Below are positions 1 through 64,000 of a DNA stretch of 64,000 bases, piece after piece. The DNA is from a virus (lineage: Duplodnaviria > Heunggongvirae > Uroviricota > Caudoviricetes). Numbering within the stretch: the stretch's first letter is position 1; the number at the start of each line of letters is the position of its first letter. Made by a program: the position numbers and the translations under genes. The notes under the pieces are model-generated. The model was not told the DNA's origin, searched no databases, and saw only the letters and a program-made list of their open reading frames with translations. The stretch is from the IMG/VR virus record IMGVR_UViG_3300033463_000077; one strand, given 5' to 3'.

Positions 1-322
1 CGTACCCGGCCTCCTGGTCCTCGTAGTAGGCCTGAAGGCCCGCACCGGACATGATGTAGTCCATCATATCCTCCCGCTTCCGCTCTTCGTAGTTCTCCTC
101 GTCGAAGGCGGCCTCCCGGTGGCGGGGTTTGAGAGGGTTGAGGCCGTTCTCACGGCAGCCGAACTTGGCATCCGCCGCCTCCTGGTCAAAGACGATCGCG
201 TAGATCCCGGACTTCTCCCAGAGGGAGGTGTCCGCCCAAATCTCCTTGGACTGACCGTACCGCATGCGGCAGTAGGCGGAGAAGGTTTTGCCGTTGCGGA
301 AGAATTTGGTGAAGTTGGCCAT
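1..322 (-). CDS. hypothetical protein, partial (runs off window start), high-GC gene
   Basis: hand-translated minus ORF (MANFTKFFRNGKTFSAYCRMRYG...) starting at ATG ~322 with RBS AAAGGAG; motif promoter at 355-396. Confidence 0.5.
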   Translation of the reverse strand, partial: MANFTKFFRNGKTFSAYCRMRYGQSKEIWADTSLWEKSGIYAIVFDQEAADAKFGCRENGLNPLKPRHREAAFDEENYEERKREDMMDYIMSGAGLQAYYEDQEAGY

Positions 323-354
323 GATGAGCTCCTTTCGAGAGAGGTTGTTGTTGT

Positions 355-396
355 TTTGTATATTAGAATATAACAGCGGAGCCGGGAAAGTAAACC
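355..396 (-). promoter_or_regulatory. conserved early promoter motif copy (GTTTAC-N17-TGnTATATT + AAAATA)
   Basis: motif match read on minus strand. Confidence 0.6.
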
Positions 397-400
397 AAGA

Positions 401-631
401 TCAGTCATTCCTCGGTTCAATTTTAGAACTGAGAATGGACTTAATAGTGCAGAGGAACATGAGGAGACCGAACATCTGCCAATAACCGATCTCGCCAAGC
501 TTAAGGTACCCGGCAAACATATTCCATGTTTCCTGAGCGATGATCGCTGCAATAAGGGACACCGCTGCGAGAAGCAGAAGAGATCCAAGAATTCCTACAA
601 AAACGACTCCAACAATAGAAAGAACTTTCAT
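401..631 (-). CDS. small membrane protein (76 aa)
   Basis: track ORF 401..697 trimmed to ATG after RBS AAAAGGAGGA; hydrophobic. Confidence 0.55.
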   Translation of the reverse strand: MKVLSIVGVVFVGILGSLLLLAAVSLIAAIIAQETWNMFAGYLKLGEIGYWQMFGLLMFLCTIKSILSSKIEPRND

Positions 632-647
632 AGTTTTTATCCTCCTT

Positions 648-827
648 TTAGTAAAGTTCACCGTTTTCTTTGACTTCAACGATCCGATCAATGGCATTCA
701 GTTTGCCAAAGTGAGCAAAGAAGGCCTTGATGGCAAGCTCTTTGGTCTTAGCCGGGATGGTTCGGACGAACCGGGTTGTGCCACCGTAGGTGGGGAAAGT
801 GTGTGCCGCGATGATGAACTTTTTCAT
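648..827 (-). CDS. hypothetical protein (59 aa)
   Basis: track ORF trimmed to MKKF start; RBS; promoter 847-886. Confidence 0.5.
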   Translation of the reverse strand: MKKFIIAAHTFPTYGGTTRFVRTIPAKTKELAIKAFFAHFGKLNAIDRIVEVKENGELY

Positions 828-846
828 TTTATTTCCTTTCAGTTTG

Positions 847-886
847 TTGATATTAGAATATAACATCAGGTCTAAGAAAGTAAACC
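847..886 (-). promoter_or_regulatory. conserved early promoter motif copy
   Basis: motif match. Confidence 0.6.
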
Positions 887-898
887 AAAAAAAGGCCG

Positions 899-1252
899 TT
901 AGGCCCGGTCCGAGGAACCGATCAGTTTGTGGGTCTTAGGATCGAAGATCTCCACTTTGAGGACTCGGGCATCCCCGTGCACTTCATTTTGGTAGATTTC
1001 CGGCAGCTGACGGAGAAGTCTCCGCACACAGAAGTCATTGAGGACCGGGATGAGGAAGGTCTGGGTATGGTCCCAGTTCATCTCGGTCTCAAGGTCCCTG
1101 TCGGTCTCATTGGCCAGATTGGCCCGGTCCCGGAGGTAGCGGACGGCATCGATGATAGCCGGCCAGGCCAGGGTGATCCGAGGGACGAAGGTGATGGAGC
1201 CGTGGAAAGTGACGGAGGAGAGGGTGGAGAAGGAGGAGGTGAGAGAAGCCAT
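899..1252 (-). CDS. hypothetical protein (117 aa)
   Basis: ORF with RBS GAAAGGAAC; promoter 1276-1315. Confidence 0.55.
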   Translation of the reverse strand: MASLTSSFSTLSSVTFHGSITFVPRITLAWPAIIDAVRYLRDRANLANETDRDLETEMNWDHTQTFLIPVLNDFCVRRLLRQLPEIYQNEVHGDARVLKVEIFDPKTHKLIGSSDRA

Positions 1253-1275
1253 AGTGGAGTTCCTTTCGGTTGTTG

Positions 1276-1315
1276 GTTGTATTAAAATATAACACCCGGA
1301 GTCAAAAAGTAAACC
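1276..1315 (-). promoter_or_regulatory. conserved early promoter motif copy
   Basis: motif match. Confidence 0.6.
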
Positions 1316-1321
1316 AAAAAA

Positions 1322-1519
1322 TCACTCCTTGAACACATCGGAATAATCGATGCACAGTTCACCTTTCGCATTACGGGTGAGATGGGACTTCCTATTCGAA
1401 GGTTTGGCTCCGGGTTTCACTAAAGTGAGCCGCCCTGCCGCATTTCGCATGAAGATGGCTTTCGCATCTTTGAAGTTGGCGTTGGAGACAGGGGTTGCCT
1501 TGATGGTGAGCTTCTTCAT
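1322..1519 (-). CDS. hypothetical protein (65 aa)
   Basis: ORF, RBS AAGGAAAGGA, promoter 1538-1579. Confidence 0.5.
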   Translation of the reverse strand: MKKLTIKATPVSNANFKDAKAIFMRNAAGRLTLVKPGAKPSNRKSHLTRNAKGELCIDYSDVFKE

Positions 1520-1537
1520 GGTATGTTCCTTTCCTTT

Positions 1538-1579
1538 TGTTGATATTAGAATATAACACCTGGAGTCAAAAAGTAAACC
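1538..1579 (-). promoter_or_regulatory. conserved early promoter motif copy
   Basis: motif match. Confidence 0.6.
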
Positions 1580-1585
1580 GAAAAA

Positions 1586-1665
1586 TCAAAGGGAAAGACT
1601 AAAATCTAGTATTTTTACACTTTTGCCCGCCCCTCTGGGTCGGCAGCGATCGAAGCTTGATCGAT
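1586..1665 (-). ncRNA. orphan promoter-driven short element (repeat family R1 copy, CCCAGAGGGGCGGG core)
   Basis: downstream of promoter 1666-1707 with no ORF/RBS-start; shares ~50-bp element with 25229, 25810, 61330. Confidence 0.35.
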
Positions 1666-1707
1666 TGGTTGATATTTGAATATAACAAGAAGTCAAAGAA
1701 AGTAAAC
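1666..1707 (-). promoter_or_regulatory. conserved promoter motif copy (orphan, drives R1 element)
   Basis: motif match, no ORF downstream. Confidence 0.5.
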
Positions 1708-1740
1708 TAAAAAGGACCGATCTTTTCAGACCGATCCTTC
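1706..1740 (-). terminator. rho-independent terminator downstream of family A gene
   Basis: minus RNA GGAUCGGUC-UGAAAA-GAUCGGUCC + UUUUUAG. Confidence 0.55.
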
Positions 1741-1757
1741 TGTTATTGGAGTGTGTT

Positions 1758-2183
1758 TCAGGCCTCCTGGAGAGCGGTGGCCTCCGCCTCGGTAGTTTCC
1801 ATAGCCTTGGCCTTAAGGGCCTCTGCTGCGGCTTTCTTCCGAGCACGGTACCGACGGTTGGCCTCGGCTTTCCGAGCTTTCCGAGCTGCCGCCTTCTCCG
1901 CGGCTTCCTTGGCGGCCTTCCGCGCCTTGTCCAACTGACGGCGGCAGGTGGCCTTGATGGCATTCGGCATTTCGACCTTACCCTTGGAGTTGCGGCGGAA
2001 GGTGATGTCCTTAAAGGTCTCACCGTCTTCGGTGGTGACAATGGCTCGGACTCCCGCCTCGAGGTCCTTGTCGGTCAGGTTGTCCCGGACCTTGCGGAGC
2101 TCGTTCCACATGGCGGATTCGGACTTAACGGAGATGGTGGTCTCTTCGGTGGAGCGGGTGAGGTTGATGGTGAGTGCCTTCAT
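1758..2183 (-). CDS. paralog family A: putative DNA-binding protein with Lys/Ala/Arg-rich basic C-terminal tail
   Basis: ORF; shares SEANMW...VTTEDG..FKDI..NSKGK.EMPNAVKETCRRQ plus KARKAAKE..RKARKAEANRRYRARKK tail with 5 paralogs; own hairpin terminator. Confidence 0.6.
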   Translation of the reverse strand: MKALTINLTRSTEETTISVKSESAMWNELRKVRDNLTDKDLEAGVRAIVTTEDGETFKDITFRRNSKGKVEMPNAIKATCRRQLDKARKAAKEAAEKAAARKARKAEANRRYRARKKAAAEALKAKAMETTEAEATALQEA

Positions 2184-2209
2184 GGTGGCTTCCTTTCTGT
2201 TTGGTTGTT

Positions 2210-2250
2210 GTTGATATTATAATATAACACCGAAAATCAAAAAGTAAACC
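2210..2250 (-). promoter_or_regulatory. conserved early promoter motif copy
   Basis: motif match. Confidence 0.6.
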
Positions 2251-2258
2251 GAAATGGA

Positions 2259-2654
2259 TCAGTCTTCCGGAAGTTCAAAGTAGCGGACCTTACCGTCAGA
2301 GAAGGGCTCCCAAATGATATGATTCCGATCAATGTAGTTCTCGAAATAGCGGGCATATTTTTCGGGGTAGACCAACCGAATGATTTTGGAAGCGGGGATC
2401 TGTTCGTCAGTGGCAAGGCAATTATAGGGCTCATACATATTATCCAAGTCATCATCCAAAGCCCCTTCGATCATCTCTTTGGTCAACTCGGGAAGTTCCA
2501 CCTGAGACTGATACACATATTTCCGATGAGCATTTTCAAAGTTTCGAATGGCCGAGCCGGGACCTTCCGCAAGAATGATGTGATGAACCGGAGTTTTGGT
2601 GGGGTCATCAATGGCATAAGAAGTGACTCGAAAAACTTTTTCTGTTTCGCGCAT
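2259..2654 (-). CDS. hypothetical protein, paralog family B (EGALDDDLDNMYEPY motif)
   Basis: ORF; paralog at 6743..7135; RBS; promoter 2676-2714. Confidence 0.55.
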   Translation of the reverse strand: MRETEKVFRVTSYAIDDPTKTPVHHIILAEGPGSAIRNFENAHRKYVYQSQVELPELTKEMIEGALDDDLDNMYEPYNCLATDEQIPASKIIRLVYPEKYARYFENYIDRNHIIWEPFSDGKVRYFELPED

Positions 2655-2675
2655 AGTTCAGTCCTTTCAATTGGT

Positions 2676-2714
2676 TATTATTTGAATATAACAAGATTGT
2701 CCGAAAAGTAAACC
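2676..2714 (-). promoter_or_regulatory. conserved early promoter motif copy
   Basis: motif match. Confidence 0.6.
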
Positions 2715-2716
2715 GA

Positions 2717-2884
2717 TCAGTCCACACGGATGATATCATTCAGTTTGACAGTCAGAGGCTTCCAAGCTTCTTTGATCTTCGGCCACATCTTACGAGCTTC
2801 GGCTTTGTTTGCGGCGAGAACCTCAAGAATTCTGGTGCGAGGAGAATTGTCAGCGACAAAAGCGATGCGATAGAGATGAAGCAT
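2717..2884 (-). CDS. small protein (55 aa), paralog family C
   Basis: hand-found ORF MLHLYRIAFVADNSPR... with RBS AAAGGA; paralog of 4073..4231; promoter 2904-2944. Confidence 0.45.
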   Translation of the reverse strand: MLHLYRIAFVADNSPRTRILEVLAANKAEARKMWPKIKEAWKPLTVKLNDIIRVD

Positions 2885-2903
2885 TTAAGAGATCCTTTCC
2901 TTT

Positions 2904-2944
2904 TGTTGATATTATAATATAACAAGATTGTCCGAAAAGTAAAC
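2904..2944 (-). promoter_or_regulatory. conserved early promoter motif copy
   Basis: motif match. Confidence 0.6.
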
Positions 2945-2950
2945 CGAAAA

Positions 2951-2990
2951 ACTAAAAAGGTTCGGACCTTTTCTGATCCGAACCTAAGCC
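2951..2990 (-). terminator. rho-independent terminator downstream of family A gene
   Basis: GGUUCGGAUC-AGAAAA-GGUCCGAACC + UUUUUAG. Confidence 0.55.
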
Positions 2991-3006
2991 TTTCCAGGAA
3001 GGTTTA

Positions 3007-3435
3007 TTAAGCCTTCATGGGATCCGCGGCGATTTCCACAGCCTCATTGGTGACCGCATTCAAAGCTTCTTTCTCCGCCTTTTTCCGAGCCCGATACCGA
3101 CGGTTGGCTTCCGCCTTCCGGGCCTTCCGAGCGGCTTCCTTTTCCGCTTTCTCTTTCGCGGCCTTCCGGGCTTTTTCGACCTGGCGGCGGCAGGTCTCCT
3201 TGACCGCATTCGGCATTTCGATCTTTCCCTTGGAATTCCGCTTGAAGGTGATGTCCTTGAACAGGGTGCCGTCCTCGGTGGTGACGATAGCCTTCGGGGC
3301 GTCCTCAGCGGACAGATCGGCATCGGTCAGCTGATCCCGGACAGAGCGGAGGATGTTCCACATATTGGCCTCGGACTTGGCTTCGACAGTGGTGGTGTTG
3401 CCGCTGACGGTGGTGGTGATGGTGAGCTTTTTCAT
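3007..3435 (-). CDS. paralog family A basic-tail protein
   Basis: track ORF trimmed to MKKLTI start; KA/R-rich tail; own terminator 2951-2990. Confidence 0.6.
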   Translation of the reverse strand: MKKLTITTTVSGNTTTVEAKSEANMWNILRSVRDQLTDADLSAEDAPKAIVTTEDGTLFKDITFKRNSKGKIEMPNAVKETCRRQVEKARKAAKEKAEKEAARKARKAEANRRYRARKKAEKEALNAVTNEAVEIAADPMKA

Positions 3436-3457
3436 GGTGTGTTCCTTTCGTTTTGTT

Positions 3458-3500
3458 ATTGTTGATATTAGAATATAACAGAAAATCTTGGATTGTAAAC
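3458..3500 (-). promoter_or_regulatory. conserved early promoter motif copy
   Basis: motif match. Confidence 0.6.
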
Positions 3501-3508
3501 CGATTTGT

Positions 3509-3805
3509 TCAATTGAGAGCAATGTTCGGTTCTTTAATCTCTTTGATCAGAAAATCCTGGACCATATCATCCGCCAGATACATCACATTTTCCTTCGCCG
3601 TGGCAGGATAGGAAACACTGACTCCGGCCTGATCTTCGTAAAAGGTCGAATCTTTGATCTTTTCAGAGAGAGCTTTTCCAAGCCGCCTTGCCATCATCTT
3701 TGCTTCGTCGAAGGAAGAAAAGAGGCCGATGAGGTCTTCCTTGTGGGTGAAGGAAGAATGATCGATAGTATCATAGGAAATGAGGCGGGAGAAGATGGTG
3801 AACAT
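3509..3805 (-). CDS. hypothetical protein (98 aa)
   Basis: ORF; promoter 3833-3880. Confidence 0.5.
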   Translation of the reverse strand: MFTIFSRLISYDTIDHSSFTHKEDLIGLFSSFDEAKMMARRLGKALSEKIKDSTFYEDQAGVSVSYPATAKENVMYLADDMVQDFLIKEIKEPNIALN

Positions 3806-3832
3806 TGGGAACCTCCTTAGTAAAGTGATGAG

Positions 3833-3880
3833 TTGTTGATATTATAATATAATATAACAGCTGGCTAAAACATGTAAACC
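3833..3880 (-). promoter_or_regulatory. conserved early promoter motif copy (variant)
   Basis: motif match. Confidence 0.55.
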
Positions 3881-3885
3881 AAAGT

Positions 3886-3993
3886 TCAAAACAAAGTCGT
3901 CAAAAGCACTAGACCTGCAACTGCTGCCCCGTAAATAATTGCTCCAAGACCGAGGAAGATTCCAAACATCGCAGGCATAAAAAACTCTTTCAT
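3886..3993 (-). CDS. small hydrophobic peptide (~35 aa)
   Basis: hand-found ORF MMKEFFMPAMFGIFLGLGAIIYGAAVAG..., RBS AAGGAG, promoter 4025-4067. Confidence 0.3.
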   Translation of the reverse strand: MKEFFMPAMFGIFLGLGAIIYGAAVAGLVLLTTLF

Positions 3994-4024
3994 CATTGTG
4001 CTCCTTTGTTAGGATTGTTTGTTG

Positions 4025-4067
4025 TTATTGATATTTCAATATAACAGCAAGATCTGAAAAGTAAACC
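4025..4067 (-). promoter_or_regulatory. conserved early promoter motif copy
   Basis: motif match. Confidence 0.6.
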
Positions 4068-4072
4068 GAAAA

Positions 4073-4231
4073 TCAATCTTTCTTGATGATGTCCAACAGA
4101 GTGAGACGGCCTTCCGTTCTTTTGAAGGAGGTCCACTGTTTTCTGGCGGCGGCTTTATTCTGAGCGAGGAAATCACAGTAGAAAGAACGATCCGAATTTG
4201 CGCGGCGGAAGACAAAGCGGTAGGTGTGCAT
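4073..4231 (-). CDS. small protein (52 aa), paralog family C
   Basis: hand-found ORF MHTYRFVFRRANSDRSFY...; RBS GAAAGGAGAA; promoter 4251-4292. Confidence 0.45.
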   Translation of the reverse strand: MHTYRFVFRRANSDRSFYCDFLAQNKAAARKQWTSFKRTEGRLTLLDIIKKD

Positions 4232-4250
4232 TGATGTGTTCTCCTTTCGT

Positions 4251-4292
4251 TTGTTGATATTAAAATATAACAGGAGGATCCGAAAAGTAAAC
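4251..4292 (-). promoter_or_regulatory. conserved early promoter motif copy
   Basis: motif match. Confidence 0.6.
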
Positions 4293-4294
4293 CA

Positions 4295-4591
4295 TTATTC
4301 CTCGTAGCAGTCCGGGAAAATCAAGAATTTGCTTCGTTCATAACCGGGGAACATAAAGTACCCATTGGGATAGTAAGCAAATTTGCACATTTTCTGAAAT
4401 TCAATACCTCTATTGTCCACCTCCTTGTTATCCTTCATGAGGTGAGATGTGATAGTAAAGGTGCATTTCCGATCTCCGAAGTGGCGGCGGACAAAACGCT
4501 TAGCAGCCTTGACCAAAGGCATGAATTCACGATCTTCAAGGGATGCTGCCGGGTCAGCTGAAAAGTGTGCTTTGAAGAGAATGTAATCCAT
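4295..4591 (-). CDS. hypothetical protein (98 aa)
   Basis: track ORF trimmed to MDYILFK; promoter 4608-4649. Confidence 0.5.
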   Translation of the reverse strand: MDYILFKAHFSADPAASLEDREFMPLVKAAKRFVRRHFGDRKCTFTITSHLMKDNKEVDNRGIEFQKMCKFAYYPNGYFMFPGYERSKFLIFPDCYEE

Positions 4592-4607
4592 ATTAGAACC
4601 TTTCAAT

Positions 4608-4649
4608 TGTTGATATTAGAATATAACACCTGGAGTCAAAAAGTAAACC
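4608..4649 (-). promoter_or_regulatory. conserved early promoter motif copy
   Basis: motif match. Confidence 0.6.
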
Positions 4650-4655
4650 AAGATT

Positions 4656-4810
4656 TCAGCATTCTTCAATCCGAAGGATCATAACATTCGGACCGTTGAT
4701 CTTGCTTTCGGAATTGAAAACCTCGAGAGTGGAAGTTCCTTTGACCGTGTAGCTCATATGAAGGTTTTTGCTTTCATCAATGGCGGTGACGTAGAAAAGC
4801 TTCTTTTTCA
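4656..4810 (-). CDS. small protein (51 aa)
   Basis: hand-found ORF MKKKLFYVTAIDESK..., RBS GGAGGAACAAAGA. Confidence 0.4.
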
Positions 4811-4825
4811 TTCTTTGTTCCTCCT

Positions 4826-4970
4826 ATCAGTCTTCAGCCTTTTTCCAAGACTTATCTTTGCGGTTATAGTCCCTCTTGGACTTAAAAGCTTTAGTGGCGG
4901 GTTTCAGCTGTCCCCAAGTGCGACGGGTGGAGAGGGCGATCTCGTTGAGGCTTATGGTCATCTTTTTCAT
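4826..4970 (-). CDS. small basic protein (47 aa), paralog family D
   Basis: hand-found ORF MKKMTISLNEIALSTRRTWG...; paralog of 9879..10022; promoter 4988-5030. Confidence 0.45.
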
Positions 4971-4987
4971 TTCGGATTCCTTTCTTG

Positions 4988-5030
4988 TTGTTATATTAGA
5001 ATATAACAGAATATCAAAGAAAGTAAACCG
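4988..5030 (-). promoter_or_regulatory. conserved early promoter motif copy
   Basis: motif match. Confidence 0.6.
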
Positions 5031-5035
5031 ATCAA

Positions 5036-5323
5036 TCAGTGAACAGAAAGAAAATGTTCAGCACTCACTGCATTGATGTATTTGTCCTTGGAAGAGTAAA
5101 GAAGGAAAATTCGTTCACCTTTTTCAAAACCGGGAAGGGTCACTCTATCCAAAGGCGGAAAGTTCCAAACATGGACCTTCTTTGTTTTACAGTTGTGGAT
5201 AGAAAGATAAAAGCCGTGTTCAAAACCTCCGGCTTCCGCCATCGCTGCCCACATCGAATTGGGAATAGAGATGCGGTTCCTGGATCTGATCGTTACGATC
5301 TCACTTATAAGAATGTCTTCCAT
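5036..5323 (-). CDS. hypothetical protein (95 aa)
   Basis: track ORF trimmed to MEDIL start after RBS GAAGGAGA; promoter 5341-5380. Confidence 0.5.
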   Translation of the reverse strand: MEDILISEIVTIRSRNRISIPNSMWAAMAEAGGFEHGFYLSIHNCKTKKVHVWNFPPLDRVTLPGFEKGERIFLLYSSKDKYINAVSAEHFLSVH

Positions 5324-5340
5324 AATCTGTTCTCCTTCGT

Positions 5341-5380
5341 TTATATTTGAATATAACAAGATTCAAAGAAAAGTAAACCC
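5341..5380 (-). promoter_or_regulatory. conserved early promoter motif copy
   Basis: motif match. Confidence 0.6.
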
Positions 5381-5389
5381 AGGTTTTTT

Positions 5390-5430
5390 GATTCCAAATG
5401 GGAGTTGAAAAACCTGGGAGAGAGTTAGTA
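5390..5430 (-). terminator. hairpin terminator-like element downstream of phosphatase gene
   Basis: CAGGUUUUU...AAAAACCUG 9-bp stem. Confidence 0.35.
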
Positions 5431-5466
5431 ACAAGGAATGAGGCTTAGCTGAAGAGGAGCTGCTTT

Positions 5467-6021
5467 CTAGATCTTCGTTATATGATCCACACGTTCGCCG
5501 TCTTCATTGTATTCAATGTCATTCACTTCTATGCCTCTGAATGGAGCTCCGAACATTTCAAGTTTCAAAATTCTCATCACCTCAGGATTAGGCATGATAT
5601 GAGAGTTGTTCATTCTAAAAGCTTCATTGTCAATGCGGTTCGTTTTCAGAAACTTATTGAAGTATTCATTGAGCAGAGATCCAACAGCACCGCTGCGGCT
5701 AACTCCTGCATCACAATGAACATAGAATTCCATCTTCCCATCGTCCTTTACAGTCTTCAGGAATTCCATGATCTTCTGAGCATGTTCCTTATTGAAGTGG
5801 ATGACATTCTGTTCTTTGTCCTTTTCAGTTACGTCATCAAAACAGAGTTTGCAGACGTTCGAACGATTGGGCAAAGGACTGAGCTTCGGTTCTCCATTCA
5901 TACTCCAACCATAGTCGATCTCGGATGAATAAATGGAGATGAAGTAGTTCTTCTTCGCAAATTCTTTGTTCACTTTGAGCATTCCTTTGATCTCTGCTCT
6001 GCTGCAGACGTATATCTTCAT
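5467..6021 (-). CDS. Cys-based phosphatase of the PTP/dual-specificity family (protein or polynucleotide phosphatase)
   Basis: contains exact PTP signature VHCDAGVSRSG (HCxAGxxRSG); start set at MKIYV after RBS. Confidence 0.6.
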   Translation of the reverse strand: MKIYVCSRAEIKGMLKVNKEFAKKNYFISIYSSEIDYGWSMNGEPKLSPLPNRSNVCKLCFDDVTEKDKEQNVIHFNKEHAQKIMEFLKTVKDDGKMEFYVHCDAGVSRSGAVGSLLNEYFNKFLKTNRIDNEAFRMNNSHIMPNPEVMRILKLEMFGAPFRGIEVNDIEYNEDGERVDHITKI

Positions 6022-6037
6022 TTTCTTTTCCTTTTCC

Positions 6038-6376
6038 TTAACAAGTTTTTGCCATGAGGGCAATCAGTTTTTCCTCCTGGAACGAAGGACAGTGCATCAG
6101 CTGACGAGCATATTTGCCCATCTTTTTGAAAACCCAGGGAAGCTGTTTTTCCGTAAGGTGTCCTTTGAACAAAACCCGCTTGGCACAGCTGGTGAGGAAT
6201 GGAGCATCCGATCCAGTGAAGCCAATCCCATTGTGATGATTGGTCGTCGCGGTCTCCTGTTCAGAAGCAGTCTGAGCCTCAAAGATCTTGAGCAGTGCTC
6301 TCTCAGTCCAACGAGGATCGGTGGTGATTTTGGTGCGAAGGAAATCGAGCTGCTGTTCTTTCGTGGGCTTATTCAT
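6038..6376 (-). CDS. hypothetical protein (112 aa)
   Basis: track ORF trimmed to MNKPTKEQ after RBS GGAGGA; promoter 6394-6434. Confidence 0.5.
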   Translation of the reverse strand: MNKPTKEQQLDFLRTKITTDPRWTERALLKIFEAQTASEQETATTNHHNGIGFTGSDAPFLTSCAKRVLFKGHLTEKQLPWVFKKMGKYARQLMHCPSFQEEKLIALMAKTC

Positions 6377-6393
6377 ATTGTGTGTCCTCCAAT

Positions 6394-6434
6394 TGTTGAT
6401 ATTATAATATAACACCGATCTGGGAAAAGTAAAC
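6394..6434 (-). promoter_or_regulatory. conserved early promoter motif copy
   Basis: motif match. Confidence 0.6.
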
Positions 6435-6437
6435 AAA

Positions 6438-6680
6438 TCAAATTCCGATCAAATGCATTTCCTTCACTTCGGCATCAATCACTTCACCACACTCCTCCAC
6501 GGACCAAATAGCATAATCGTAGTTTTTGGCGGACTTGAACTTATTCTGTAAAATGTTGTAAAGAATAGAACAACCGCGGACACGTGCATCATTCGGATCA
6601 TTAGCCTTCACGGTCAGCATGCCATCTTTGATGATGGAGTGAAGAAGATTGACGGTGAAGTGAACTTCGTAGGTTTTCAT
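6438..6680 (-). CDS. hypothetical protein (80 aa)
   Basis: ORF, RBS AAAGGAG, promoter 6696-6735. Confidence 0.5.
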   Translation of the reverse strand: MKTYEVHFTVNLLHSIIKDGMLTVKANDPNDARVRGCSILYNILQNKFKSAKNYDYAIWSVEECGEVIDAEVKEMHLIGI

Positions 6681-6695
6681 AATTGGCTCCTTTGA

Positions 6696-6735
6696 TTGAT
6701 ATTATAATTTAACACCAATCAAAGGATTGTAAACC
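6696..6735 (-). promoter_or_regulatory. conserved early promoter motif copy
   Basis: motif match. Confidence 0.6.
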
Positions 6736-6742
6736 GAAATTC

Positions 6743-7135
6743 TCAGTCTTCGGGAATTTCAAAATATCTCCAAGAGCCATTGGACTGCTGTTCGGCAATG
6801 ATGTTGTTCCGCTGACAATACCCAGGAATATACGAACCATAGTACTTATCGGGGTAGAACTTTTTGATGATCTCAGAGGCCGGAATCTCCTCATCCGTGG
6901 CCAGGCAGGTGTAAGGTTCATACATATTGTCAAGGTCATCATCGAGAGCTCCTTCGATCATCTTCTGAGAGAGCTCAACGAGTTCCTTAACAGAACTGTA
7001 GGTATGGCCCTGATGGCCGTGGAGGAAATTGTCGATGGCTTCAGTCTTCGAATTGGCTGAAATGATCAGGTTGGTCTGTTTGACGGGAGAAGCGGAATCA
7101 CAAGGAACGGCAGTGAATTGGAAAAGCTTGTACAT
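6743..7135 (-). CDS. hypothetical protein, paralog family B
   Basis: ORF; shares KMIEGALDDDLDNMYEPYTCLATDEEIPAS with 2259..2654; promoter 7157-7196. Confidence 0.55.
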   Translation of the reverse strand: MYKLFQFTAVPCDSASPVKQTNLIISANSKTEAIDNFLHGHQGHTYSSVKELVELSQKMIEGALDDDLDNMYEPYTCLATDEEIPASEIIKKFYPDKYYGSYIPGYCQRNNIIAEQQSNGSWRYFEIPED

Positions 7136-7156
7136 GAAGCAGTCCTTTCTGTTAAG

Positions 7157-7196
7157 GTTGTATTAAAATATAACAAAGATTCCGAAAAAGTAAACC
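7157..7196 (-). promoter_or_regulatory. conserved early promoter motif copy
   Basis: motif match. Confidence 0.6.
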
Positions 7197-7208
7197 AAGT
7201 TTACCAAA

Positions 7209-7472
7209 TTATTTGCTCAGAAAAACTCTGCAATAATCAGTGTCAGTCATCATGTCCATAAGATCATCAAAGTCATCTGACCATTCGGTCATAATGGCAG
7301 CGATCAGAGAGTCCTTTGTCCCAGTCAGAGACCAAGAAGAATAATGATCACCGCCATCATTAAATGATGCTGTGATGTTATATTTGTATTTCATCTTTGC
7401 TTCAAAAGTCTTCACTTCGGCTTCATTCGCCCACATTGAATCAATGGTGACTGTAATAGGCTTCTCTTTCAT
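7209..7472 (-). CDS. hypothetical acidic protein (87 aa)
   Basis: ORF, RBS AAAGGGA; last gene of 4-gene operon from promoter 8310-8350. Confidence 0.5.
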   Translation of the reverse strand: MKEKPITVTIDSMWANEAEVKTFEAKMKYKYNITASFNDGGDHYSSWSLTGTKDSLIAAIMTEWSDDFDDLMDMMTDTDYCRVFLSK

Positions 7473-7499
7473 TTAAAAGTCCCTTTCTGTTAAACAAAC

Positions 7500-7775
7500 T
7501 TAATCATTCTTTTTCCAAAGATTGGAAGCTTTCTCCATCTGTTTGCAAGTATCTTCATATTCTTTGTACCAACTTTGAATCTTCTCTTGGAGTTCTGTTA
7601 GATCATTGTAATAGTATTCAACTTCATTAGCACCGGAGGAATGACCAAGTTCCCATGCTGTTTCAAAAATCATTTTCCTAATAGGAAGCGGAAGACTTCC
7701 ATAAGTGATCTCATTGAAAAGTTTTTCTTTTTCATCATGTTCTCTTTCAAGACGAGCTTTAAGAATAGGATTCAT
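7500..7775 (-). CDS. hypothetical protein (91 aa)
   Basis: track ORF trimmed to MNPIL after RBS GAAAGGAATG. Confidence 0.45.
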   Translation of the reverse strand: MNPILKARLEREHDEKEKLFNEITYGSLPLPIRKMIFETAWELGHSSGANEVEYYYNDLTELQEKIQSWYKEYEDTCKQMEKASNLWKKND

Positions 7776-8079
7776 ATTCATTCCTTTCAACTAATTTGAC
7801 TTGTTTAGTAAATATTTGATGAAGAAAACTCCGAAATTCATTCTGGGATTCTTTGGACCATTCAAATTTTTCTGTAATGATTGATTTTGCTGCTTTAAAT
7901 AAATCCATACGATTAGGTTTTATAAAAGATGATTTAGCAATCTCATAAAATGCAACTCCGTCACAAGTAGTATCATTGGTAAATTTATGAAGGAAAATAC
8001 GAAAAGTTTGATTATGATTATAATACTTAAGAGTAAGTATTATTTGATCATTATTTGTTTGAATAATAAAAATTTTCAT
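7759..8079 (-). CDS. hypothetical protein (106 aa), AT-rich
   Basis: ORF in operon, overlaps neighbours by few nt. Confidence 0.45.
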   Translation of the reverse strand: MKIFIIQTNNDQIILTLKYYNHNQTFRIFLHKFTNDTTCDGVAFYEIAKSSFIKPNRMDLFKAAKSIITEKFEWSKESQNEFRSFLHQIFTKQVKLVERNEYESYS

Positions 8080-8291
8080 TATCTCACCTTTGCGACAAGG
8101 AATTCTCTGTCACCGAACCTGAGGCCGGATGTAAGCATTTCGATTTTTTCATTGTGAAGAGCTGCAAACTTTTCAGCCAACTTAATTGCATATAGTCTTC
8201 CTTCTTGGAAGGTTGAAAATGTTTTATCAGTGATTCTTCGTCCAAAAACCGGGCCTTTGCGATTAATTGAGTAGATAGTGTACTTATCCAT
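8079..8291 (-). CDS. hypothetical protein (70 aa)
   Basis: ORF, RBS GAAAGGAACAC, promoter 8310-8350. Confidence 0.45.
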   Translation of the reverse strand: MDKYTIYSINRKGPVFGRRITDKTFSTFQEGRLYAIKLAEKFAALHNEKIEMLTSGLRFGDREFLVAKVR

Positions 8292-8309
8292 GGTGTGTTC
8301 CTTTCAATT

Positions 8310-8350
8310 GTTGATATTAAAATATAACATAATGTCTGAAAAAGTAAACC
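8310..8350 (-). promoter_or_regulatory. conserved early promoter motif copy
   Basis: motif match. Confidence 0.6.
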
Positions 8351-8518
8351 TCAGAACATAAAAAGTTCTATAACTGCAAGAATTTGAAAATGTTGATTAA
8401 AGCGAAGGTAAAGAGCTTCTTCTGCTTCTTTTTCAGATGCGGTGGAAAGAGGAATAATGATTTCGCTTGAACCATTGTCAGGATGGTGGAATGAAACTCT
8501 ATAGAGATGAACTGTCAT
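8351..8518 (-). CDS. small protein (~55 aa)
   Basis: hand-found ORF MTVHLYRVSFHHPDNGSSEIIIPL...; RBS GAAAGGAAAAG; promoter 8535-8576. Confidence 0.4.
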   Translation of the reverse strand: MTVHLYRVSFHHPDNGSSEIIIPLSTASEKEAEEALYLRFNQHFQILAVIELFMF

Positions 8519-8534
8519 TTTCTTTTCCTTTCAA

Positions 8535-8576
8535 TTGTTGATATTAAAATATAACATATTGTCTGAAAAAGTAAAC
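8535..8576 (-). promoter_or_regulatory. conserved early promoter motif copy
   Basis: motif match. Confidence 0.6.
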
Positions 8577-8928
8577 ACAAAAAGAAGAGGATCAAGGGTA
8601 TCGAACCCCATGTAGAACTTGTTAGTTCCCGCCTGGCTCCGTGGACCTTGGAGGTGAGTCTGCTCGTATCATTCTCTTTCCATCCTTCATCCAGTCTTCA
8701 TATACGAGATGAAAACTTTCAAAAAGGTGTCCTTGAAGGGATCCTCATAAAAAGATCGGAGAGAACCTTCTCGCATATGGTCGAATCATTCCGCTCTCAT
8801 AAAATGGCGGACGTCACGGTCTCTAAACTCTGGCTTGAATAGAATCTCCAAAACCAACGGAGACATGCGATATTTTCTCTTAATCACCTTCCAGTGGCCA
8901 TTCCACCTACTCAGTGAAATCCGATCCA

Positions 8929-8964
8929 TATTTTAATATAACTTCTTGTCTGAAAAAGTAAACC
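8929..8964 (-). promoter_or_regulatory. conserved early promoter motif copy
   Basis: motif match. Confidence 0.55.
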
Positions 8965-9660
8965 TCATTTCATTCTTTGTTCCATCTGGTATTTTCTATA
9001 TTCCAAAGTGGTGTCGAGATTAAAATCTTTTTGATCTTTTTCAAACTTTGACATATCTTCAATCTGATATTTGGCAATCAGTTCTTCCGCCTTGTCCAAA
9101 GCCCTTGCTAAGACTTTATCCGATACATCAGGTCTGAACTTTTTCACTTCATCATAATAACAGGCAACAGTTTCTCCACTCACCCATTCATGCGTTTTCG
9201 GAATCTCCACACCGTATTCATTTATCCGTCCGCCTTCTTTCATTGGTTCCAATTTATATTCCAAAGTTTTCGGCCCAGGATGGAAACCAATGCTCAAACG
9301 GAGGGTTGCATTATTTGCACGGCCATTGTGGCGAAACACTTCACTCAAATTGATATATTTGTAACAAGAAGCAAAATGGTTCGTATACAACCAAATCTTT
9401 TCCTTCACTGAAAATGGATTGAGGAATGTTCCAATATATGCCGAGGAAATAAACTCCGGTTTGCTGAAAGAGATTGCAGTTCCTGCACCAACACCAAAGA
9501 TGCGGTATCCTCTTCTTTGCATCTCAACAATCACTCGCTTTGCTCCAGCTTCAAGTTCCGGTGTGGACCAATATGTTTCCTGAAGTTTGCCGTTGGAATA
9601 ACGAGGACGTTCTTCAAGAGTGTATTCATCAAGAAAAAATTTATACTTTGGATTCTCCAT
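8965..9660 (-). CDS. hypothetical protein (231 aa)
   Basis: long ORF with RBS; no motif recognised with confidence. Confidence 0.6.
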   Translation of the reverse strand: MENPKYKFFLDEYTLEERPRYSNGKLQETYWSTPELEAGAKRVIVEMQRRGYRIFGVGAGTAISFSKPEFISSAYIGTFLNPFSVKEKIWLYTNHFASCYKYINLSEVFRHNGRANNATLRLSIGFHPGPKTLEYKLEPMKEGGRINEYGVEIPKTHEWVSGETVACYYDEVKKFRPDVSDKVLARALDKAEELIAKYQIEDMSKFEKDQKDFNLDTTLEYRKYQMEQRMK

Positions 9661-9672
9661 TTTATTCCTCCT

Positions 9673-9876
9673 TCATTCGGTGATAAAAGAACCGACGGAA
9701 TTTCCGTTTTGGTCAATGAGAATGACACTCTCCCAGGAGACATCAGGATTGTCGGAGATCTGATCCGCAAGTTTTCTCAGAATCCTTGCCACCTCGATAT
9801 TTTTTGAATAGTTCGTATAGATCCCTCTTACATCCGCGAAAGCGGATCCTTCGGTTCTGATTTGAATTTTAACCAT
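9673..9876 (-). CDS. hypothetical protein (67 aa)
   Basis: track ORF trimmed to MVKIQ after RBS. Confidence 0.45.
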   Translation of the reverse strand: MVKIQIRTEGSAFADVRGIYTNYSKNIEVARILRKLADQISDNPDVSWESVILIDQNGNSVGSFITE

Positions 9877-9878
9877 GT

Positions 9879-10022
9879 TCAGTCTTCCTCTCTCCGCCAA
9901 GAATGGTCCTTGCGGTTATAAGTCTTTTTGGTTTTGTGAATGCGGCTATAAGGACGGACGTCACCCCAAGTGCGGCGGGTAGAGAGTGCAATTTCGTCCA
10001 TTTTGATCGTCATCTTTTTCAT
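9879..10022 (-). CDS. small basic protein (47 aa), paralog family D
   Basis: track ORF trimmed to MKKMTIKMDEIALSTRRTWG; promoter 10043-10086. Confidence 0.45.
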   Translation of the reverse strand: MKKMTIKMDEIALSTRRTWGDVRPYSRIHKTKKTYNRKDHSWRREED

Positions 10023-10042
10023 TTCCGACTCCTTTGAATTTG

Positions 10043-10086
10043 TTGTTTTCATATTATAATATAACACCTGGAGTCAAAAAGTAAAC
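10043..10086 (-). promoter_or_regulatory. conserved early promoter motif copy
   Basis: motif match. Confidence 0.6.
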
Positions 10087-10087
10087 T

Positions 10088-10537
10088 TCATTTCAATTCT
10101 TTTATCAAATTTGTGATGTCTTCAATGGAGAGGTCAAATTCATCTTCGTAATGACCGGACTTCAATTTTTTGGAGAGGAACGGTACAAGGACATCCTTTC
10201 CATTTACTTTTTTCTTTCCGAGATGGTAAGTATCATACCATTTCCAAGACTTGTCTTTCAACATCTTTCTGAAGTTTTTGAGAATGTTGATGTAAGAGGA
10301 ATTAATCTCCTCCGCCGTAAGATCTGAATTTGAATAGTTGGTCCAAAGGATGTAGATGAGTTCTCCGTTCCTTATTTCATATCGCCACACCTGAGAGGCG
10401 GCGGATCGGTTTCCACTACACTTTGACCGATTTTGAAGGAAAGGAAAATACTTGAGAAACGTTCCATTTGTGATTCCGCTGTTAAGTTTCCTGGTACACA
10501 TCTTTTGGAAAGTGTCAAGTTTTTCAATTTTATCCAT
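10088..10537 (-). CDS. hypothetical protein (149 aa)
   Basis: ORF, RBS AAGGAGAGAAAA, promoter 10551-10590. Confidence 0.55.
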   Translation of the reverse strand: MDKIEKLDTFQKMCTRKLNSGITNGTFLKYFPFLQNRSKCSGNRSAASQVWRYEIRNGELIYILWTNYSNSDLTAEEINSSYINILKNFRKMLKDKSWKWYDTYHLGKKKVNGKDVLVPFLSKKLKSGHYEDEFDLSIEDITNLIKELK

Positions 10538-10550
10538 TTTTCTCTCCTTG

Positions 10551-10590
10551 TTGTATATTAGAATATAACACCTGGAATCAAAAAGTAAAC
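10551..10590 (-). promoter_or_regulatory. conserved early promoter motif copy
   Basis: motif match. Confidence 0.6.
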
Positions 10591-10595
10591 TGAAA

Positions 10596-10640
10596 ATAGA
10601 CGGAAGGACCGATCTTTTTGACCGATCCTTCCAAAGCGCC
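10596..10640 (-). terminator. rho-independent terminator downstream of family A gene
   Basis: GGAAGGAUCGGUC-AAAAA-GAUCGGUCCUUCC + U-rich. Confidence 0.55.
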
Positions 10641-10721
10641 GAAAATAATCTAATCTAATTAAGTTTCCACCTTAAGGCGGAGGACGAGGTTTGTACATGA
10701 TATTCATCCTTTTCAGGCCTC

Positions 10722-11120
10722 CTAAGGCTGGGCAACGGTTTCCCCAATGGTTTCCACCGCTCCCTCAGCGGCCTCCTTCTGAGCCTTCTTGCGGAGGCGG
10801 TACCGACGGTTGGCTTCAGCCTTCCGGGCCTTCCGAGCGGCTTCTTTCTCCGCCTTCTCTTTTGCGGCCTTCCGAGCCTTATCCATTTGACGGCGGCAGG
10901 TCTCCTTGACCAGGTTCACCATCTGAATCTTGTCCTTCACCACCTTGAAGACGATGTCCTTGAACAGGGTGCCGTCCTCAGTGGTGACCGTGGCATGCGG
11001 GGTGTCCTCGGCGACCTTTCCTTCGAGGCTGTCTCGGATCTCCCGGAGGTGGGTCCACATATTGGCCTCGGACCGGGCTTCGATGGTGCTGTCGGCGAAC
11101 TGAATGGTGAGCTTCTTCAT
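10722..11120 (-). CDS. paralog family A basic-tail protein
   Basis: ORF; near-identical N-terminus to 23010..23444; KA/R tail; terminator 10596-10640. Confidence 0.6.
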   Translation of the reverse strand: MKKLTIQFADSTIEARSEANMWTHLREIRDSLEGKVAEDTPHATVTTEDGTLFKDIVFKVVKDKIQMVNLVKETCRRQMDKARKAAKEKAEKEAARKARKAEANRRYRLRKKAQKEAAEGAVETIGETVAQP

Positions 11121-11145
11121 TTTTCTTTTTCCTTTCGGTTTGGTT

Positions 11146-11189
11146 GGTTTGTATATTTTAATATAACAGTGAACTTCAAAAAGTAAACT
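11146..11189 (-). promoter_or_regulatory. conserved early promoter motif copy
   Basis: motif match. Confidence 0.6.
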
Positions 11190-11457
11190 CGGATTTGAAA
11201 ATCTCTCTCACGGTCCAAACAAAGGTGTGACGGGTGTATTCGAAATTATCATAGATATCGAGAGTGTATTCGTTGACCCCGAAGAAAGGAGACCAGCCAT
11301 CCTCTATGATAGTCGGCTGCGGCATGTCTTTGTTTTGGAACTCATACTCATTCTTTGTATGAGCGGCATCCTTTTCGATGTAAGCTCTGGCATCTTTGAT
11401 TGTTTTGAACATTCCGATGAGATTGCCATTCCGATCATCAACAACGTACTTTTTCAT
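11176..11457 (-). CDS. hypothetical protein (93 aa)
   Basis: track ORF trimmed to MKKYVV; C-terminus KSEFTF* encoded inside downstream promoter motif. Confidence 0.5.
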   Translation of the reverse strand: MKKYVVDDRNGNLIGMFKTIKDARAYIEKDAAHTKNEYEFQNKDMPQPTIIEDGWSPFFGVNEYTLDIYDNFEYTRHTFVWTVREIFKSEFTF

Positions 11458-11473
11458 GTCAGAGTCTCCTTTG

Positions 11474-11512
11474 TTGTTATTAAAATATAACATTCAAAGT
11501 CAAAAAGTAAAC
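11474..11512 (-). promoter_or_regulatory. conserved early promoter motif copy
   Basis: motif match. Confidence 0.6.
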
Positions 11513-11519
11513 TGAAAAA

Positions 11520-11909
11520 TCAGCAGTTCCGAAGATCCACTGTCACCTTTGGATTGGAGAAGGAAGAAGGATCCACACACTCAACAATCTTTTCCTCTCC
11601 TGTTTCCGGATTCACAAAGGTGATGGATCCACCTGTGCATTCCACATCCACAAGAAACCGGTCGGCATTGCGGAACTCTATTTTCCCCTTACGGTTAAGC
11701 TCAAAGGAGATTCTTTTGGGCATCCGATTTCCCAGCGGAGTACTTTCATCGGCGGAGACCTCAAGGATGGTCCCGTTGAGAAGATTCGGATCGGTTGTAT
11801 CACGGATCTCCCTGATCTTGGTCCAAGCCGCGGAAACGGACTTAACAGTAATATTCTCGTCAGAGAGACCGATATTGTCAGAGATTTTGGAAGTGAGCAG
11901 AGTGATCAT
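11520..11909 (-). CDS. hypothetical protein (129 aa), distant relative of family A N-domain without basic tail
   Basis: ORF; shares AAWTKIREIRD pattern; promoter 11929-11969. Confidence 0.5.
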   Translation of the reverse strand: MITLLTSKISDNIGLSDENITVKSVSAAWTKIREIRDTTDPNLLNGTILEVSADESTPLGNRMPKRISFELNRKGKIEFRNADRFLVDVECTGGSITFVNPETGEEKIVECVDPSSFSNPKVTVDLRNC

Positions 11910-11928
11910 GGTGGGTTCCTTTCGTTTT

Positions 11929-11969
11929 GTTGATATTATAATATAACATCAAGTCTGAGAAAGTAAACC
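11929..11969 (-). promoter_or_regulatory. conserved early promoter motif copy
   Basis: motif match. Confidence 0.6.
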
Positions 11970-11972
11970 AAG

Positions 11973-12233
11973 TTATTTTACTTCTTTGAATGAAATTTTG
12001 ACTTCCCTTTTATGCGGATGTTCCAAATATTTGATCAAAATGTCCGAAGTAGAGCCGATCATCTCTGCAAATGGATCACTGAGTCTTGCCTGTTCAAGAA
12101 GTTTCAAACCTTTGTCGGCGACCGCACCCCAAACATCGGCAAAAGTAGAAAAAGAAGGACCAATTTCCATCTCTTCTTCAAGAACTTTTCCGTCTTTATC
12201 TAAAAGAGAATAAGTAGTATAAATGGACCACAT
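11973..12233 (-). CDS. hypothetical protein (86 aa), paralog family G (FADVWGAVAD motif)
   Basis: ORF; paralog of plus-strand 39390..39665. Confidence 0.5.
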   Translation of the reverse strand: MWSIYTTYSLLDKDGKVLEEEMEIGPSFSTFADVWGAVADKGLKLLEQARLSDPFAEMIGSTSDILIKYLEHPHKREVKISFKEVK

Positions 12234-12256
12234 TTTTTTTTTCTCCCTTTGTTATG

Positions 12257-12580
12257 TTAGGCTTCAGCTCTTTTCAAACAGGCAGTGGACCTCTGAAAAA
12301 CTTCTTCATCAGTGAGCCTCAGGATTTTGAACTTCTTATCAGGAGAGATGGCTTTAACTTGCTTTTTCCATTCACGAGCCTCTTTCATGGTGGGGAAAAG
12401 ATCACAATCAAACTCCTCCGATCCCTTACAAAGATATTCATGGGTATAGAGAGAACGATTGTAAGCAGCAAGGCGACCATTCATATAAAAGCCCTGTAGA
12501 AAGTACTCATGGACGATTTTTTCGCCAGGTTTGCAATATTTGGGGTGAACTTGTTCAAGAAGAACGACGGCATAATTCAT
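12257..12580 (-). CDS. hypothetical protein (107 aa)
   Basis: ORF co-transcribed with 11973..12233 (no promoter between). Confidence 0.5.
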   Translation of the reverse strand: MNYAVVLLEQVHPKYCKPGEKIVHEYFLQGFYMNGRLAAYNRSLYTHEYLCKGSEEFDCDLFPTMKEAREWKKQVKAISPDKKFKILRLTDEEVFQRSTACLKRAEA

Positions 12581-12605
12581 AAGGTGCCTCCATGGTTAAA
12601 GGGTT

Positions 12606-12707
12606 ATCACATTCCTTCCTTGATCATCACTCCAAGGAAGAAAATCGTGAGGATGAGAGCCAAAGCAATAGTAGCATAGAACATGTAGGTGAGGATGAGA
12701 GCCAACA
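12606..12707 (-). CDS. small hydrophobic peptide (~33 aa)
   Basis: hand-found ORF MLALILTYMFYATIALALILTIFFLG..., RBS AAGGAGA; promoter 12727-12768. Confidence 0.25.
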
Positions 12708-12726
12708 TTTTAATCTCCTTGATTGT

Positions 12727-12768
12727 TGTTGATATTATAGTATAACATCAAGTCTGAGAAAGTAAACC
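12727..12768 (-). promoter_or_regulatory. conserved early promoter motif copy
   Basis: motif match. Confidence 0.6.
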
Positions 12769-12920
12769 TTAATTTTCATCAAAGATTTCAGGATGGTGAA
12801 CCCGATATTGGTGAGCCTGCTCTTCTTTATAGATAGCGAACCCCGTTGTTCCAAAAGCGATAACGGAGATTCCGATCAAAAAAGCTCCAAACGAAAAAAA
12901 CATGTCATTCTCCAATTGTT

Positions 12921-12963
12921 GTGGTTGATATTGGAATATAACACTTCAATTCAAAAAGTAAAC
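12921..12963 (-). promoter_or_regulatory. conserved early promoter motif copy
   Basis: motif match. Confidence 0.6.
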
Positions 12964-13301
12964 CGATCTTTCAAAAAGTTCTGCCAATCAGAATCAGTAC
13001 CAACCCACAGGATTTCCTTGCGAAAGCGAAATTCTTCGAATGGAATAATTGCTCCATCAAAGTAAACGCGATCTTCAATGGGATCCCACCGGCCGTCTTC
13101 AGAATCATGGCCAATCCAAGAATCATGAGGATAATTGTGATACAGACCGTTCAGAACCTCAATCTTCATTGGACGAGGATGACGGACTACACGCACAATA
13201 TCTTCTTCAGTCTGTTCTCGTCTCGCCTTTCGATAAACAACTGTATAGGTTTCTCCCTGTTTGATTTCGTGAGTGACACCCTTTGTATCAGTGATCTTCA
13301 T
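12951..13301 (-). CDS. hypothetical protein (116 aa)
   Basis: track ORF trimmed to MKITDTKG; ends ...KDRFTF* inside promoter motif. Confidence 0.5.
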   Translation of the reverse strand: MKITDTKGVTHEIKQGETYTVVYRKARREQTEEDIVRVVRHPRPMKIEVLNGLYHNYPHDSWIGHDSEDGRWDPIEDRVYFDGAIIPFEEFRFRKEILWVGTDSDWQNFLKDRFTF

Positions 13302-13318
13302 TTTTCTTTCTCCTCTTG

Positions 13319-13360
13319 TTGTTATATTAGAATATAACATATTGTCTAAGAAAGTAAACT
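13319..13360 (-). promoter_or_regulatory. conserved early promoter motif copy
   Basis: motif match. Confidence 0.6.
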
Positions 13361-13365
13361 AAAAA

Positions 13366-13400
13366 AGATCGGCCATAAATCAGACCACCGATCTTCTTTT
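13366..13400 (-). terminator. rho-independent terminator
   Basis: AAGAUCGG..CCGAUCUU + UUUUUAG on minus RNA. Confidence 0.45.
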
Positions 13401-13429
13401 TTCTTTGTCCGTTTACTTCTTCTTCTTCT

Positions 13430-13753
13430 TCAAGTTTTCGAATTGAGAGAAAGAATATTATCTGCAAAATGAGTGCAAGTCATCGGCTTGTATTGGAACT
13501 GATAAAATTCCACTTTAAGTTCATTGTGGAGTTTTTCTCCTTCTACAACTTCATATTCATCTTCATTGACAAGAATAACCTGTCCATTCATAGAAGGTGT
13601 CCGTTTGAACTTCTGGTTTTTGAAGTGTTCCTTGGCATGTTCAAAAAAATCTGCAAGTGCAGCATAAGGCGCATCAAAGATAGTGCTTCGATGTACAACT
13701 GTTCCATTTTGTTTTACAAAATACTGATAGTAATCAATAGATTCAAACATCAT
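13430..13753 (-). CDS. hypothetical protein (107 aa)
   Basis: ORF, variant promoter 13779-13817, terminator 13366-13400. Confidence 0.5.
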   Translation of the reverse strand: MMFESIDYYQYFVKQNGTVVHRSTIFDAPYAALADFFEHAKEHFKNQKFKRTPSMNGQVILVNEDEYEVVEGEKLHNELKVEFYQFQYKPMTCTHFADNILSLNSKT

Positions 13754-13778
13754 TTTTGTTCTCCTTTATTTAATTTGG

Positions 13779-13817
13779 TTGTTATTATAACATAACAGAA
13801 AATTTCAAATTGTAAAC
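13779..13817 (-). promoter_or_regulatory. promoter motif copy (variant)
   Basis: partial motif match. Confidence 0.45.
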
Positions 13818-13923
13818 TCTATTCAAACAATTTTTTGATTTTTAGATTTTGCGTTACTTTTGTAAAGTTGTTATGAACAAGATACTCTGTGTTTCATTTT
13901 GATCTCAATTTCTTAAAATATTT

Positions 13924-14127
13924 TTACATTTCAGATTCAAGATATTCTTTTGTTTTTTTAATTGCATCTTCTTTTGTATATTCAAAGATTAAATCCTTTC
14001 CATGAACATCCTTTGCTTTCCAAATTTCATAAGATGCACCTATATCACTTACTTTATCTGGATATACCATCATATTAGCAATCAAATCCAAACTAAAATT
14101 CGCTTTAATGTAATCAATTACTTGCAT
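13924..14127 (-). CDS. hypothetical protein (67 aa), AT-rich
   Basis: ORF in AT-rich block 13800-15100. Confidence 0.45.
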   Translation of the reverse strand: MQVIDYIKANFSLDLIANMMVYPDKVSDIGASYEIWKAKDVHGKDLIFEYTKEDAIKKTKEYLESEM

Positions 14128-14136
14128 TTTTTATTT

Positions 14137-14328
14137 TTACTTCTTTTCCCATACAACTTGAGTTTTTTCCACTCTATTTACTTTCAATTTACCTTCATAA
14201 AAATCTTTTGCAGCATCAATATATCCTTCTTGATATTTAGAATGACCAACATATCCAATAATAAAGACTATCGATCCAAGAAAAACAATAATAACTAATA
14301 CTATTGCAATATACTTATCTTTGTCCAT
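14137..14328 (-). CDS. small membrane protein (63 aa)
   Basis: track ORF trimmed to MDKDKYIAIVLVIIVFL after RBS AAGGAGAAATAAAT. Confidence 0.45.
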   Translation of the reverse strand: MDKDKYIAIVLVIIVFLGSIVFIIGYVGHSKYQEGYIDAAKDFYEGKLKVNRVEKTQVVWEKK

Positions 14329-14356
14329 ATTTATTTCTCCTTTTTCATGCTTATCC

Positions 14357-15103
14357 TTAATCCCGCTTTGCGTCAGGGTATAAGGCCTCATAGTCCTTGG
14401 CCGTGTAACAATACCAATGGAAAGCTCTTAAAGGAATTCCAATTTTATAGGCATAAAAGTCTACGAATTTTTTCTTCATTTCAATGCAGAAGTTTTCATA
14501 TTTTTCTTCATTAGCTATTCTTTCTCTTTCTCTTTCCATTATTGCTTCATATTTTTCAGAAATAGCTCTTTCCTCCATTTTTTTCTTTTCTTCTTCTTTC
14601 TTAATATCTTCCTGTTTCTTCAACTCTTTTATTTGCAAAAGACCTGCAACAACATTAATTGTTATGATTTCAACAATATCTTCAAACATTTTATCTTCTG
14701 ATGAAAGAACTCTACTATTATTTTCATAAAAATCTGCAAGAATTTCAAAAATAGTTTTTCCATTATAACAATAATTGAATTTTTCTTGCATAGTGTATGA
14801 GAAACCAAATAAATTAGATAGATTAGACCTAAGCTTCCATCTAAGATCACTAATATAATAATCCATATGATTTTTCCATCTTTCTTTATCTTCTTTATTC
14901 GGTTTATTTTCATAAAGATAATATTTAGTTTTATTTAAAACATCTATCAAACTCATACTTACAATAGTAGCAATCTGCGGAATAAAATCTTCAGGATTAA
15001 ATTTCTTTAATTCATCTCCACTCATAAAGTTAGATACAAGTTTAATCAAAAAATTTTTTTCTATTGTAATCATCTCAATAGTTTCTATTTCTGACTTGTT
15101 CAT
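14357..15103 (-). CDS. hypothetical protein (248 aa), AT-rich, Glu/Lys-rich C-terminal third
   Basis: long ORF; promoter 15124-15167. Confidence 0.55.
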   Translation of the reverse strand: MNKSEIETIEMITIEKNFLIKLVSNFMSGDELKKFNPEDFIPQIATIVSMSLIDVLNKTKYYLYENKPNKEDKERWKNHMDYYISDLRWKLRSNLSNLFGFSYTMQEKFNYCYNGKTIFEILADFYENNSRVLSSEDKMFEDIVEIITINVVAGLLQIKELKKQEDIKKEEEKKKMEERAISEKYEAIMERERERIANEEKYENFCIEMKKKFVDFYAYKIGIPLRAFHWYCYTAKDYEALYPDAKRD

Positions 15104-15123
15104 TTTCTCTTTTTCCTTTCATT

Positions 15124-15167
15124 TTGTTGTTATATTAGAATATAACACCTGAAGTCAAAAAGTAAAC
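15124..15167 (-). promoter_or_regulatory. conserved early promoter motif copy
   Basis: motif match. Confidence 0.6.
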
Positions 15168-15168
15168 T

Positions 15169-15393
15169 TCAATAAGGATGAATCTCATCAAAAATTTCAT
15201 CCGCCATTGCTTTGTAAGCAGTAGGATATTCATCCTTCAGAATTTTCCAATTAGGACGGGCTTTTTCAATGTAGAAAGAAATAACCACATTATGAAATTC
15301 AGGTCCCATCTGATAGGTAACATTTCCATTTTCAGAAACTTTAGCACGGCGGTTGATCTCTTCATTAATCAAATCAATATTCATTGCTCTCAT
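15169..15393 (-). CDS. hypothetical protein (74 aa), paralog family H (C-terminal ..DE.FDE.HPY)
   Basis: ORF; paralog 26147..26353. Confidence 0.5.
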   Translation of the reverse strand: MRAMNIDLINEEINRRAKVSENGNVTYQMGPEFHNVVISFYIEKARPNWKILKDEYPTAYKAMADEIFDEIHPY

Positions 15394-15571
15394 CTTTATT
15401 TTCTCCTCTCAGATTATTTGCATCACGGACCTCCTTTTTCGCCTCATCCACAAGCTTCTGAATATCATTTCGCATGGATTCCTTCACAACATCCTGAAAA
15501 ATCGACGCATAATTGTGAATGAAATCCTCAATCATATCATTGAGTTTATCGGTGTTAGAAAACTTAGACAC
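15374..15571 (-). CDS. hypothetical protein (65 aa)
   Basis: ORF overlapping downstream gene by 20 nt; promoter 15597-15639. Confidence 0.4.
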   Translation of the reverse strand: MSKFSNTDKLNDMIEDFIHNYASIFQDVVKESMRNDIQKLVDEAKKEVRDANNLRGENKDESNEY

Positions 15572-15596
15572 TTTTCATCTCCTTTTATTATTGATT

Positions 15597-15639
15597 GTTT
15601 TGATATTATAATATAACATCTCAATTCAAAAAGTAAACT
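15597..15639 (-). promoter_or_regulatory. conserved early promoter motif copy
   Basis: motif match. Confidence 0.6.
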
Positions 15640-16007
15640 TATTTCATGAGATTCATAATCTTTTCATTCATCGTTTTCAGTTCTGCAATATGAACATCAT
15701 GGATCATTTTTTCAAGTTCTTCACGATTATTTGAAACAAGATCTTCGTCGTACTTTGCGCCGCAACACTTCAACATTTCAAGATCTTCGGCATCAGTGTT
15801 CAGATTGTCATTGACAATATACATAATTATCGGTTTTTTATCATTGACATCAAAGGAGATTTCAATACCAACAACAAATCCTTCTCCATAGCAATGACCA
15901 AATATATCTTCATCATTGAAAAGAGGATGTGCTTTTACAATCGTAAAAATACTGTTAAGGGTGTAAAAAACTTTTTCTCCAATATTGAATTTTGTCTTAA
16001 TTTCCAT
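15639..16007 (-). CDS. hypothetical protein (122 aa)
   Basis: ORF with RBS GGAGGAATT. Confidence 0.5.
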   Translation of the reverse strand: MEIKTKFNIGEKVFYTLNSIFTIVKAHPLFNDEDIFGHCYGEGFVVGIEISFDVNDKKPIIMYIVNDNLNTDAEDLEMLKCCGAKYDEDLVSNNREELEKMIHDVHIAELKTMNEKIMNLMK

Positions 16008-16073
16008 AATTCCTCCTTATTATTTTTTCAAAGTCCTCCAATAAACCGATCATTTAATCTTGGATAAAATCAG

Positions 16074-16205
16074 TTAATAACTTACACCACGCAACTTTGC
16101 ATTAAGAAAATCCAAGGTCTTCATTCGTTCAAGTTCGAGTATGTCGGAAAGAGTGATCTCTTCATTCTTATGATAGAGATAATCCAAAAACATTTTTTCA
16201 AACAT
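16074..16205 (-). CDS. small protein (~43 aa)
   Basis: hand-found ORF MFEKMFLDYLYHKNEEITLSDILELERMK...; RBS GGAGA; promoter 16222-16262. Confidence 0.3.
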   Translation of the reverse strand: MFEKMFLDYLYHKNEEITLSDILELERMKTLDFLNAKLRGVSY

Positions 16206-16221
16206 TTTTCATCTCCTTTTA

Positions 16222-16262
16222 TTTCGATATTATATTATAACATCTTAATTCAAAAAGTAAAC
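16222..16262 (-). promoter_or_regulatory. conserved early promoter motif copy
   Basis: motif match. Confidence 0.55.
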
Positions 16263-16265
16263 CTT

Positions 16266-16448
16266 TCATTCCATCATAAGTTGTTCAACATCAATAACAA
16301 CCGGATCATTAGGAAGTCTTCTTTCATTGAAATGTCTATCTCTCATAACATAATCAGATTCCGACATCCAATCTTGGATAAGTTCCTCCGCTTCGTCAAG
16401 ATTCTGTTCATTAGGAACATCCATCGTCAAAGTAACCTTAACCTTCAT
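16266..16448 (-). CDS. hypothetical acidic protein (60 aa)
   Basis: ORF, promoter 16467-16508. Confidence 0.45.
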   Translation of the reverse strand: MKVKVTLTMDVPNEQNLDEAEELIQDWMSESDYVMRDRHFNERRLPNDPVVIDVEQLMME

Positions 16449-16466
16449 CTTTTGTTCTCCTTAGTT

Positions 16467-16508
16467 TGTTTGATATTATAATATAACATAATGTCTAAGA
16501 AAGTAAAC
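16467..16508 (-). promoter_or_regulatory. conserved early promoter motif copy
   Basis: motif match. Confidence 0.6.
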
Positions 16509-16511
16509 TGA

Positions 16512-16700
16512 TCATTCACCTTTAATTTTGACTTCTACTTCCCAATCAGCATCGCATTGTTCACAGATGCAAGTCATTCTATACTTTTCATATTCTTTGC
16601 CATCATTCGGGGAAAACCAATATACATCCATACTTCCGCATTCAGGACAAAAGTCGAGATTGATTTGATCGGAAGATCTTGCAGCAGTAATCTTTGCCAT
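16512..16700 (-). CDS. zinc-ribbon-like small protein (62 aa)
   Basis: CPECG...C..C spacing. Confidence 0.5.
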   Translation of the reverse strand: MAKITAARSSDQINLDFCPECGSMDVYWFSPNDGKEYEKYRMTCICEQCDADWEVEVKIKGE

Positions 16701-16712
16701 ATTAAGCTCCTT

Positions 16713-16904
16713 TTAATCAACAAGAATGTCTAAAATTTGAATAGTCGTTCCATTTGAGATTGAAGTGCGTTGTGAAAGGGATACATCCTCAATCTCAACC
16801 TCAGTAGCAGGTTCCCAACCTTCCGTTCCCTTAAAAGTAAGAAAACGAACAGGCATGTCATCAGGAAGATCTGCAACAAGTCCTTTAATATCTCTTACAG
16901 TCAT
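16713..16904 (-). CDS. hypothetical protein (63 aa)
   Basis: ORF in operon. Confidence 0.45.
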   Translation of the reverse strand: MTVRDIKGLVADLPDDMPVRFLTFKGTEGWEPATEVEIEDVSLSQRTSISNGTTIQILDILVD

Positions 16905-16921
16905 TTTCTTTTCCTCTTCTA

Positions 16922-24276: not shown

Positions 24277-24299
24277 TTTCAAATCTCCTTGTTGGTTTG

Positions 24300-24340
24300 T
24301 TGTATATTTGAATATAACACCTGAATTCAAAAAGTAAACT
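24300..24340 (-). promoter_or_regulatory. conserved early promoter motif copy
   Basis: motif match. Confidence 0.6.
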
Positions 24341-24380
24341 AAGAAGGCCATTGAGAATTTATTCTCAATGGCCTTCAGAA
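24340..24380 (-). terminator. 16-bp palindromic hairpin downstream of 24390 gene
   Basis: GAAGGCCATTGAGAAT/ATTCTCAATGGCCTTC. Confidence 0.45.
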
Positions 24381-24389
24381 AGGGTGAAA

Positions 24390-24752
24390 TTAAAAGCTCG
24401 GATCCAAGTAGTCTTCCACCTTGTGATTGCAGATGTGGAAGGTGTCAAAACCCATGCAGGTGCGGTAAGGAGTCTTTCCAGGCTTGGCACGGCCTTTCTC
24501 ATCAAAGTAACCAGCGACGTAGGAGCCATACCGAGGGCTGTTCTTTCTGGTCACCAGAACCGCCAGTTCACCGTTTGCATGTTTGAACCAAGTGAGATCA
24601 TCTGCCACTTCAGTGATCTGCTGGCCGTAGCGATCAGAGCCAACAGAACGGCTGGTCCAAAATCCAACACAGGGAAAAAACCGATCCCTGAGGGTGACTC
24701 CTTTGACAATGTAACGGCCTTCTGCGTCCTGGGAGATGATGCCTTTCTTCAT
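24390..24752 (-). CDS. hypothetical protein, paralog family F (inverted duplicate of 25397..25732)
   Basis: track ORF trimmed to MKKGIISQDAEG; identical RBS context GAAAGGAACACCGCTATGAAGAA as paralog; ends ..DPSF. Confidence 0.55.
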   Translation of the reverse strand: MKKGIISQDAEGRYIVKGVTLRDRFFPCVGFWTSRSVGSDRYGQQITEVADDLTWFKHANGELAVLVTRKNSPRYGSYVAGYFDEKGRAKPGKTPYRTCMGFDTFHICNHKVEDYLDPSF

Positions 24753-24777
24753 AGCGGTGTTCCTTTCAATTTGTTTC

Positions 24778-24819
24778 GGTTGATATTGTAATATAACATG
24801 CAATCTTACAGAGTAAACC
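24778..24819 (-). promoter_or_regulatory. conserved early promoter motif copy
   Basis: motif match. Confidence 0.55.
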
Positions 24820-25096
24820 AATCCACCAATGAAGAGTCCCGTTTTCCTTCCTCAGGGAGGAGCTGAAGGAACATCTCGATCTTCTTCATTTCGCCGCCTT
24901 TCAGACGTTCGTAAGAGACCCAATATCCCCAATCGGAGTCATGATTTACGATATTCCTCCTATTCTCAGAAGGAAGGATCGCATGGAACATAATACTCTT
25001 ACACTGATCGATGGTACCGAAAAAGATCGGATGAGAAACATTGTCAGTTTCTTCTTTAACGAGAATTACGGCTTTTTGTTCAGCGGTGTCAGCCAT
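24806..25096 (-). CDS. hypothetical protein (96 aa)
   Basis: track ORF trimmed to MADTAEQK; promoter 25122-25161. Confidence 0.5.
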   Translation of the reverse strand: MADTAEQKAVILVKEETDNVSHPIFFGTIDQCKSIMFHAILPSENRRNIVNHDSDWGYWVSYERLKGGEMKKIEMFLQLLPEEGKRDSSLVDWFTL

Positions 25097-25121
25097 GATG
25101 AAAATCTCCTTTTCTGTTGTT

Positions 25122-25161
25122 GTTGATATTTGAATATAACATCGGTTCATCAAAAGTAAAC
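25122..25161 (-). promoter_or_regulatory. conserved early promoter motif copy
   Basis: motif match. Confidence 0.6.
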
Positions 25162-25186
25162 CAAAAAACAAATTTTTTCTAAAAAG

Positions 25187-25228
25187 ATCAAAATTTGTTT
25201 ACTTTCTTTGACTTTATGTTATATTCAA
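25187..25228 (+). promoter_or_regulatory. conserved promoter motif copy (orphan, plus orientation in switch region)
   Basis: GTTTACTTTCTTTGACTTTATGTTATATTCAAATAT. Confidence 0.55.
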
Positions 25229-25300
25229 ATATCAACCAATCGATCAAGGAGGAACTTCGATCGCTGCCGACCCAGAGGGGCGGGTAAAAGTGTCTTAAGA
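25229..25300 (+). ncRNA. orphan promoter-driven short element (repeat family R1 copy)
   Basis: promoter 25187-25228 then CAATCGATCAAGGAGGAACTTCGATCGCTGCCGACCCAGAGGGGCGGGTAAAAGTGTCTTAAGACTTGA, no start codon. Confidence 0.35.
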
Positions 25301-25329
25301 CTTGAATAAGAATTTTTTCACAAAGGGCG

Positions 25330-25370
25330 GTTTACTTTTTGACTCTTGGTGTTATATTATAATATCAACC
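25330..25370 (+). promoter_or_regulatory. conserved early promoter motif copy
   Basis: GGTTTACTTTTTGACTCTTGGTGTTATATTATAATAT. Confidence 0.6.
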
Positions 25371-25396
25371 AACAACTAAACGAAAGGAACACCGCT

Positions 25397-25732
25397 ATGA
25401 AGAAGCTGCCCTTTGAACTGAAAGTCGGAATGGATTTCACCCTCAGCGCAGGATCTGACTGCTATACTTGGCGGATCATTGAAGTTGACAAGAACGGCAA
25501 AGGCTTTACCGCCGCCCAGTACTCCCCGAGGAATAAGGCCGTTTGGCCGGCTCAGGATTGGGTCTTTGAAGATGATAACGGGCGGCCGTTGCTCAACTCC
25601 AATATCATGCATGCCAAATACGGATACGGCCGCTGGGTGATGGACAAACACTCGTTCTACATCGGCGAGGTCAAAGAACGAATCTATCCGGGCTTCGGTA
25701 AGCGGTACTATTACCAAGATCCCTCCTTCTAA
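25397..25732 (+). CDS. hypothetical protein, paralog family F (plus strand in switch region)
   Basis: track ORF trimmed to MKKLPFELK; promoter 25330-25370; ends YQDPSF. Confidence 0.55.
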   Translation: MKKLPFELKVGMDFTLSAGSDCYTWRIIEVDKNGKGFTAAQYSPRNKAVWPAQDWVFEDDNGRPLLNSNIMHAKYGYGRWVMDKHSFYIGEVKERIYPGFGKRYYYQDPSF

Positions 25733-25768
25733 ACCGATCCAAAAACTGGGAAGGAACCTCCTTCCTAG

Positions 25769-25808
25769 TTTACTTTTTGACATTTTCTGTTATATTTTAA
25801 TATCAACC
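25769..25808 (+). promoter_or_regulatory. conserved promoter motif copy (orphan)
   Basis: motif match. Confidence 0.55.
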
Positions 25809-25880
25809 AGAGAATCAAGGAGAACTTAATTCCTGTTTACCCAAAGGGGTGGGGAAAAGTGTCTTAAGACTTGATGTGAA
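25809..25880 (+). ncRNA. orphan promoter-driven short element (repeat family R1 copy)
   Basis: promoter 25769-25808 then AGAGAATCAAGGAGAACTTAATTCCTGTTTACCCAAAGGGGTGGGGAAAAGTGTCTTAAGACTTGA. Confidence 0.35.
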
Positions 25881-25969
25881 AGTAACATCAAAAGAGAAAA
25901 AGTAAACTTTGATCGTTCTTCAATCAAAAGAAAATTTTGCATAAATTTTTGTCTTTTCTTTGATTTTTG

Positions 25970-26008
25970 GTTTACTTTTCACTTTTGTATGTTATATTTT
26001 AATATGCC
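25970..26008 (+). promoter_or_regulatory. conserved promoter motif copy (orphan)
   Basis: motif match. Confidence 0.5.
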
Positions 26009-26125
26009 TTGCATCTTCATTTTTTCTTCGTCCGAAATGAAAGATCAAAGAAAAAATCAAAGATCAAAAAAGAAAAAATTAGAATAATAAAGGTTTGGAT
26101 CAGGATCCAAACCTTATTTTATTCA
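26009..26125 (+). ncRNA. orphan promoter-driven short AT-rich transcript ending at bidirectional terminator
   Basis: promoter 25970-26008; (A)n-rich 80 nt; hairpin AAGGUUUGGAUC/GAUCCAAACCUU + U-run. Confidence 0.3.
26090..26125. terminator. bidirectional terminator at strand-switch boundary
   Basis: AAGGTTTGGATC-AG-GATCCAAACCTT + ATTTTATT. Confidence 0.55.
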
Positions 26126-26146
26126 ATGAAAGATTATTGAAAAATC

Positions 26147-26353
26147 TCAATATGGGTGGACTTCATCAAACCATTCGTCCATCAACATTTTATATGCAGC
26201 GGGAAATCTGATTTTGTATTCCTGAACAGGAGTGTTCTTTCCGATATAAAAGAAACTTTCTTTATCTCCTTCAGTATGCATCCAATATCCTGACTGAAGT
26301 TGAATGAATTTGGTAGCAAGGTAATCCTGAAATTTTAATTCAAATTTATCCAT
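26147..26353 (-). CDS. hypothetical protein (68 aa), paralog family H
   Basis: ORF, RBS TAAGGAGAC; promoter 26379-26418. Confidence 0.5.
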   Translation of the reverse strand: MDKFELKFQDYLATKFIQLQSGYWMHTEGDKESFFYIGKNTPVQEYKIRFPAAYKMLMDEWFDEVHPY

Positions 26354-26378
26354 TTTGAAAAGTCTCCTTAACTGATTT

Positions 26379-26418
26379 TGTTATATTGAAATATAACACC
26401 TGAATTCAAAAAGTAAAC
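26379..26418 (-). promoter_or_regulatory. conserved early promoter motif copy
   Basis: motif match. Confidence 0.6.
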
Positions 26419-26420
26419 TT

Positions 26421-26696
26421 TCAATCCAACATTCTGTTTTCATATTCCTGAATATCTTTCAAAGAAATCCATTCAGGTTTTTCTGTAACATCAAAGGAGA
26501 ACCAAAGTTTTTTCATCAAACCGATATGAGCCTGAATGGTTCTTCCCCAAAGATATTTGACATTTCGATGTCCTGCACCAAAAAAGTATTCGCAATCAGA
26601 ACGAAGACGATCAAGAAGCTGATAACGAAACTTTACATCCTGTTTAAGAGGATCAAACTCAAATTCATCATTGAAATGATATGAACACATTTTCAT
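26421..26696 (-). CDS. hypothetical protein (91 aa)
   Basis: ORF, RBS AAGGAGAAATG; promoter 26716-26754. Confidence 0.5.
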   Translation of the reverse strand: MKMCSYHFNDEFEFDPLKQDVKFRYQLLDRLRSDCEYFFGAGHRNVKYLWGRTIQAHIGLMKKLWFSFDVTEKPEWISLKDIQEYENRMLD

Positions 26697-26715
26697 TTCT
26701 CCTTAATTTATTTTG

Positions 26716-26754
26716 TTGTTATTTGAATATAACATTGCGAAGTTGAAAATAAAC
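26716..26754 (-). promoter_or_regulatory. promoter motif copy (variant)
   Basis: partial motif match. Confidence 0.45.
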
Positions 26755-26761
26755 TTACATC

Positions 26762-26822
26762 TTCAATTTTGAAGTCAAAGTCTAGAATTTGAAGTCAAAG
26801 TCTAGAATTTGAAGTCCGCCTA
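26762..26822. repeat. 21-bp tandem direct repeat (GAAGTCAAAGTCTAGAATTT x2 plus partial third)
   Basis: seen directly in sequence. Confidence 0.7.
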
Positions 26823-26857
26823 GCCTATTTTGAATTTGATTCAGAAACGACTATATT

Positions 26858-26976
26858 AAAAAGGCTTCCGCTGTTTTGATGATTGAAATGATTTAAGAAT
26901 GAAAGGAGGTGAACTCTTAAATCTATCAGGCCAACAACAACCCTATTCAATCATCAAAACAGCGGAAGCCAACTCA
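26858..26976. repeat. 25-bp perfect inverted repeat (GGCTTCCGCTGTTTTGATGATTGAA ... TTCAATCATCAAAACAGCGGAAGCC) with ~65-bp spacer
   Basis: seen directly; spacer carries SD-like AAAGGAGGTG without start codon. Confidence 0.7.
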
Positions 26977-27018
26977 TAGAAAGGAACGGAGTTGAGCATC
27001 TCCGTTTAATGATTCTTT

Positions 27019-27411
27019 TTACTCACCGGCGGCGACAGCCAGCTCCTGCGTATCCGCCAGAACATCCGCCATCTCAGCAACGGTGGCACCGGACGGGGCG
27101 ACCTCACCCTTCACCTTCTTGGCAGTCTTCGCCTTTACGGTCTTCTTCTCGCCCTTAGTCGGACGAACTCGATTGGTCTCCTTGACTGCATTCGGCATCT
27201 CGATCTTCCCCTTGGAATTGCGACGGAAAGTAATATCCTTAAACGGATTCCCGTCGGCATCAGTGACAACAGCACGAACACCGGCCTTCAGCTGTTCATC
27301 AGTGATTTCATCCCGAACCTTCCGCAGTGCATTCCACATTGCGCACTCGGACTTCACATCAGTGACAGTGGTTTCGGTACCCTTGGTAAGAGTGATCTTG
27401 AGCATCTTCAT
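27019..27411 (-). CDS. paralog family A (divergent; Lys/Val/Ala tail)
   Basis: ORF; SECAMWNALRKVRDE..FKDITFRRNSKGKIEMPNAVKETNR conserved; promoter 27448-27486. Confidence 0.55.
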   Translation of the reverse strand: MKMLKITLTKGTETTVTDVKSECAMWNALRKVRDEITDEQLKAGVRAVVTDADGNPFKDITFRRNSKGKIEMPNAVKETNRVRPTKGEKKTVKAKTAKKVKGEVAPSGATVAEMADVLADTQELAVAAGE

Positions 27412-27447
27412 TTTGTTTTTCTCCTTGTATTTTTGTTTTTGTTTAGA

Positions 27448-27486
27448 GGTTATTTCAATATAACCTTTATTTTTGAAAAGTAAACC
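27448..27486 (-). promoter_or_regulatory. promoter motif copy (variant)
   Basis: partial motif match. Confidence 0.45.
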
Positions 27487-27488
27487 TT

Positions 27489-27725
27489 TTAGATTTCAAT
27501 TTCTTCATTGTTCCAAACTGCGCCGTAATTTCCATCGGTGGTCCGAAAAACATAACTGATATCATCAAGTTCATAATCCATATCTTGAGCACATTCAATC
27601 ATGCTCTTCATATCTTTCTGAATTGTAAGAACTGCTTCCTCATTGGAATCAAAGATCCCAAGACAATGAGGAACAAAGTTCGATTCCAATCCAATATCCA
27701 CAACGGTGACGACATATTTTTTCAT
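27489..27725 (-). CDS. hypothetical protein (78 aa)
   Basis: track ORF trimmed to MKKYVVTVVD; promoter 27748-27789. Confidence 0.5.
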   Translation of the reverse strand: MKKYVVTVVDIGLESNFVPHCLGIFDSNEEAVLTIQKDMKSMIECAQDMDYELDDISYVFRTTDGNYGAVWNNEEIEI

Positions 27726-27747
27726 TTGTTTTTCTCCTTTTGTTGTT

Positions 27748-27789
27748 GAAATATATTTCAATATAACAGAAATGACTGAGATGTAAACC
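27748..27789 (-). promoter_or_regulatory. promoter motif copy (variant)
   Basis: partial motif match. Confidence 0.5.
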
Positions 27790-27795
27790 TCAATT

Positions 27796-28071
27796 TTATT
27801 TAATCTCTGAAAATTCTCCAAAAAGTCCCAACTTTATCAATTGATCAAATTCATAATCATTGATCCAAAAACCACCTTCTTCTCCTCCACCATCAGTAAA
27901 AACTAAATATCCATTCCGCCTTCCTGGATCATTATTGTACACGCCTTTGCCATATCTTCGTTCTTGAATGGATGAAATCTTTGTAAGATTCAAAATTTCA
28001 GTCCACTTTTCGCCGGTATTTCCATTAGAACGATTGAACATTGCAAACTTTTTATCTTTACTGATCTTCAT
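27796..28071 (-). CDS. hypothetical protein (91 aa)
   Basis: track ORF trimmed to MKISKDKK; promoter 28090-28131. Confidence 0.5.
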   Translation of the reverse strand: MKISKDKKFAMFNRSNGNTGEKWTEILNLTKISSIQERRYGKGVYNNDPGRRNGYLVFTDGGGEEGGFWINDYEFDQLIKLGLFGEFSEIK

Positions 28072-28089
28072 ATCTTTTTCCTTTTGTTG

Positions 28090-28131
28090 AAATTGATATT
28101 TGAATATAACGGAAGAATTCAAAAAGTAAAC
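28090..28131 (-). promoter_or_regulatory. conserved early promoter motif copy
   Basis: motif match. Confidence 0.6.
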
Positions 28132-28182
28132 TCTTACTCTAAGCTCTATATTATATAATATGGAATATTGGAGAAAATTTGA

Positions 28183-28225
28183 TCAGTTTACAAAATGAAT
28201 TTTGATGTTATATTTCAAAAAAGGA
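28183..28225 (+). promoter_or_regulatory. promoter motif copy (variant), first of plus arm
   Basis: GTTTACAAAATGAATTTTGATGTTATATTTCAAAAAAGG. Confidence 0.5.
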
Positions 28226-28277
28226 AGCAAAATAAGTAAATATATATAAATTTACTTTTTAAATAATTGGAGAAAAA

Positions 28278-29018
28278 ATGGAACCGATTCATAGATACCA
28301 TGAAAGATTTTTTATTGAATATAGGGATTTCAAACATACAACTGCAATCAGAGATTCTTTTGACAAATTATTGACCTATGTTCATAAAATGAGACGTGAA
28401 AAACCTTATGGCTTTCGCTTAGTATTCAAACCTTATTATAAAAAGCCCGCCGACATCACAGTTCCTTATGGATCTGAAGATTATGATGTCAATGTTCTTT
28501 TAACAGATTGGTGGACAAAAATTTCAAACCATACGATGTATTATTTGATGATTGACGAGCTGATCTTTTTTGAAGAAGATAAAAGAATTAAAGGAAAGAT
28601 TTATTATTGGAATAAAGAGATTGAACTTCATTCAAAAATTCAGAAGTATTATTTTGAACCTTCTAAAAAGTTTGAAGAATCAAATCTTTTTGATAATTAT
28701 ATTTGGATAAATTCCAGAGACTGCTTTTATGAATTGAAAAGATTTATTGAATTAGCCGTTAATCCATCTGAAACAAATTCAATGTTATCTAAATTCGAAG
28801 CAATGGATGCTGCTGATATAAACAAATTTGTCATTACGATGAAAAAAGCAGAGCAGATGATTAAACGAATGGAAAATACTGTAGAAGAGATCAAAAGAAG
28901 AAAAGATGATTGGATGTTTGTAAAAGGGAATCTTAACCCCTTAATCAATCTTAAGGAAGTATACGAACTGTTAAAAGAAAAGTTCGTTTATCAAAAAACA
29001 AATGTGAAAGAGGTGTAA
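28278..29018 (+). CDS. hypothetical protein (246 aa)
   Basis: ORF, RBS TTGGAGAAAAA; promoter 28183-28225. Confidence 0.55.
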   Translation: MEPIHRYHERFFIEYRDFKHTTAIRDSFDKLLTYVHKMRREKPYGFRLVFKPYYKKPADITVPYGSEDYDVNVLLTDWWTKISNHTMYYLMIDELIFFEEDKRIKGKIYYWNKEIELHSKIQKYYFEPSKKFEESNLFDNYIWINSRDCFYELKRFIELAVNPSETNSMLSKFEAMDAADINKFVITMKKAEQMIKRMENTVEEIKRRKDDWMFVKGNLNPLINLKEVYELLKEKFVYQKTNVKEV

Positions 29019-29019
29019 A

Positions 29020-29343
29020 ATGAACAAAACAATTATCGGAATTGGGGCCGTTATTATTATGGCCGGAATCTCTGGGTGCACTTACAATGACATTTATTGT
29101 AATACCCAGACTTATCATGTGTATGAAGGAAGGAGAGAGGTTCCTTATGTCTTTAGGCATCCTCGTTATCCTGAAACTCATCATCTTAAACCTTTTCCGA
29201 GACATCAGCATAAATGCAAAGTGGTTGATGAATCCTGTTCAAGAATTTGCGAACAGGCGACAAAGAAAACTGCAAGAGAAACTAAACGAGTTATGAATCA
29301 TAATGGTAAAATGCGTGATGCATGTCCTTGTTGTGGAAAATAA
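29020..29343 (+). CDS. putative lipoprotein (107 aa)
   Basis: signal peptide MNKTIIGIGAVIIMAGISGC with lipobox ISGC; RBS AAAGAGGTG. Confidence 0.55.
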   Translation: MNKTIIGIGAVIIMAGISGCTYNDIYCNTQTYHVYEGRREVPYVFRHPRYPETHHLKPFPRHQHKCKVVDESCSRICEQATKKTARETKRVMNHNGKMRDACPCCGK

Positions 29344-29354
29344 TTTTTGATCCT

Positions 29355-29390
29355 TTGGGTGTTGTAAAATCTTTACAACACCTTTTTAGT
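29355..29390 (+). terminator. rho-independent terminator
   Basis: GGUGUUGUAAA-AUCU-UUACAACACC + UUUUUAG. Confidence 0.6.
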
Positions 29391-29392
29391 AT

Positions 29393-29432
29393 ATTTTACT
29401 TTTCATATTTTCTTGTTATATTACTAATATAA
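29393..29432 (+). promoter_or_regulatory. promoter motif copy (variant) driving tRNA-Arg
   Basis: partial motif match. Confidence 0.45.
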
Positions 29433-29437
29433 AACAT

Positions 29438-29514
<77 letters not shown>

Positions 29515-29539
29515 TTTTTACTTTAAGGAGAAATAACAT

Positions 29540-29716
29540 ATGTTCAAAAAATTCATTTCATTTTTTCAACCGAAACAAAACAAAATTAAAGAAAAAATTC
29601 TTGAAGAAATTGACCATTATACCAACCTTTATGAAACTGCAAAAAAATATAATCTTTATACAGATTTGGCGGAATATGAAAAAATTCTTAAACTTTTGAA
29701 ATCTCTCATAGACTAA
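29540..29716 (+). CDS. small protein (58 aa)
   Basis: hand-found ORF MFKKFISFFQPKQNKIKEKILEEIDHY... with RBS TTAAGGAGAAAT. Confidence 0.45.
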   Translation: MFKKFISFFQPKQNKIKEKILEEIDHYTNLYETAKKYNLYTDLAEYEKILKLLKSLID

Positions 29717-29755
29717 GTTTATTTTCAAAATTTTCCTGTTATATTTTTAATACGG
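29716..29755 (+). promoter_or_regulatory. promoter motif copy (variant)
   Basis: GTTTATTTTCAAAATTTTCCTGTTATATTTTTAATA. Confidence 0.5.
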
Positions 29756-29782
29756 ATAAATTAAAATAAGGAGAATGTGACA

Positions 29783-30901
29783 ATGATTTTCAGAAAATAT
29801 AGTGAAATTGAAAATTCTTACAATTCCAAATTTGTGAAGGTGCTCAGAGAGCAAGGTTTTGCTGATCCTTCCATTGAATATGTTTGTGAAAATAAAATTG
29901 ATGGAAGCAATGTTCAGGTTTCTATTGATGAACATGGACATTTCAATTTTGGTTCTCGTTCTCAGTTTTATCCAGCTCATTCTGATTTCCAGGGATCTAA
30001 GGTTTGTTTTATTAAAGAAAGAATCAAAGACAAACTGATTAGAATGAAAGAACTCATTGCAAAGGATCAGAAAGTAATTGATATTTTGAATAAACTTGCC
30101 GGGATTGATCCTGAAAAAGAAGATATTCAGAAGAAATTTATTCTTACTGTTTATGGAGAACTTTGTGGCGGAATGTATCGTCACCCGGATGTGGAAAAGG
30201 TAAAAGGTGCAATTAAAATTCAGGGCAGAGTTGATTATCACCCTGATAATAAGTTTGTTCCCTTTGATATTGTTCTTCGCTGGCCAAATGGTTCCACTAT
30301 TATGTTGTTTGATCAGGATGAAGTTGTGAAATATTGTAAAGAAGTTGATCTTCCTTATCCGATCATTTTGTTTAGAGGCACCTTTGATGAATGTCTTGAA
30401 TTTCCTGTTGAATTTGTTGATAAAACTGGTAACATTCTTTGGGGTCTTCCGATTATTGAAAACAATATCTCCGAAGGTATTGTTATCAAACCTAATAAAG
30501 CCTTATTCAAAGGAAATAAAGAAAGAGTTATTCTGAAAAAGAAAGGTGAAAGATTCAAAGAACGTATTTCTAAGAATAAAGAACCTAAAGAGGTTTTACC
30601 GATGAATGATGTGGAAAAGAAGTGGTTTGATACTATTTCTGAATTCGTCACTGAATCCCGTCTGATGAGTGTTCTCAGTAAAATAGATTGTACAAAGCTA
30701 AATGATAAATGCTTTGGTATGATTCTTGGAGCCTTCCTTAAAGATCTTTGGAATGATTTCAATAAGGAATATGAACAGGATATTGAAAAAGAACTTTCTG
30801 AAAATTCTGATTTCAATTTTGACAAAGTGAGGAAGGAAGCATCCAAATATGTTTCCAAATTCATTCAGCCTCATTTCCTTAAGCTTATTGGAAGAGCTTA
30901 A
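29783..30901 (+). CDS. RNA ligase 2 family (T4 Rnl2-like nucleotidyltransferase)
   Basis: N-terminus MIFRKYSEIENSYNSKF matches T4 Rnl2 MFKKYSSLENHYNSKF; motif I ENKIDGSN (KxDGxN). Confidence 0.8.
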   Translation: MIFRKYSEIENSYNSKFVKVLREQGFADPSIEYVCENKIDGSNVQVSIDEHGHFNFGSRSQFYPAHSDFQGSKVCFIKERIKDKLIRMKELIAKDQKVIDILNKLAGIDPEKEDIQKKFILTVYGELCGGMYRHPDVEKVKGAIKIQGRVDYHPDNKFVPFDIVLRWPNGSTIMLFDQDEVVKYCKEVDLPYPIILFRGTFDECLEFPVEFVDKTGNILWGLPIIENNISEGIVIKPNKALFKGNKERVILKKKGERFKERISKNKEPKEVLPMNDVEKKWFDTISEFVTESRLMSVLSKIDCTKLNDKCFGMILGAFLKDLWNDFNKEYEQDIEKELSENSDFNFDKVRKEASKYVSKFIQPHFLKLIGRA

Positions 30902-30902
30902 T

Positions 30903-30940
30903 GTTTACATTCTATAAAACGAATGTTATATTGTAAAAAA
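30903..30940 (+). promoter_or_regulatory. promoter motif copy (variant)
   Basis: GTTTACATTCTATAAAACGAATGTTATATTGTAAAA. Confidence 0.5.
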
Positions 30941-30959
30941 TTAAAAGAAAGGAAATATC

Positions 30960-31151
30960 ATGAAAGATCGTTGTGACCGTTGTGGAAAGCCGTTGAATGG
31001 ATGTTCTATTATGTCGATGTTCAACACCGATATAATTTGTATGGATTGCAAAATGAAGGAGAAAAATCATCCTGATTATAAGAAAGCGGTTGAAGCTGAT
31101 AATGATGCAATTAAAAATGGAAATTATAATTACAAAGGAATTTGGAGGTAA
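30960..31151 (+). CDS. zinc-ribbon small protein (63 aa)
   Basis: CDRCG...C..C; RBS AAAGGAAATATC. Confidence 0.5.
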   Translation: MKDRCDRCGKPLNGCSIMSMFNTDIICMDCKMKEKNHPDYKKAVEADNDAIKNGNYNYKGIWR

Positions 31152-31159
31152 TATAAAAA

Positions 31160-31399
31160 ATGCTTAGATTTGTAATTCTTATTGGGGTGTTCTTTTTGGC
31201 GTTTTTCTTTATTTACAGAAAAATGAAGAAATCACTTTTCTTTTGGAGTAATGAGTTATCTTCGGATGACAAATTTAACGATAGGGCAGACAAACTTAAG
31301 ATAGAAGGAGACAAGCTGCATGAAGACTTGAATGAAAAATCCAAACAACTTGAAAAAGAAGCAAAAGAAATCAAAAATTTGAAAAAGAAAGGTTTTTAA
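31160..31399 (+). CDS. membrane-anchored coiled-coil protein (79 aa)
   Basis: N-terminal TM, Lys/Glu-rich C-term. Confidence 0.5.
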   Translation: MLRFVILIGVFFLAFFFIYRKMKKSLFFWSNELSSDDKFNDRADKLKIEGDKLHEDLNEKSKQLEKEAKEIKNLKKKGF

Positions 31400-31402
31400 C
31401 AA

Positions 31403-32605
31403 ATGAGAAACAATGAAGAAGTTAATTCCGTAAAAGTTGTCGCAGTTGGCATCGCAATTCTCGTAGCACTTGTCATTGCAATTACTTTTGGTAGTGCATT
31501 TATTGGAAAGAACAACGTCCAGAACTTTCAGGTCATCCAGTCACCCACTGGAACCATTAAGATCCAGTCCGGTGGTGGTTATTATATGAAATGTTTCGAC
31601 ACTGTCTGGACTTATCCGAAGGTGAATCCTGTTTTCTTCTCCAATGAGGAAAAGGAATCCAAGGATCAGGATGGAGTACAGGTTGTATTCTCCAACAAAG
31701 GTAAGGGTGATATCTCCTCACAGGTTGTATATCGAATCTTTACTGACAACGTAAAGATGCTAAAGATGCATGAATACGCTCATGGCAATATTGATGTAAT
31801 TGACAACCTTGTTCTGTCAAAGCTGAAGGATATTGCAATGACTCACTCTTCAAACATTACCTCTTCACAGGCAATTGAAGATCGAGAACAGCTTGCCACA
31901 AATATTCGTAAGGACTTCATTAACAATAAGGAACTCGCTGAGATGGGTATTATTGTTGAACAGTTCTCCATTACGAAGATCAATTTCGATAAGCAGACAG
32001 AAGATCTATTCAAGAAACAGCAGGAAGCAGACCTTCAGAAGAAGACAGCTGAAGCTGAAAAGCTAAACCTTCAGATGCAGAAGGAAAAGACCGTTGCTGA
32101 ATATGAAAAGCAGGTTGCTGAATCAAAAGGTAAGGCAGAGGTTGAAAAGATCAAGGCTGTTACTGATGCTGAACGCCAGAAGGAACTTGCTGAAATCAAG
32201 GGAAAGCAGGAAGTTGCTGTTGCCGAACTTGAAAAGCAGAGAGCTGCAATTGAAGCAAATAAGAAACTTGAGGTCGTAGAGATTCAAAAGAAAGAGGAAA
32301 AGGCAAAGCTGGAAGTTATTCAGATTCAGTCCGAGCAAAAGGTTGCTGAAGCCAAGGCTAAGGAACAGCAGATTAAACTGTCTGGTGCAATTTCTGAAGA
32401 GCTGAAGTACCGCCTGGATGTTGAGAAGGAAACAAAGATCGGAGTAGCAAAAGCTCTTGCTGATGGCTTTGCAAAGGTTACTCTTCCGAAGACCTTCATC
32501 ATGGGAAACGGTATTGATGGTGGTAAAGGTATGAATGCCATGGAGACTTTCTTCAATCTGATGAATGTTCAGAAGGCTGAAGAAATCAACAAAACCGCAA
32601 AGTAA
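31403..32605 (+). CDS. SPFH/Band-7 (flotillin/HflK-like) domain membrane protein
   Basis: N-terminal TM, PHB-like core, long E/K/A/Q coiled-coil repeats (EVEKIKAVTDAERQKELAEIKGKQEVAVAELEKQRAAIEANK). Confidence 0.65.
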   Translation: MRNNEEVNSVKVVAVGIAILVALVIAITFGSAFIGKNNVQNFQVIQSPTGTIKIQSGGGYYMKCFDTVWTYPKVNPVFFSNEEKESKDQDGVQVVFSNKGKGDISSQVVYRIFTDNVKMLKMHEYAHGNIDVIDNLVLSKLKDIAMTHSSNITSSQAIEDREQLATNIRKDFINNKELAEMGIIVEQFSITKINFDKQTEDLFKKQQEADLQKKTAEAEKLNLQMQKEKTVAEYEKQVAESKGKAEVEKIKAVTDAERQKELAEIKGKQEVAVAELEKQRAAIEANKKLEVVEIQKKEEKAKLEVIQIQSEQKVAEAKAKEQQIKLSGAISEELKYRLDVEKETKIGVAKALADGFAKVTLPKTFIMGNGIDGGKGMNAMETFFNLMNVQKAEEINKTAK

Positions 32606-32619
32606 ACCTAACAAAATGA

Positions 32620-32652
32620 ACTAAGGTCGGATTACTCCGACCTTTTTTGTGT
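32620..32652 (+). terminator. rho-independent terminator after SPFH gene
   Basis: AAGGUCGG-AUUACU-CCGACCUU + UUUUUG. Confidence 0.6.
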
Positions 32653-32692
32653 TTACTTTTTGAAATACAGTGTTATATTAGAATATACAACA
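32652..32692 (+). promoter_or_regulatory. conserved early promoter motif copy
   Basis: motif match. Confidence 0.6.
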
Positions 32693-32708
32693 AAAGGAGA
32701 ATTGAAAA

Positions 32709-33305
32709 ATGTTCCAAGATTATCGTTTGAAAGAGCTTCTTCGAATTCATTCCAATTGTCTTGTCAAAGATTCTCTAAACAGTGAATTTATCTTTGTCAG
32801 AAAGCAGCATCTTAAATTCGGTGCAATTGGAAGAACTGTCAAATATAATGTTTACTTCAATGGAGAAAATAATTTCTTCATTTTCATTCCCTCTGCAGTT
32901 TGTTCAAAAGATACTTATGTTGAATTCAATTTTGATGACAAACTCCATAAAATTTTGGACATGAAGATGGTTGAGCATAATCCTGCAAAATGTTTCATCA
33001 TGGTCATGGAAATAGAAAATGAAGAAGATGAATTGCTTATCACTGCTAAAAACATGTGGCTCAATTCAATTGACAAAAGAGAACTCCTTTTGGTTGAAAG
33101 AGCTCTTGCTGAAAAAGAAAAGGAAGATACTGATACAAAAAATTATAACGAATTTTTGAAAATCAGAGATCAAGCTGCAAAGGAGATATCAGATGTTTTG
33201 AAAAAGTACAAAATTGAACTTGGTTATTCAGCTGGTGAATATTATGTAATTCATAATGGAAATCATTTGTATTCAACTGACTTTTTCAACGAAATGGGAA
33301 TGTGA
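32709..33305 (+). CDS. hypothetical protein (198 aa)
   Basis: ORF, RBS AAAAGGAGAATTG, promoter 32652-32692. Confidence 0.55.
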   Translation: MFQDYRLKELLRIHSNCLVKDSLNSEFIFVRKQHLKFGAIGRTVKYNVYFNGENNFFIFIPSAVCSKDTYVEFNFDDKLHKILDMKMVEHNPAKCFIMVMEIENEEDELLITAKNMWLNSIDKRELLLVERALAEKEKEDTDTKNYNEFLKIRDQAAKEISDVLKKYKIELGYSAGEYYVIHNGNHLYSTDFFNEMGM

Positions 33306-33309
33306 AAAA

Positions 33310-33525
33310 ATGAAATATGTTTTTATTGTTAAAAAATATAGGCCAAATGATTATGGAATTCAAATTTTGGATGTAGATAAAATCTTTTCCAATATTGATT
33401 CAGCACACGCCTATGTGATGATGCAGCCTGGAATTGATTGTGAAGAACAAACTGGATTTTATACCTGTGGAAATACTAGGTATTATAATGGATATCGAAT
33501 TGAAACTTGCGAAGTAGAAGATTAA
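33310..33525 (+). CDS. hypothetical protein (71 aa)
   Basis: track ORF trimmed to MKYVFIV. Confidence 0.45.
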   Translation: MKYVFIVKKYRPNDYGIQILDVDKIFSNIDSAHAYVMMQPGIDCEEQTGFYTCGNTRYYNGYRIETCEVED

Positions 33526-33540
33526 AAGGAGAAATAAATT

Positions 33541-33828
33541 ATGAAATGGATTAAAACTATTAAGTCAGAAAATCAACCTCTTATTCTTGTTTTGGAAAGA
33601 TTCAATGAAAATGTTCATGTTGAATTATTTGTTCCAATAACAATTTTTAATAAACATCCTCATCCTGTTACTGATATTTCTTTTGACATTGCATTTTATA
33701 CAATTCCATTTGATGTTGATAGCATTTGCTATGCTGTAAAAAGAGTTGTAAATTATCATTTTCACTTGGAAAACGAAATGGAAATCAAAGAATTTGTCAT
33801 GGATTTTATGGAAAATAATAACTATTAA
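33541..33828 (+). CDS. hypothetical protein (95 aa)
   Basis: ORF, RBS AAAGGAGAAATAAATT. Confidence 0.5.
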   Translation: MKWIKTIKSENQPLILVLERFNENVHVELFVPITIFNKHPHPVTDISFDIAFYTIPFDVDSICYAVKRVVNYHFHLENEMEIKEFVMDFMENNNY

Positions 33829-33842
33829 AAGGAGAAGATAAA

Positions 33843-34250
33843 ATGAAGAATGAAATGAAAAACTTCCTTTCCGCTGTCAATTTTGAAGGTCCGATTATGA
33901 ACAGTGATAATGCCGTTTTTCTTTTTACCGTAAAGAATGGTGAAAAGGTCACATTGATCAAAACAGGTCTCTTTGATGGAAATGAAGAATTTATTCGTTT
34001 GAGGGTTAGTTCCACTTATGGAAAAATGGATACCAATCAGTATACCGTCATTAAACGAAATGGAGAAAGCTACAGTTGGCAAAGTGGAGGTGGGTCTCAT
34101 ACTTTGGTTTCTGATCAAATGAACGCAATGGCAAAATTGATTTCCGAGACCGTTGATGAAAAGATTTGTGGAAACTTTTTTCCATCAAATGTACAAGGAA
34201 AACTTTCAGAGGTTATGAAAGAAGAATTCTTCAAGAAATTTTCTGAATAA
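33843..34250 (+). CDS. hypothetical protein (135 aa)
   Basis: ORF, RBS AAAGGAGAAGATAAA. Confidence 0.5.
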   Translation: MKNEMKNFLSAVNFEGPIMNSDNAVFLFTVKNGEKVTLIKTGLFDGNEEFIRLRVSSTYGKMDTNQYTVIKRNGESYSWQSGGGSHTLVSDQMNAMAKLISETVDEKICGNFFPSNVQGKLSEVMKEEFFKKFSE

Positions 34251-34252
34251 GA

Positions 34253-34295
34253 TTTACTTTCACAATGAAGATGTTATAATATAAATATACAGAAT
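34253..34295 (+). promoter_or_regulatory. promoter motif copy (variant) driving intron-tRNA
   Basis: ATTTACTTTCACAATGAAGATGTTATAATATAAATATA. Confidence 0.5.
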
Positions 34296-34334
34296 GGAAT
34301 TTAATTATTCATTCTGATGCTAATTGAAAACATA

Positions 34335-34660
34335 TGGCCCCGTAACCGAATTGGCATAGGTACTTGACTGAGAATTCTTGGTAAAAGCAAGAATCACTGG
34401 GTCGCTAAATTGGAAACGATTTAGTAAGTAGATTCCCTAAAACGGTTAAACCTTTCAAAGAAATTTGATCGTGTAATCCCGTGCTAAATCAAAGAGTAAT
34501 CTTTGTAAATGTGTAGAGAGCAGAGAGGAATCACCTAAAAGCAGTAATGCTCATGGTTATAGTGTGCTCCAGACCACAAACTGATTATTATCAGGCATGG
34601 AAACATGTAGGGGTAAGCAAAATCAAGGTTTTACGGGTTCGACTCCCGTCGGGGCTACCA
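34335..34660 (+). tRNA. intron-containing tRNA (exons 34335-34368 and 34618-34660); spliced anticodon loop CUCAAAA (anticodon CAA, Leu-type) with Leu-like D-loop GAAUUGG but short variable loop
   Basis: manual fold: acceptor GGCCCCG/CGGGGCU, D ACC-GAAUUGGCAUA-GGU, anticodon stem CUUGA/UCAAG split by 249 nt, T ACGGG-UUCGACU-CCCGU, CCA encoded. Confidence 0.6.
34369..34617 (+). ncRNA. 249-nt group-I-like intron in tRNA anticodon loop
   Basis: insert follows U in 5' exon and ends with G; candidate IGS GGUC pairs with exon GACU (U-G at splice site); size typical of tRNA group I introns. Confidence 0.45.
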
Positions 34661-34671
34661 TTTTGATAATC

Positions 34672-34712
34672 AAACACTTTACATAGAAATGTGTAAAGTG
34701 TTTTCTTTTATA
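34672..34712 (+). terminator. rho-independent terminator after intron-tRNA
   Basis: ACACUUUACA-UAGAAAUG-UGUAAAGUGU + UUUCUUUUA. Confidence 0.55.
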
Positions 34713-34940
34713 TTAAAAAAATCTTTTAATTCTCTTAAAAAGAATTTATTATATAATATATAAACATTCAGATAAAAGCTTTGGTTGAGCTTCGAATGAT
34801 GTAATTATTTCGTTCTCCTTGGTAATTACATTTTCTGAATGTTTTTTTATTATAAAGCTTGAGCGGCTTCTTCGTTTAATTCTCTTATTATCATAATAGT
34901 TTAATCTCTTAAAATTGATCTTAAATATATTTATAAGTTG
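34710..34940. repeat. AT-rich non-coding region with nested inverted repeats and TTAAT(T)CTCTTA iterons; possible origin/regulatory region
   Basis: IR AACATTCAGA/TCTGAATGTT, inner IR ATGTAATTA/TAATTACAT, AAGCTT palindromes, three TTAATCTCTTA-like repeats. Confidence 0.4.
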
Positions 34941-34978
34941 TTTACTTTTTGAATAATTCTGTTATATTCAAATATAGA
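34941..34978 (+). promoter_or_regulatory. conserved early promoter motif copy
   Basis: motif match. Confidence 0.6.
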
Positions 34979-34999
34979 AAAAAGAAAGGAAACTTAAAA

Positions 35000-35404
35000 A
35001 TGATCTCTCCGAACTTTAATATTGTTGATGTCAAAGATCAATTCAAAGCAAATCTTCCGGAATGTTTTGATATGTTTGGCAATCATTATTCTGACGAAGA
35101 TGTGGAACGAATGGCAAAAAAATTGTGGGATGAATTCGGAGTTGATATCATTTGCGATGTCGAATCAGTGTTCAATGGATGTCCGGACTTTACGGATGAA
35201 TATGAAAGGTCCATAGCTGTTCTGACTGAATATGTTAAAAAGCTTAAAGAGATCCATACGTTTGAAACCAACAATAATGATTATTCCATTGAACGTTATT
35301 GGGCAGATATTGTCAGGGTTGCGATGATGGAAAATGCACAGAGTCTTTTTAATGCAAAAGGACCTTGTGATTATTATGGTGAATTGATCGAAGAGGAGGA
35401 TTAA
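35000..35404 (+). CDS. hypothetical acidic protein (134 aa)
   Basis: track ORF trimmed to MISPNFNIVD after RBS AAAGGAAAC; promoter 34941-34978. Confidence 0.5.
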   Translation: MISPNFNIVDVKDQFKANLPECFDMFGNHYSDEDVERMAKKLWDEFGVDIICDVESVFNGCPDFTDEYERSIAVLTEYVKKLKEIHTFETNNNDYSIERYWADIVRVAMMENAQSLFNAKGPCDYYGELIEEED

Positions 35405-35407
35405 AAA

Positions 35408-35521
35408 TGGATCTTGCTGGAGCGGCTGTTCTAATTTTTTGTACGCCATTAGGTTGGATTGGTATTATGGCATTTGGCTTTTCAATGTCAATGATTATTG
35501 AAGCTTGGAAAAGAAAGTAAG
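35408..35521 (+). CDS. small membrane peptide (37 aa)
   Basis: hand-found ORF MDLAGAAVLIFCTPLGWIGIMAFGFSMSMIIEAWKRK, RBS GAGGAGGATTAAAA. Confidence 0.35.
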
Positions 35522-35558
35522 TTTACTTTTCAAAAAGTAATGTTATATTAAAATATAA
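35521..35558 (+). promoter_or_regulatory. conserved promoter motif copy driving ncRNA unit
   Basis: motif match. Confidence 0.6.
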
Positions 35559-36002
35559 TCGGAAAACAAAATCCGATGCTGATTGAAAAATTTTATGACG
35601 TAGTAGCCCAAGGAGAGGCAGCGGCTCAGACGCCGCCAAAGTATTGGTTATACTCCAATCTACGTCCCCAATTTACGTTATCCGATGGACAGATTGGTTT
35701 AAGTTGATCTTGAGAATTAGTTTAAGAGTGAAAACATCCTACTGGATTTAGGAAAATGCATGGTGCAAGGTCCGGCATTCTCAGTTGCGTCAAGATAGGC
35801 AAATGGTCAGCCTAAGACGAGATTAATTTTAATCAATTTTCCAACGTTGTTAGAAGTCTGCAATAGTTTAACTAAAACAGTCGGACGGGATCCGATGATT
35901 CAGATCAGATTGCAACGAATTCTGATTGCAGTTACTTAGGTTTTCTTGAATGACCAATCAGGAATCCAAACAACAATGGATTACATCACCTTTTTTTTTT
36001 TC
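35559..36002 (+). ncRNA. ORF-free transcription unit (~440 nt), GCUGAUUGAAAA-leader ncRNA family member
   Basis: motif promoter 35521-35558, no ORF of 60 aa or longer, hairpin + T12 terminator at 35962-36002, long-range complementarity GACGUAG/CUACGUC. Confidence 0.45.
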
Positions 36003-36012
36003 CGAAAAAGAG

Positions 36013-36050
36013 TTTACTTTTTCAAGAATGAAGTTATATTAAAATATAAT
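36013..36050 (+). promoter_or_regulatory. conserved promoter motif copy driving large ncRNA unit
   Basis: motif match. Confidence 0.6.
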
Positions 36051-36960
36051 CGGAAAACAAAATCCGATGCTGATTGAAAATTGAAAATTTCAGGTTGGTT
36101 ATAAAAATACCGATGTGATGCAAAAGATTAGCTACTTGAGAGACTGTCAGCTCAAAACAGTGGGAGACATCCTGAGATCATATCAATGGTGGTGTTGGTT
36201 AAAGTCCAATCATTGGTTCTTGTTATATTATAATCAATCCCGGAGAACTTCATCGTAAATATCCGGCAAGGTAAACCTTGAAAATGTTGAAAACGGTATT
36301 GAAATTAGATTGGTTATTGAAAAATAATCAAATCCCGGAGAACTTCATCGTAAATATCCGGCAATTGTTCAGCGATTGAAATGTTAAAAACGGTTAAGCC
36401 TGGAAATCAAAACCGGGCGATTCAATCGCCATTAAATGTGGCGATAGCTATCAGAGAACTGGAAGGTGTTTCGGTGAGATCACTGATCCTAAGGAAATGA
36501 ATAGTGGCAGATAGAAGGTTATATTGATTGATTTACTTCTTCTGTTGGAAGCAGCAAAATCCGTTGTAAGAGCGGTGCCTAGATAATCACAGAGATGATT
36601 ATCTAATTATTTAAAATTAAAATCAATCGAGGCAGTTGAGGAAATATAGATTCTGTCTCCCGGCTCTGATTGAGTCTGAAACTAAAGACCTCATAGATGA
36701 GGGTGATGTATTCAGCCGATGAAAAATCCGGTTAGGAGTCGCTGCAGAACTCCAAAACCTCACTTCAGAAGGAAACTGAAGGATCCGACATCCGGAAAAC
36801 AAACCAAATATTAATGAGCAGTGAAAAGGACTCCAACCTTCATCTGTTGACCGTGGATTACCTGGAAGCGGTCAGTCCTCTTGGAGCTTTTATTATGAGG
36901 ATTCGATTTACGGGGATGATTAAAGCCGAATGGGATTCCATCGGCCTTTTTCATTTTATA
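36051..36960 (+). ncRNA. large ORF-free transcription unit (~900 nt), GCUGAUUGAAAA-leader family; candidate large structured (ornate) RNA
   Basis: motif promoter 36013-36050, same leader as 35559, two 34-bp direct repeats, many local hairpins, no convincing ORF (track ORF 36814..36999 has no RBS and ends inside promoter). Confidence 0.4.
36236..36373 (+). repeat. two 34-bp direct repeats (AATCCCGGAGAACTTCATCGTAAATATCCGGCAA) ~104 bp apart inside large ncRNA region
   Basis: seen directly; each can form CCGGA..UCCGG hairpin. Confidence 0.65.
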
Positions 36961-36961
36961 G

Positions 36962-36999
36962 GTTTACTTTTTGAATTCAGCTGTTATATTAAAATATAA
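36962..36999 (+). promoter_or_regulatory. conserved early promoter motif copy
   Basis: motif match. Confidence 0.6.
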
Positions 37000-37024
37000 A
37001 GAAAGCATCAAAAGGAGAATTAAA

Positions 37025-37870
37025 ATGAAATATCTTATTCTTTCTGATTTACATATCTCTGTTGACTCTGTTACTTCTCAATTCAAACTTGAAAAATACA
37101 AAAGAATTTTAAAGAACAATTTACCTGAGAGTTATGATATCGTTCTTATTTCAGGTGATGTATTTGAACACAGAGTTCCACATTATGTAAATGTTTTTGA
37201 AACTCTGCAATACTTTTTTGATTTCAAACCGGCTGTTTTTTGTTTAGGGAATCATGAATTTGCTTATGAAGATCATGATTCTGTATTGAAAACTTACAAA
37301 GCTCAATATGAAGTTTTCAAGTCAAAATGGCCTAATGGATCGGTTTGTTGTCTTGATATTTCAGGATATTATGATTTTGATAATGCCAGAATTGTTGGAA
37401 ATGTATTTTGGTATGATTGGTCTTTAAATCATTGCAGAACTTTAATGAAAGGTGAAATTGTTGATGGTTGGTTGGATGCAACTATTGAAAATTTCGATGC
37501 AATGAAAGAACATGAAAATTGTAAAAAACAAATCATGAATTCTCTTTCTGAAGAGAAGAATCATATTCTTTTGACTCACACTGTTCCTTATGAAAAGTTG
37601 AATATGTTTAGTATTGAAGAACCAAATTCTCCATACAATTCTTATTCAGGGTGTGCGGACTTTTTGAATGAGATCAAAGATAAAAACTTTAAGTTTGCAT
37701 TTTGTGGTCATACTCATAAAAAAGCAAATTTAGAAGTATATGATATCAATTGTTTGAACATTGGAAATGATTATTATTTCAAAACATTCAGAATTGATTG
37801 GGCGCTTTTTGATATGGACAAAGATTTGAATATTTTTAATATTCTATTCAGTAAACAGTTTACTTTTTGA
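37025..37870 (+). CDS. calcineurin-like metallophosphoesterase
   Basis: MPP motifs DLH, ISGDVFEH (GDxxD), GNHE, LLTHTVPY, CGHTHKK; start MKYLIL after RBS AAAAGGAGAATTAAA. Confidence 0.7.
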   Translation: MKYLILSDLHISVDSVTSQFKLEKYKRILKNNLPESYDIVLISGDVFEHRVPHYVNVFETLQYFFDFKPAVFCLGNHEFAYEDHDSVLKTYKAQYEVFKSKWPNGSVCCLDISGYYDFDNARIVGNVFWYDWSLNHCRTLMKGEIVDGWLDATIENFDAMKEHENCKKQIMNSLSEEKNHILLTHTVPYEKLNMFSIEEPNSPYNSYSGCADFLNEIKDKNFKFAFCGHTHKKANLEVYDINCLNIGNDYYFKTFRIDWALFDMDKDLNIFNILFSKQFTF

Positions 37871-37897
37871 ATTCAACTGTTATATTAAAATATAAAC
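37859..37897 (+). promoter_or_regulatory. conserved early promoter motif copy
   Basis: motif match. Confidence 0.6.
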
Positions 37898-37916
37898 AAT
37901 GAGAGGAGAATTAAAA

Positions 37917-38501
37917 ATGGACATCGAAAAACTCTTTGACAAATGCATCAACTGCTATTCCCACGAAGGTGAATTTGAAATTGCCGGTAACACTATTACG
38001 ATCTTCCGCCGCTGTTCTTATCAGGATTTTGATAATACTCCGGATGGTGAAGAACCTGAATGGATCGAAGGCGATGAAGCCGTTGGGGCCTTTGTCAATA
38101 AAGAAGAATTTTTTGGTTGGTGGCCTCAGGATCGTGATGATCTTTATGAATGCATGAAGGAAGTCCTTGAATACCTTTTGAACACCAAGGGAGTCAAATT
38201 TACATTAACCGCAAAAGTCAGAAGAATGTCTGATGAAGATGAAAAGAAAGGTGTTCGAAAGGTCAAACTTCTCAATGAGGTGAAAAAAGAATTTGATGTT
38301 GAGATCGAACAAATCAAAAATGTCAAAGTTGAATACGATGACTATGAAGATACTCTTACTTGCAAAATCATCAATTATAATGATTTTTGGAATCTGTTGG
38401 ATATTGCAGAAGGCAAATGTGATGAAGCCACTATCAGTGAAACTGATCCGAACAAGGATGCCCTTGAAAATATGTTCAAATACAAATATGACATTCTGTA
38501 A
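37917..38501 (+). CDS. hypothetical acidic protein (194 aa)
   Basis: track ORF trimmed to MDIEKLF after RBS GAGAGGAGAATTAAAA. Confidence 0.55.
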   Translation: MDIEKLFDKCINCYSHEGEFEIAGNTITIFRRCSYQDFDNTPDGEEPEWIEGDEAVGAFVNKEEFFGWWPQDRDDLYECMKEVLEYLLNTKGVKFTLTAKVRRMSDEDEKKGVRKVKLLNEVKKEFDVEIEQIKNVKVEYDDYEDTLTCKIINYNDFWNLLDIAEGKCDEATISETDPNKDALENMFKYKYDIL

Positions 38502-38524
38502 TTAACATAAATGCTGATATAATT

Positions 38525-38607
38525 GCCAGTGTAGCTCAGCGGTAGAGCTGCCGAAAAGGCTAAACCAGAGATGGTGAAGGTCGGAGGTTCGAGCCCTCCC
38601 ACTGGCT
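38525..38607 (+). tRNA. tRNA-like gene with normal acceptor, D and T arms but a 34-nt anticodon/variable region; isotype undetermined
   Basis: acceptor GCCAGUG/CACUGGC, D GCUC-AGCGGUA-GAGC, T GGAGG-UUCGAGC-CCUCC; central region GCCGA...UCGG does not form a canonical 17-nt anticodon arm. Confidence 0.5.
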
Positions 38608-38625
38608 ATTCAGCATTTTTTATAG

Positions 38626-38662
38626 TTTACTTTTTGAATTTTAATGTTATATTCAAATATAC
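38626..38662 (+). promoter_or_regulatory. conserved early promoter motif copy
   Basis: motif match. Confidence 0.6.
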
Positions 38663-38684
38663 AACAACAATTGAGGAGATTAAA

Positions 38685-38930
38685 ATGAAAGTTCCGCCTA
38701 TTCCTTCCTTTCCTTTCAGAGTTATTGAAATGAATGCCGATAAATCCATTGGTTTGCTGACAACTGATGGATTTGGATGTCATTACATTTGGATGAATGG
38801 AAGAGCCAATGAGATCAGTGATTATGAAGTTAGAAAAGACCGGGAAAAAGCTTTGGCTTTGTTCAAAAAACTTTGTGCCGAACATGAAATCGATGAAATG
38901 AAAAGAACTGGAACCGTTTTAGCTGGATGA
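38685..38930 (+). CDS. hypothetical protein (81 aa)
   Basis: track ORF trimmed to MKVPPIPSF after RBS GAGGAGATTAAA. Confidence 0.5.
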   Translation: MKVPPIPSFPFRVIEMNADKSIGLLTTDGFGCHYIWMNGRANEISDYEVRKDREKALALFKKLCAEHEIDEMKRTGTVLAG

Positions 38931-38938
38931 GGTGAAAA

Positions 38939-39388
38939 ATGCTGAAAAAGATGAAAAAACCTGAACTTTATATCAACTATGGTGTATGGGTTTTCCTTCC
39001 TAATTCCAATGAATTGGTAAAAAGAAAAATTATTGGTATTAAGGTGGGATATACTTGGAGTTGTGATTTTTATGTTGAGTCTGTATGTATATTGAATGTC
39101 GGTTGGTTTTCACCTGAAGAAGTTTATATGACCAGAAAAGAAGCTTTCAAAGAAGGCATAAAGAAACTTCAGACCCTTTTGAAAGAAAGTCAGGATGAAT
39201 TGGAATGGCAGGAAAAGAATAGAGAATATATATTGAGAGGATATAAAAATAAAGTGGGTTGCAAAACAAGAGATTTGAAAGATATGCTGGAAATTTATGA
39301 TCATTTTCTGGAAAAAGTTGGAGTAGATAAAGTGGAAAGAGATCAGATCAAATTTTTCAGTTCACTTGGATTTAAGAAGGTGGAATAA
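38939..39388 (+). CDS. hypothetical protein (149 aa)
   Basis: ORF, RBS GGATGAGGTGAAAA. Confidence 0.5.
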   Translation: MLKKMKKPELYINYGVWVFLPNSNELVKRKIIGIKVGYTWSCDFYVESVCILNVGWFSPEEVYMTRKEAFKEGIKKLQTLLKESQDELEWQEKNREYILRGYKNKVGCKTRDLKDMLEIYDHFLEKVGVDKVERDQIKFFSSLGFKKVE

Positions 39389-39389
39389 A

Positions 39390-39665
39390 ATGAAATATCA
39401 AATTCAAAAAACATTTACTCTTTTAGATTTGAATGAACATATTATCGAACATAATGAGACAAAAGATCCTATTATTTTTGATAATTTTGCAGATGTATGG
39501 GGAGCTGTTGCAGATGAAGCCTTCAAATCTTTTCAAGAAGCACAAAAGATTGACCAATATGCTGAAATGAACGGTTTTTCAAAACATGTTTTAATTAAAT
39601 ACAATTTAGAAAAACCTTATAAGGGGAAAATTGAAGCTAAGCTTGAAATTAAAGAAGTGCAATAA
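39390..39665 (+). CDS. hypothetical protein, paralog family G (FADVWGAVAD)
   Basis: track ORF trimmed to MKYQIQK after RBS AAGGTGGAATAAA. Confidence 0.5.
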   Translation: MKYQIQKTFTLLDLNEHIIEHNETKDPIIFDNFADVWGAVADEAFKSFQEAQKIDQYAEMNGFSKHVLIKYNLEKPYKGKIEAKLEIKEVQ

Positions 39666-39666
39666 A

Positions 39667-39705
39667 GTTTACTTTTTGAATTCAGGTGTTATATTATAAT
39701 ATGAA
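39667..39705 (+). promoter_or_regulatory. conserved early promoter motif copy
   Basis: motif match. Confidence 0.6.
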
Positions 39706-39731
39706 AACAACAAATCAGAAAGAAGATTAAA

Positions 39732-39935
39732 ATGAAAAAAGATGTAATTTTTAATGTTGATGGTATCAAGTATCTGATGGTTCCTGATGATTCAGATAAT
39801 GGTGATGATGCTTGTAGAAAATGTTGTTTTTGTAAATTTGATAAAGATAATAACATTAATGGATGTAATTTGAGTTATGCTCTTCCTTGTGGATGTGCAA
39901 TTAGGAAAATTCATTGGAAGAAAATTGAAGATTGA
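39732..39935 (+). CDS. Cys-rich zinc-binding small protein (67 aa)
   Basis: CRKCCFCKF...CNLSYALPCGC. Confidence 0.5.
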   Translation: MKKDVIFNVDGIKYLMVPDDSDNGDDACRKCCFCKFDKDNNINGCNLSYALPCGCAIRKIHWKKIED

Positions 39936-39950
39936 ATAAAGAGGATTAAA

Positions 39951-40451
39951 ATGAAATTCAAAGATTGGTTTCTTTCTCTCAATCCTGAAGTAATTGAAGC
40001 TAATCCATTCAAATGTATTGGATGGTGCGAAAAGTTTTTCTTTTATGTGGATAAAAATTGTCCTGTTGAAAAGCTGATTGAAGATATCAAAAACGATTGG
40101 GGACCTGCAAACTTTGATGTCGTTGAAATTGACTTCGGTTGTGATGGTGAAGATATGTGGCTCATCACCTGTAATGATGGAAAATGCGGAGTCACTACAG
40201 AATGGTGCAAATCTCAGATGGAACAGTGGAGAAAAAATGGAAAAGAAGAAAAAGAATCACTTCAAAATATGACCGTGTTTGAAATGATTTCCTCAATGAC
40301 AAAGGAAGAGCGATCCAAACTTTATGAAGCCCTTCTTCATATTGATGAAGTTGGATTACTTGGAAATGGGCTTTTAAGAGATTTGTTTAGACTTATTTTG
40401 AATGAAAAATTTTGGACAAGCTATAACTTAGGAAAAGCTGAAGAAAATTAA
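39951..40451 (+). CDS. hypothetical protein (166 aa)
   Basis: ORF, RBS AAAGAGGATTAAA. Confidence 0.55.
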   Translation: MKFKDWFLSLNPEVIEANPFKCIGWCEKFFFYVDKNCPVEKLIEDIKNDWGPANFDVVEIDFGCDGEDMWLITCNDGKCGVTTEWCKSQMEQWRKNGKEEKESLQNMTVFEMISSMTKEERSKLYEALLHIDEVGLLGNGLLRDLFRLILNEKFWTSYNLGKAEEN

Positions 40452-40464
40452 GGAGATATATAAA

Positions 40465-40788
40465 ATGAATAAAACTACTTTTGCTGATGAGATGAAGCGG
40501 ATTGTTCCTGAGGTGAATGATTTTTTGAAAAATAAATCACTTTCTCTAAAGGATTGGAAATTGAAAAGCGGAGAACATTTATATCTTCAAAAAAATGAAA
40601 AGGCCAAAGAAGTTGAGCTTAGAATTTTTGAGAAACGTGGAAATTGGTATGCAGAACCTCGAATTGAACTTTCTATTCCATACTCAAAAATTGATCAGAA
40701 AAATTTTAACTTCCTGAAAATTGTTAGTATGGGATATAAACATATTGCGTCTTTCTATAAAGTGATGGCTGAAGATCTTTTGAAATAA
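40465..40788 (+). CDS. hypothetical protein (107 aa)
   Basis: ORF, RBS TAAGGAGATATATAAA. Confidence 0.5.
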   Translation: MNKTTFADEMKRIVPEVNDFLKNKSLSLKDWKLKSGEHLYLQKNEKAKEVELRIFEKRGNWYAEPRIELSIPYSKIDQKNFNFLKIVSMGYKHIASFYKVMAEDLLK

Positions 40789-40827
40789 GTTTACTTTTTG
40801 AATTCCTATGTTATATTCTAATATAAC
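40788..40827 (+). promoter_or_regulatory. conserved early promoter motif copy
   Basis: motif match. Confidence 0.6.
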
Positions 40828-40841
40828 CAAAGGAGATTCAA

Positions 40842-41795
40842 ATGAATAATGATAAACTGATCAAGATGTTCAAAGACCTTTCCCTTTATGAAGAATCTTT
40901 GAAACGGCATTTTCCTTCCAAAGCATATTTGAATGCAATTTCCACAATCAAAAAATTGCCCTTTGATATTACTGATGTTGAACAGGTCAAAGGGCTTTCT
41001 GGTTTTGGAAAGGGCCTTATTGAAAAAGTTGAATCTTTCTTGAAAACAGGGAGCTTTAAACGATATGAAGAATTCAAAAGATCAGATTTTGCCAAACTTA
41101 TTGAGATTTCAAACATTAAAGGAATTGGAGTCAATAAAGCGAAAGAGCTCGCGGCAGCTGGAATCAAAAGTCTTGAAGAGCTTAAAGAAGCGGTTAAAGA
41201 ACTTAATATTGGGGATATGATTGGAACCTCCGCAGTTAAGTATATCAACTCTATCAAAGTTGGTCTTCAGTTTGAAGCTCATACTGAAAAGACCAGAATG
41301 ACCATTCAAGAACATGATGAGATTGCTGATCCTATTATTGTAGATTTGCTCAGGAAACATGCAAATATTCTTGTTTCCTTCGCGGGCTCTAGAAGGCGGT
41401 GGAACCAGCTTGATCAGAATTACACCGTAGGCGATATCGACATCATTATAGGTGTTCCGGAAAGTGAATTGAATACCTTTTATAAGAATCTTCCCCAGTA
41501 TCTTGATGAAGTTGTTATGAATGGCCAGACCAAAGTTTCCGGAATTAAGAACAAAAGACAGATTGACTTCAGAATTGTCAACAGAGATAATTATGGTGCA
41601 CTGCTTCTCCATGCAACCGGCCCTATGAATTGGAATATCAAACTCAGAAAAATTGCGATCAGCAAAAATATGATTCTCAATGAGTATGGACTTTTTGAAA
41701 GAGATACAAGAAAACTTATTGCATCCACTGAAGAAGATATTGTATACACTTTGATCGGCACCTATATCCCAGCTGATAGAAGGGATAATTTTTGA
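40842..41795 (+). CDS. DNA polymerase family X (Pol beta-like nucleotidyltransferase)
   Basis: HhH IKGIGVNKAKEL; catalytic GSRRRWNQLDQNYTVGDIDIII (GSxRRG..GDxDxLL pattern); YGALLLHATGPMNWN; C-term EEDIVYTLIGTYIPADRRD. Confidence 0.7.
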   Translation: MNNDKLIKMFKDLSLYEESLKRHFPSKAYLNAISTIKKLPFDITDVEQVKGLSGFGKGLIEKVESFLKTGSFKRYEEFKRSDFAKLIEISNIKGIGVNKAKELAAAGIKSLEELKEAVKELNIGDMIGTSAVKYINSIKVGLQFEAHTEKTRMTIQEHDEIADPIIVDLLRKHANILVSFAGSRRRWNQLDQNYTVGDIDIIIGVPESELNTFYKNLPQYLDEVVMNGQTKVSGIKNKRQIDFRIVNRDNYGALLLHATGPMNWNIKLRKIAISKNMILNEYGLFERDTRKLIASTEEDIVYTLIGTYIPADRRDNF

Positions 41796-41834
41796 GTTTA
41801 CTTTTTGAATTGAAGTGTTATATTAAAATAACAA
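41796..41834 (+). promoter_or_regulatory. conserved early promoter motif copy
   Basis: motif match. Confidence 0.6.
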
Positions 41835-41856
41835 CAACAATTTAAGGAGAATTAAA

Positions 41857-42108
41857 ATGAACTATGTAGTGATTCACAAAACTCCGCTGAATGAAAATGC
41901 TGAAGTTTTCGGACCTTTTGGAAATATCGCAGATGCCAAATCTTGGATGGCACAGGATCTTGGTGATACCGTTGAAGCTTTTGAAAACCGCGGGGAAAAA
42001 GTTAAAGATTTTTGGATCGATGGTGAAACCAATGACGGAAAATTTGCAAACTGTGGAATTGAAAATACAAATGAAACCTGGGAAATTGCTGAATTTTTTG
42101 GAAGGTAA
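41857..42108 (+). CDS. hypothetical protein, tandem paralog family I (FGPF..ADAKSWMAQD..TWEIAE)
   Basis: ORF, RBS TAAGGAGAATTAAA. Confidence 0.5.
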   Translation: MNYVVIHKTPLNENAEVFGPFGNIADAKSWMAQDLGDTVEAFENRGEKVKDFWIDGETNDGKFANCGIENTNETWEIAEFFGR

Positions 42109-42147
42109 GTTTACTTTTTGAATTCAGGTGTTATATTAAAATAACAA
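42109..42147 (+). promoter_or_regulatory. conserved early promoter motif copy
   Basis: motif match. Confidence 0.6.
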
Positions 42148-42172
42148 CCACAACAATCCAAGGAGACCAAAA

Positions 42173-42412
42173 ATGAAAAATTTTTCCGTGATCTACACCC
42201 CCGAATCTGGACATCTTGAAGCCTTCGGACCGTTCAAAACTCTTGCTGATGCCAAATCCTGGATGGCTCAGGACTTTAATGACAATTGTGAAGTCGCCAA
42301 AAAGTCCGGGGTTGATCCTCAGTGGACTTGGAATGAAAGGACTTCAAAATGTCTCGGCTCTTGCAAAATTGAAGGCCTTGGCACCTGGGAAATTGCCGAA
42401 CTTACGAAATAA
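42173..42412 (+). CDS. hypothetical protein, tandem paralog family I
   Basis: ORF, RBS AAGGAGACCAAAA. Confidence 0.5.
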   Translation: MKNFSVIYTPESGHLEAFGPFKTLADAKSWMAQDFNDNCEVAKKSGVDPQWTWNERTSKCLGSCKIEGLGTWEIAELTK

Positions 42413-42424
42413 GGAGATCAAAAA

Positions 42425-42673
42425 ATGTTTTATATTGTTGATATCTATTCCTATTATACTTATGATGAACGGGAATATGCTATCACAGTTTTGGCTATGG
42501 CTAAAACTAAAGAGGAAATCATCAAATTTGCAAAGCAAATCGATCAGGATCAAGAGTTTTCTAATTACTTTGGTTATTGCCATAATGTAGGGGTCTATTA
42601 CAGCAAAGACCTTATTCCGCCTTATAAATTCAAGGATATGAAACAGTGGTGTTCCTTCAACGACATTGCTTAA
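42425..42673 (+). CDS. hypothetical protein (82 aa)
   Basis: ORF, RBS AAGGAGATCAAAAA. Confidence 0.5.
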   Translation: MFYIVDIYSYYTYDEREYAITVLAMAKTKEEIIKFAKQIDQDQEFSNYFGYCHNVGVYYSKDLIPPYKFKDMKQWCSFNDIA

Positions 42674-42682
42674 AGAATGCGG

Positions 42683-42720
42683 TTTACTTTTTGAATTCAG
42701 GTGTTATATTCAAATATCAA
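42683..42720 (+). promoter_or_regulatory. conserved early promoter motif copy
   Basis: motif match. Confidence 0.6.
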
Positions 42721-42737
42721 CAATAAGGAGATTGAAA

Positions 42738-43301
42738 ATGAATAAGCTTTCTAAAATCGTTGAGATTCTGAACAATGATGAAGATACCGTCATTCTGAAA
42801 GTCAAGGACAACAAAAAAATTGAACTTCTTTCTATCGGTTGTTTCAATGGAAATGAAGATATGATCATTGTTTCCAAACATACCAATTTTCATGATGGCC
42901 TTGCATTCAGATTGGTTTATAAGGATGGGACCACTTTCTCCTTCACTGACAATACTCTTGTCAGTTCAAACATCAAAGCAATGAAGAAAAACATTATCCA
43001 ATCCGTTGTATTTGACTTCGGTATTCCGGTTGAAGATTCCACTTATTATGAACTTCTGAAACAGTTTAATTACATTAAAAGTTTGAAAGATGATTTGAAT
43101 ACCCCTCATACCTTTGAGATCTGTGGTTTTGACAAGACCAATATGGTCCTCAGAAAAGAGGGAGCTTTGATGGGCCACATTTCCTATGATGAAGCCATGA
43201 AATATCTTGAAAAGCGATATAAGATCGTTTCTAATATTCACAGCAATTCCAAACAGACCGGATGTGATATTTATACGATTAAAACTGGAAAAAAAGATTG
43301 A
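42738..43301 (+). CDS. hypothetical protein (187 aa)
   Basis: track ORF trimmed to MNKLSKIVEIL after RBS AAGGAGATTGAAA. Confidence 0.55.
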   Translation: MNKLSKIVEILNNDEDTVILKVKDNKKIELLSIGCFNGNEDMIIVSKHTNFHDGLAFRLVYKDGTTFSFTDNTLVSSNIKAMKKNIIQSVVFDFGIPVEDSTYYELLKQFNYIKSLKDDLNTPHTFEICGFDKTNMVLRKEGALMGHISYDEAMKYLEKRYKIVSNIHSNSKQTGCDIYTIKTGKKD

Positions 43302-43319
43302 TTATAAAGGAGAGAAAAC

Positions 43320-43685
43320 ATGAAAAGATTTTTCTATGTACTTTCTGAATCTTGGTATGAGGACAATTATGAGGAAGGTCAGATTGGTCCGTTTAATGAA
43401 ACCAAACTTGAAAGTGGAACAAAAGATACACTTGAAGAAGTTTTGACTTGGCTGAAAAATAATTACGGTGAAGAATATCCTCTTGAAATTATTGAAGATA
43501 ACCAAATTGTTTGTCCGGTTGCCATGAGGACGAATGGTCACTATGGGTTTGAAAAAGCAACCGATGAAGAAATTGAACAATGGAAAGCCGGGAAGATCAA
43601 TCTTTACAGCGTGGAATATCTGTTGAAGATCTATAAAATTGACCCTGTCACTGAAGAAGAACTTGCATCAAAACTGAATGCTTAA
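43320..43685 (+). CDS. hypothetical acidic protein (121 aa)
   Basis: ORF, RBS AAAGGAGAGAAAAC. Confidence 0.5.
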   Translation: MKRFFYVLSESWYEDNYEEGQIGPFNETKLESGTKDTLEEVLTWLKNNYGEEYPLEIIEDNQIVCPVAMRTNGHYGFEKATDEEIEQWKAGKINLYSVEYLLKIYKIDPVTEEELASKLNA

Positions 43686-43686
43686 G

Positions 43687-43724
43687 TTTACTTTTTGAAT
43701 TCCTGTGTTATATTAAAATACAGA
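43687..43724 (+). promoter_or_regulatory. conserved early promoter motif copy
   Basis: motif match. Confidence 0.6.
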
Positions 43725-43747
43725 AAAACAACCAAGGAGATTAAAAC

Positions 43748-43960
43748 ATGAATGCTGCTGAACTGCAAAATTTTCTTCGGGCTCTGAATTGTATGAGCGA
43801 TCTTGATTTTATGGATATGTACGCTGATCTTGGCTTCAAAGGTCAGTATGCAATGGAAAAATTTGAGACCATGAGATCAAACTTTATCCGTTGGGCTTGT
43901 GAAATTGATGAAGCCACTTTGAACAAAATCATTGAATGGATTAAGATTCATCGAGGATAA
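43748..43960 (+). CDS. hypothetical protein (70 aa)
   Basis: ORF, RBS AAGGAGATTAAAAC. Confidence 0.5.
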   Translation: MNAAELQNFLRALNCMSDLDFMDMYADLGFKGQYAMEKFETMRSNFIRWACEIDEATLNKIIEWIKIHRG

Positions 43961-43962
43961 GT

Positions 43963-44000
43963 TTACTTTTTGAATTCAGGTGTTATATTTCAATATAACA
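43963..44000 (+). promoter_or_regulatory. conserved early promoter motif copy
   Basis: motif match. Confidence 0.6.
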
Positions 44001-44015
44001 ACAACGGAGGATATT

Positions 44016-44348
44016 ATGGAAGAAAGCATCGTTTGCAAATTCAAAAATTATCTTGTTGAAGGCGAGGTTGCCATTCTTGATTGGTATGACATTCTTGGAA
44101 CGATCGGAATGCATAACTTTGAAGTTGGCGAAGATTTTGATTTCGAAGATAAAAAACGAATCATTCATCTTCTGAATGATGGTGGATTTGGTGCAAAAGA
44201 TATTCTTGCAGCACAGCTTTCAATATTCAAGGTTTATGAACATGGAGCAAAAGTTTTTTGGAAGCATCTTTGTTTGAATGCCAAAGAGCCTGAGAAAAAA
44301 ATTCCTGAAAAAATCAAAAAGGCTTTCTACTTTGAATTTGAAGAATAA
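44016..44348 (+). CDS. hypothetical protein (110 aa)
   Basis: track ORF trimmed to MEESIVCKF after RBS ACGGAGGATATT. Confidence 0.5.
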   Translation: MEESIVCKFKNYLVEGEVAILDWYDILGTIGMHNFEVGEDFDFEDKKRIIHLLNDGGFGAKDILAAQLSIFKVYEHGAKVFWKHLCLNAKEPEKKIPEKIKKAFYFEFEE

Positions 44349-44364
44349 TTAAAAGGACTTAAAA

Positions 44365-44790
44365 ATGATTAAAGTTGATGAAGAAAATTTGGCGATCACG
44401 GATGGAAAAAAGACTTTGTATTATGAATTTTCCAGGGAGCATTTTACCGTGGATGATATCGTAACTGGTAATGATTATACCATTGATGATTCTTTGGATC
44501 ACATTGTTGAAAAGGTGGAAGATTATTATGAGGAATTTGAGGATGGTATTGAAGACTCTCTTCCTGAAGAAGAACGAATGATTTTAAATGAAGTTGATAA
44601 AATTTTGAATGGAGAAAAACGTACTTACTCCAAAGAGGACAAGATTTCCATCTTAAAATCAATTGTTAATCATTGCAAAAATCAAAAGATGCCAAGCAAA
44701 AGAACAATTGAAAATGCTATCACAGATTGGCTTAATGAAAGACATGGCATCAATCTTTTCGATAACAAGCTTCTTGAAATGGAATTTTAA
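44365..44790 (+). CDS. hypothetical acidic protein (141 aa)
   Basis: ORF, RBS AAAAGGACTTAAAA. Confidence 0.5.
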   Translation: MIKVDEENLAITDGKKTLYYEFSREHFTVDDIVTGNDYTIDDSLDHIVEKVEDYYEEFEDGIEDSLPEEERMILNEVDKILNGEKRTYSKEDKISILKSIVNHCKNQKMPSKRTIENAITDWLNERHGINLFDNKLLEMEF

Positions 44791-44792
44791 GT

Positions 44793-44830
44793 TTACTTTT
44801 TGAATTCAGGTGTTATATTAAAATAACAAC
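44793..44830 (+). promoter_or_regulatory. conserved early promoter motif copy
   Basis: motif match. Confidence 0.6.
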
Positions 44831-44854
44831 CAAAACAAACTAAGGAGAATAAAA

Positions 44855-45145
44855 ATGAGTCAGTATACCCGCCTTGCTTCCAATGATGATCAGGAATCTG
44901 TTATTCAGACAATTGAACGGTGGGCTAAGAGGATTGGCAAACCGATCTGTGGAGCCGACCTCATCGGTAAGTATCATGATACCGTGATCCTCGATCTTTC
45001 CTATCAAGGCTGTGAGATTTATGTCCATGCCAACGGTTGGAATGATACCGATCATGGATATCCGGGAGTCACTTGCAAAGATGTTCACATTACCGGCCCG
45101 GATCAGTTTGAAACTTTTAAAGCCGCCGCTCTTGGAACAGTCTGA
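44855..45145 (+). CDS. hypothetical protein (96 aa)
   Basis: ORF, RBS TAAGGAGAATAAAA; terminator 45160-45215. Confidence 0.5.
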   Translation: MSQYTRLASNDDQESVIQTIERWAKRIGKPICGADLIGKYHDTVILDLSYQGCEIYVHANGWNDTDHGYPGVTCKDVHITGPDQFETFKAAALGTV

Positions 45146-45159
45146 CAAATAAAAGACAA

Positions 45160-45215
45160 TAAATGAACCGTTATATTAGAAAAATGAATATTACGGTTCA
45201 TTTTTAATCTCTTAA
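45160..45215 (+). terminator. rho-independent terminator
   Basis: AUGAACCGU...ACGGUUCAU + UUUUAAUC. Confidence 0.5.
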
Positions 45216-45223
45216 TAGAATAA

Positions 45224-45262
45224 GTTTACTTTTCATTTTCTTAAGTTATATTTTAATATGAT
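45224..45262 (+). promoter_or_regulatory. promoter motif copy (variant)
   Basis: GTTTACTTTTCATTTTCTTAAGTTATATTTTAATAT. Confidence 0.5.
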
Positions 45263-45293
45263 GAAAGAAAAACCTATAATGAAAGGATGAAAC

Positions 45294-45599
45294 ATGGCTG
45301 AACAGAAACTGAAGCGAGCGGATTTTTTTGAATTTGTTGGAAAAAATTGCAAAAATGAAAAAACCTTTGAACTTACCTATACGAAGTTGAACGGGGAACT
45401 GCGTAAAGCAGTTGGTAAACTTCATGATGCAGTCGCCGATCAACTTGTCAAAGGGACAGGCTTCAATCGTCAGAAGAAGATGGATCTTTGGAAAGTTTTT
45501 CAGTATTTTGATGTCAATTCCAAAGCATATCGTTCCGCCAGGTTGGAAAATATCATTGATGTCAAAGTTGATGATGTGTTATACACCCTTGAAGATTAA
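45294..45599 (+). CDS. hypothetical protein (101 aa)
   Basis: ORF, RBS AAAGGATGAAAC. Confidence 0.5.
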   Translation: MAEQKLKRADFFEFVGKNCKNEKTFELTYTKLNGELRKAVGKLHDAVADQLVKGTGFNRQKKMDLWKVFQYFDVNSKAYRSARLENIIDVKVDDVLYTLED

Positions 45600-45623
45600 C
45601 AAAACATGAGGAGATATAAAACT

Positions 45624-45965
45624 ATGTCAAGAAAAGCAAATTCATTCCACTGTTGGTTTAACGAAGATTCCCGTACCTTCGCAAAGACTCTTAACATTCC
45701 TGCAAAGGCGATTAAGGAAGCTGGGTTCAATACAAAGTTTCCGATCTACATTCAGGAGATCCATGAAAATCATATTGGTCTGACCCAGGATGGATCAGCT
45801 GATTCCATTGTTGGTATGGTCAATGGTTGGAAACAGCCGAATGGAACAAAGGCATACCGAATTGGTGCTCAGAAACGTTTTGATTATAACACAGACTCAG
45901 CAATGGTAATTCCCTATAAGGATGAGAATTACATTGACATTGTCGGTGTGAGTTTCTTTGGTTGA
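45624..45965 (+). CDS. hypothetical protein (113 aa)
   Basis: track ORF trimmed to MSRKANSFHCW after RBS GAGGAGATATAAAACT. Confidence 0.5.
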   Translation: MSRKANSFHCWFNEDSRTFAKTLNIPAKAIKEAGFNTKFPIYIQEIHENHIGLTQDGSADSIVGMVNGWKQPNGTKAYRIGAQKRFDYNTDSAMVIPYKDENYIDIVGVSFFG

Positions 45966-45974
45966 TCATACAAA

Positions 45975-46055
45975 GCCTCCTGGTAGGGTTGTGGTTGGCC
46001 TGATAGATTTATCCATTCCTCCTTGTGGAACTTCTTCCCAGGAGGCTTTTTTGTT
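45975..46055 (+). terminator. long-loop hairpin terminator-like element
   Basis: AAAGCCUCCUGG ... CCAGGAGGCUUU (12 bp) + UUUUGUUUAG. Confidence 0.4.
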
Positions 46056-46057
46056 TA

Positions 46058-46095
46058 GTTTACTTTTTGAAATCAAGTGTTATATTTTAATATAA
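46058..46095 (+). promoter_or_regulatory. conserved early promoter motif copy (ligA)
   Basis: motif match. Confidence 0.6.
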
Positions 46096-46124
46096 AATAA
46101 TTGAAAATTAAAGGAGACAAATAT

Positions 46125-47990
46125 ATGAGCCGCATCCAAGAACTTGAAGCTGAAATCCGTCATCACAATGATCTTTATTGGAATGGAAAAGATCTTGAAA
46201 TTTCTGATATTGAATATGATGCTCTTTGTCGAGAACTTGCTGAGCTTGATCCTGACAATGAGCTTATTCTGAATTTTGGAAAGAAAGATTTGACTGGAAA
46301 CGAAAAGCTTATCAAGCACTCCAAAAAGATGTTGAGTCTTGGAAAGATTTATTCCAAAGAAGACCTGCTTAAATGGGTTAAAAAAGTTTCCAGAACCAAT
46401 CAAGAAGAATTTCTTATTCAGCCGAAATATGATGGAATGTCCGGACTTTTGGAAAATGGGACTCTTAGTTCACGTGGTGATGGTGAATATGGTCAGGATT
46501 ATACTGATAAACTGAAGTTGATTGAATTTGATACTGATAAGAAGATTGATCCAAGTCGTGATAGTCTACTTGGAGAGATTATAATCAAAAACAGTTATTT
46601 CAAAAGCATCTTTGGTGAAGTGAAGTCAAAATCTGGTATTCCGTTTAAGAATCAACGAAACGGAATTGCCGGTATTCTTGGAACCGATGATGTGGACTTC
46701 TATTACAATCAGGGTGCGAAAATTACTTTTGTTGATTACGACAAAGAATCCACTACTACAAATTGCTTCCACTTTTCTGAAGCATGGGATGCTGTTGTAG
46801 ATCACATTCTTAAGAATACTGATTATCCTCTTGATGGTATCGTGATTAAGCTCAAAGATCAAGCATATGCCGAATCTCTTGGATATACTACTCATCATCC
46901 TCGTGGAGCTGTAGCATTCAAATTTACAAATCAGACTGCTGTATCAAAACTTATTGATGTTGAGTGGGGAATGGGAAAACAGCAGATTTCAGCTGTTGGT
47001 GTTATTGAGCCTGTTGAAATTTCTGGAACTACTATTCGAAGAGTTAAGCTTCAGCTTACAAAGCCAAAGAGTTCCGCTGTTGAAACTTGTCTGATTGATG
47101 GAAGCCTTCAGATAGGTGATACGGTGGTAGTTGAACGCGCTGGAGATATTATTCCTCATATCATTTCCTCCAAACCAGGTGTGAATAGAAAGAGAGTTTA
47201 TATTGATAAATGTCCTTTCTGTGGATCTGATACTTTCATTAATGAAACAAGTGTTCAGTGTGGAGCCTTAAATGGAAGATGCATTGAAACTGAAGTTCAG
47301 GAGCTTTATTGCTCCATCGTTACTCTTGGATTTAAGAATGTTGGTGAAGCCTATATCAGACTTATTGTTAATGATCCTAATCTTAAAGTTCGTTACATTG
47401 CCGATCTCTTTGATCTGAAGCCTGAAGATATGAAGCTGAAAGAATATGGAACTCGTAAGAAAGAAATTTTCTTTGAAGAGATTGAAAAAGCAAAAAAGAA
47501 TGCAACAAAAGATATGGTTCTCGCTTCAATGAATATTCCTACTGTTGGAAAAACTGTATCAAAAATTATTGTAGAGAACTTCAACTGGGAAGATGTTATT
47601 GAAGGAAGATTTGATTCTCACGATTATGAAAAAGTCGATGGAATTGGACATATAATTGCCGATTCACTTGAAACATACTTAGGTCCTGGATCTTGGGCCA
47701 CTGACAATCTTCGTAGAATGTCCGCAATATTTTCATTCAAGAAAGTTGAAAAGAAATCTGAAAATTCAAATGGAATGACAATTTGTTTCACAGGAAAAAT
47801 GGAAAATAAAAGATCAGTTATGGAACAGATTGCAAAAGATCGTGGATTCACTCCTATGGATCATGTTGATAAGAATCTTTCCATTTTGGTTTGTGCAGAT
47901 CCTAACAGTGGTTCCGGAAAACTTCAGAAGGCTGCTAAGTACGGAACAAGAATCATTTCTGAAAAAGATTTCATGGATGGAAAATATTAA
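46125..47990 (+). CDS. ligA: NAD-dependent DNA ligase
   Basis: N-terminal Ia domain ELEAEIRHHNDLYWNGKDLEISDIEYDALCRELAELD, adenylation motif I QPKYDGMSG, Zn-finger CPFCGS...C, C-terminal BRCT; start MSRIQELE after RBS AAAGGAGACAAATAT. Confidence 0.85.
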   Translation: MSRIQELEAEIRHHNDLYWNGKDLEISDIEYDALCRELAELDPDNELILNFGKKDLTGNEKLIKHSKKMLSLGKIYSKEDLLKWVKKVSRTNQEEFLIQPKYDGMSGLLENGTLSSRGDGEYGQDYTDKLKLIEFDTDKKIDPSRDSLLGEIIIKNSYFKSIFGEVKSKSGIPFKNQRNGIAGILGTDDVDFYYNQGAKITFVDYDKESTTTNCFHFSEAWDAVVDHILKNTDYPLDGIVIKLKDQAYAESLGYTTHHPRGAVAFKFTNQTAVSKLIDVEWGMGKQQISAVGVIEPVEISGTTIRRVKLQLTKPKSSAVETCLIDGSLQIGDTVVVERAGDIIPHIISSKPGVNRKRVYIDKCPFCGSDTFINETSVQCGALNGRCIETEVQELYCSIVTLGFKNVGEAYIRLIVNDPNLKVRYIADLFDLKPEDMKLKEYGTRKKEIFFEEIEKAKKNATKDMVLASMNIPTVGKTVSKIIVENFNWEDVIEGRFDSHDYEKVDGIGHIIADSLETYLGPGSWATDNLRRMSAIFSFKKVEKKSENSNGMTICFTGKMENKRSVMEQIAKDRGFTPMDHVDKNLSILVCADPNSGSGKLQKAAKYGTRIISEKDFMDGKY

Positions 47991-47992
47991 AT

Positions 47993-48030
47993 TTACTTTT
48001 TGAATTTTGATGTTATATTAAAATATCTTC
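47993..48030 (+). promoter_or_regulatory. conserved early promoter motif copy
   Basis: motif match. Confidence 0.6.
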
Positions 48031-48058
48031 AAAAATAAATTAACAAGGAGAAAACAAG

Positions 48059-48229
48059 ATGAAATGTCCAAAATGCGGAACTGTACTTCAGGAAACGGAA
48101 AACGGAGAATATGTATGTAAACCAAGTTGTGGAATGATTTATTCTGAAAAAGAATTGAAAGATATTCAGGATATTGAAGTTCTTAAAGAAGACATGAAGA
48201 TTAAAAAAGAAGTGAAAAATTCGAAATAA
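48059..48229 (+). CDS. zinc-ribbon small protein (56 aa)
   Basis: hand-found ORF MKCPKCGTVLQETENGEYVCKPSCGMIY..., RBS AAGGAGAAAACAAG. Confidence 0.45.
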   Translation: MKCPKCGTVLQETENGEYVCKPSCGMIYSEKELKDIQDIEVLKEDMKIKKEVKNSK

Positions 48230-48232
48230 AAG

Positions 48233-48275
48233 GTTTACTTTTAAAGAAAGGAAATTATATTAAAAATAGAAGATG
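48233..48275 (+). promoter_or_regulatory. promoter motif copy (variant) driving ORF-free unit
   Basis: GGTTTACTTTTAAAGAAAGGAAATTATATTAAAAATA. Confidence 0.45.
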
Positions 48276-48632
48276 AGGTATGGAAACCACTGTTGGTAAC
48301 AGGCCAGATTCTAAATCTTCTATAACGGAATCGGAAATTTAAAACAGAATTTATTCACCGAGTAGTCCGCCTAGTAGAAGTGTTAGCGCAAACACAACAA
48401 ACGGCAATAAAGAAAATTCTGTGGTGCACCAAATAAAAAATTAAGATCAAAGGATCGGACCCAGCTAAGTCACGAGACAAACGGTGGTGTCGAATAAGTT
48501 GGATAATGAAAATTCCAATGCCTTTCTGAGCTATTTCAGTTTTGGCGATTAGGTGGGGTAGATTGGCCCCAGAAATCAGGAGACCTTGAAGTTCGAATTT
48601 TATCAAGGTCTCCTTATTATTTTTTATAGAAA
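48276..48632 (+). ncRNA. ORF-free transcription unit (~350 nt) between variant promoter and strong terminator
   Basis: variant motif promoter 48233-48275; no plausible plus ORF; terminator AGGAGACCUUGA..UCAAGGUCUCCU + U-run at 48577-48632. Confidence 0.4.
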
Positions 48633-48672
48633 TAAATTATTTTGAATAAAAGAGACAAAAAAGGAAATAAAA

Positions 48673-49071
48673 ATGGATTTTATTAGAAGATTCTTAAGAG
48701 GAGATGATATATTGTATACTAAAATATATCATAAAGTATATCAAGACTTTCATACTATTGGAGAGGTAATTGAAGAAAGGCCTGAATTAAATATTGCTAA
48801 AGTCAAATTTATTGATGTAAAGGGAAAAGAAAAAAGTTATTGGTTTCATTTATTTACAGGAATGGTTGTTAAACTTCCAAAGAAAAAAGGAGAATTTGCA
48901 ACAGATGTTCCAATGGACAGTGAAAAAGCTTATGCCCTATCAGTTGAGCCTGTCCGTTTATATGATCTTGATCCAACGGCTGATATAAATTACAAGCCTG
49001 ATGAAGAAAGTGAAATTGAAGAAACTGATACAGAAAGCAATCCTAATAAAAGTATAGAAAAGTTACAATAA
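48673..49071 (+). CDS. hypothetical protein (132 aa), AT-rich
   Basis: ORF, RBS AAAAGGAAATAAAA. Confidence 0.5.
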   Translation: MDFIRRFLRGDDILYTKIYHKVYQDFHTIGEVIEERPELNIAKVKFIDVKGKEKSYWFHLFTGMVVKLPKKKGEFATDVPMDSEKAYALSVEPVRLYDLDPTADINYKPDEESEIEETDTESNPNKSIEKLQ

Positions 49072-49073
49072 GA

Positions 49074-49640
49074 ATGAACATTATATTTTTAGACATGGAT
49101 GGAGTAATAAACTCCGGTGAAATACAAAAAGAATGGGTAAAAAAGAATGGATTCTCTAAAGAATCTAGGGATGCATTTATCAAAAAATATTGTTTGAATA
49201 CAAAATTTCCATTTTATTATATTGTTCCAGAACTTCTAAATAGATTTAATGAAATGTATTCAAAAATTCCAAATTGTAGAGTTGTTTGGTCTTCTTCCTG
49301 GAGATTAACAGCTAAAAAAGAATCAAAATTATTTGTTGAAGGCCTATACTATAAATGCGGTTTTCCTAATGGAAGTTTTATTGGTTATACTTCACATATG
49401 CCACATCTTTTAAGATATAATGAAATAGAAGATTGGATTAAAACATTTAAAGATGTTTATCAAATTGATAAATGTGCAATCATTGATGATCTTTATGAAG
49501 CATCATTAGGAGTTGATGAATTTCTCGGAATACCAATAAAATTTTTTCAGACATCTGGACATCATGGCTTAACGGAAGAAATAGCAAATAATATTGTAAA
49601 GTATTTTGAGGAGATAAATGAAAAAGATGAAAATAAATGA
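49074..49640 (+). CDS. HAD-superfamily phosphatase (5'(3')-nucleotidase / polynucleotide 3'-phosphatase-like)
   Basis: HAD motif I IIFLDMDGVIN at N-terminus; later CAIIDD acidic motif. Confidence 0.6.
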   Translation: MNIIFLDMDGVINSGEIQKEWVKKNGFSKESRDAFIKKYCLNTKFPFYYIVPELLNRFNEMYSKIPNCRVVWSSSWRLTAKKESKLFVEGLYYKCGFPNGSFIGYTSHMPHLLRYNEIEDWIKTFKDVYQIDKCAIIDDLYEASLGVDEFLGIPIKFFQTSGHHGLTEEIANNIVKYFEEINEKDENK

Positions 49641-49845
49641 AGCTCTATTAATCCTATCAAGAATAATTGGTTTATTAAGCTTTTATATTTGTTTGATCAT
49701 TATTATTATTTTGAAAGCATTCTTTAATTATTTTCAAAATATATCATGGTGGTTGATTTTTTCTCCAATTCTTCTTTCTCTTGGAATTGCTATATTTTTA
49801 TTTTTATTCTATATAATTTTATTGATTTTTGAAAAAAGGAGATAA
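49618..49845 (+). CDS. small multi-TM membrane protein (75 aa)
   Basis: ORF overlapping upstream gene by 23 nt; hydrophobic. Confidence 0.4.
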   Translation: MKKMKINEALLILSRIIGLLSFYICLIIIIILKAFFNYFQNISWWLIFSPILLSLGIAIFLFLFYIILLIFEKRR

Positions 49846-49851
49846 TTAAAA

Positions 49852-50274
49852 ATGATTGATAGAGTTCGATTGAATCATTTGAAAAAATATGTTGATTCAT
49901 TAACTATAAAATATGATATGTTCTTTTCAAACCGTCAATATAAAAATGTTCATTTTAAGTCTGAAGAAGAATATTCAATAATTCAAAAAAATTTATCCAC
50001 TGAAATTGAAATAAGTGAAAATGACATAACAAAAATTCTTAAAGATTGGTTTACTCAAAACTTTGAAGGAGTAATTTTTGTTGCATATGATTCTCGCTTT
50101 ATCTGTATGAACTCAAGAATGCAGAGAATTGGAAAAATTCTTCTTAAAAATGCTGGAGATGAGAATCTTCATAAACATATCAAACAAAAATTTAATGATG
50201 ACACAGAATTAGACTTTATTTTAGAATCGTTTGAAGATTTACCGGAAAGCATACAGAAAAAGTTTACTTTCTAA
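49852..50274 (+). CDS. hypothetical protein (140 aa)
   Basis: ORF, RBS AAAAGGAGATAATTAAAA; ends KKFTF* inside next promoter. Confidence 0.5.
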   Translation: MIDRVRLNHLKKYVDSLTIKYDMFFSNRQYKNVHFKSEEEYSIIQKNLSTEIEISENDITKILKDWFTQNFEGVIFVAYDSRFICMNSRMQRIGKILLKNAGDENLHKHIKQKFNDDTELDFILESFEDLPESIQKKFTF

Positions 50275-50303
50275 AATTATAAGTTATATTTGAAATATAC
50301 CAA
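50263..50303 (+). promoter_or_regulatory. promoter motif copy (variant)
   Basis: GTTTACTTTCTAAAATTATAAGTTATATTTGAAATAT. Confidence 0.5.
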
Positions 50304-50328
50304 TGAAAGTAAAAAGAAAGTGTAGGAA

Positions 50329-50715
50329 ATGAAGAAGAGAACTGAAAGAATTGAAGTTATTAAAAGGTTTTATCTTGGCAAAGAAAAACTTGTTCATATC
50401 ACTATCTATGGAAAAAATATTGATAGTGAAGATCCTTCATTTTCTTTTGAAATAAAATTTTCTAATGGAGATTTTTTATCATGGGAAACATGTTCTGAAA
50501 ATCGTGGAGGATTTGAATATGATAGTCAGGAAGACGCTGTTGATGCTGCTTTGGATTTTCTCGTTGATCACGCTTCTTTTCACAAGATTAATCAAAAGGA
50601 CTTGAGAAAAAAAGCTGCTTATGATGCTGATCTGTTGAATGAGTTTGATAAAAATCCTGAAGATAATATTGAAGAAATACCTGAAGATTTCAGGCTTGAT
50701 ATGAAAAACAACTAA
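50329..50715 (+). CDS. hypothetical acidic protein (128 aa)
   Basis: ORF, RBS AGTGTAGGAA. Confidence 0.5.
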   Translation: MKKRTERIEVIKRFYLGKEKLVHITIYGKNIDSEDPSFSFEIKFSNGDFLSWETCSENRGGFEYDSQEDAVDAALDFLVDHASFHKINQKDLRKKAAYDADLLNEFDKNPEDNIEEIPEDFRLDMKNN

Positions 50716-50740
50716 AAACAAAAAATAAAGGAAAAGAAAA

Positions 50741-51211
50741 ATGGGAAAAGGAACTTGCAATTGTAATGGAAACTGTGGAAAGTCCGTGCTTGAAAAGAAA
50801 GGCTTCTACATGGGAGTTATGGATATTGAAGTAAAATCAGGAACGATTGATAATATGCAAGTTATTGATGAATTTAGAATTTTTAATGATAAATTTGTCA
50901 ATTCTCCTGAGCTTGCGCTGCTGCTTGCATTCGATGAAAAAAATGAACGATGGAAGACTGATCCGAAAAACATTCTTAAAGATGTAACATATGATCCTGT
51001 TGAAAAGGAATGGAAGAGAACAATTCTTGAAACTACCAATGGTCATACGCCTTCTGAAAAACAGCGTAAGAAATGGGAACGTGGAGAATATGTTCTGAAT
51101 CTTATCACCGAGTATGTTCAGATCATGGAAACCAATCTTGTTGGAAATGATAAACTTGTTCAGAAGGCAATCTCCAATTGGCGAGAAAAAACTTCTAACG
51201 TTAAAGCTTAA
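50741..51211 (+). CDS. hypothetical protein (156 aa)
   Basis: ORF, RBS AAGGAAAAGAAAA; convergent terminator 51234-51278. Confidence 0.5.
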   Translation: MGKGTCNCNGNCGKSVLEKKGFYMGVMDIEVKSGTIDNMQVIDEFRIFNDKFVNSPELALLLAFDEKNERWKTDPKNILKDVTYDPVEKEWKRTILETTNGHTPSEKQRKKWERGEYVLNLITEYVQIMETNLVGNDKLVQKAISNWREKTSNVKA

Positions 51212-51233
51212 CCATAATTTCAATTATTATAAT

Positions 51234-51278
51234 AACAAAGGTTTGGTACTTTTGCTTAAGTGAGCAAAAGGCCTTTGT
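51234..51278. terminator. bidirectional terminator between convergent genes
   Basis: nested stems AACAAAGG/CCTTTGTT and CTTTTGC/GCAAAAG + T-run. Confidence 0.5.
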
Positions 51279-51283
51279 TATTT

Positions 51284-51661
51284 TTAAAGAATGATACGAA
51301 GTTGACCCGTTGTTTCAAGATGAGGAATTTTTTCTGATTTCCATGAGTTCAATAAAATAAGTTCATATCTTTTTGAAAATTTAGGAAGAATTCTTCCGGT
51401 AAATACTGAAGACATTTTTGTAATATAAATGATTACAGATGTTTCCTTTTTGATAACATTAAGATCAAGCTTTTCTACAAGTAACTTTATAAATTCTTGA
51501 GCAATAAATGTATCATGTCCAATTCCTCTGAAGAATTTCTTTGATGTGAAAAGATCAATATTATTATATGTTCCTTGGAAATCTTTGTCAATATACTTTG
51601 GATTGACACTATAAGCTTCCATAATAATATCATTTAATTCTTGATTAAACTGATTTAACAT
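51284..51661 (-). CDS. hypothetical protein (125 aa), minus strand within plus arm, no SD
   Basis: clean ORF flanked by bidirectional terminator; weak -10-like TATTTAT directly upstream of ATG (possibly leaderless). Confidence 0.4.
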   Translation of the reverse strand: MLNQFNQELNDIIMEAYSVNPKYIDKDFQGTYNNIDLFTSKKFFRGIGHDTFIAQEFIKLLVEKLDLNVIKKETSVIIYITKMSSVFTGRILPKFSKRYELILLNSWKSEKIPHLETTGQLRIIL

Positions 51662-51691
51662 ATAAATACCATAAAATTTATCTTATACAAA

Positions 51692-51730
51692 GTTTATTTA
51701 TTTCAAAAAGATGTTATATTCTAATATGAA
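51692..51730 (+). promoter_or_regulatory. promoter motif copy (variant)
   Basis: GTTTATTTATTTCAAAAAGATGTTATATTCTAATAT. Confidence 0.45.
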
Positions 51731-51755
51731 GAATTTGAAATAAGAAAGGATAACG

Positions 51756-52124
51756 ATGTCGCAACCTGGTTTGAATAGACTGAAGTATGAACTTATTCCG
51801 AGAATGAAAAGGAAATGTCTTCAGGATCGTGGAATGACTTATCGAATTGCAGCAGTTGCTTTTACTAAAAAAGGCAACTTTATTGATATTCGATACAATA
51901 ATCATCGTATGTACATGTCCCATAGAAAAGGAGCTGGGCTTCATGCTGAACAAGATTTGATTCATCTTTATGGGAATAAAATTGATACGATTTATATTTT
52001 GAGAGTTGGAGGAACTGGAAATTATCTTCCTATCCATCCATGCAAAACCTGTGCCGAAATTGCAAGAAAAAGAGGAATAAAAATTATTCCCCTTCATGAG
52101 GAAATTGATTTGATAAAGGAATAA
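51756..52124 (+). CDS. CMP/dCMP-type deaminase zinc-binding family protein (cytidine/deoxycytidylate or tRNA-adenosine deaminase-like)
   Basis: HAEQDLI (H[AC]E) and PCKTCAEI (PCxxC) zinc-ligand motifs with correct spacing. Confidence 0.6.
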   Translation: MSQPGLNRLKYELIPRMKRKCLQDRGMTYRIAAVAFTKKGNFIDIRYNNHRMYMSHRKGAGLHAEQDLIHLYGNKIDTIYILRVGGTGNYLPIHPCKTCAEIARKRGIKIIPLHEEIDLIKE

Positions 52125-52128
52125 AATT

Positions 52129-52362
52129 ATGGATTTACCAATAATTTATTGGATTGTTCTTGGAAGTTATCTTATTGGAGCTTTGATCTTTTTAGCAATC
52201 ATTGAAAGAAAATTTAACAAAGATGGAAACAAAGATACTTTTATTAGAAAACAACAAGCTGATTCTGGTATGATTATTTGTTCCATACTTTGGCTTCCAC
52301 TTATTCTTATTATTTTTTCATACATATTTACCAAAAGAATTTTTGGAGGAAATGAAAAATGA
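52129..52362 (+). CDS. small membrane protein (77 aa)
   Basis: two TM segments. Confidence 0.45.
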   Translation: MDLPIIYWIVLGSYLIGALIFLAIIERKFNKDGNKDTFIRKQQADSGMIICSILWLPLILIIFSYIFTKRIFGGNEK

Positions 52363-52607
52363 ATCTTATGTGTCAGAAATGTGGAAATCATGTTAAAGAA
52401 ACTATGACTACCATCAGTGTAAAATCTGAACTTGGTTTTACAATTCCTGCAACTGTTTATGAATGTGAACATTGCCATGAAGAACATATTCTTTGTCCTG
52501 AATGTGAAGGAGAAGGATGGGTGAACATTATTGATCCTCATGATTGTCCTCTTTGTAGTGGTATGGGAGTTATTTCTCTTAAACAAATTATGAAAGTGAT
52601 GAATTAA
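52359..52607 (+). CDS. Cys-rich zinc-finger protein (82 aa)
   Basis: CQKCG..., CEHCHEEHILCPEC, CPLCSG pairs. Confidence 0.5.
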   Translation: MNLMCQKCGNHVKETMTTISVKSELGFTIPATVYECEHCHEEHILCPECEGEGWVNIIDPHDCPLCSGMGVISLKQIMKVMN

Positions 52608-52608
52608 A

Positions 52609-53016
52609 ATGAATTTGATTTTAATCATTGGAGTTCCTGGCTCAGGAAAAACCACATTAGCAAAAAAGCTTCAGAAAGAAAGACTTGAAGATTATAAAAT
52701 TTTTGAAGCTGATATGTTCTTTGAAAGAAACGGAAAATATGATTGGAATCCTAAACTTTTGGGAGCCGCTCATAAATGGTGTTATAATCAAGTTGAAAAT
52801 GCTTTGAAAAATGGGGAGTCAGTAATTGTTTCCAATACATCTTTAATTCCTCGTGACAGAAAACCTTATATTGAACTTGCAAAGAAATATGGAGCAAATA
52901 TTGAAGTATTCACTTGTGAAGGAAATTATCAAAATGTTCACAATGTGCCTAATGAAACAATCGAAAGAATGAAGCAAAAATTTGTCCCTTACTCAAAAAA
53001 TGAGGAAAATTTTTGA
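52609..53016 (+). CDS. P-loop polynucleotide 5'-kinase-like protein (T4 Pnk kinase-domain-like)
   Basis: Walker A IIGVPGSGKTT resembles T4 Pnk ILTIGCPGSGKST; GESVIVSNTSLIPRDRKPYIELAKKYGANIEVF resembles Pnk VKGVIISDTNLNPERR..FAKEYGWKVEHKVF. Confidence 0.6.
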   Translation: MNLILIIGVPGSGKTTLAKKLQKERLEDYKIFEADMFFERNGKYDWNPKLLGAAHKWCYNQVENALKNGESVIVSNTSLIPRDRKPYIELAKKYGANIEVFTCEGNYQNVHNVPNETIERMKQKFVPYSKNEENF

Positions 53017-53025
53017 AAAAATTCA

Positions 53026-53068
53026 AATTCCGGTTTACATTTTCAAAAAAGAAGTTATTTTTGAAATA
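53026..53068 (+). promoter_or_regulatory. promoter motif copy (variant)
   Basis: GGTTTACATTTTCAAAAAAGAAGTTATTTTTGAAATAT. Confidence 0.45.
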
Positions 53069-53114
53069 TAGATTGAAAGCCTTAAAAATGAAACAAAATA
53101 AGGAGATTATTAAA

Positions 53115-53450
53115 ATGGCTGAAGTTGAATCAATGAAAGAGTCAAATGTTGGTGGAGTTTCTCAGGGTATTATCGAAAAGGTCAAGAAGACTAAAAATAC
53201 TTCAATCAAGAATCTGACAGTAAAGGTCTATCATGGTGATAAGACTTCTGAAAATGTGATCAAGAATATGTGTCAGGTTTGGAAGTTTATCAAAAGTCAC
53301 TATACAGAACCAGCCAACATGAAAGATGAAATCAAGGTCTTTTTCAATGGTGAGATTATGAAAGATATTCACGCGGAGAAGAAGCATTCCGGAAAGGTCT
53401 GGATGGTGGACAAAATGCAGGTTGGTAAAAATACTGTCAAGAAGTCCTGA
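53115..53450 (+). CDS. hypothetical protein (111 aa)
   Basis: track ORF trimmed to MAEVESMKES after RBS AAGGAGATTATTAAA. Confidence 0.5.
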   Translation: MAEVESMKESNVGGVSQGIIEKVKKTKNTSIKNLTVKVYHGDKTSENVIKNMCQVWKFIKSHYTEPANMKDEIKVFFNGEIMKDIHAEKKHSGKVWMVDKMQVGKNTVKKS

Positions 53451-54258
53451 AGCGAACCAGAAGAGAACTAGATATAGTAGAAGGAGGATCGTAAAAAATC
53501 TTCCTTCTTTTGTTGTAAAAATAAGTAGTAAAGATATGAGTAAAAATAATTCAATGTTTGATGACATAAACAAAGAACCTTCATTTCTAACAAAATGCTG
53601 GTGGAAGATTAGTAATTTTTTTGATAACTGGATTTATCCTGCACATTTTCTAAAAAACTTTTTATTTCATAATTACAATAAGGTAAAACTTCCAATGTTC
53701 AAACCTTATGAATACCTTGATATTTCAGTAAGGATGGAATTTGCAGTTTTTGAATTGATTAAAGAATTCATAGAAAAGGAACAACCTGAAAAATACATTT
53801 GTTGGTATAAAGATGAAAAAGGAGAAGACCTTGGTCATAAATATGGAGACTATGAAGGCTCAAAAATTCTTTTTCAATCTTTAAAAGGCAAATATGTTAT
53901 GGATATCATTAAAGACATTTATAATTTCTACACAAAGGTTTTGCCTGAAATGGAAAAAGAAAAAGACTATCTTTTGAGTGTGTGGAGCAAATACATTTTT
54001 AATGGACATTATGTTCCTGATAAAGATAATAAAGATTTAGTTGAATGGGTTACTGATAAAACCAATTATACTTTAAAAGACTTGGAAAAAGAAAATTTGA
54101 ATTGGGATATTATTTTGAAATATATTGAAAAGAAAGAAAATTTCTTTAATGATCATCTCCTCCATTCAAAAATTCATGAACAGGAAAAATTGATCAACAA
54201 TCAGATTAAATACTATCTTCATTTAGCCATTGAAGTTCGTGAATATCTTTGGACTTGA
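53422..54258 (+). CDS. hypothetical protein (278 aa; alternative start MSKNNS at ~53536)
   Basis: long ORF; start ambiguous (overlaps upstream gene by 29 nt or begins at internal ATG). Confidence 0.5.
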   Translation: MVKILSRSPEANQKRTRYSRRRIVKNLPSFVVKISSKDMSKNNSMFDDINKEPSFLTKCWWKISNFFDNWIYPAHFLKNFLFHNYNKVKLPMFKPYEYLDISVRMEFAVFELIKEFIEKEQPEKYICWYKDEKGEDLGHKYGDYEGSKILFQSLKGKYVMDIIKDIYNFYTKVLPEMEKEKDYLLSVWSKYIFNGHYVPDKDNKDLVEWVTDKTNYTLKDLEKENLNWDIILKYIEKKENFFNDHLLHSKIHEQEKLINNQIKYYLHLAIEVREYLWT

Positions 54259-54329
54259 CCGCCTCCGGCTCCAGAAAAATTTGAGAAAATTTTCACAATA
54301 ATAAAAGCTCCAATTATAGTAAATCTGAG

Positions 54330-54368
54330 CTCACATGCTGGCAAGCATGTTATCATATATTATTTTTT
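54330..54368 (+). terminator. hairpin ACATGCT-GGCA-AGCATGT followed by T-rich run
   Basis: seen directly. Confidence 0.4.
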
Positions 54369-54424
54369 CCATTATTATTGTGTTACTTTTTTCAAGCAGA
54401 TTAGAAGTTATAATAGCAAGAGTG

Positions 54425-54527
54425 AGGTTCTGTCAAGTCGCTTTGACCAAAAAATACACTTGGGCTTGGTCAAAATTGTGTGAAAATTTGACCAAAATAT
54501 TGACCAATTCTTTGACCAAAATTTATG
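54425..54527. promoter_or_regulatory. cluster of five TTGACCAAAAT iterons (four direct, one inverted) immediately upstream of promoter 54528-54568
   Basis: seen directly: TTTGACCAAAAAATAC, TTGGTCAAAATTG (inverted), TTTGACCAAAATATTGACCAATTCTTTGACCAAAATTT. Confidence 0.5.
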
Positions 54528-54568
54528 AGTTTACTTTTTGAAATGAAGTGTTATATTTTTAATAAATT
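54528..54568 (+). promoter_or_regulatory. conserved early promoter motif copy (preceded by iterons)
   Basis: motif match. Confidence 0.6.
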
Positions 54569-54594
54569 TTAAGAAAAGAAAGGATGAAAGTAAA

Positions 54595-54987
54595 ATGATT
54601 GTTGATGAGACTGCTGCCTATATTCTTAAGCTTGAAAATCGGATCAAAAACCTTGAAGAGCAGGCAAAAATACATGAAAAACAAATCAAAAATCTTCTTG
54701 GAGAACCTGAAGAAGTAATTGAACAAAAACAAAAGCCTGAAGAACCTATGAAAGACTTTGTATTGATGGAACGATTTGTTGAAGAGAAAGGTTGTGATAG
54801 GTGGGGAAGTTGGGGTGAAGAATACTTTATTCCATATCAATCAAAAGATGGACACGCTTTTTCTTTCAACACTCTTGAAGAAGCTCAAGAATATGTTTAT
54901 GGCCATGCCGATGAATTTGAAAAGAAGGTTTATTGTCAGAACCTTGCAAATGGAAGAAAAACAAAATTGAAAAAGTTTAAGAAGTAA
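54595..54987 (+). CDS. hypothetical protein (130 aa)
   Basis: ORF, RBS AAAGGATGAAAGTAAA; promoter 54528-54568 preceded by iterons. Confidence 0.5.
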   Translation: MIVDETAAYILKLENRIKNLEEQAKIHEKQIKNLLGEPEEVIEQKQKPEEPMKDFVLMERFVEEKGCDRWGSWGEEYFIPYQSKDGHAFSFNTLEEAQEYVYGHADEFEKKVYCQNLANGRKTKLKKFKK

Positions 54988-54989
54988 AA

Positions 54990-55030
54990 AGTTTACTTCA
55001 AGAAATATACTGTTAAATTAAAATAAACAA
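54990..55030 (+). promoter_or_regulatory. promoter motif copy (variant)
   Basis: partial motif match. Confidence 0.45.
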
Positions 55031-55052
55031 ACATTGAAGGAGAAAATAAATT

Positions 55053-55382
55053 ATGGGAATGTCAGCTGAAAATGATAATGTGAGTTTTGCAGAACAGCAG
55101 GAAAATTTGAAGCGAGAGGCTGCAAGAAAGGCCGCGGAGAAGAAAGTTCCGTGTTATTCAGTTCTTGGTTCCATTTATTTGAAAGACAAATGTTATCAGC
55201 TTCTTGTTGGTGAAGATAAGAAGTGGTATAAAGCTGAATGGCTGAGAAGTGAAAGAATTGATGAAAAGAATCGTTCTCCGCTGGTTGATGTTTATTCAGA
55301 TGAAATCACTCCACTTACTAAAGAAGAATTTGATTATTATTTTCATGGGAAAGATGTTGTAAAAAAGAAAAAGAAGGGTTAA
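55053..55382 (+). CDS. hypothetical protein (109 aa)
   Basis: ORF, RBS GAAGGAGAAAATAAATT. Confidence 0.5.
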   Translation: MGMSAENDNVSFAEQQENLKREAARKAAEKKVPCYSVLGSIYLKDKCYQLLVGEDKKWYKAEWLRSERIDEKNRSPLVDVYSDEITPLTKEEFDYYFHGKDVVKKKKKG

Positions 55383-55399
55383 AATTATAAATATACAAG

Positions 55400-55730
55400 A
55401 AGAGAAATCTTCGTGCTGATTGAAAACTGTTTATTGGTTATTTTGTAATTGAAATTGTTATCCTATAACAGATACCAATTTTAGATGTTCTCAATTTTCC
55501 ATACTTTGCAAATACCGGAAGATGAGCCTTAAAGCAAAGGTTTCCTAAAGTTGGGTAAAAGGTTTCCCTCGGTTTTGAAAATCGGGTAAAGCTAGCAAAT
55601 TTTGAAATATTTGTTATAGATGAGCACCTCTTAATCGCGGAGAACAAATTAGGAGTTTTTATTTTGTCCTATTATCCTCACTGATGAACAGTTTTCCGGT
55701 CCCAGTTGATTGCAACACTGGGACTTTTTT
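55400..55730 (+). ncRNA. ORF-free transcription unit (~320 nt), GCUGAUUGAAAA-leader family
   Basis: leader motif at 55414-55425; no ORF; terminator GGUCCCAGU..ACUGGGAC + U6 at 55698-55730. Confidence 0.4.
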
Positions 55731-55739
55731 AGTAAAAAG

Positions 55740-55780
55740 GGTTTACTTCATATAAAAGAATGTTACATTATAATATTCAG
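55740..55780 (+). promoter_or_regulatory. promoter motif copy (variant)
   Basis: GGTTTACTTCATATAAAAGAATGTTACATTATAATAT. Confidence 0.45.
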
Positions 55781-55808
55781 TTTAATCTTTAATTAGAAAA
55801 AGGAAAAC

Positions 55809-56345
55809 ATGCAGATTTATTTCAAAAGCAAAGATGGATTTGTTGATGAGCCTTTTAGCTTCAGCAAATACGGAAACAAAAAATTTCAAGTTGTTGGAGA
55901 TCATTACAACACTGGAACAAATCGCTTTGGATATGAAGCGGTAAAGCAGGCGAATGAAGAGAGCGGATTGGATGTTCTGCTTTTAAATGATAAATCTGAA
56001 GTATTCATAATTAAATTTCTTGACATTCAGAAGTTCCTTTATGAACAGAAAAAGGCAAGGAAGGAACAGGAAAAGAAACAGAAAGCTTCTCAGCAAAAAC
56101 TGAAAGAAATTAAATTTCATATGAATATTGCTGAGAATGATTTGAAGACCAAAGTTGAACATGTCAAAAAGTTTCTTGAAGAAAATTGCAAAGTTAAAGT
56201 TGTTCTTGAACTTCGTGGAAGAGAAGTTGGAATGAAAGATTATGCAAAAGAAGTTTGGGAAAATATAATTTCAAATTTTGCTGAATATCAAATCAGTGAA
56301 AAGAAAGAAATGGGAAATTCATATTTTGTGTTTATCACGAAGTAA
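55809..56345 (+). CDS. translation initiation factor IF-3 homologue (full length, 178 aa)
   Basis: C-domain KEIKFHMNIAENDLKTKVEHVKKFLEENCKVKVVLELRGREVGMKDYAKEV aligns with bacterial IF3 [51 protein letters not shown]; N-domain LDVLLLNDKSEVFIIKFLDIQKFLYEQKK resembles [29 protein letters not shown]. Confidence 0.65.
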   Translation: MQIYFKSKDGFVDEPFSFSKYGNKKFQVVGDHYNTGTNRFGYEAVKQANEESGLDVLLLNDKSEVFIIKFLDIQKFLYEQKKARKEQEKKQKASQQKLKEIKFHMNIAENDLKTKVEHVKKFLEENCKVKVVLELRGREVGMKDYAKEVWENIISNFAEYQISEKKEMGNSYFVFITK

Positions 56346-56460
56346 AAAGAATTATTTTAATAATAAATTTTTGGTAACTCAATGCATTACCTAAGTTCGG
56401 ATTGGAATAAGCCGATTGCCTGAAATGGTTGTAATGTATTAGGCATAAACTGAGTTATAT

Positions 56461-56538
56461 ACTCCGGTAGCTCAGTTGGTTATGAGCAAATGCCTTATAA
56501 GCATTGGGTCGGTGGTTCAAATCCACCCCGGAGTACCA
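56461..56538 (+). tRNA. tRNA-Ile (anticodon TAT)
   Basis: manual cloverleaf: acceptor ACUCCGG/CCGGAGU, anticodon stem AAUGC/GCAUU, loop CUUAUAA, T GGUGG-UUCAAAU-CCACC, CCA encoded. Confidence 0.75.
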
Positions 56539-56544
56539 GGATTT

Positions 56545-56582
56545 TTCAAAGGTGATTGTAGGAATACTTTCACCTTTTTTAT
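56545..56582 (+). terminator. rho-independent terminator after tRNA-Ile
   Basis: AAAGGUGA..UCACCUUU + UUUUAUUUAC. Confidence 0.55.
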
Positions 56583-56619
56583 TTACTTTTCAAATTTTTC
56601 TGTTATATTAGAAATATAC
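56582..56619 (+). promoter_or_regulatory. conserved early promoter motif copy
   Basis: motif match. Confidence 0.55.
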
Positions 56620-56636
56620 GGAAAGGAAATCTAGAT

Positions 56637-56870
56637 ATGGACATTAAAGAATTCATTAAGAAATATAATCTTTCAGAAGAAGCTGAGGCTGATCTGAATT
56701 CAATTCTTGAAAAATGGGGAAATGATAATTTTGAATTTTTGAAAATTTTGATAAAAGATTTTGAATTCAGATCAAAATTAACTAAACCTCAAAAATTTGT
56801 TAATTGTAATGGTTGGCTTTTTGAAATGCCTGACGATATTGAAGCTTTTGAAAAATTAAAAGGAGAATAA
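56637..56870 (+). CDS. hypothetical protein (77 aa)
   Basis: ORF, RBS AAAGGAAATCTAGAT. Confidence 0.5.
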   Translation: MDIKEFIKKYNLSEEAEADLNSILEKWGNDNFEFLKILIKDFEFRSKLTKPQKFVNCNGWLFEMPDDIEAFEKLKGE

Positions 56871-56873
56871 ATC

Positions 56874-58106
56874 ATGTTTAGAAACTTTGTTAAAGAATAT
56901 TTGAATGAACCTGGAAAAAACCTTGATACTCTAAAAGAAGAGTTTGGTATTTCTTATCGTATTTTCAATGCAAAGAATGGAGATCTTGTCATTCTTTCTT
57001 ATTCTCAGATTGATTCTCCAAAAACCAATCCGATCGTTAGGATGTGTCGTGGATTGGTTCTTGAGATGAATACTTGGGACATTGTTTCCTATCCTTTTTA
57101 TCGTTTTTACAATTTTGAAGAAGTTCCAGAAGAACGTCTGAAATTCAATTGGAAGAAAGCAATGGCTACTGAAAAAATTGATGGTTCATTGCTGGAAGTC
57201 TTTAATTACAAAGGTGAATGGCTTATTTCCACCCGTTCAATGATCGGTGGAGAAAATGCAGTTAATGCTTTGGGTACTACGGTTAATGATATTTTTGATA
57301 TGGCAATTTCTCCAATGACTCGTAAGGAATTCTTTGAAAGACTTATTCCAAATATTTCTTATATTTTTGAAATTGTCAGTCCTTTCAATCAAATCGTTAC
57401 TCAGTGGGATGCCGCTCATCTTTATTTGATTGGTGGAAGAAGCAAAACTTTTAATGAAGAAGAATATACTTTTATCGATCTTTATGATTTGTTTGATTCT
57501 GCAATGAAAAACATTGTTAGAATTCCTAAAGTCATTTCTCTTTATGATAAAGAATCTGATGACTTTGTTGGATTTGAAAAAATGAAGATGCTTGCGGAAA
57601 CTGGAAATTCTCAGGATGAAGGTTTTGTTGTGGTGGATTTTGACAGTCTTGATAAAACTACCAATTCCTTTCCGAGAGTGAAAGTTAAAAATTCTGCTTA
57701 TGTTGCTCTTCATCATTTGAGAGGTTCTTTGGAGAATGGAGCTCCGCAATATGAAAGAATTCTTACTTTGATTTACAATAAAGAAGATGCAGAAGTTCTT
57801 TCTAATCTTCCTCATATGAAGCCTTACTTTGATGAAGTCAAAGAAAAGTTTAATAAATTCCTTGAAGAGTTTAATTCTGATTTGAAATTGATTGAAGCTG
57901 AATTGAATGATCCTCAGAAATTTATTGATCATCCTGAATTGAAGAAAGATTTTGCAATGAAGATCAAAGATTCAAAATATAAGAATTTGTTTTTCTTCAT
58001 GCTGAAGTCTTGTACCAAAACTTTCAATGAAATGGTTGATTATCAGATCAGCAAGTCAGTTGATGTTTTTGATAAACTTTGGGACTCTTATATTTCCAAG
58101 ATGTAA
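56874..58106 (+). CDS. RNA ligase 1 family (T4 Rnl1/RnlA-like)
   Basis: SYRIFNAKNGDLVILSYSQ..RMCRGLVLE..YRFYNFEE..EKIDGSL aligns with T4 Rnl1 TYRIFSYNYASYSDW..ECRGIMFE..MEKFFNLNE..TKEDGSL (motif I KxDGSL). Confidence 0.75.
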   Translation: MFRNFVKEYLNEPGKNLDTLKEEFGISYRIFNAKNGDLVILSYSQIDSPKTNPIVRMCRGLVLEMNTWDIVSYPFYRFYNFEEVPEERLKFNWKKAMATEKIDGSLLEVFNYKGEWLISTRSMIGGENAVNALGTTVNDIFDMAISPMTRKEFFERLIPNISYIFEIVSPFNQIVTQWDAAHLYLIGGRSKTFNEEEYTFIDLYDLFDSAMKNIVRIPKVISLYDKESDDFVGFEKMKMLAETGNSQDEGFVVVDFDSLDKTTNSFPRVKVKNSAYVALHHLRGSLENGAPQYERILTLIYNKEDAEVLSNLPHMKPYFDEVKEKFNKFLEEFNSDLKLIEAELNDPQKFIDHPELKKDFAMKIKDSKYKNLFFFMLKSCTKTFNEMVDYQISKSVDVFDKLWDSYISKM

Positions 58107-58145
58107 GTTTACATTTATTCAAAAAGTGTTATATTAAAATATACT
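58107..58145 (+). promoter_or_regulatory. promoter motif copy (variant) driving ncRNA + tRNA-Lys
   Basis: GTTTACATTTATTCAAAAAGTGTTATATTAAAATAT. Confidence 0.5.
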
Positions 58146-58430
58146 GATGGAAGATCGGTAGCTGATTGAAAATTTAATTGTTGTAAAAAGCTACAGTCAC
58201 ATGCGTGAAGGCCAGAAGCAAGGGCGAGATTGGAACACCGTAAAGCATGGATGATTGAGAAGAGACAGTGGACAGTTGCAAGTCAAGACCTCATTACAAC
58301 TAAGTACGGTCATGAGGAAAATCCACCGTGGTAGGCAACTAGTGGGTGGTAATGTGGAGGTAAGATTCCAAAGTCTTATGTCCAACGGAAGACGTCGAAA
58401 TCTTAGTTGACAACAATTAATTTTTTAGAT
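58146..58430 (+). ncRNA. ORF-free leader/ncRNA (~280 nt) with GCUGAUUGAAAA motif, co-transcribed with tRNA-Lys
   Basis: variant promoter 58107-58145; no ORF; runs directly into tRNA-Lys. Confidence 0.4.
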
Positions 58431-58507
58431 GGGGCCATAACTCAGTTGGCTAGAGTAGCATCCTTTTAAGATGCGAGTCGGCGGTTCGAATCCGCCTGGC
58501 CCCACCA
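58431..58507 (+). tRNA. tRNA-Lys (anticodon TTT)
   Basis: manual cloverleaf: acceptor GGGGCCA/UGGCCCC, anticodon stem GCAUC/GAUGC, loop CUUUUAA, T GGCGG-UUCGAAU-CCGCC, CCA encoded. Confidence 0.8.
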
Positions 58508-58517
58508 TTTTAATTTT

Positions 58518-58567
58518 AAGCGGGTGTAGCATAGTGGTTTATGTCCTGTCACCCGCTTCATTTTTAG
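58518..58567 (+). terminator. terminator hairpin after tRNA-Lys; stem-loop resembles acceptor stem + D-arm of a tRNA (tRNA remnant?)
   Basis: AAGCGGGUG-UAGCAUAGUGGUUUAUGUCCUGU-CACCCGCUU + CAUUUUUAG. Confidence 0.5.
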
Positions 58568-58607
58568 TTTACTTCATTTTTTGAAATGTTATATTGAAAT
58601 ATACAAA
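58567..58607 (+). promoter_or_regulatory. conserved early promoter motif copy
   Basis: motif match. Confidence 0.55.
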
Positions 58608-58628
58608 ACCATAACGGAGGAAATGAAG

Positions 58629-58928
58629 ATGGTTAAATGGACTTACGATGAAATTATTGAAACCTATGAAGCCGCTGCAAATGACATTGCTCAAATGGTT
58701 TCTAGGCTTGCAGAATACAAAGGAAAGTTTGATTTGATTTCAGACTTTACAATGGATAATATGGATCCTGTTTGTGATGCAGGTGATGCACTTGAAAAGC
58801 TGGGTGTTCTTCTTTCTTCAGTTGTGATTTATGCAAATGAGTATAAAGAGTCAAAAGAAAAAGGAGAACCGCTCGGAAAAAGAGAAACGCCTGAAGATGA
58901 GACCAAAGGAGAAGAAAATGAGCAGTAA
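58629..58928 (+). CDS. hypothetical acidic protein (99 aa)
   Basis: track ORF trimmed to MVKWTYDE after RBS ACGGAGGAAATGAAG. Confidence 0.5.
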   Translation: MVKWTYDEIIETYEAAANDIAQMVSRLAEYKGKFDLISDFTMDNMDPVCDAGDALEKLGVLLSSVVIYANEYKESKEKGEPLGKRETPEDETKGEENEQ

Positions 58929-59070
58929 AGTTTATATTGTTCAACTTGATACAAAAAATATCAGGACAATTCGGTCTTCTGAAATTATCCATGTTGGATC
59001 AATTATTGAAGATGAAATTTGGTTTGGTATTTTAATCAAAGGTGGAAAGGTAATTAAGGTGTTCAGATGA
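58918..59070 (+). CDS. small protein (50 aa)
   Basis: track ORF 58831..59070 trimmed to MSSKVYIVQLD after RBS AAAGGAGAAGAAA. Confidence 0.4.
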   Translation: MSSKVYIVQLDTKNIRTIRSSEIIHVGSIIEDEIWFGILIKGGKVIKVFR

Positions 59071-59249
59071 AGATTGAAACTTATGAAGCTTTTAAAGAAA
59101 AAATGAATTCTTATATGGATAAGATCATTGAGAAATACAAAGAAAAAGATGAAAAAGGAATTGATAAGCTTTATAATAAAATTGAAAAGCTTGAAGAAGA
59201 ATTTTCTCATTGGGCCGCAAAATATGATGAAGAAGTTTTTTCTCATTGA
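59067..59249 (+). CDS. hypothetical coiled-coil protein (60 aa)
   Basis: ORF with ATGA overlap. Confidence 0.45.
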   Translation: MKIETYEAFKEKMNSYMDKIIEKYKEKDEKGIDKLYNKIEKLEEEFSHWAAKYDEEVFSH

Positions 59250-59290
59250 AAGTTTACATGAAGAAAAAACGAGTTAAAATATAAATATAA
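59250..59290 (+). promoter_or_regulatory. promoter motif copy (variant) driving ncRNA unit
   Basis: partial motif match. Confidence 0.45.
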
Positions 59291-59745
59291 AGAAAGATGC
59301 TGATTGAAAAATTTTAATCTCAGAGTTGAGGGATTGCAGTTTGCTTAATCATTTGTTTCCTTTCTTTCATTTGGTTATTATGCGGTATGAATTGCAAAGC
59401 TGAGGGTAATTCTGGAAAGCTTCCTTTTGGAGGGATTAGGCGGCGGATTAAAAAATGAAATCAGGAGTCATCCTCCTGGACGTTTAATGCGATTGAACGG
59501 ACACGATATGGAGAATCAAAGCGCAAGGTGTAAGCAAGAAGATGCACCTCCTACTTATTGGGAAATATAAGGGGTTATAAAAAGGTCATTCCAAATCTTC
59601 ATTTAAAGGGAGTTTGTAAATGTTAAAGTTGTTCTTCCTATTAAGTATGGGTATACACATATAAAACAACGTTGACCACCGCGGTGAAATTTGGGTGTCA
59701 AAGTAACCGTGGTTAGAAACCGAACACCCATTTTTTGTCACTAGA
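59291..59745 (+). ncRNA. ORF-free transcription unit (~450 nt), GCUGAUUGAAAA-leader family
   Basis: variant promoter 59250-59290; leader motif 59300-59311; no ORF; terminator GGGUGUC..ACACCC + U6 at 59693-59745. Confidence 0.4.
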
Positions 59746-59746
59746 T

Positions 59747-59787
59747 TTTGGTTTACTTTTTGAAATGAAGTGTTATATTTTTAATAA
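59747..59787 (+). promoter_or_regulatory. conserved early promoter motif copy
   Basis: motif match. Confidence 0.6.
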
Positions 59788-59818
59788 ATCAAAAATTCAA
59801 CCATGAGGAGAATTAAAA

Positions 59819-60478
59819 ATGGGATTTTTATTGTTTATTGGTTCTATTGTTTTAGGATTGATTTCCTGGATTTTATGGGCAATTATCGCAGTTACTGTTG
59901 TGTTCGCCGCCGCAGTCATTCCTTGGTTCATATGGGACTTTTTAATGAGATGCACATTTTATAATATCATTAACTGGATTGCAAAACTTCCTTCTATCTT
60001 TGGAATCTTTTTTGGATTTGTTTTGACTTTACCGGCTGCAATCGTTTCGATTTGCATTACTTTGTGGGCATATGCAAATACTTTGTTGATTGCACTGCTT
60101 ACATTTAGAGGAGATCCTGATACAACCTTTTGCCAAGAATTTGGAACAAGATGCATTGAAGCATTTGAATCTGAAGGATGTCATCATATGATTATTGCAA
60201 GATTTTATTATGAACATTGCAAATGGATTTGGGGTGGAGCTGGATTTATGCATAGCTATTTTCCGTGGCAGAGCGGATGTGGAGAAGGCCCGTTGTTTGG
60301 AGTTGGAGAAACTCTTCCGGTTCCAATGATTATCGTAAAATTGTTTTTGTTAGCCTTTCCATATCTACTGATGTTTGTCCTCCCTCTATTTCCAGTAATA
60401 TGGAGCTTTAGTAGACCGGTTCTTGGAGCAATGGCAAAATTGCCTGCCATTAGTGAAAACGGTGATGGAAGAGATTAA
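59819..60478 (+). CDS. multi-pass membrane protein (219 aa), Cys/Trp-rich loops
   Basis: ORF, RBS GAGGAGAATTAAAA; about 5 predicted TM segments. Confidence 0.55.
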   Translation: MGFLLFIGSIVLGLISWILWAIIAVTVVFAAAVIPWFIWDFLMRCTFYNIINWIAKLPSIFGIFFGFVLTLPAAIVSICITLWAYANTLLIALLTFRGDPDTTFCQEFGTRCIEAFESEGCHHMIIARFYYEHCKWIWGGAGFMHSYFPWQSGCGEGPLFGVGETLPVPMIIVKLFLLAFPYLLMFVLPLFPVIWSFSRPVLGAMAKLPAISENGDGRD

Positions 60479-60521
60479 AAGAGATATAAATAATAAAGAA
60501 AAATGTTATAATAAAATTATT

Positions 60522-60609
60522 GGAGAGGTGGCTGAGTTGGTTTAAGGCAGCGGTCTCGAAAACCGCCGGAGTCGCAAGGCTCCCGAGGGTTCGAATCCCT
60601 CCCTCTCCG
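60522..60609 (+). tRNA. tRNA-Ser (anticodon CGA), class II
   Basis: manual fold: acceptor GGAGAGG/CCUCUCC, anticodon stem GCGGU/ACCGC, loop CUCGAAA, long variable arm GGAGUC-GCAA-GGCUCC, T GAGGG-UUCGAAU-CCCUC. Confidence 0.8.
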
Positions 60610-60635
60610 AAAACTTTAATGGAGCAAATAAAAAA

Positions 60636-61034
60636 ATGAAGAAAGCTTTGATTGTTTTATTGATTACAATGTCAGTTAGTTCTGTTTTAGCTCATCCTCC
60701 TCATCGTGGCTGCGGTCCTGGACGATGGTATGGTCCTCCGCCTAGACATCATTATTGGCAGGGACCATATTATAGAGGCGGTTATTATAGAAATGATGGA
60801 GTTAGATTAGCAGCTGATATAGTTGGTCTTGTTGGTGCAGGCTTATATATTTTGAATCCGCCTCGATCAGTTGTTGTTACTCCTCCAACACAAACTGTAA
60901 TTCAGCAGCCTATTGTTATTGAATCTCAGCAGCCAACATATATTAAAGTTATTGGTTCCGATGGAAGAGTATACTATCAAAGAGTAACACCTGAACAAGT
61001 TGTTTCACCGCCTGTTAGAGTGATAAATTATTGA
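60636..61034 (+). CDS. secreted Pro/Gly/Tyr-rich protein (132 aa)
   Basis: signal peptide MKKALIVLLITMSVSSVLA; terminator 61042-61075. Confidence 0.55.
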   Translation: MKKALIVLLITMSVSSVLAHPPHRGCGPGRWYGPPPRHHYWQGPYYRGGYYRNDGVRLAADIVGLVGAGLYILNPPRSVVVTPPTQTVIQQPIVIESQQPTYIKVIGSDGRVYYQRVTPEQVVSPPVRVINY

Positions 61035-61041
61035 CAATTGT

Positions 61042-61075
61042 AAAGAATGGATTCTTCCATTCTTTTTTTTTTTGT
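61042..61075 (+). terminator. rho-independent terminator
   Basis: AAAGAAUGGA-UUCU-UCCAUUCUUU + U11. Confidence 0.65.
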
Positions 61076-61116
61076 GTTTACTTTTTGAATTTTATTGTTA
61101 TATTAAAATAATAAAC
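61076..61116 (+). promoter_or_regulatory. conserved early promoter motif copy
   Basis: motif match. Confidence 0.6.
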
Positions 61117-61130
61117 GAAGGAGTTTGAAA

Positions 61131-61283
61131 AATGTCTACTTCTAAATTTCGTAAAATGAGCAAGAAACTTCATTGGGGACGTTCCAGAGATTGGGGAAAG
61201 AAAAGCGGTAAAGGAATTAAGGGAATTTCCTTTTATACTGGTTCTGATCGCGCCGCTCTGAAGAAGATTGAAGCGGAAGATTG
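61131..61283 (+). CDS. small basic protein (50 aa)
   Basis: hand-found ORF MSTSKFRKMSKKLHWGRSRDWGKKSGKGIK..., RBS AAGGAGTTTGAAAA. Confidence 0.4.
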
Positions 61284-61286
61284 AAA

Positions 61287-61325
61287 TTTTAACGGTTTAC
61301 TTTTTGAATTCAAGTGTTATATTAA
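61287..61325 (+). promoter_or_regulatory. conserved promoter motif copy (orphan, drives R1 element)
   Basis: motif match. Confidence 0.55.
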
Positions 61326-61420
61326 AATATCAACCAGAGAATCAAAGAGAACCTTTAATTCCTGTTTACCCAAAGGGGTGGGGAAAAGTGTTTACATAAA
61401 ACTATTAGTTTTTTGAATTA
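61326..61420 (+). ncRNA. orphan promoter-driven short element (repeat family R1 copy) with mini-terminator
   Basis: promoter 61287-61325; ..CCTGTTTACCCAAAGGGGTGGGGAAAAGTGT..; AAAACUAUUAGUUUUUUG hairpin. Confidence 0.35.
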
Positions 61421-61425
61421 AACGG

Positions 61426-61466
61426 TTTACTTTTTGAATTCCACTGTTATATTATAATATCAAAAG
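61426..61466 (+). promoter_or_regulatory. conserved promoter motif copy (orphan, 35-nt product)
   Basis: motif match. Confidence 0.5.
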
Positions 61467-61501
61467 AAAGGAAAAATTGATCGGATGTAAAGGAAAAACC
61501 C

Positions 61502-61542
61502 GGTTTACTTTTTGAATTCTGCTGTTATATTAAAATAACAAC
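61502..61542 (+). promoter_or_regulatory. conserved early promoter motif copy
   Basis: motif match. Confidence 0.6.
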
Positions 61543-61566
61543 CACAACCAATAAGGAGATTGAAAA

Positions 61567-61950
61567 ATGAAAGGTAACAAAGTTTGGCTCAGTTACAAAA
61601 AGTATTTTCAGACCACTGAATGCATGATCATGGTTGCTTTGGCAACTGATATGGACTGTCGGTATCATCCGAGGATTTATTTGAAGTGGCGACCGGATGA
61701 TCTTTGGCATAATCATGCCGGTGGCGGATACTGGTATAAAGGTCCGGATGGCCAGAAAAATGCCATGGAGCAGGCGATGGAAATGTTCCATTCTGAATTT
61801 GATAAAGACTTCCCAATTGAGATCAATTATTCTCAGGACAATGCACTCTGCTTCGGAGGTAATTTTGATGATGAAATTACCATGAAGGAAAAGATCATTG
61901 AATGCCTTATGGTGAATTTTCCTGAGGTCAAATTTGGATTTACGAACTGA
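61567..61950 (+). CDS. hypothetical protein (127 aa)
   Basis: ORF, RBS TAAGGAGATTGAAAA. Confidence 0.5.
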   Translation: MKGNKVWLSYKKYFQTTECMIMVALATDMDCRYHPRIYLKWRPDDLWHNHAGGGYWYKGPDGQKNAMEQAMEMFHSEFDKDFPIEINYSQDNALCFGGNFDDEITMKEKIIECLMVNFPEVKFGFTN

Positions 61951-61967
61951 TAAAAGAGGAGAATGCA

Positions 61968-62126
61968 ATGAAACAGTACAATGTTTATTGGCGATTCAAA
62001 GGGAAAGAGTTTTTGCTGATGCCTTGGAATGTTACGAAGGTGAATGCTGATACAAAGAAAGAAGCTACTCAGCAGATCAAAAACGATCTTGAAAATATTA
62101 AAGTCATAAGAGTTGAGGAGATTTAA
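61968..62126 (+). CDS. small protein (52 aa)
   Basis: hand-found ORF MKQYNVYWRFKGKEFLLMPWNVTKVNADTKKEATQQ..., RBS AAAGAGGAGAATGCA. Confidence 0.4.
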   Translation: MKQYNVYWRFKGKEFLLMPWNVTKVNADTKKEATQQIKNDLENIKVIRVEEI

Positions 62127-62128
62127 TT

Positions 62129-62572
62129 ATGTCCACGAGTGCAGGCGTTTTTATTAAGAATGAAGATGGGACTTATACTGGAACTGAAATTTGTAATGAC
62201 GGTTATATTGAAATTGTTCGTCCTAACCGTCTTAAATCTCCTGAAGGATATGGAGCAGGGTGGTTGCTTGCAAAGTATTGGCACAACAAAGATGAGATCA
62301 AAAAATTGGCTAAAGGAAATGCCGTTCGCAATCTTGGTCAGGATTATACTGATACGGAATTTTATGATTGGCGACAGCATGGTCTTGATAAATTGACTTT
62401 CAAACAAGTCAAGAATCTTGGATATATCTACATTTACATTTTCAATGGTGATGGATGGGTTGTGATCAATACTGATTCAAAACCTTTCAAAGATCAATGT
62501 CTTATGTTGGACAGCTTCCTTGATTATAATGATCCTTGCAGATTTTATGATCATAAAAATTTTTGGAATTGA
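62129..62572 (+). CDS. hypothetical protein (147 aa)
   Basis: ORF, RBS GAGGAGATTTAATT. Confidence 0.5.
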   Translation: MSTSAGVFIKNEDGTYTGTEICNDGYIEIVRPNRLKSPEGYGAGWLLAKYWHNKDEIKKLAKGNAVRNLGQDYTDTEFYDWRQHGLDKLTFKQVKNLGYIYIYIFNGDGWVVINTDSKPFKDQCLMLDSFLDYNDPCRFYDHKNFWN

Positions 62573-62574
62573 GG

Positions 62575-62613
62575 TTTACTTTTTGAATTCCACTGTTATA
62601 TTAAAATAACAAC
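62575..62613 (+). promoter_or_regulatory. conserved early promoter motif copy
   Basis: motif match. Confidence 0.6.
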
Positions 62614-62630
62614 CAATTAAGGAGTTTAAT

Positions 62631-62927
62631 ATGACAAAGAAAACAAAGATCATGAATTTCGTTGAGTCCGTTGGCGGAGTCATTGGACGAAAGGGTCTGG
62701 TCAAATTTATTGTTGAAATAAATGGAATGACCTTTGATCCGATCAAGCATCGTGGATATTACAGCTGTCATCTTCAGACCACAGGTCATAAGTGGCTTCC
62801 TTGGTGCAGCGGATATCGGCTCTGCGGCCTTGATGGTAAACAGCTTGGATATTTGATGAGAGAATCAAAGAATGAAAGGCGGCATCTTCGTTTGATTAAT
62901 CGTGGAATTTATAAACTTGTGAAATAA
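62631..62927 (+). CDS. hypothetical protein, paralog family E
   Basis: ORF, RBS TAAGGAGTTTAAT; related to 21738..21992 and 22054..22311. Confidence 0.5.
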   Translation: MTKKTKIMNFVESVGGVIGRKGLVKFIVEINGMTFDPIKHRGYYSCHLQTTGHKWLPWCSGYRLCGLDGKQLGYLMRESKNERRHLRLINRGIYKLVK

Positions 62928-62928
62928 T

Positions 62929-62969
62929 GGTTTACTTTTTGAATTCCGATGTTATATTAAAATATCAAA
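62929..62969 (+). promoter_or_regulatory. conserved early promoter motif copy
   Basis: motif match. Confidence 0.6.
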
Positions 62970-62997
62970 CAACCACCAATAATTAAGGAGACGAAAA

Positions 62998-63357
62998 ATG
63001 GCAACACTTACCACCAAATTCAATGTTGGAGATGAAGTTTTTATTCTCAAGGCCGGTGCGGAACTAGAGGAAGCTGATTGTGGAGGGATTGATCTTCTTG
63101 AAAGCATTCTTTCCGGAATCAGAAAATTGAGGATTAAAAACATCGTTTTGGATAAAGATGGGGTTAAATATAATACCTCTGATGATGATTTGGATCTTTA
63201 TCAGGAATCTCAGCTTTTTGCTTCCGAGAAAGAGGTGGTCTTCAAAATCATTGCCGATCTGAAAAACCATCTTGAAGAAAATCTTAAACAGACCAATGAT
63301 CTGATCAAAGATCTTGAGAAAGATTATGAAGGATGCCGTGAAAAAATTTCAGAGTAA
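62998..63357 (+). CDS. hypothetical acidic coiled-coil protein (119 aa)
   Basis: ORF; identical promoter-RBS cassette ..CAACCACCAATAATTAAGGAGACGAAAAATG as next gene. Confidence 0.5.
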   Translation: MATLTTKFNVGDEVFILKAGAELEEADCGGIDLLESILSGIRKLRIKNIVLDKDGVKYNTSDDDLDLYQESQLFASEKEVVFKIIADLKNHLEENLKQTNDLIKDLEKDYEGCREKISE

Positions 63358-63360
63358 TGG

Positions 63361-63399
63361 TTTACTTTTTGAATTCCGCTGTTATATTATAATATCGAA
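63361..63399 (+). promoter_or_regulatory. conserved early promoter motif copy
   Basis: motif match. Confidence 0.6.
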
Positions 63400-63428
63400 C
63401 AACCACCAATAATTAAGGAGACGAAAAA

Positions 63429-64000
63429 TGAGTACCATTAACATCGACATGCACAACCTGGTTTCTTCGGAAGAAATCTACAACATCATCAAAACCTCTG
63501 CCGAAACCTTGATCAATGATCCCAGTCTTGCCGGTTCTCTTCCGGCAATTATGCTCCGTGGAGCACCTGGGGTCGGCAAAAGCACCATCGTTCGGTCCGT
63601 GGCAAAAGAACTTGGCATCGGATTTATCGATGTTCGGTTGGCTCAGATGGAACGAGTTGACTTTGCTGGCCTTCCGTCGGTCCGCGAAGGTATGACCGAA
63701 TGGAATGTTCCGAGTTTTTGGCCCCGTGATATGAAGTCCAAAGGCATCATTCTGTTGGATGAGATCACTTCGGCTCCGTCTGATTGTCAGGTCGCTGCTT
63801 ATTCGGTGGTTTTGGATCGGCGGATTCCGAATAGCAATTATGTTCTTCCGAATGGATGGCTGATCGTTGCTGCAGGCAACAGAACCTGTGATCGAGCTGT
63901 GGTTAAGACCATGTCCTCCGCTTTGGCCAACCGTTTCGTTCACTTTGAGGTGGAAGCCAATTCCGAAGATTGGGTCAAATGGGCGATCGTCAATGATATC
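63429..64000 (+). CDS. AAA+ ATPase, MoxR-like family, partial (runs off window end), higher GC
   Basis: hand-translated: Walker A LRGAPGVGKST, Walker B IILLDEI; RBS AAGGAGACGAAAA; track minus ORF 63413..63943 is antisense artefact. Confidence 0.7.

Follow-up and report, generated by a model that had tools for sequence, protein, structure and literature searches.

A divergent initiation factor IF3 homologue from a probable large-phage genome region, with an ATG start codon and glutamine at the position of arginine 25

Bacterial translation initiation factor IF3, the product of infC, consists of two domains (PF05198 and PF00707; equivalog TIGR00168) joined by a lysine-rich linker helix, for which 5LMN chain X and 8JSG serve as structural references. 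The gene lies in the thrS-infC-rpmI-rplT operon, and its start codon, which is AUU or AUC in all bacteria, is the target of autoregulation (PMC5499595). Arginine 25 (E. coli numbering, as used below for conserved positions) has been described as invariant and as touching the elbow of the initiator tRNA; with the R25A mutant, neither non-canonical start codons nor the 3GC-mutant initiator tRNA are again discriminated against (PMC9723500). Ribosome and mRNA contacts of the C-domain are placed at D106, K110 and the "RFRGR" loop (R129-R133) (PMC3401457, PMC11775629), and a mutation of R112 in E. coli IF3 is reported to disrupt ribosome binding severely (PMC3401457). The mitochondrial factor IF-3mt has extensions at both ends and KKGK in place of RFRGR, and is a precedent for proofreading that has been retuned by terminal extensions and an altered RFRGR motif (PMC11775629).

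The presence of IF3 in huge and jumbo phages has already been reported (PMC7162821, PMC7824862, PMC11895373), with the comment that the function of the phage protein cannot be stated (PMC11895373); no functional experiment on any phage-encoded IF3 was found in the literature searched. The described examples, which are represented by PHROG 9787, come from Agrobacterium phage Atu_ph07 (AUZ94813.1), Pectobacterium phage CBB (AMM43881.1), Salmonella phage Munch (AZU98288.1) and an uncultured huge phage (LR756504). They are full-length, begin with ATG or GTG, and stand alone outside any ribosomal-protein operon; in CBB, Munch and Atu_ph07 the neighbours are ClpS or Clp genes. At stake is whether a phage IF3 tops up a limiting host factor or actively redirects ribosomes. 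The IF3 family described here offers a clean test of that question, as it is well conserved, has lost the autoregulatory start codon, and has a change at a residue with a published phenotype (R25, which is Gln27 in this protein). Should it behave like an ordinary IF3, it would be a routine addition to the translation genes of large phages.

The DNA analyzed, hereafter "the window", is a stretch of 64,000 nucleotides from a viral record of the IMG/VR collection (IMGVR_UViG_3300033463_000077). A first-pass annotation, made from the sequence alone, had proposed that one of its open reading frames encodes a full-length IF3 homologue, and the Pfam, NCBIfam and PHROG profiles, the PDB matches and a structure model all agree with that proposal; the coordinates, strand, length and ATG start (Table 1) are exactly as it gave them. 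The two Pfam profiles that it had put forward as a check both score above their curated gathering cut-offs: IF3_C with an E-value of 2.7e-19 and 69.3 bits (cut-off 34.8) over residues 97-167 of the phage protein, and IF3_N with an E-value of 1.3e-6 and 28.9 bits (cut-off 26.9) over residues 43-87, which correspond to profile positions 27-70 only. The infC equivalog TIGR00168 scores 91.0 bits against a curated cut-off of 60 (residues 42-166), and PHROG 9787, "translation initiation factor", aligns residues 44-167 with positions 31-155 of its 168 (E 3.4e-26, 93.1 bits). Sequence comparison with proteins of known structure gives Thermus IF3 (5lmn_X; E 4e-19, 72.5 bits) and E. coli IF3 (8jsg_A; E 6e-18, 68.6 bits). 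The phage protein shares with these bacterial factors the two-domain architecture, the lysine-rich linker helix and the length class (178 amino acids, compared with 180 in E. coli and 171 in Thermus, as the annotation had remarked), but is only 27-29% identical to either. IF-3mt (6RW4 chain 8) is a weak match in both sequence and fold, with an E-value of about 5e-3.

The pass of the IF3_N domain is marginal by sequence, but is supported by the structure model, since the model supplies the missing first strand (residues 25-29) and its superposition on 5lmn_X spans 156 columns. This AlphaFold model, for which the input was 52 aligned sequences, has a mean pLDDT of 89.1 and links both domains by a long helix. 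Its best Foldseek match is 5lmn_X, that is, IF3 as bound on the 30S subunit (E 2.7e-12, TM 0.73/0.77, rmsd 2.6 Å), and its C-domain, composed of strand 98-104, helix 109-124, strand 128-134, helix 143-157 and strands 166-168 and 171-177, aligns with 1tig at a TMt of 0.79. The peptides that the first-pass annotation had quoted for the N-domain, linker and C-domain all occur in the translation, and their domain assignments hold. The open reading frame encodes a genuine two-domain IF3 of the bacterial type. Where E. coli IF3 has a Lys/Arg-rich N-terminal segment, the phage protein instead has a structured β-hairpin; this extension lies outside the Pfam IF3_N match, is kept across the family, and is also present in the more distant relatives P0093 and P0096.

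Table 1. Coordinates of the IF3 gene, its domains and flanking signals, and of other features of the window
Feature	Coordinates	Strand	Basis
Candidate structured non-coding RNA	55415..55735	+	Conservation, fold, consensus structure
Intrinsic terminator (hairpin and T-run) at end of upstream transcription unit	55702..55730	+	Sequence; compensatory stem changes in L098 and L003
Promoter copy of IF3 gene: GTTTACTT (55741-55748), 12 nt, TGTTACATTATAATAT (55761-55776)	55741..55776	+	Motif search, consensus
Partial Shine-Dalgarno AAGGA, 4 nt before ATG	55800..55804	+	Sequence
IF3 homologue, coding sequence (178 aa and TAA; ATG start)	55809..56345	+	ORF listing, sequence, Pfam, NCBIfam, PHROG and PDB matches, structure model, dN/dS
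Family-specific N-terminal extension, residues 1-24	55809..55880	+	AlphaFold: β-hairpin 2-7/10-15 and short helix, block pLDDT 86-88
IF3 N-domain core, residues 25-72	55881..56024	+	Strand 25-29, helix 42-52, strands 55-58 and 65-71; Pfam, model, Foldseek
Lys-rich linker helix 73-94 (coordinates reach residue 96)	56025..56096	+	Model, residue map, charge count
IF3 C-domain, residues 97-178	56097..56342	+	β-α-β-α-β-β fold; Pfam, PDB matches, model, Foldseek
tRNA-Ile (anticodon UAU), 115 nt downstream of IF3 gene	56461..56538	+	tRNA found; adjacency kept in relatives
T4-type RNA ligase 1 (Rnl1)	56874-58106		
RNA ligase 2 (Rnl2)	29777-30901		
Metallophosphoesterase	36971-37870		
Family X polymerase	40842-41795		
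NAD-dependent DNA ligase	46101-47990		
HAD_SAK_2 RNA-repair phosphatase	49074-49640		
P-loop polynucleotide-kinase-like protein	52609-53016		

At least 29 full-length or near-full-length relatives with 50-94% identity were recovered in a search of 5.8 billion proteins, after which identity drops to 36%. The family members come from metagenomic, phage-like contigs that are syntenic with the window (as seen in L003-L008 and L100); contigs of this family reach 80-106 kb in public assemblies. When 1.84 billion cluster representatives were searched exhaustively with HMMER, 5,367 IF3 relatives were obtained; in the library clustered at 50% the phage family is a single representative, and the next representatives beyond it fall off steadily, with 42-52% identity to the query in the alignment. 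Compared with the 94%-identical copy in contig L005, the gene has a dN/dS of about 0.10 and is thus under purifying selection. The earlier remark that a phage-borne IF3 is uncommon is borne out by the 25 of 50,697 phage records that match at E <= 1e-3 and by the BFVD structure collection, which holds only three viral IF3-like structures; among those 25 records at least one (H4) is a host thrS-infC-rpmI-rplT operon beside a prophage integrase, and a second (H5) is probably likewise. The jumbo and huge phage proteins named above are 25-31% identical to the window's IF3, which, unlike them, carries the N-terminal hairpin, and has tRNA-Ile and Rnl1 rather than Clp genes for neighbours. The window's IF3 is a new and divergent addition to the phage IF3s already reported.

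No cellular IF3 was found above about 40% identity to the phage protein. Inference of a host from IF3 similarity was attempted with a genome scan that returned almost only Bacteroidales, and was rejected as an artefact of the seed peptide (QKFLYEQK) used; in phmmer comparisons the Bacteroidales IF3s score 58-62 bits, lower than those of E. coli (68.6) and Thermus (72.5). The strong use of Shine-Dalgarno (SD) sequences by the phage, and its σ70-type promoters, are also at odds with Bacteroidetes.

Mapping onto the E. coli factor shows K72, Y75, K79, D106, K110, R131, G132, R133 and E134 to be invariant in the family, Tyr75 (Tyr78 of the phage protein) lying at the start of the linker, the net charge of which is +4 compared with +5 in E. 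coli. Substituted positions are R25 (to Gln), R99 (His), Y107 (Leu), R112 (Glu/Asp), R129 (Glu) and R168 (Asn). Aspartate or glutamate occupies the R112 position in most family members. Glutamate occupies the R129 position in 29 of 29, and the loop reads ELRGR in the phage IF3, with the RGR that is not found in the KKGK of IF-3mt; of the terminal extensions of IF-3mt, the phage protein has the N-terminal one only. Loss of overall basic charge was considered as a sign of lost rRNA binding and rejected, as each domain has a net charge in the range that other IF3s show. Most of the altered C-domain positions also vary among bacterial IF3s, with Thermus having Gly at 112 and Met at 129, and, these positions being variable and the domain charges normal, the residues of the phage protein give no sign of lost ribosome binding. 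Its affinity for the 30S subunit could nevertheless be reduced, because Asp or Glu stands at the R112 position, mutation of which disrupts binding by the E. coli factor (PMC3401457); Thermus has Gly there.

The substitution at the Arg25 position, occupied by Gln27, appears to be a property of the whole family. Glutamine is found in all 27 family members that have a residue in this column of the alignment. Arginine is the residue in 123 of the 158 other IF3s in which the column is occupied, and in each of the five other phage IF3s that were aligned (L001, L002, which is LR756504, Atu_ph07, CBB and Munch). This mapping depends on the alignment and on strand 25-29 of the model, the N-terminal part of the N-domain being too diverged for Pfam. 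Glutamine in place of Arg25, together with acidic side chains where E. coli has Arg112 and Arg129, suggests that stringency, or the dwell time on the 30S subunit, is unlike that of the host factor. The phage gene has the sequence and fold of an IF3, but lacks three features of cellular infC, namely Arg25, the AUU/AUC start and the operon context; in place of thrS, rpmI and rplT it has ORFans, tRNA-Ile and Rnl1 around it.

The start codon is well defined. The frame is closed by a TAG five codons before the ATG (55794-55796), and the only codons in between are AAA AAG GAA AAC, with no ATT, ATC, GTG or TTG, so no alternative start of the gene is possible. Of the IF3 genes inspected on phage and phage-like contigs, 13 of 13 have a canonical start (ATG, GTG or TTG). 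Among cellular Bacteroidota infC loci, three (L032, L033 and L091) offer only ATC or ATA, and one (L017) has an in-frame ATG upstream. With canonical starts, the phage copies would thus have escaped the AUU/AUC autoregulation to which bacterial infC is subject. The promoter copy assigned to the gene lies 33 nt upstream of it, departs by one mismatch from a consensus found across the window, and is also reported by a scan for σ70-type sites. A scan of 55300-56900, with the spacer inspected by eye, detected no plus-strand terminator-like site between the IF3 stop codon and the tRNA-Ile(UAU) gene. This tRNA also follows IF3 in L005-L008, and the order IF3, tRNA-Ile(UAU), Rnl1 is maintained even in L100/L104, a lineage with 55% identity.

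That consensus was recognized from a 16-nt motif, TGTTATATTNNAATAT, which has 130 matches in the whole window (both strands, two mismatches allowed) compared with 1.9 expected. A longer consensus, GTTTACTTTTTgaat-N5-TGTTATATTa.AATAT, is common to about 100 oriented copies and can be read as TTTACT in the role of a -35 element, separated by 16 nt from an extended -10 element (TGtTATATT). The copies point leftward in 1-28 kb and rightward in 25-64 kb, matching the orientation of the genes, and most are followed within the next 15-35 nt by an SD and ATG. Most genes of the window are short ORFans; the exceptions include the ligases, repair enzymes and other proteins of Table 1, of which the T4-type Rnl1, Rnl2 and the NAD ligase match PHROGs, and eight or nine tRNAs are scattered over the window, none of them an initiator tRNA. 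Comparison of 40 neighbouring ORFs with Pfam found no IF1, S21 or other translation factor. With some 100 shared promoter copies, short ORFans, RNA ligases and repair enzymes, and tRNAs, the window looks like an early-type region of a large phage. Stop-codon recoding had been suspected from short, overlapping ORFs in the first 28 kb, and was set aside on finding that the longer frames obtained by reading through TGA crossed promoter and SD elements that recur between genes; many short genes read in the standard code are the better fit.

The phage origin of the IF3-carrying contig is strongly suggested but not proven, as the window contains no capsid, tail, terminase or other structural or packaging gene, and scans of a viral contig collection turned up no relative: with the IF3 protein the lineage was not found, and with the promoter consensus there was one unrelated match only. 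Among deposited phages, megablast gave no match for positions 46-64 kb, and the tblastn matches of the DNA ligase and of Rnl1 did not exceed 34% identity. Sample names hint at a possible ruminant gut source.

Most genes, 41 of 53 on the plus strand and 36 of 49 on the minus strand, have an SD core 4-17 nt before the ATG, compared with 12% of background ATGs, and starts with a linked SD are nearly all ATG. The first-pass annotation had supposed that the phage factor might bias selection toward phage messages that are leaderless or lack an SD. The window does not favor this idea, as most of its genes have a strong SD with ATG and a near-leaderless placement of ATG was seen only once among about 100 promoter copies, at 37899. 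Excess bacterial IF3, moreover, is reported to inhibit initiation on leaderless messages, not to promote it (PMC11775629). The gene at 51284-51661, offered in support, does lack an SD, but is an isolated case.

We consider it the best account of these observations, with a probability of roughly 0.6, that the gene provides an early, phage-made IF3 that is free of autoregulation, binds the host 30S subunit, and upholds IF3 activity during takeover of the cell. Host RNA polymerase would most likely transcribe the gene early, from one of the approximately 100 near-identical σ70-type promoters; this timing we infer from the resemblance of the promoter to the σ70 consensus only. As the message starts with AUG, production of the protein should not be throttled by IF3 itself. 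Like host IF3, the factor is expected to bind at the platform of host 30S subunits, since the core of the C-domain, the basic linker and Tyr75 are all retained. There it would supply anti-association, recycling and proofreading of initiation complexes while host expression is being shut down, and IF3 activity would be maintained or raised during takeover. A surplus of IF3 would probably cost phage messages little, because nearly all of those in the window have a strong SD and AUG, yet it would penalize weaker or non-canonical initiation. Binding to the 30S subunit, as well as any effect on the choice of messages translated, is what the sequence leads us to infer.

Alternatively, the residue map could be taken to mean that the factor displaces host IF3 and relaxes proofreading, through a weakened contact with the tRNA elbow (Gln for Arg25) and the change of RFRGR to ELRGR, so that phage messages could be initiated from unusual start codons or with unusual initiator tRNAs, or their subunits joined faster. 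The glutamine is specific to the family and invariant within it; in E. coli, R25A and a triple mutant of the N-terminal domain raise initiation from AUU/AUA and with the 3GC-mutant tRNA (PMC9723500), and conversion of RFRGR to KKGK, or terminal extensions, relax discrimination (PMC11775629), which is of interest for a family with Glu at R129 and an N-terminal extension. However, R131, G132 and R133 are retained, glutamine is still able to hydrogen-bond to the phosphate backbone, and genes that are almost exclusively ATG with a strong SD have no evident need of relaxed fidelity, nor does the window encode an initiator tRNA; we regard such altered specificity as unlikely. A more elaborate form of this thought, in which a retuned IF3 and the candidate RNA upstream of its gene, with its SD-like GGAG loop, work together as a phage module for the capture of host 30S subunits and for altering the range of messages or initiator tRNAs accepted, derives from the absence of the near-universal Arg25 contact and the presence of the extra N-terminal hairpin, and is best treated as speculation with a slim chance of being correct.

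Placement of the gene among tRNAs and RNA-repair genes of a counter-defense type, and the reversal of charge at two mapped C-domain arginine positions (PMC3401457), might instead indicate a protein of host shutoff, one that is not a general initiation factor but occupies 30S subunits unproductively, or that acts as a substitute or decoy when a defense inactivates the cellular IF3. Such a role seems improbable: in a pure inhibitor there would be no call to conserve both domains together with the linker and the proofreading loop, and the phage's own messages also require initiation. We know of no defense system that targets IF3. As for a passenger without a role in infection, be it infC acquired from a host not long ago, host sequence flanking a prophage or an assembly error, there is precedent in a Vibrio "phage" hit that proved to be host thrS-infC-rpmI-rplT beside an integrase. 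The locus described here has no cellular neighbours and no rpmI-rplT, however, and is at most about 40% identical to any cellular IF3 (even Bacteroidales copies reach only 58-62 bits); it has at least 29 orthologues in syntenic contigs, kept under purifying selection, and starts with ATG behind a copy of the promoter motif that belongs to the phage itself. The passenger reading is effectively refuted by these features.

A further feature of this region is the 320-nt segment that precedes the IF3 promoter (55415-55735), which has the look of a structured RNA. Wherever DNA ahead of IF3 is available (L005, L007, L098 and the L003/L100/L104 lineage), the segment is conserved, at 95.7% identity to L005, compared with 91.8% for IF3 itself, and conserved blocks remain even where IF3 identity within the family is down to 55-60%. 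The segment folds better than shuffled controls (z -3.4), and its consensus fold comprises a closing helix of 17 bp, a hairpin whose conserved loop, CGCGGAGAACAA, displays the SD-like GGAG, and the terminator; in four sequences, double changes occur in 21 of the 66 pairs of this fold. No Rfam family matches the non-coding regions of the window that were searched, this candidate RNA included. Its 5' module, made up of a promoter, a small hairpin and GCUGAUUGAAAA, recurs in four further non-coding units of the window.

The candidate structured RNA that precedes the phage IF3 gene is present in all members of the IF3 family having upstream DNA to inspect, and between the window and L005, the contig with the closest relative, it is 95.7% identical, compared with 91.8% for IF3 itself. 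The window copy has a minimum free energy z-score of -3.4. A consensus fold comprises a 17-bp closing helix, a hairpin and then an intrinsic terminator, with compensatory changes in the stems; the conserved hairpin loop, CGCGGAGAACAA, contains a GGAG that resembles a Shine-Dalgarno sequence. The window copy has no match in Rfam.

The RNA upstream of IF3 is one of five transcription units of the window that have in common a 5' module, in which a promoter is accompanied by a small hairpin and by the 12-mer GCTGATTGAAAA. No convincing ORF lies downstream of the module in any of the five, and none of them matches an Rfam family. The set takes in a stretch of about 900 nt (36069-36970), inside which a CCGGAGAAC...TCCGG hairpin occurs twice; the leader of a tRNA-like gene and that of tRNA-Lys also belong to it. 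The sequence CGGAGAAC occurs 6 times, where 0.92 occurrences are expected.

One promoter consensus, GTTTACTTTTTgaat-N5-TGTTATATTa.AATAT, is common to about 100 oriented copies across the whole window, and the 16-nt core alone has 130 matches against 1.9 expected. The copies point leftward in 1-28 kb and rightward in 25-64 kb; the divergent blocks join near 25-28 kb, and the GC skew changes sign at the same place. Six small early proteins of 129-144 aa, all encoded on the minus strand, form one paralogous family with a common N-terminal domain (e.g., KSE.xMWN.LR.VRD ... NSKGK.EMPN), and three of the four paralogues inspected have tails rich in Ala, Arg and Lys. These tails are probably the source of the GC-rich patches (40-50% GC) in 1-13 kb and, probably also, of the spurious overlapping ORFs in that interval.

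Coordinates of features in the window and, where indicated, in related contigs
Feature	Position	Strand	Remarks
Promoter copy (example)	2214-2229	-	
Promoter copy (example)	39687-39702	+	
Promoter copy (example)	63380-63395	+	
Paralogous early-protein genes	1758-2183, 3007-3435, 10722-11120, 11520-11909, 23010-23444, 27019-27411	-	
343-aa protein gene	19616-20647	-	many CxxC pairs; C-terminal DUF559 / MTES_1575 endonuclease-like domain
Units with common 5' module	35578, 36069, 55415, 58161, 59299	+	
tRNA-like gene	35597-35670	+	ARAGORN; four-base anticodon 'caga'
tRNA-like gene	38525-38607	+	detected by Rfam only; 83 nt, 45 bits
Candidate structured RNA	55415-55735	+	~320 nt; directly 5' of IF3 promoter
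Candidate structured RNA, L005	9609-9927		
Candidate structured RNA, L098	22-352		
Candidate structured RNA, L003	8098-8425		
tRNAs near IF3	56461-56538, 58431-58507, 60521-60610	+	

Downstream of IF3 (56346-56538 vs. 10538-10723 of L005), identity to L005 is 60% in the spacer between IF3 and the tRNA and 71% in tRNA-Ile, down from 92-96%, a drop that suggests a recombination breakpoint just 3' of the IF3 gene. In L007, another contig of the family, a 366-aa ORF with a weak match to Phage_endo_I is inserted 3' of the tRNA. Elsewhere in the window, the gene for the 343-aa protein adjoins tRNA-Pro and tRNA-Asn, and its product is possibly a homing endonuclease.

The tRNAs adjoining IF3 do not match local codon usage: across 29 genes of the region, AUA makes up 9% of Ile codons and UCG 1% of Ser codons. 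These tRNAs may serve late genes, or may stand in for host tRNAs that anticodon nucleases have cleaved; the latter role would be consistent with the nearby repair genes for Rnl1 and Rnl2 (T4-type RNA ligases), kinase and phosphatase. As to the two odd tRNA-like genes, the one with the four-base anticodon is not reported by Rfam at gathering score; in the other, the anticodon arm seems to hold a long insert, and the ATG of an ORF (38571-38930) falls within this gene.

The 'translation initiation factor' annotated in Vibrio phage Va_90-11-286_p16 (MK672802.1, 24416-27763; a 41-kb record) lies within a thrS-infC-rpmI-rplT operon that adjoins an integrase, and is most likely host DNA taken in at a prophage boundary rather than a phage IF3. 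The infC start region on a contig labelled Ruminococcus flavefaciens MAG is identical, over the stretch inspected, to its counterpart in a Bacteroides sp. MAG of the same study, which points to mis-binning.
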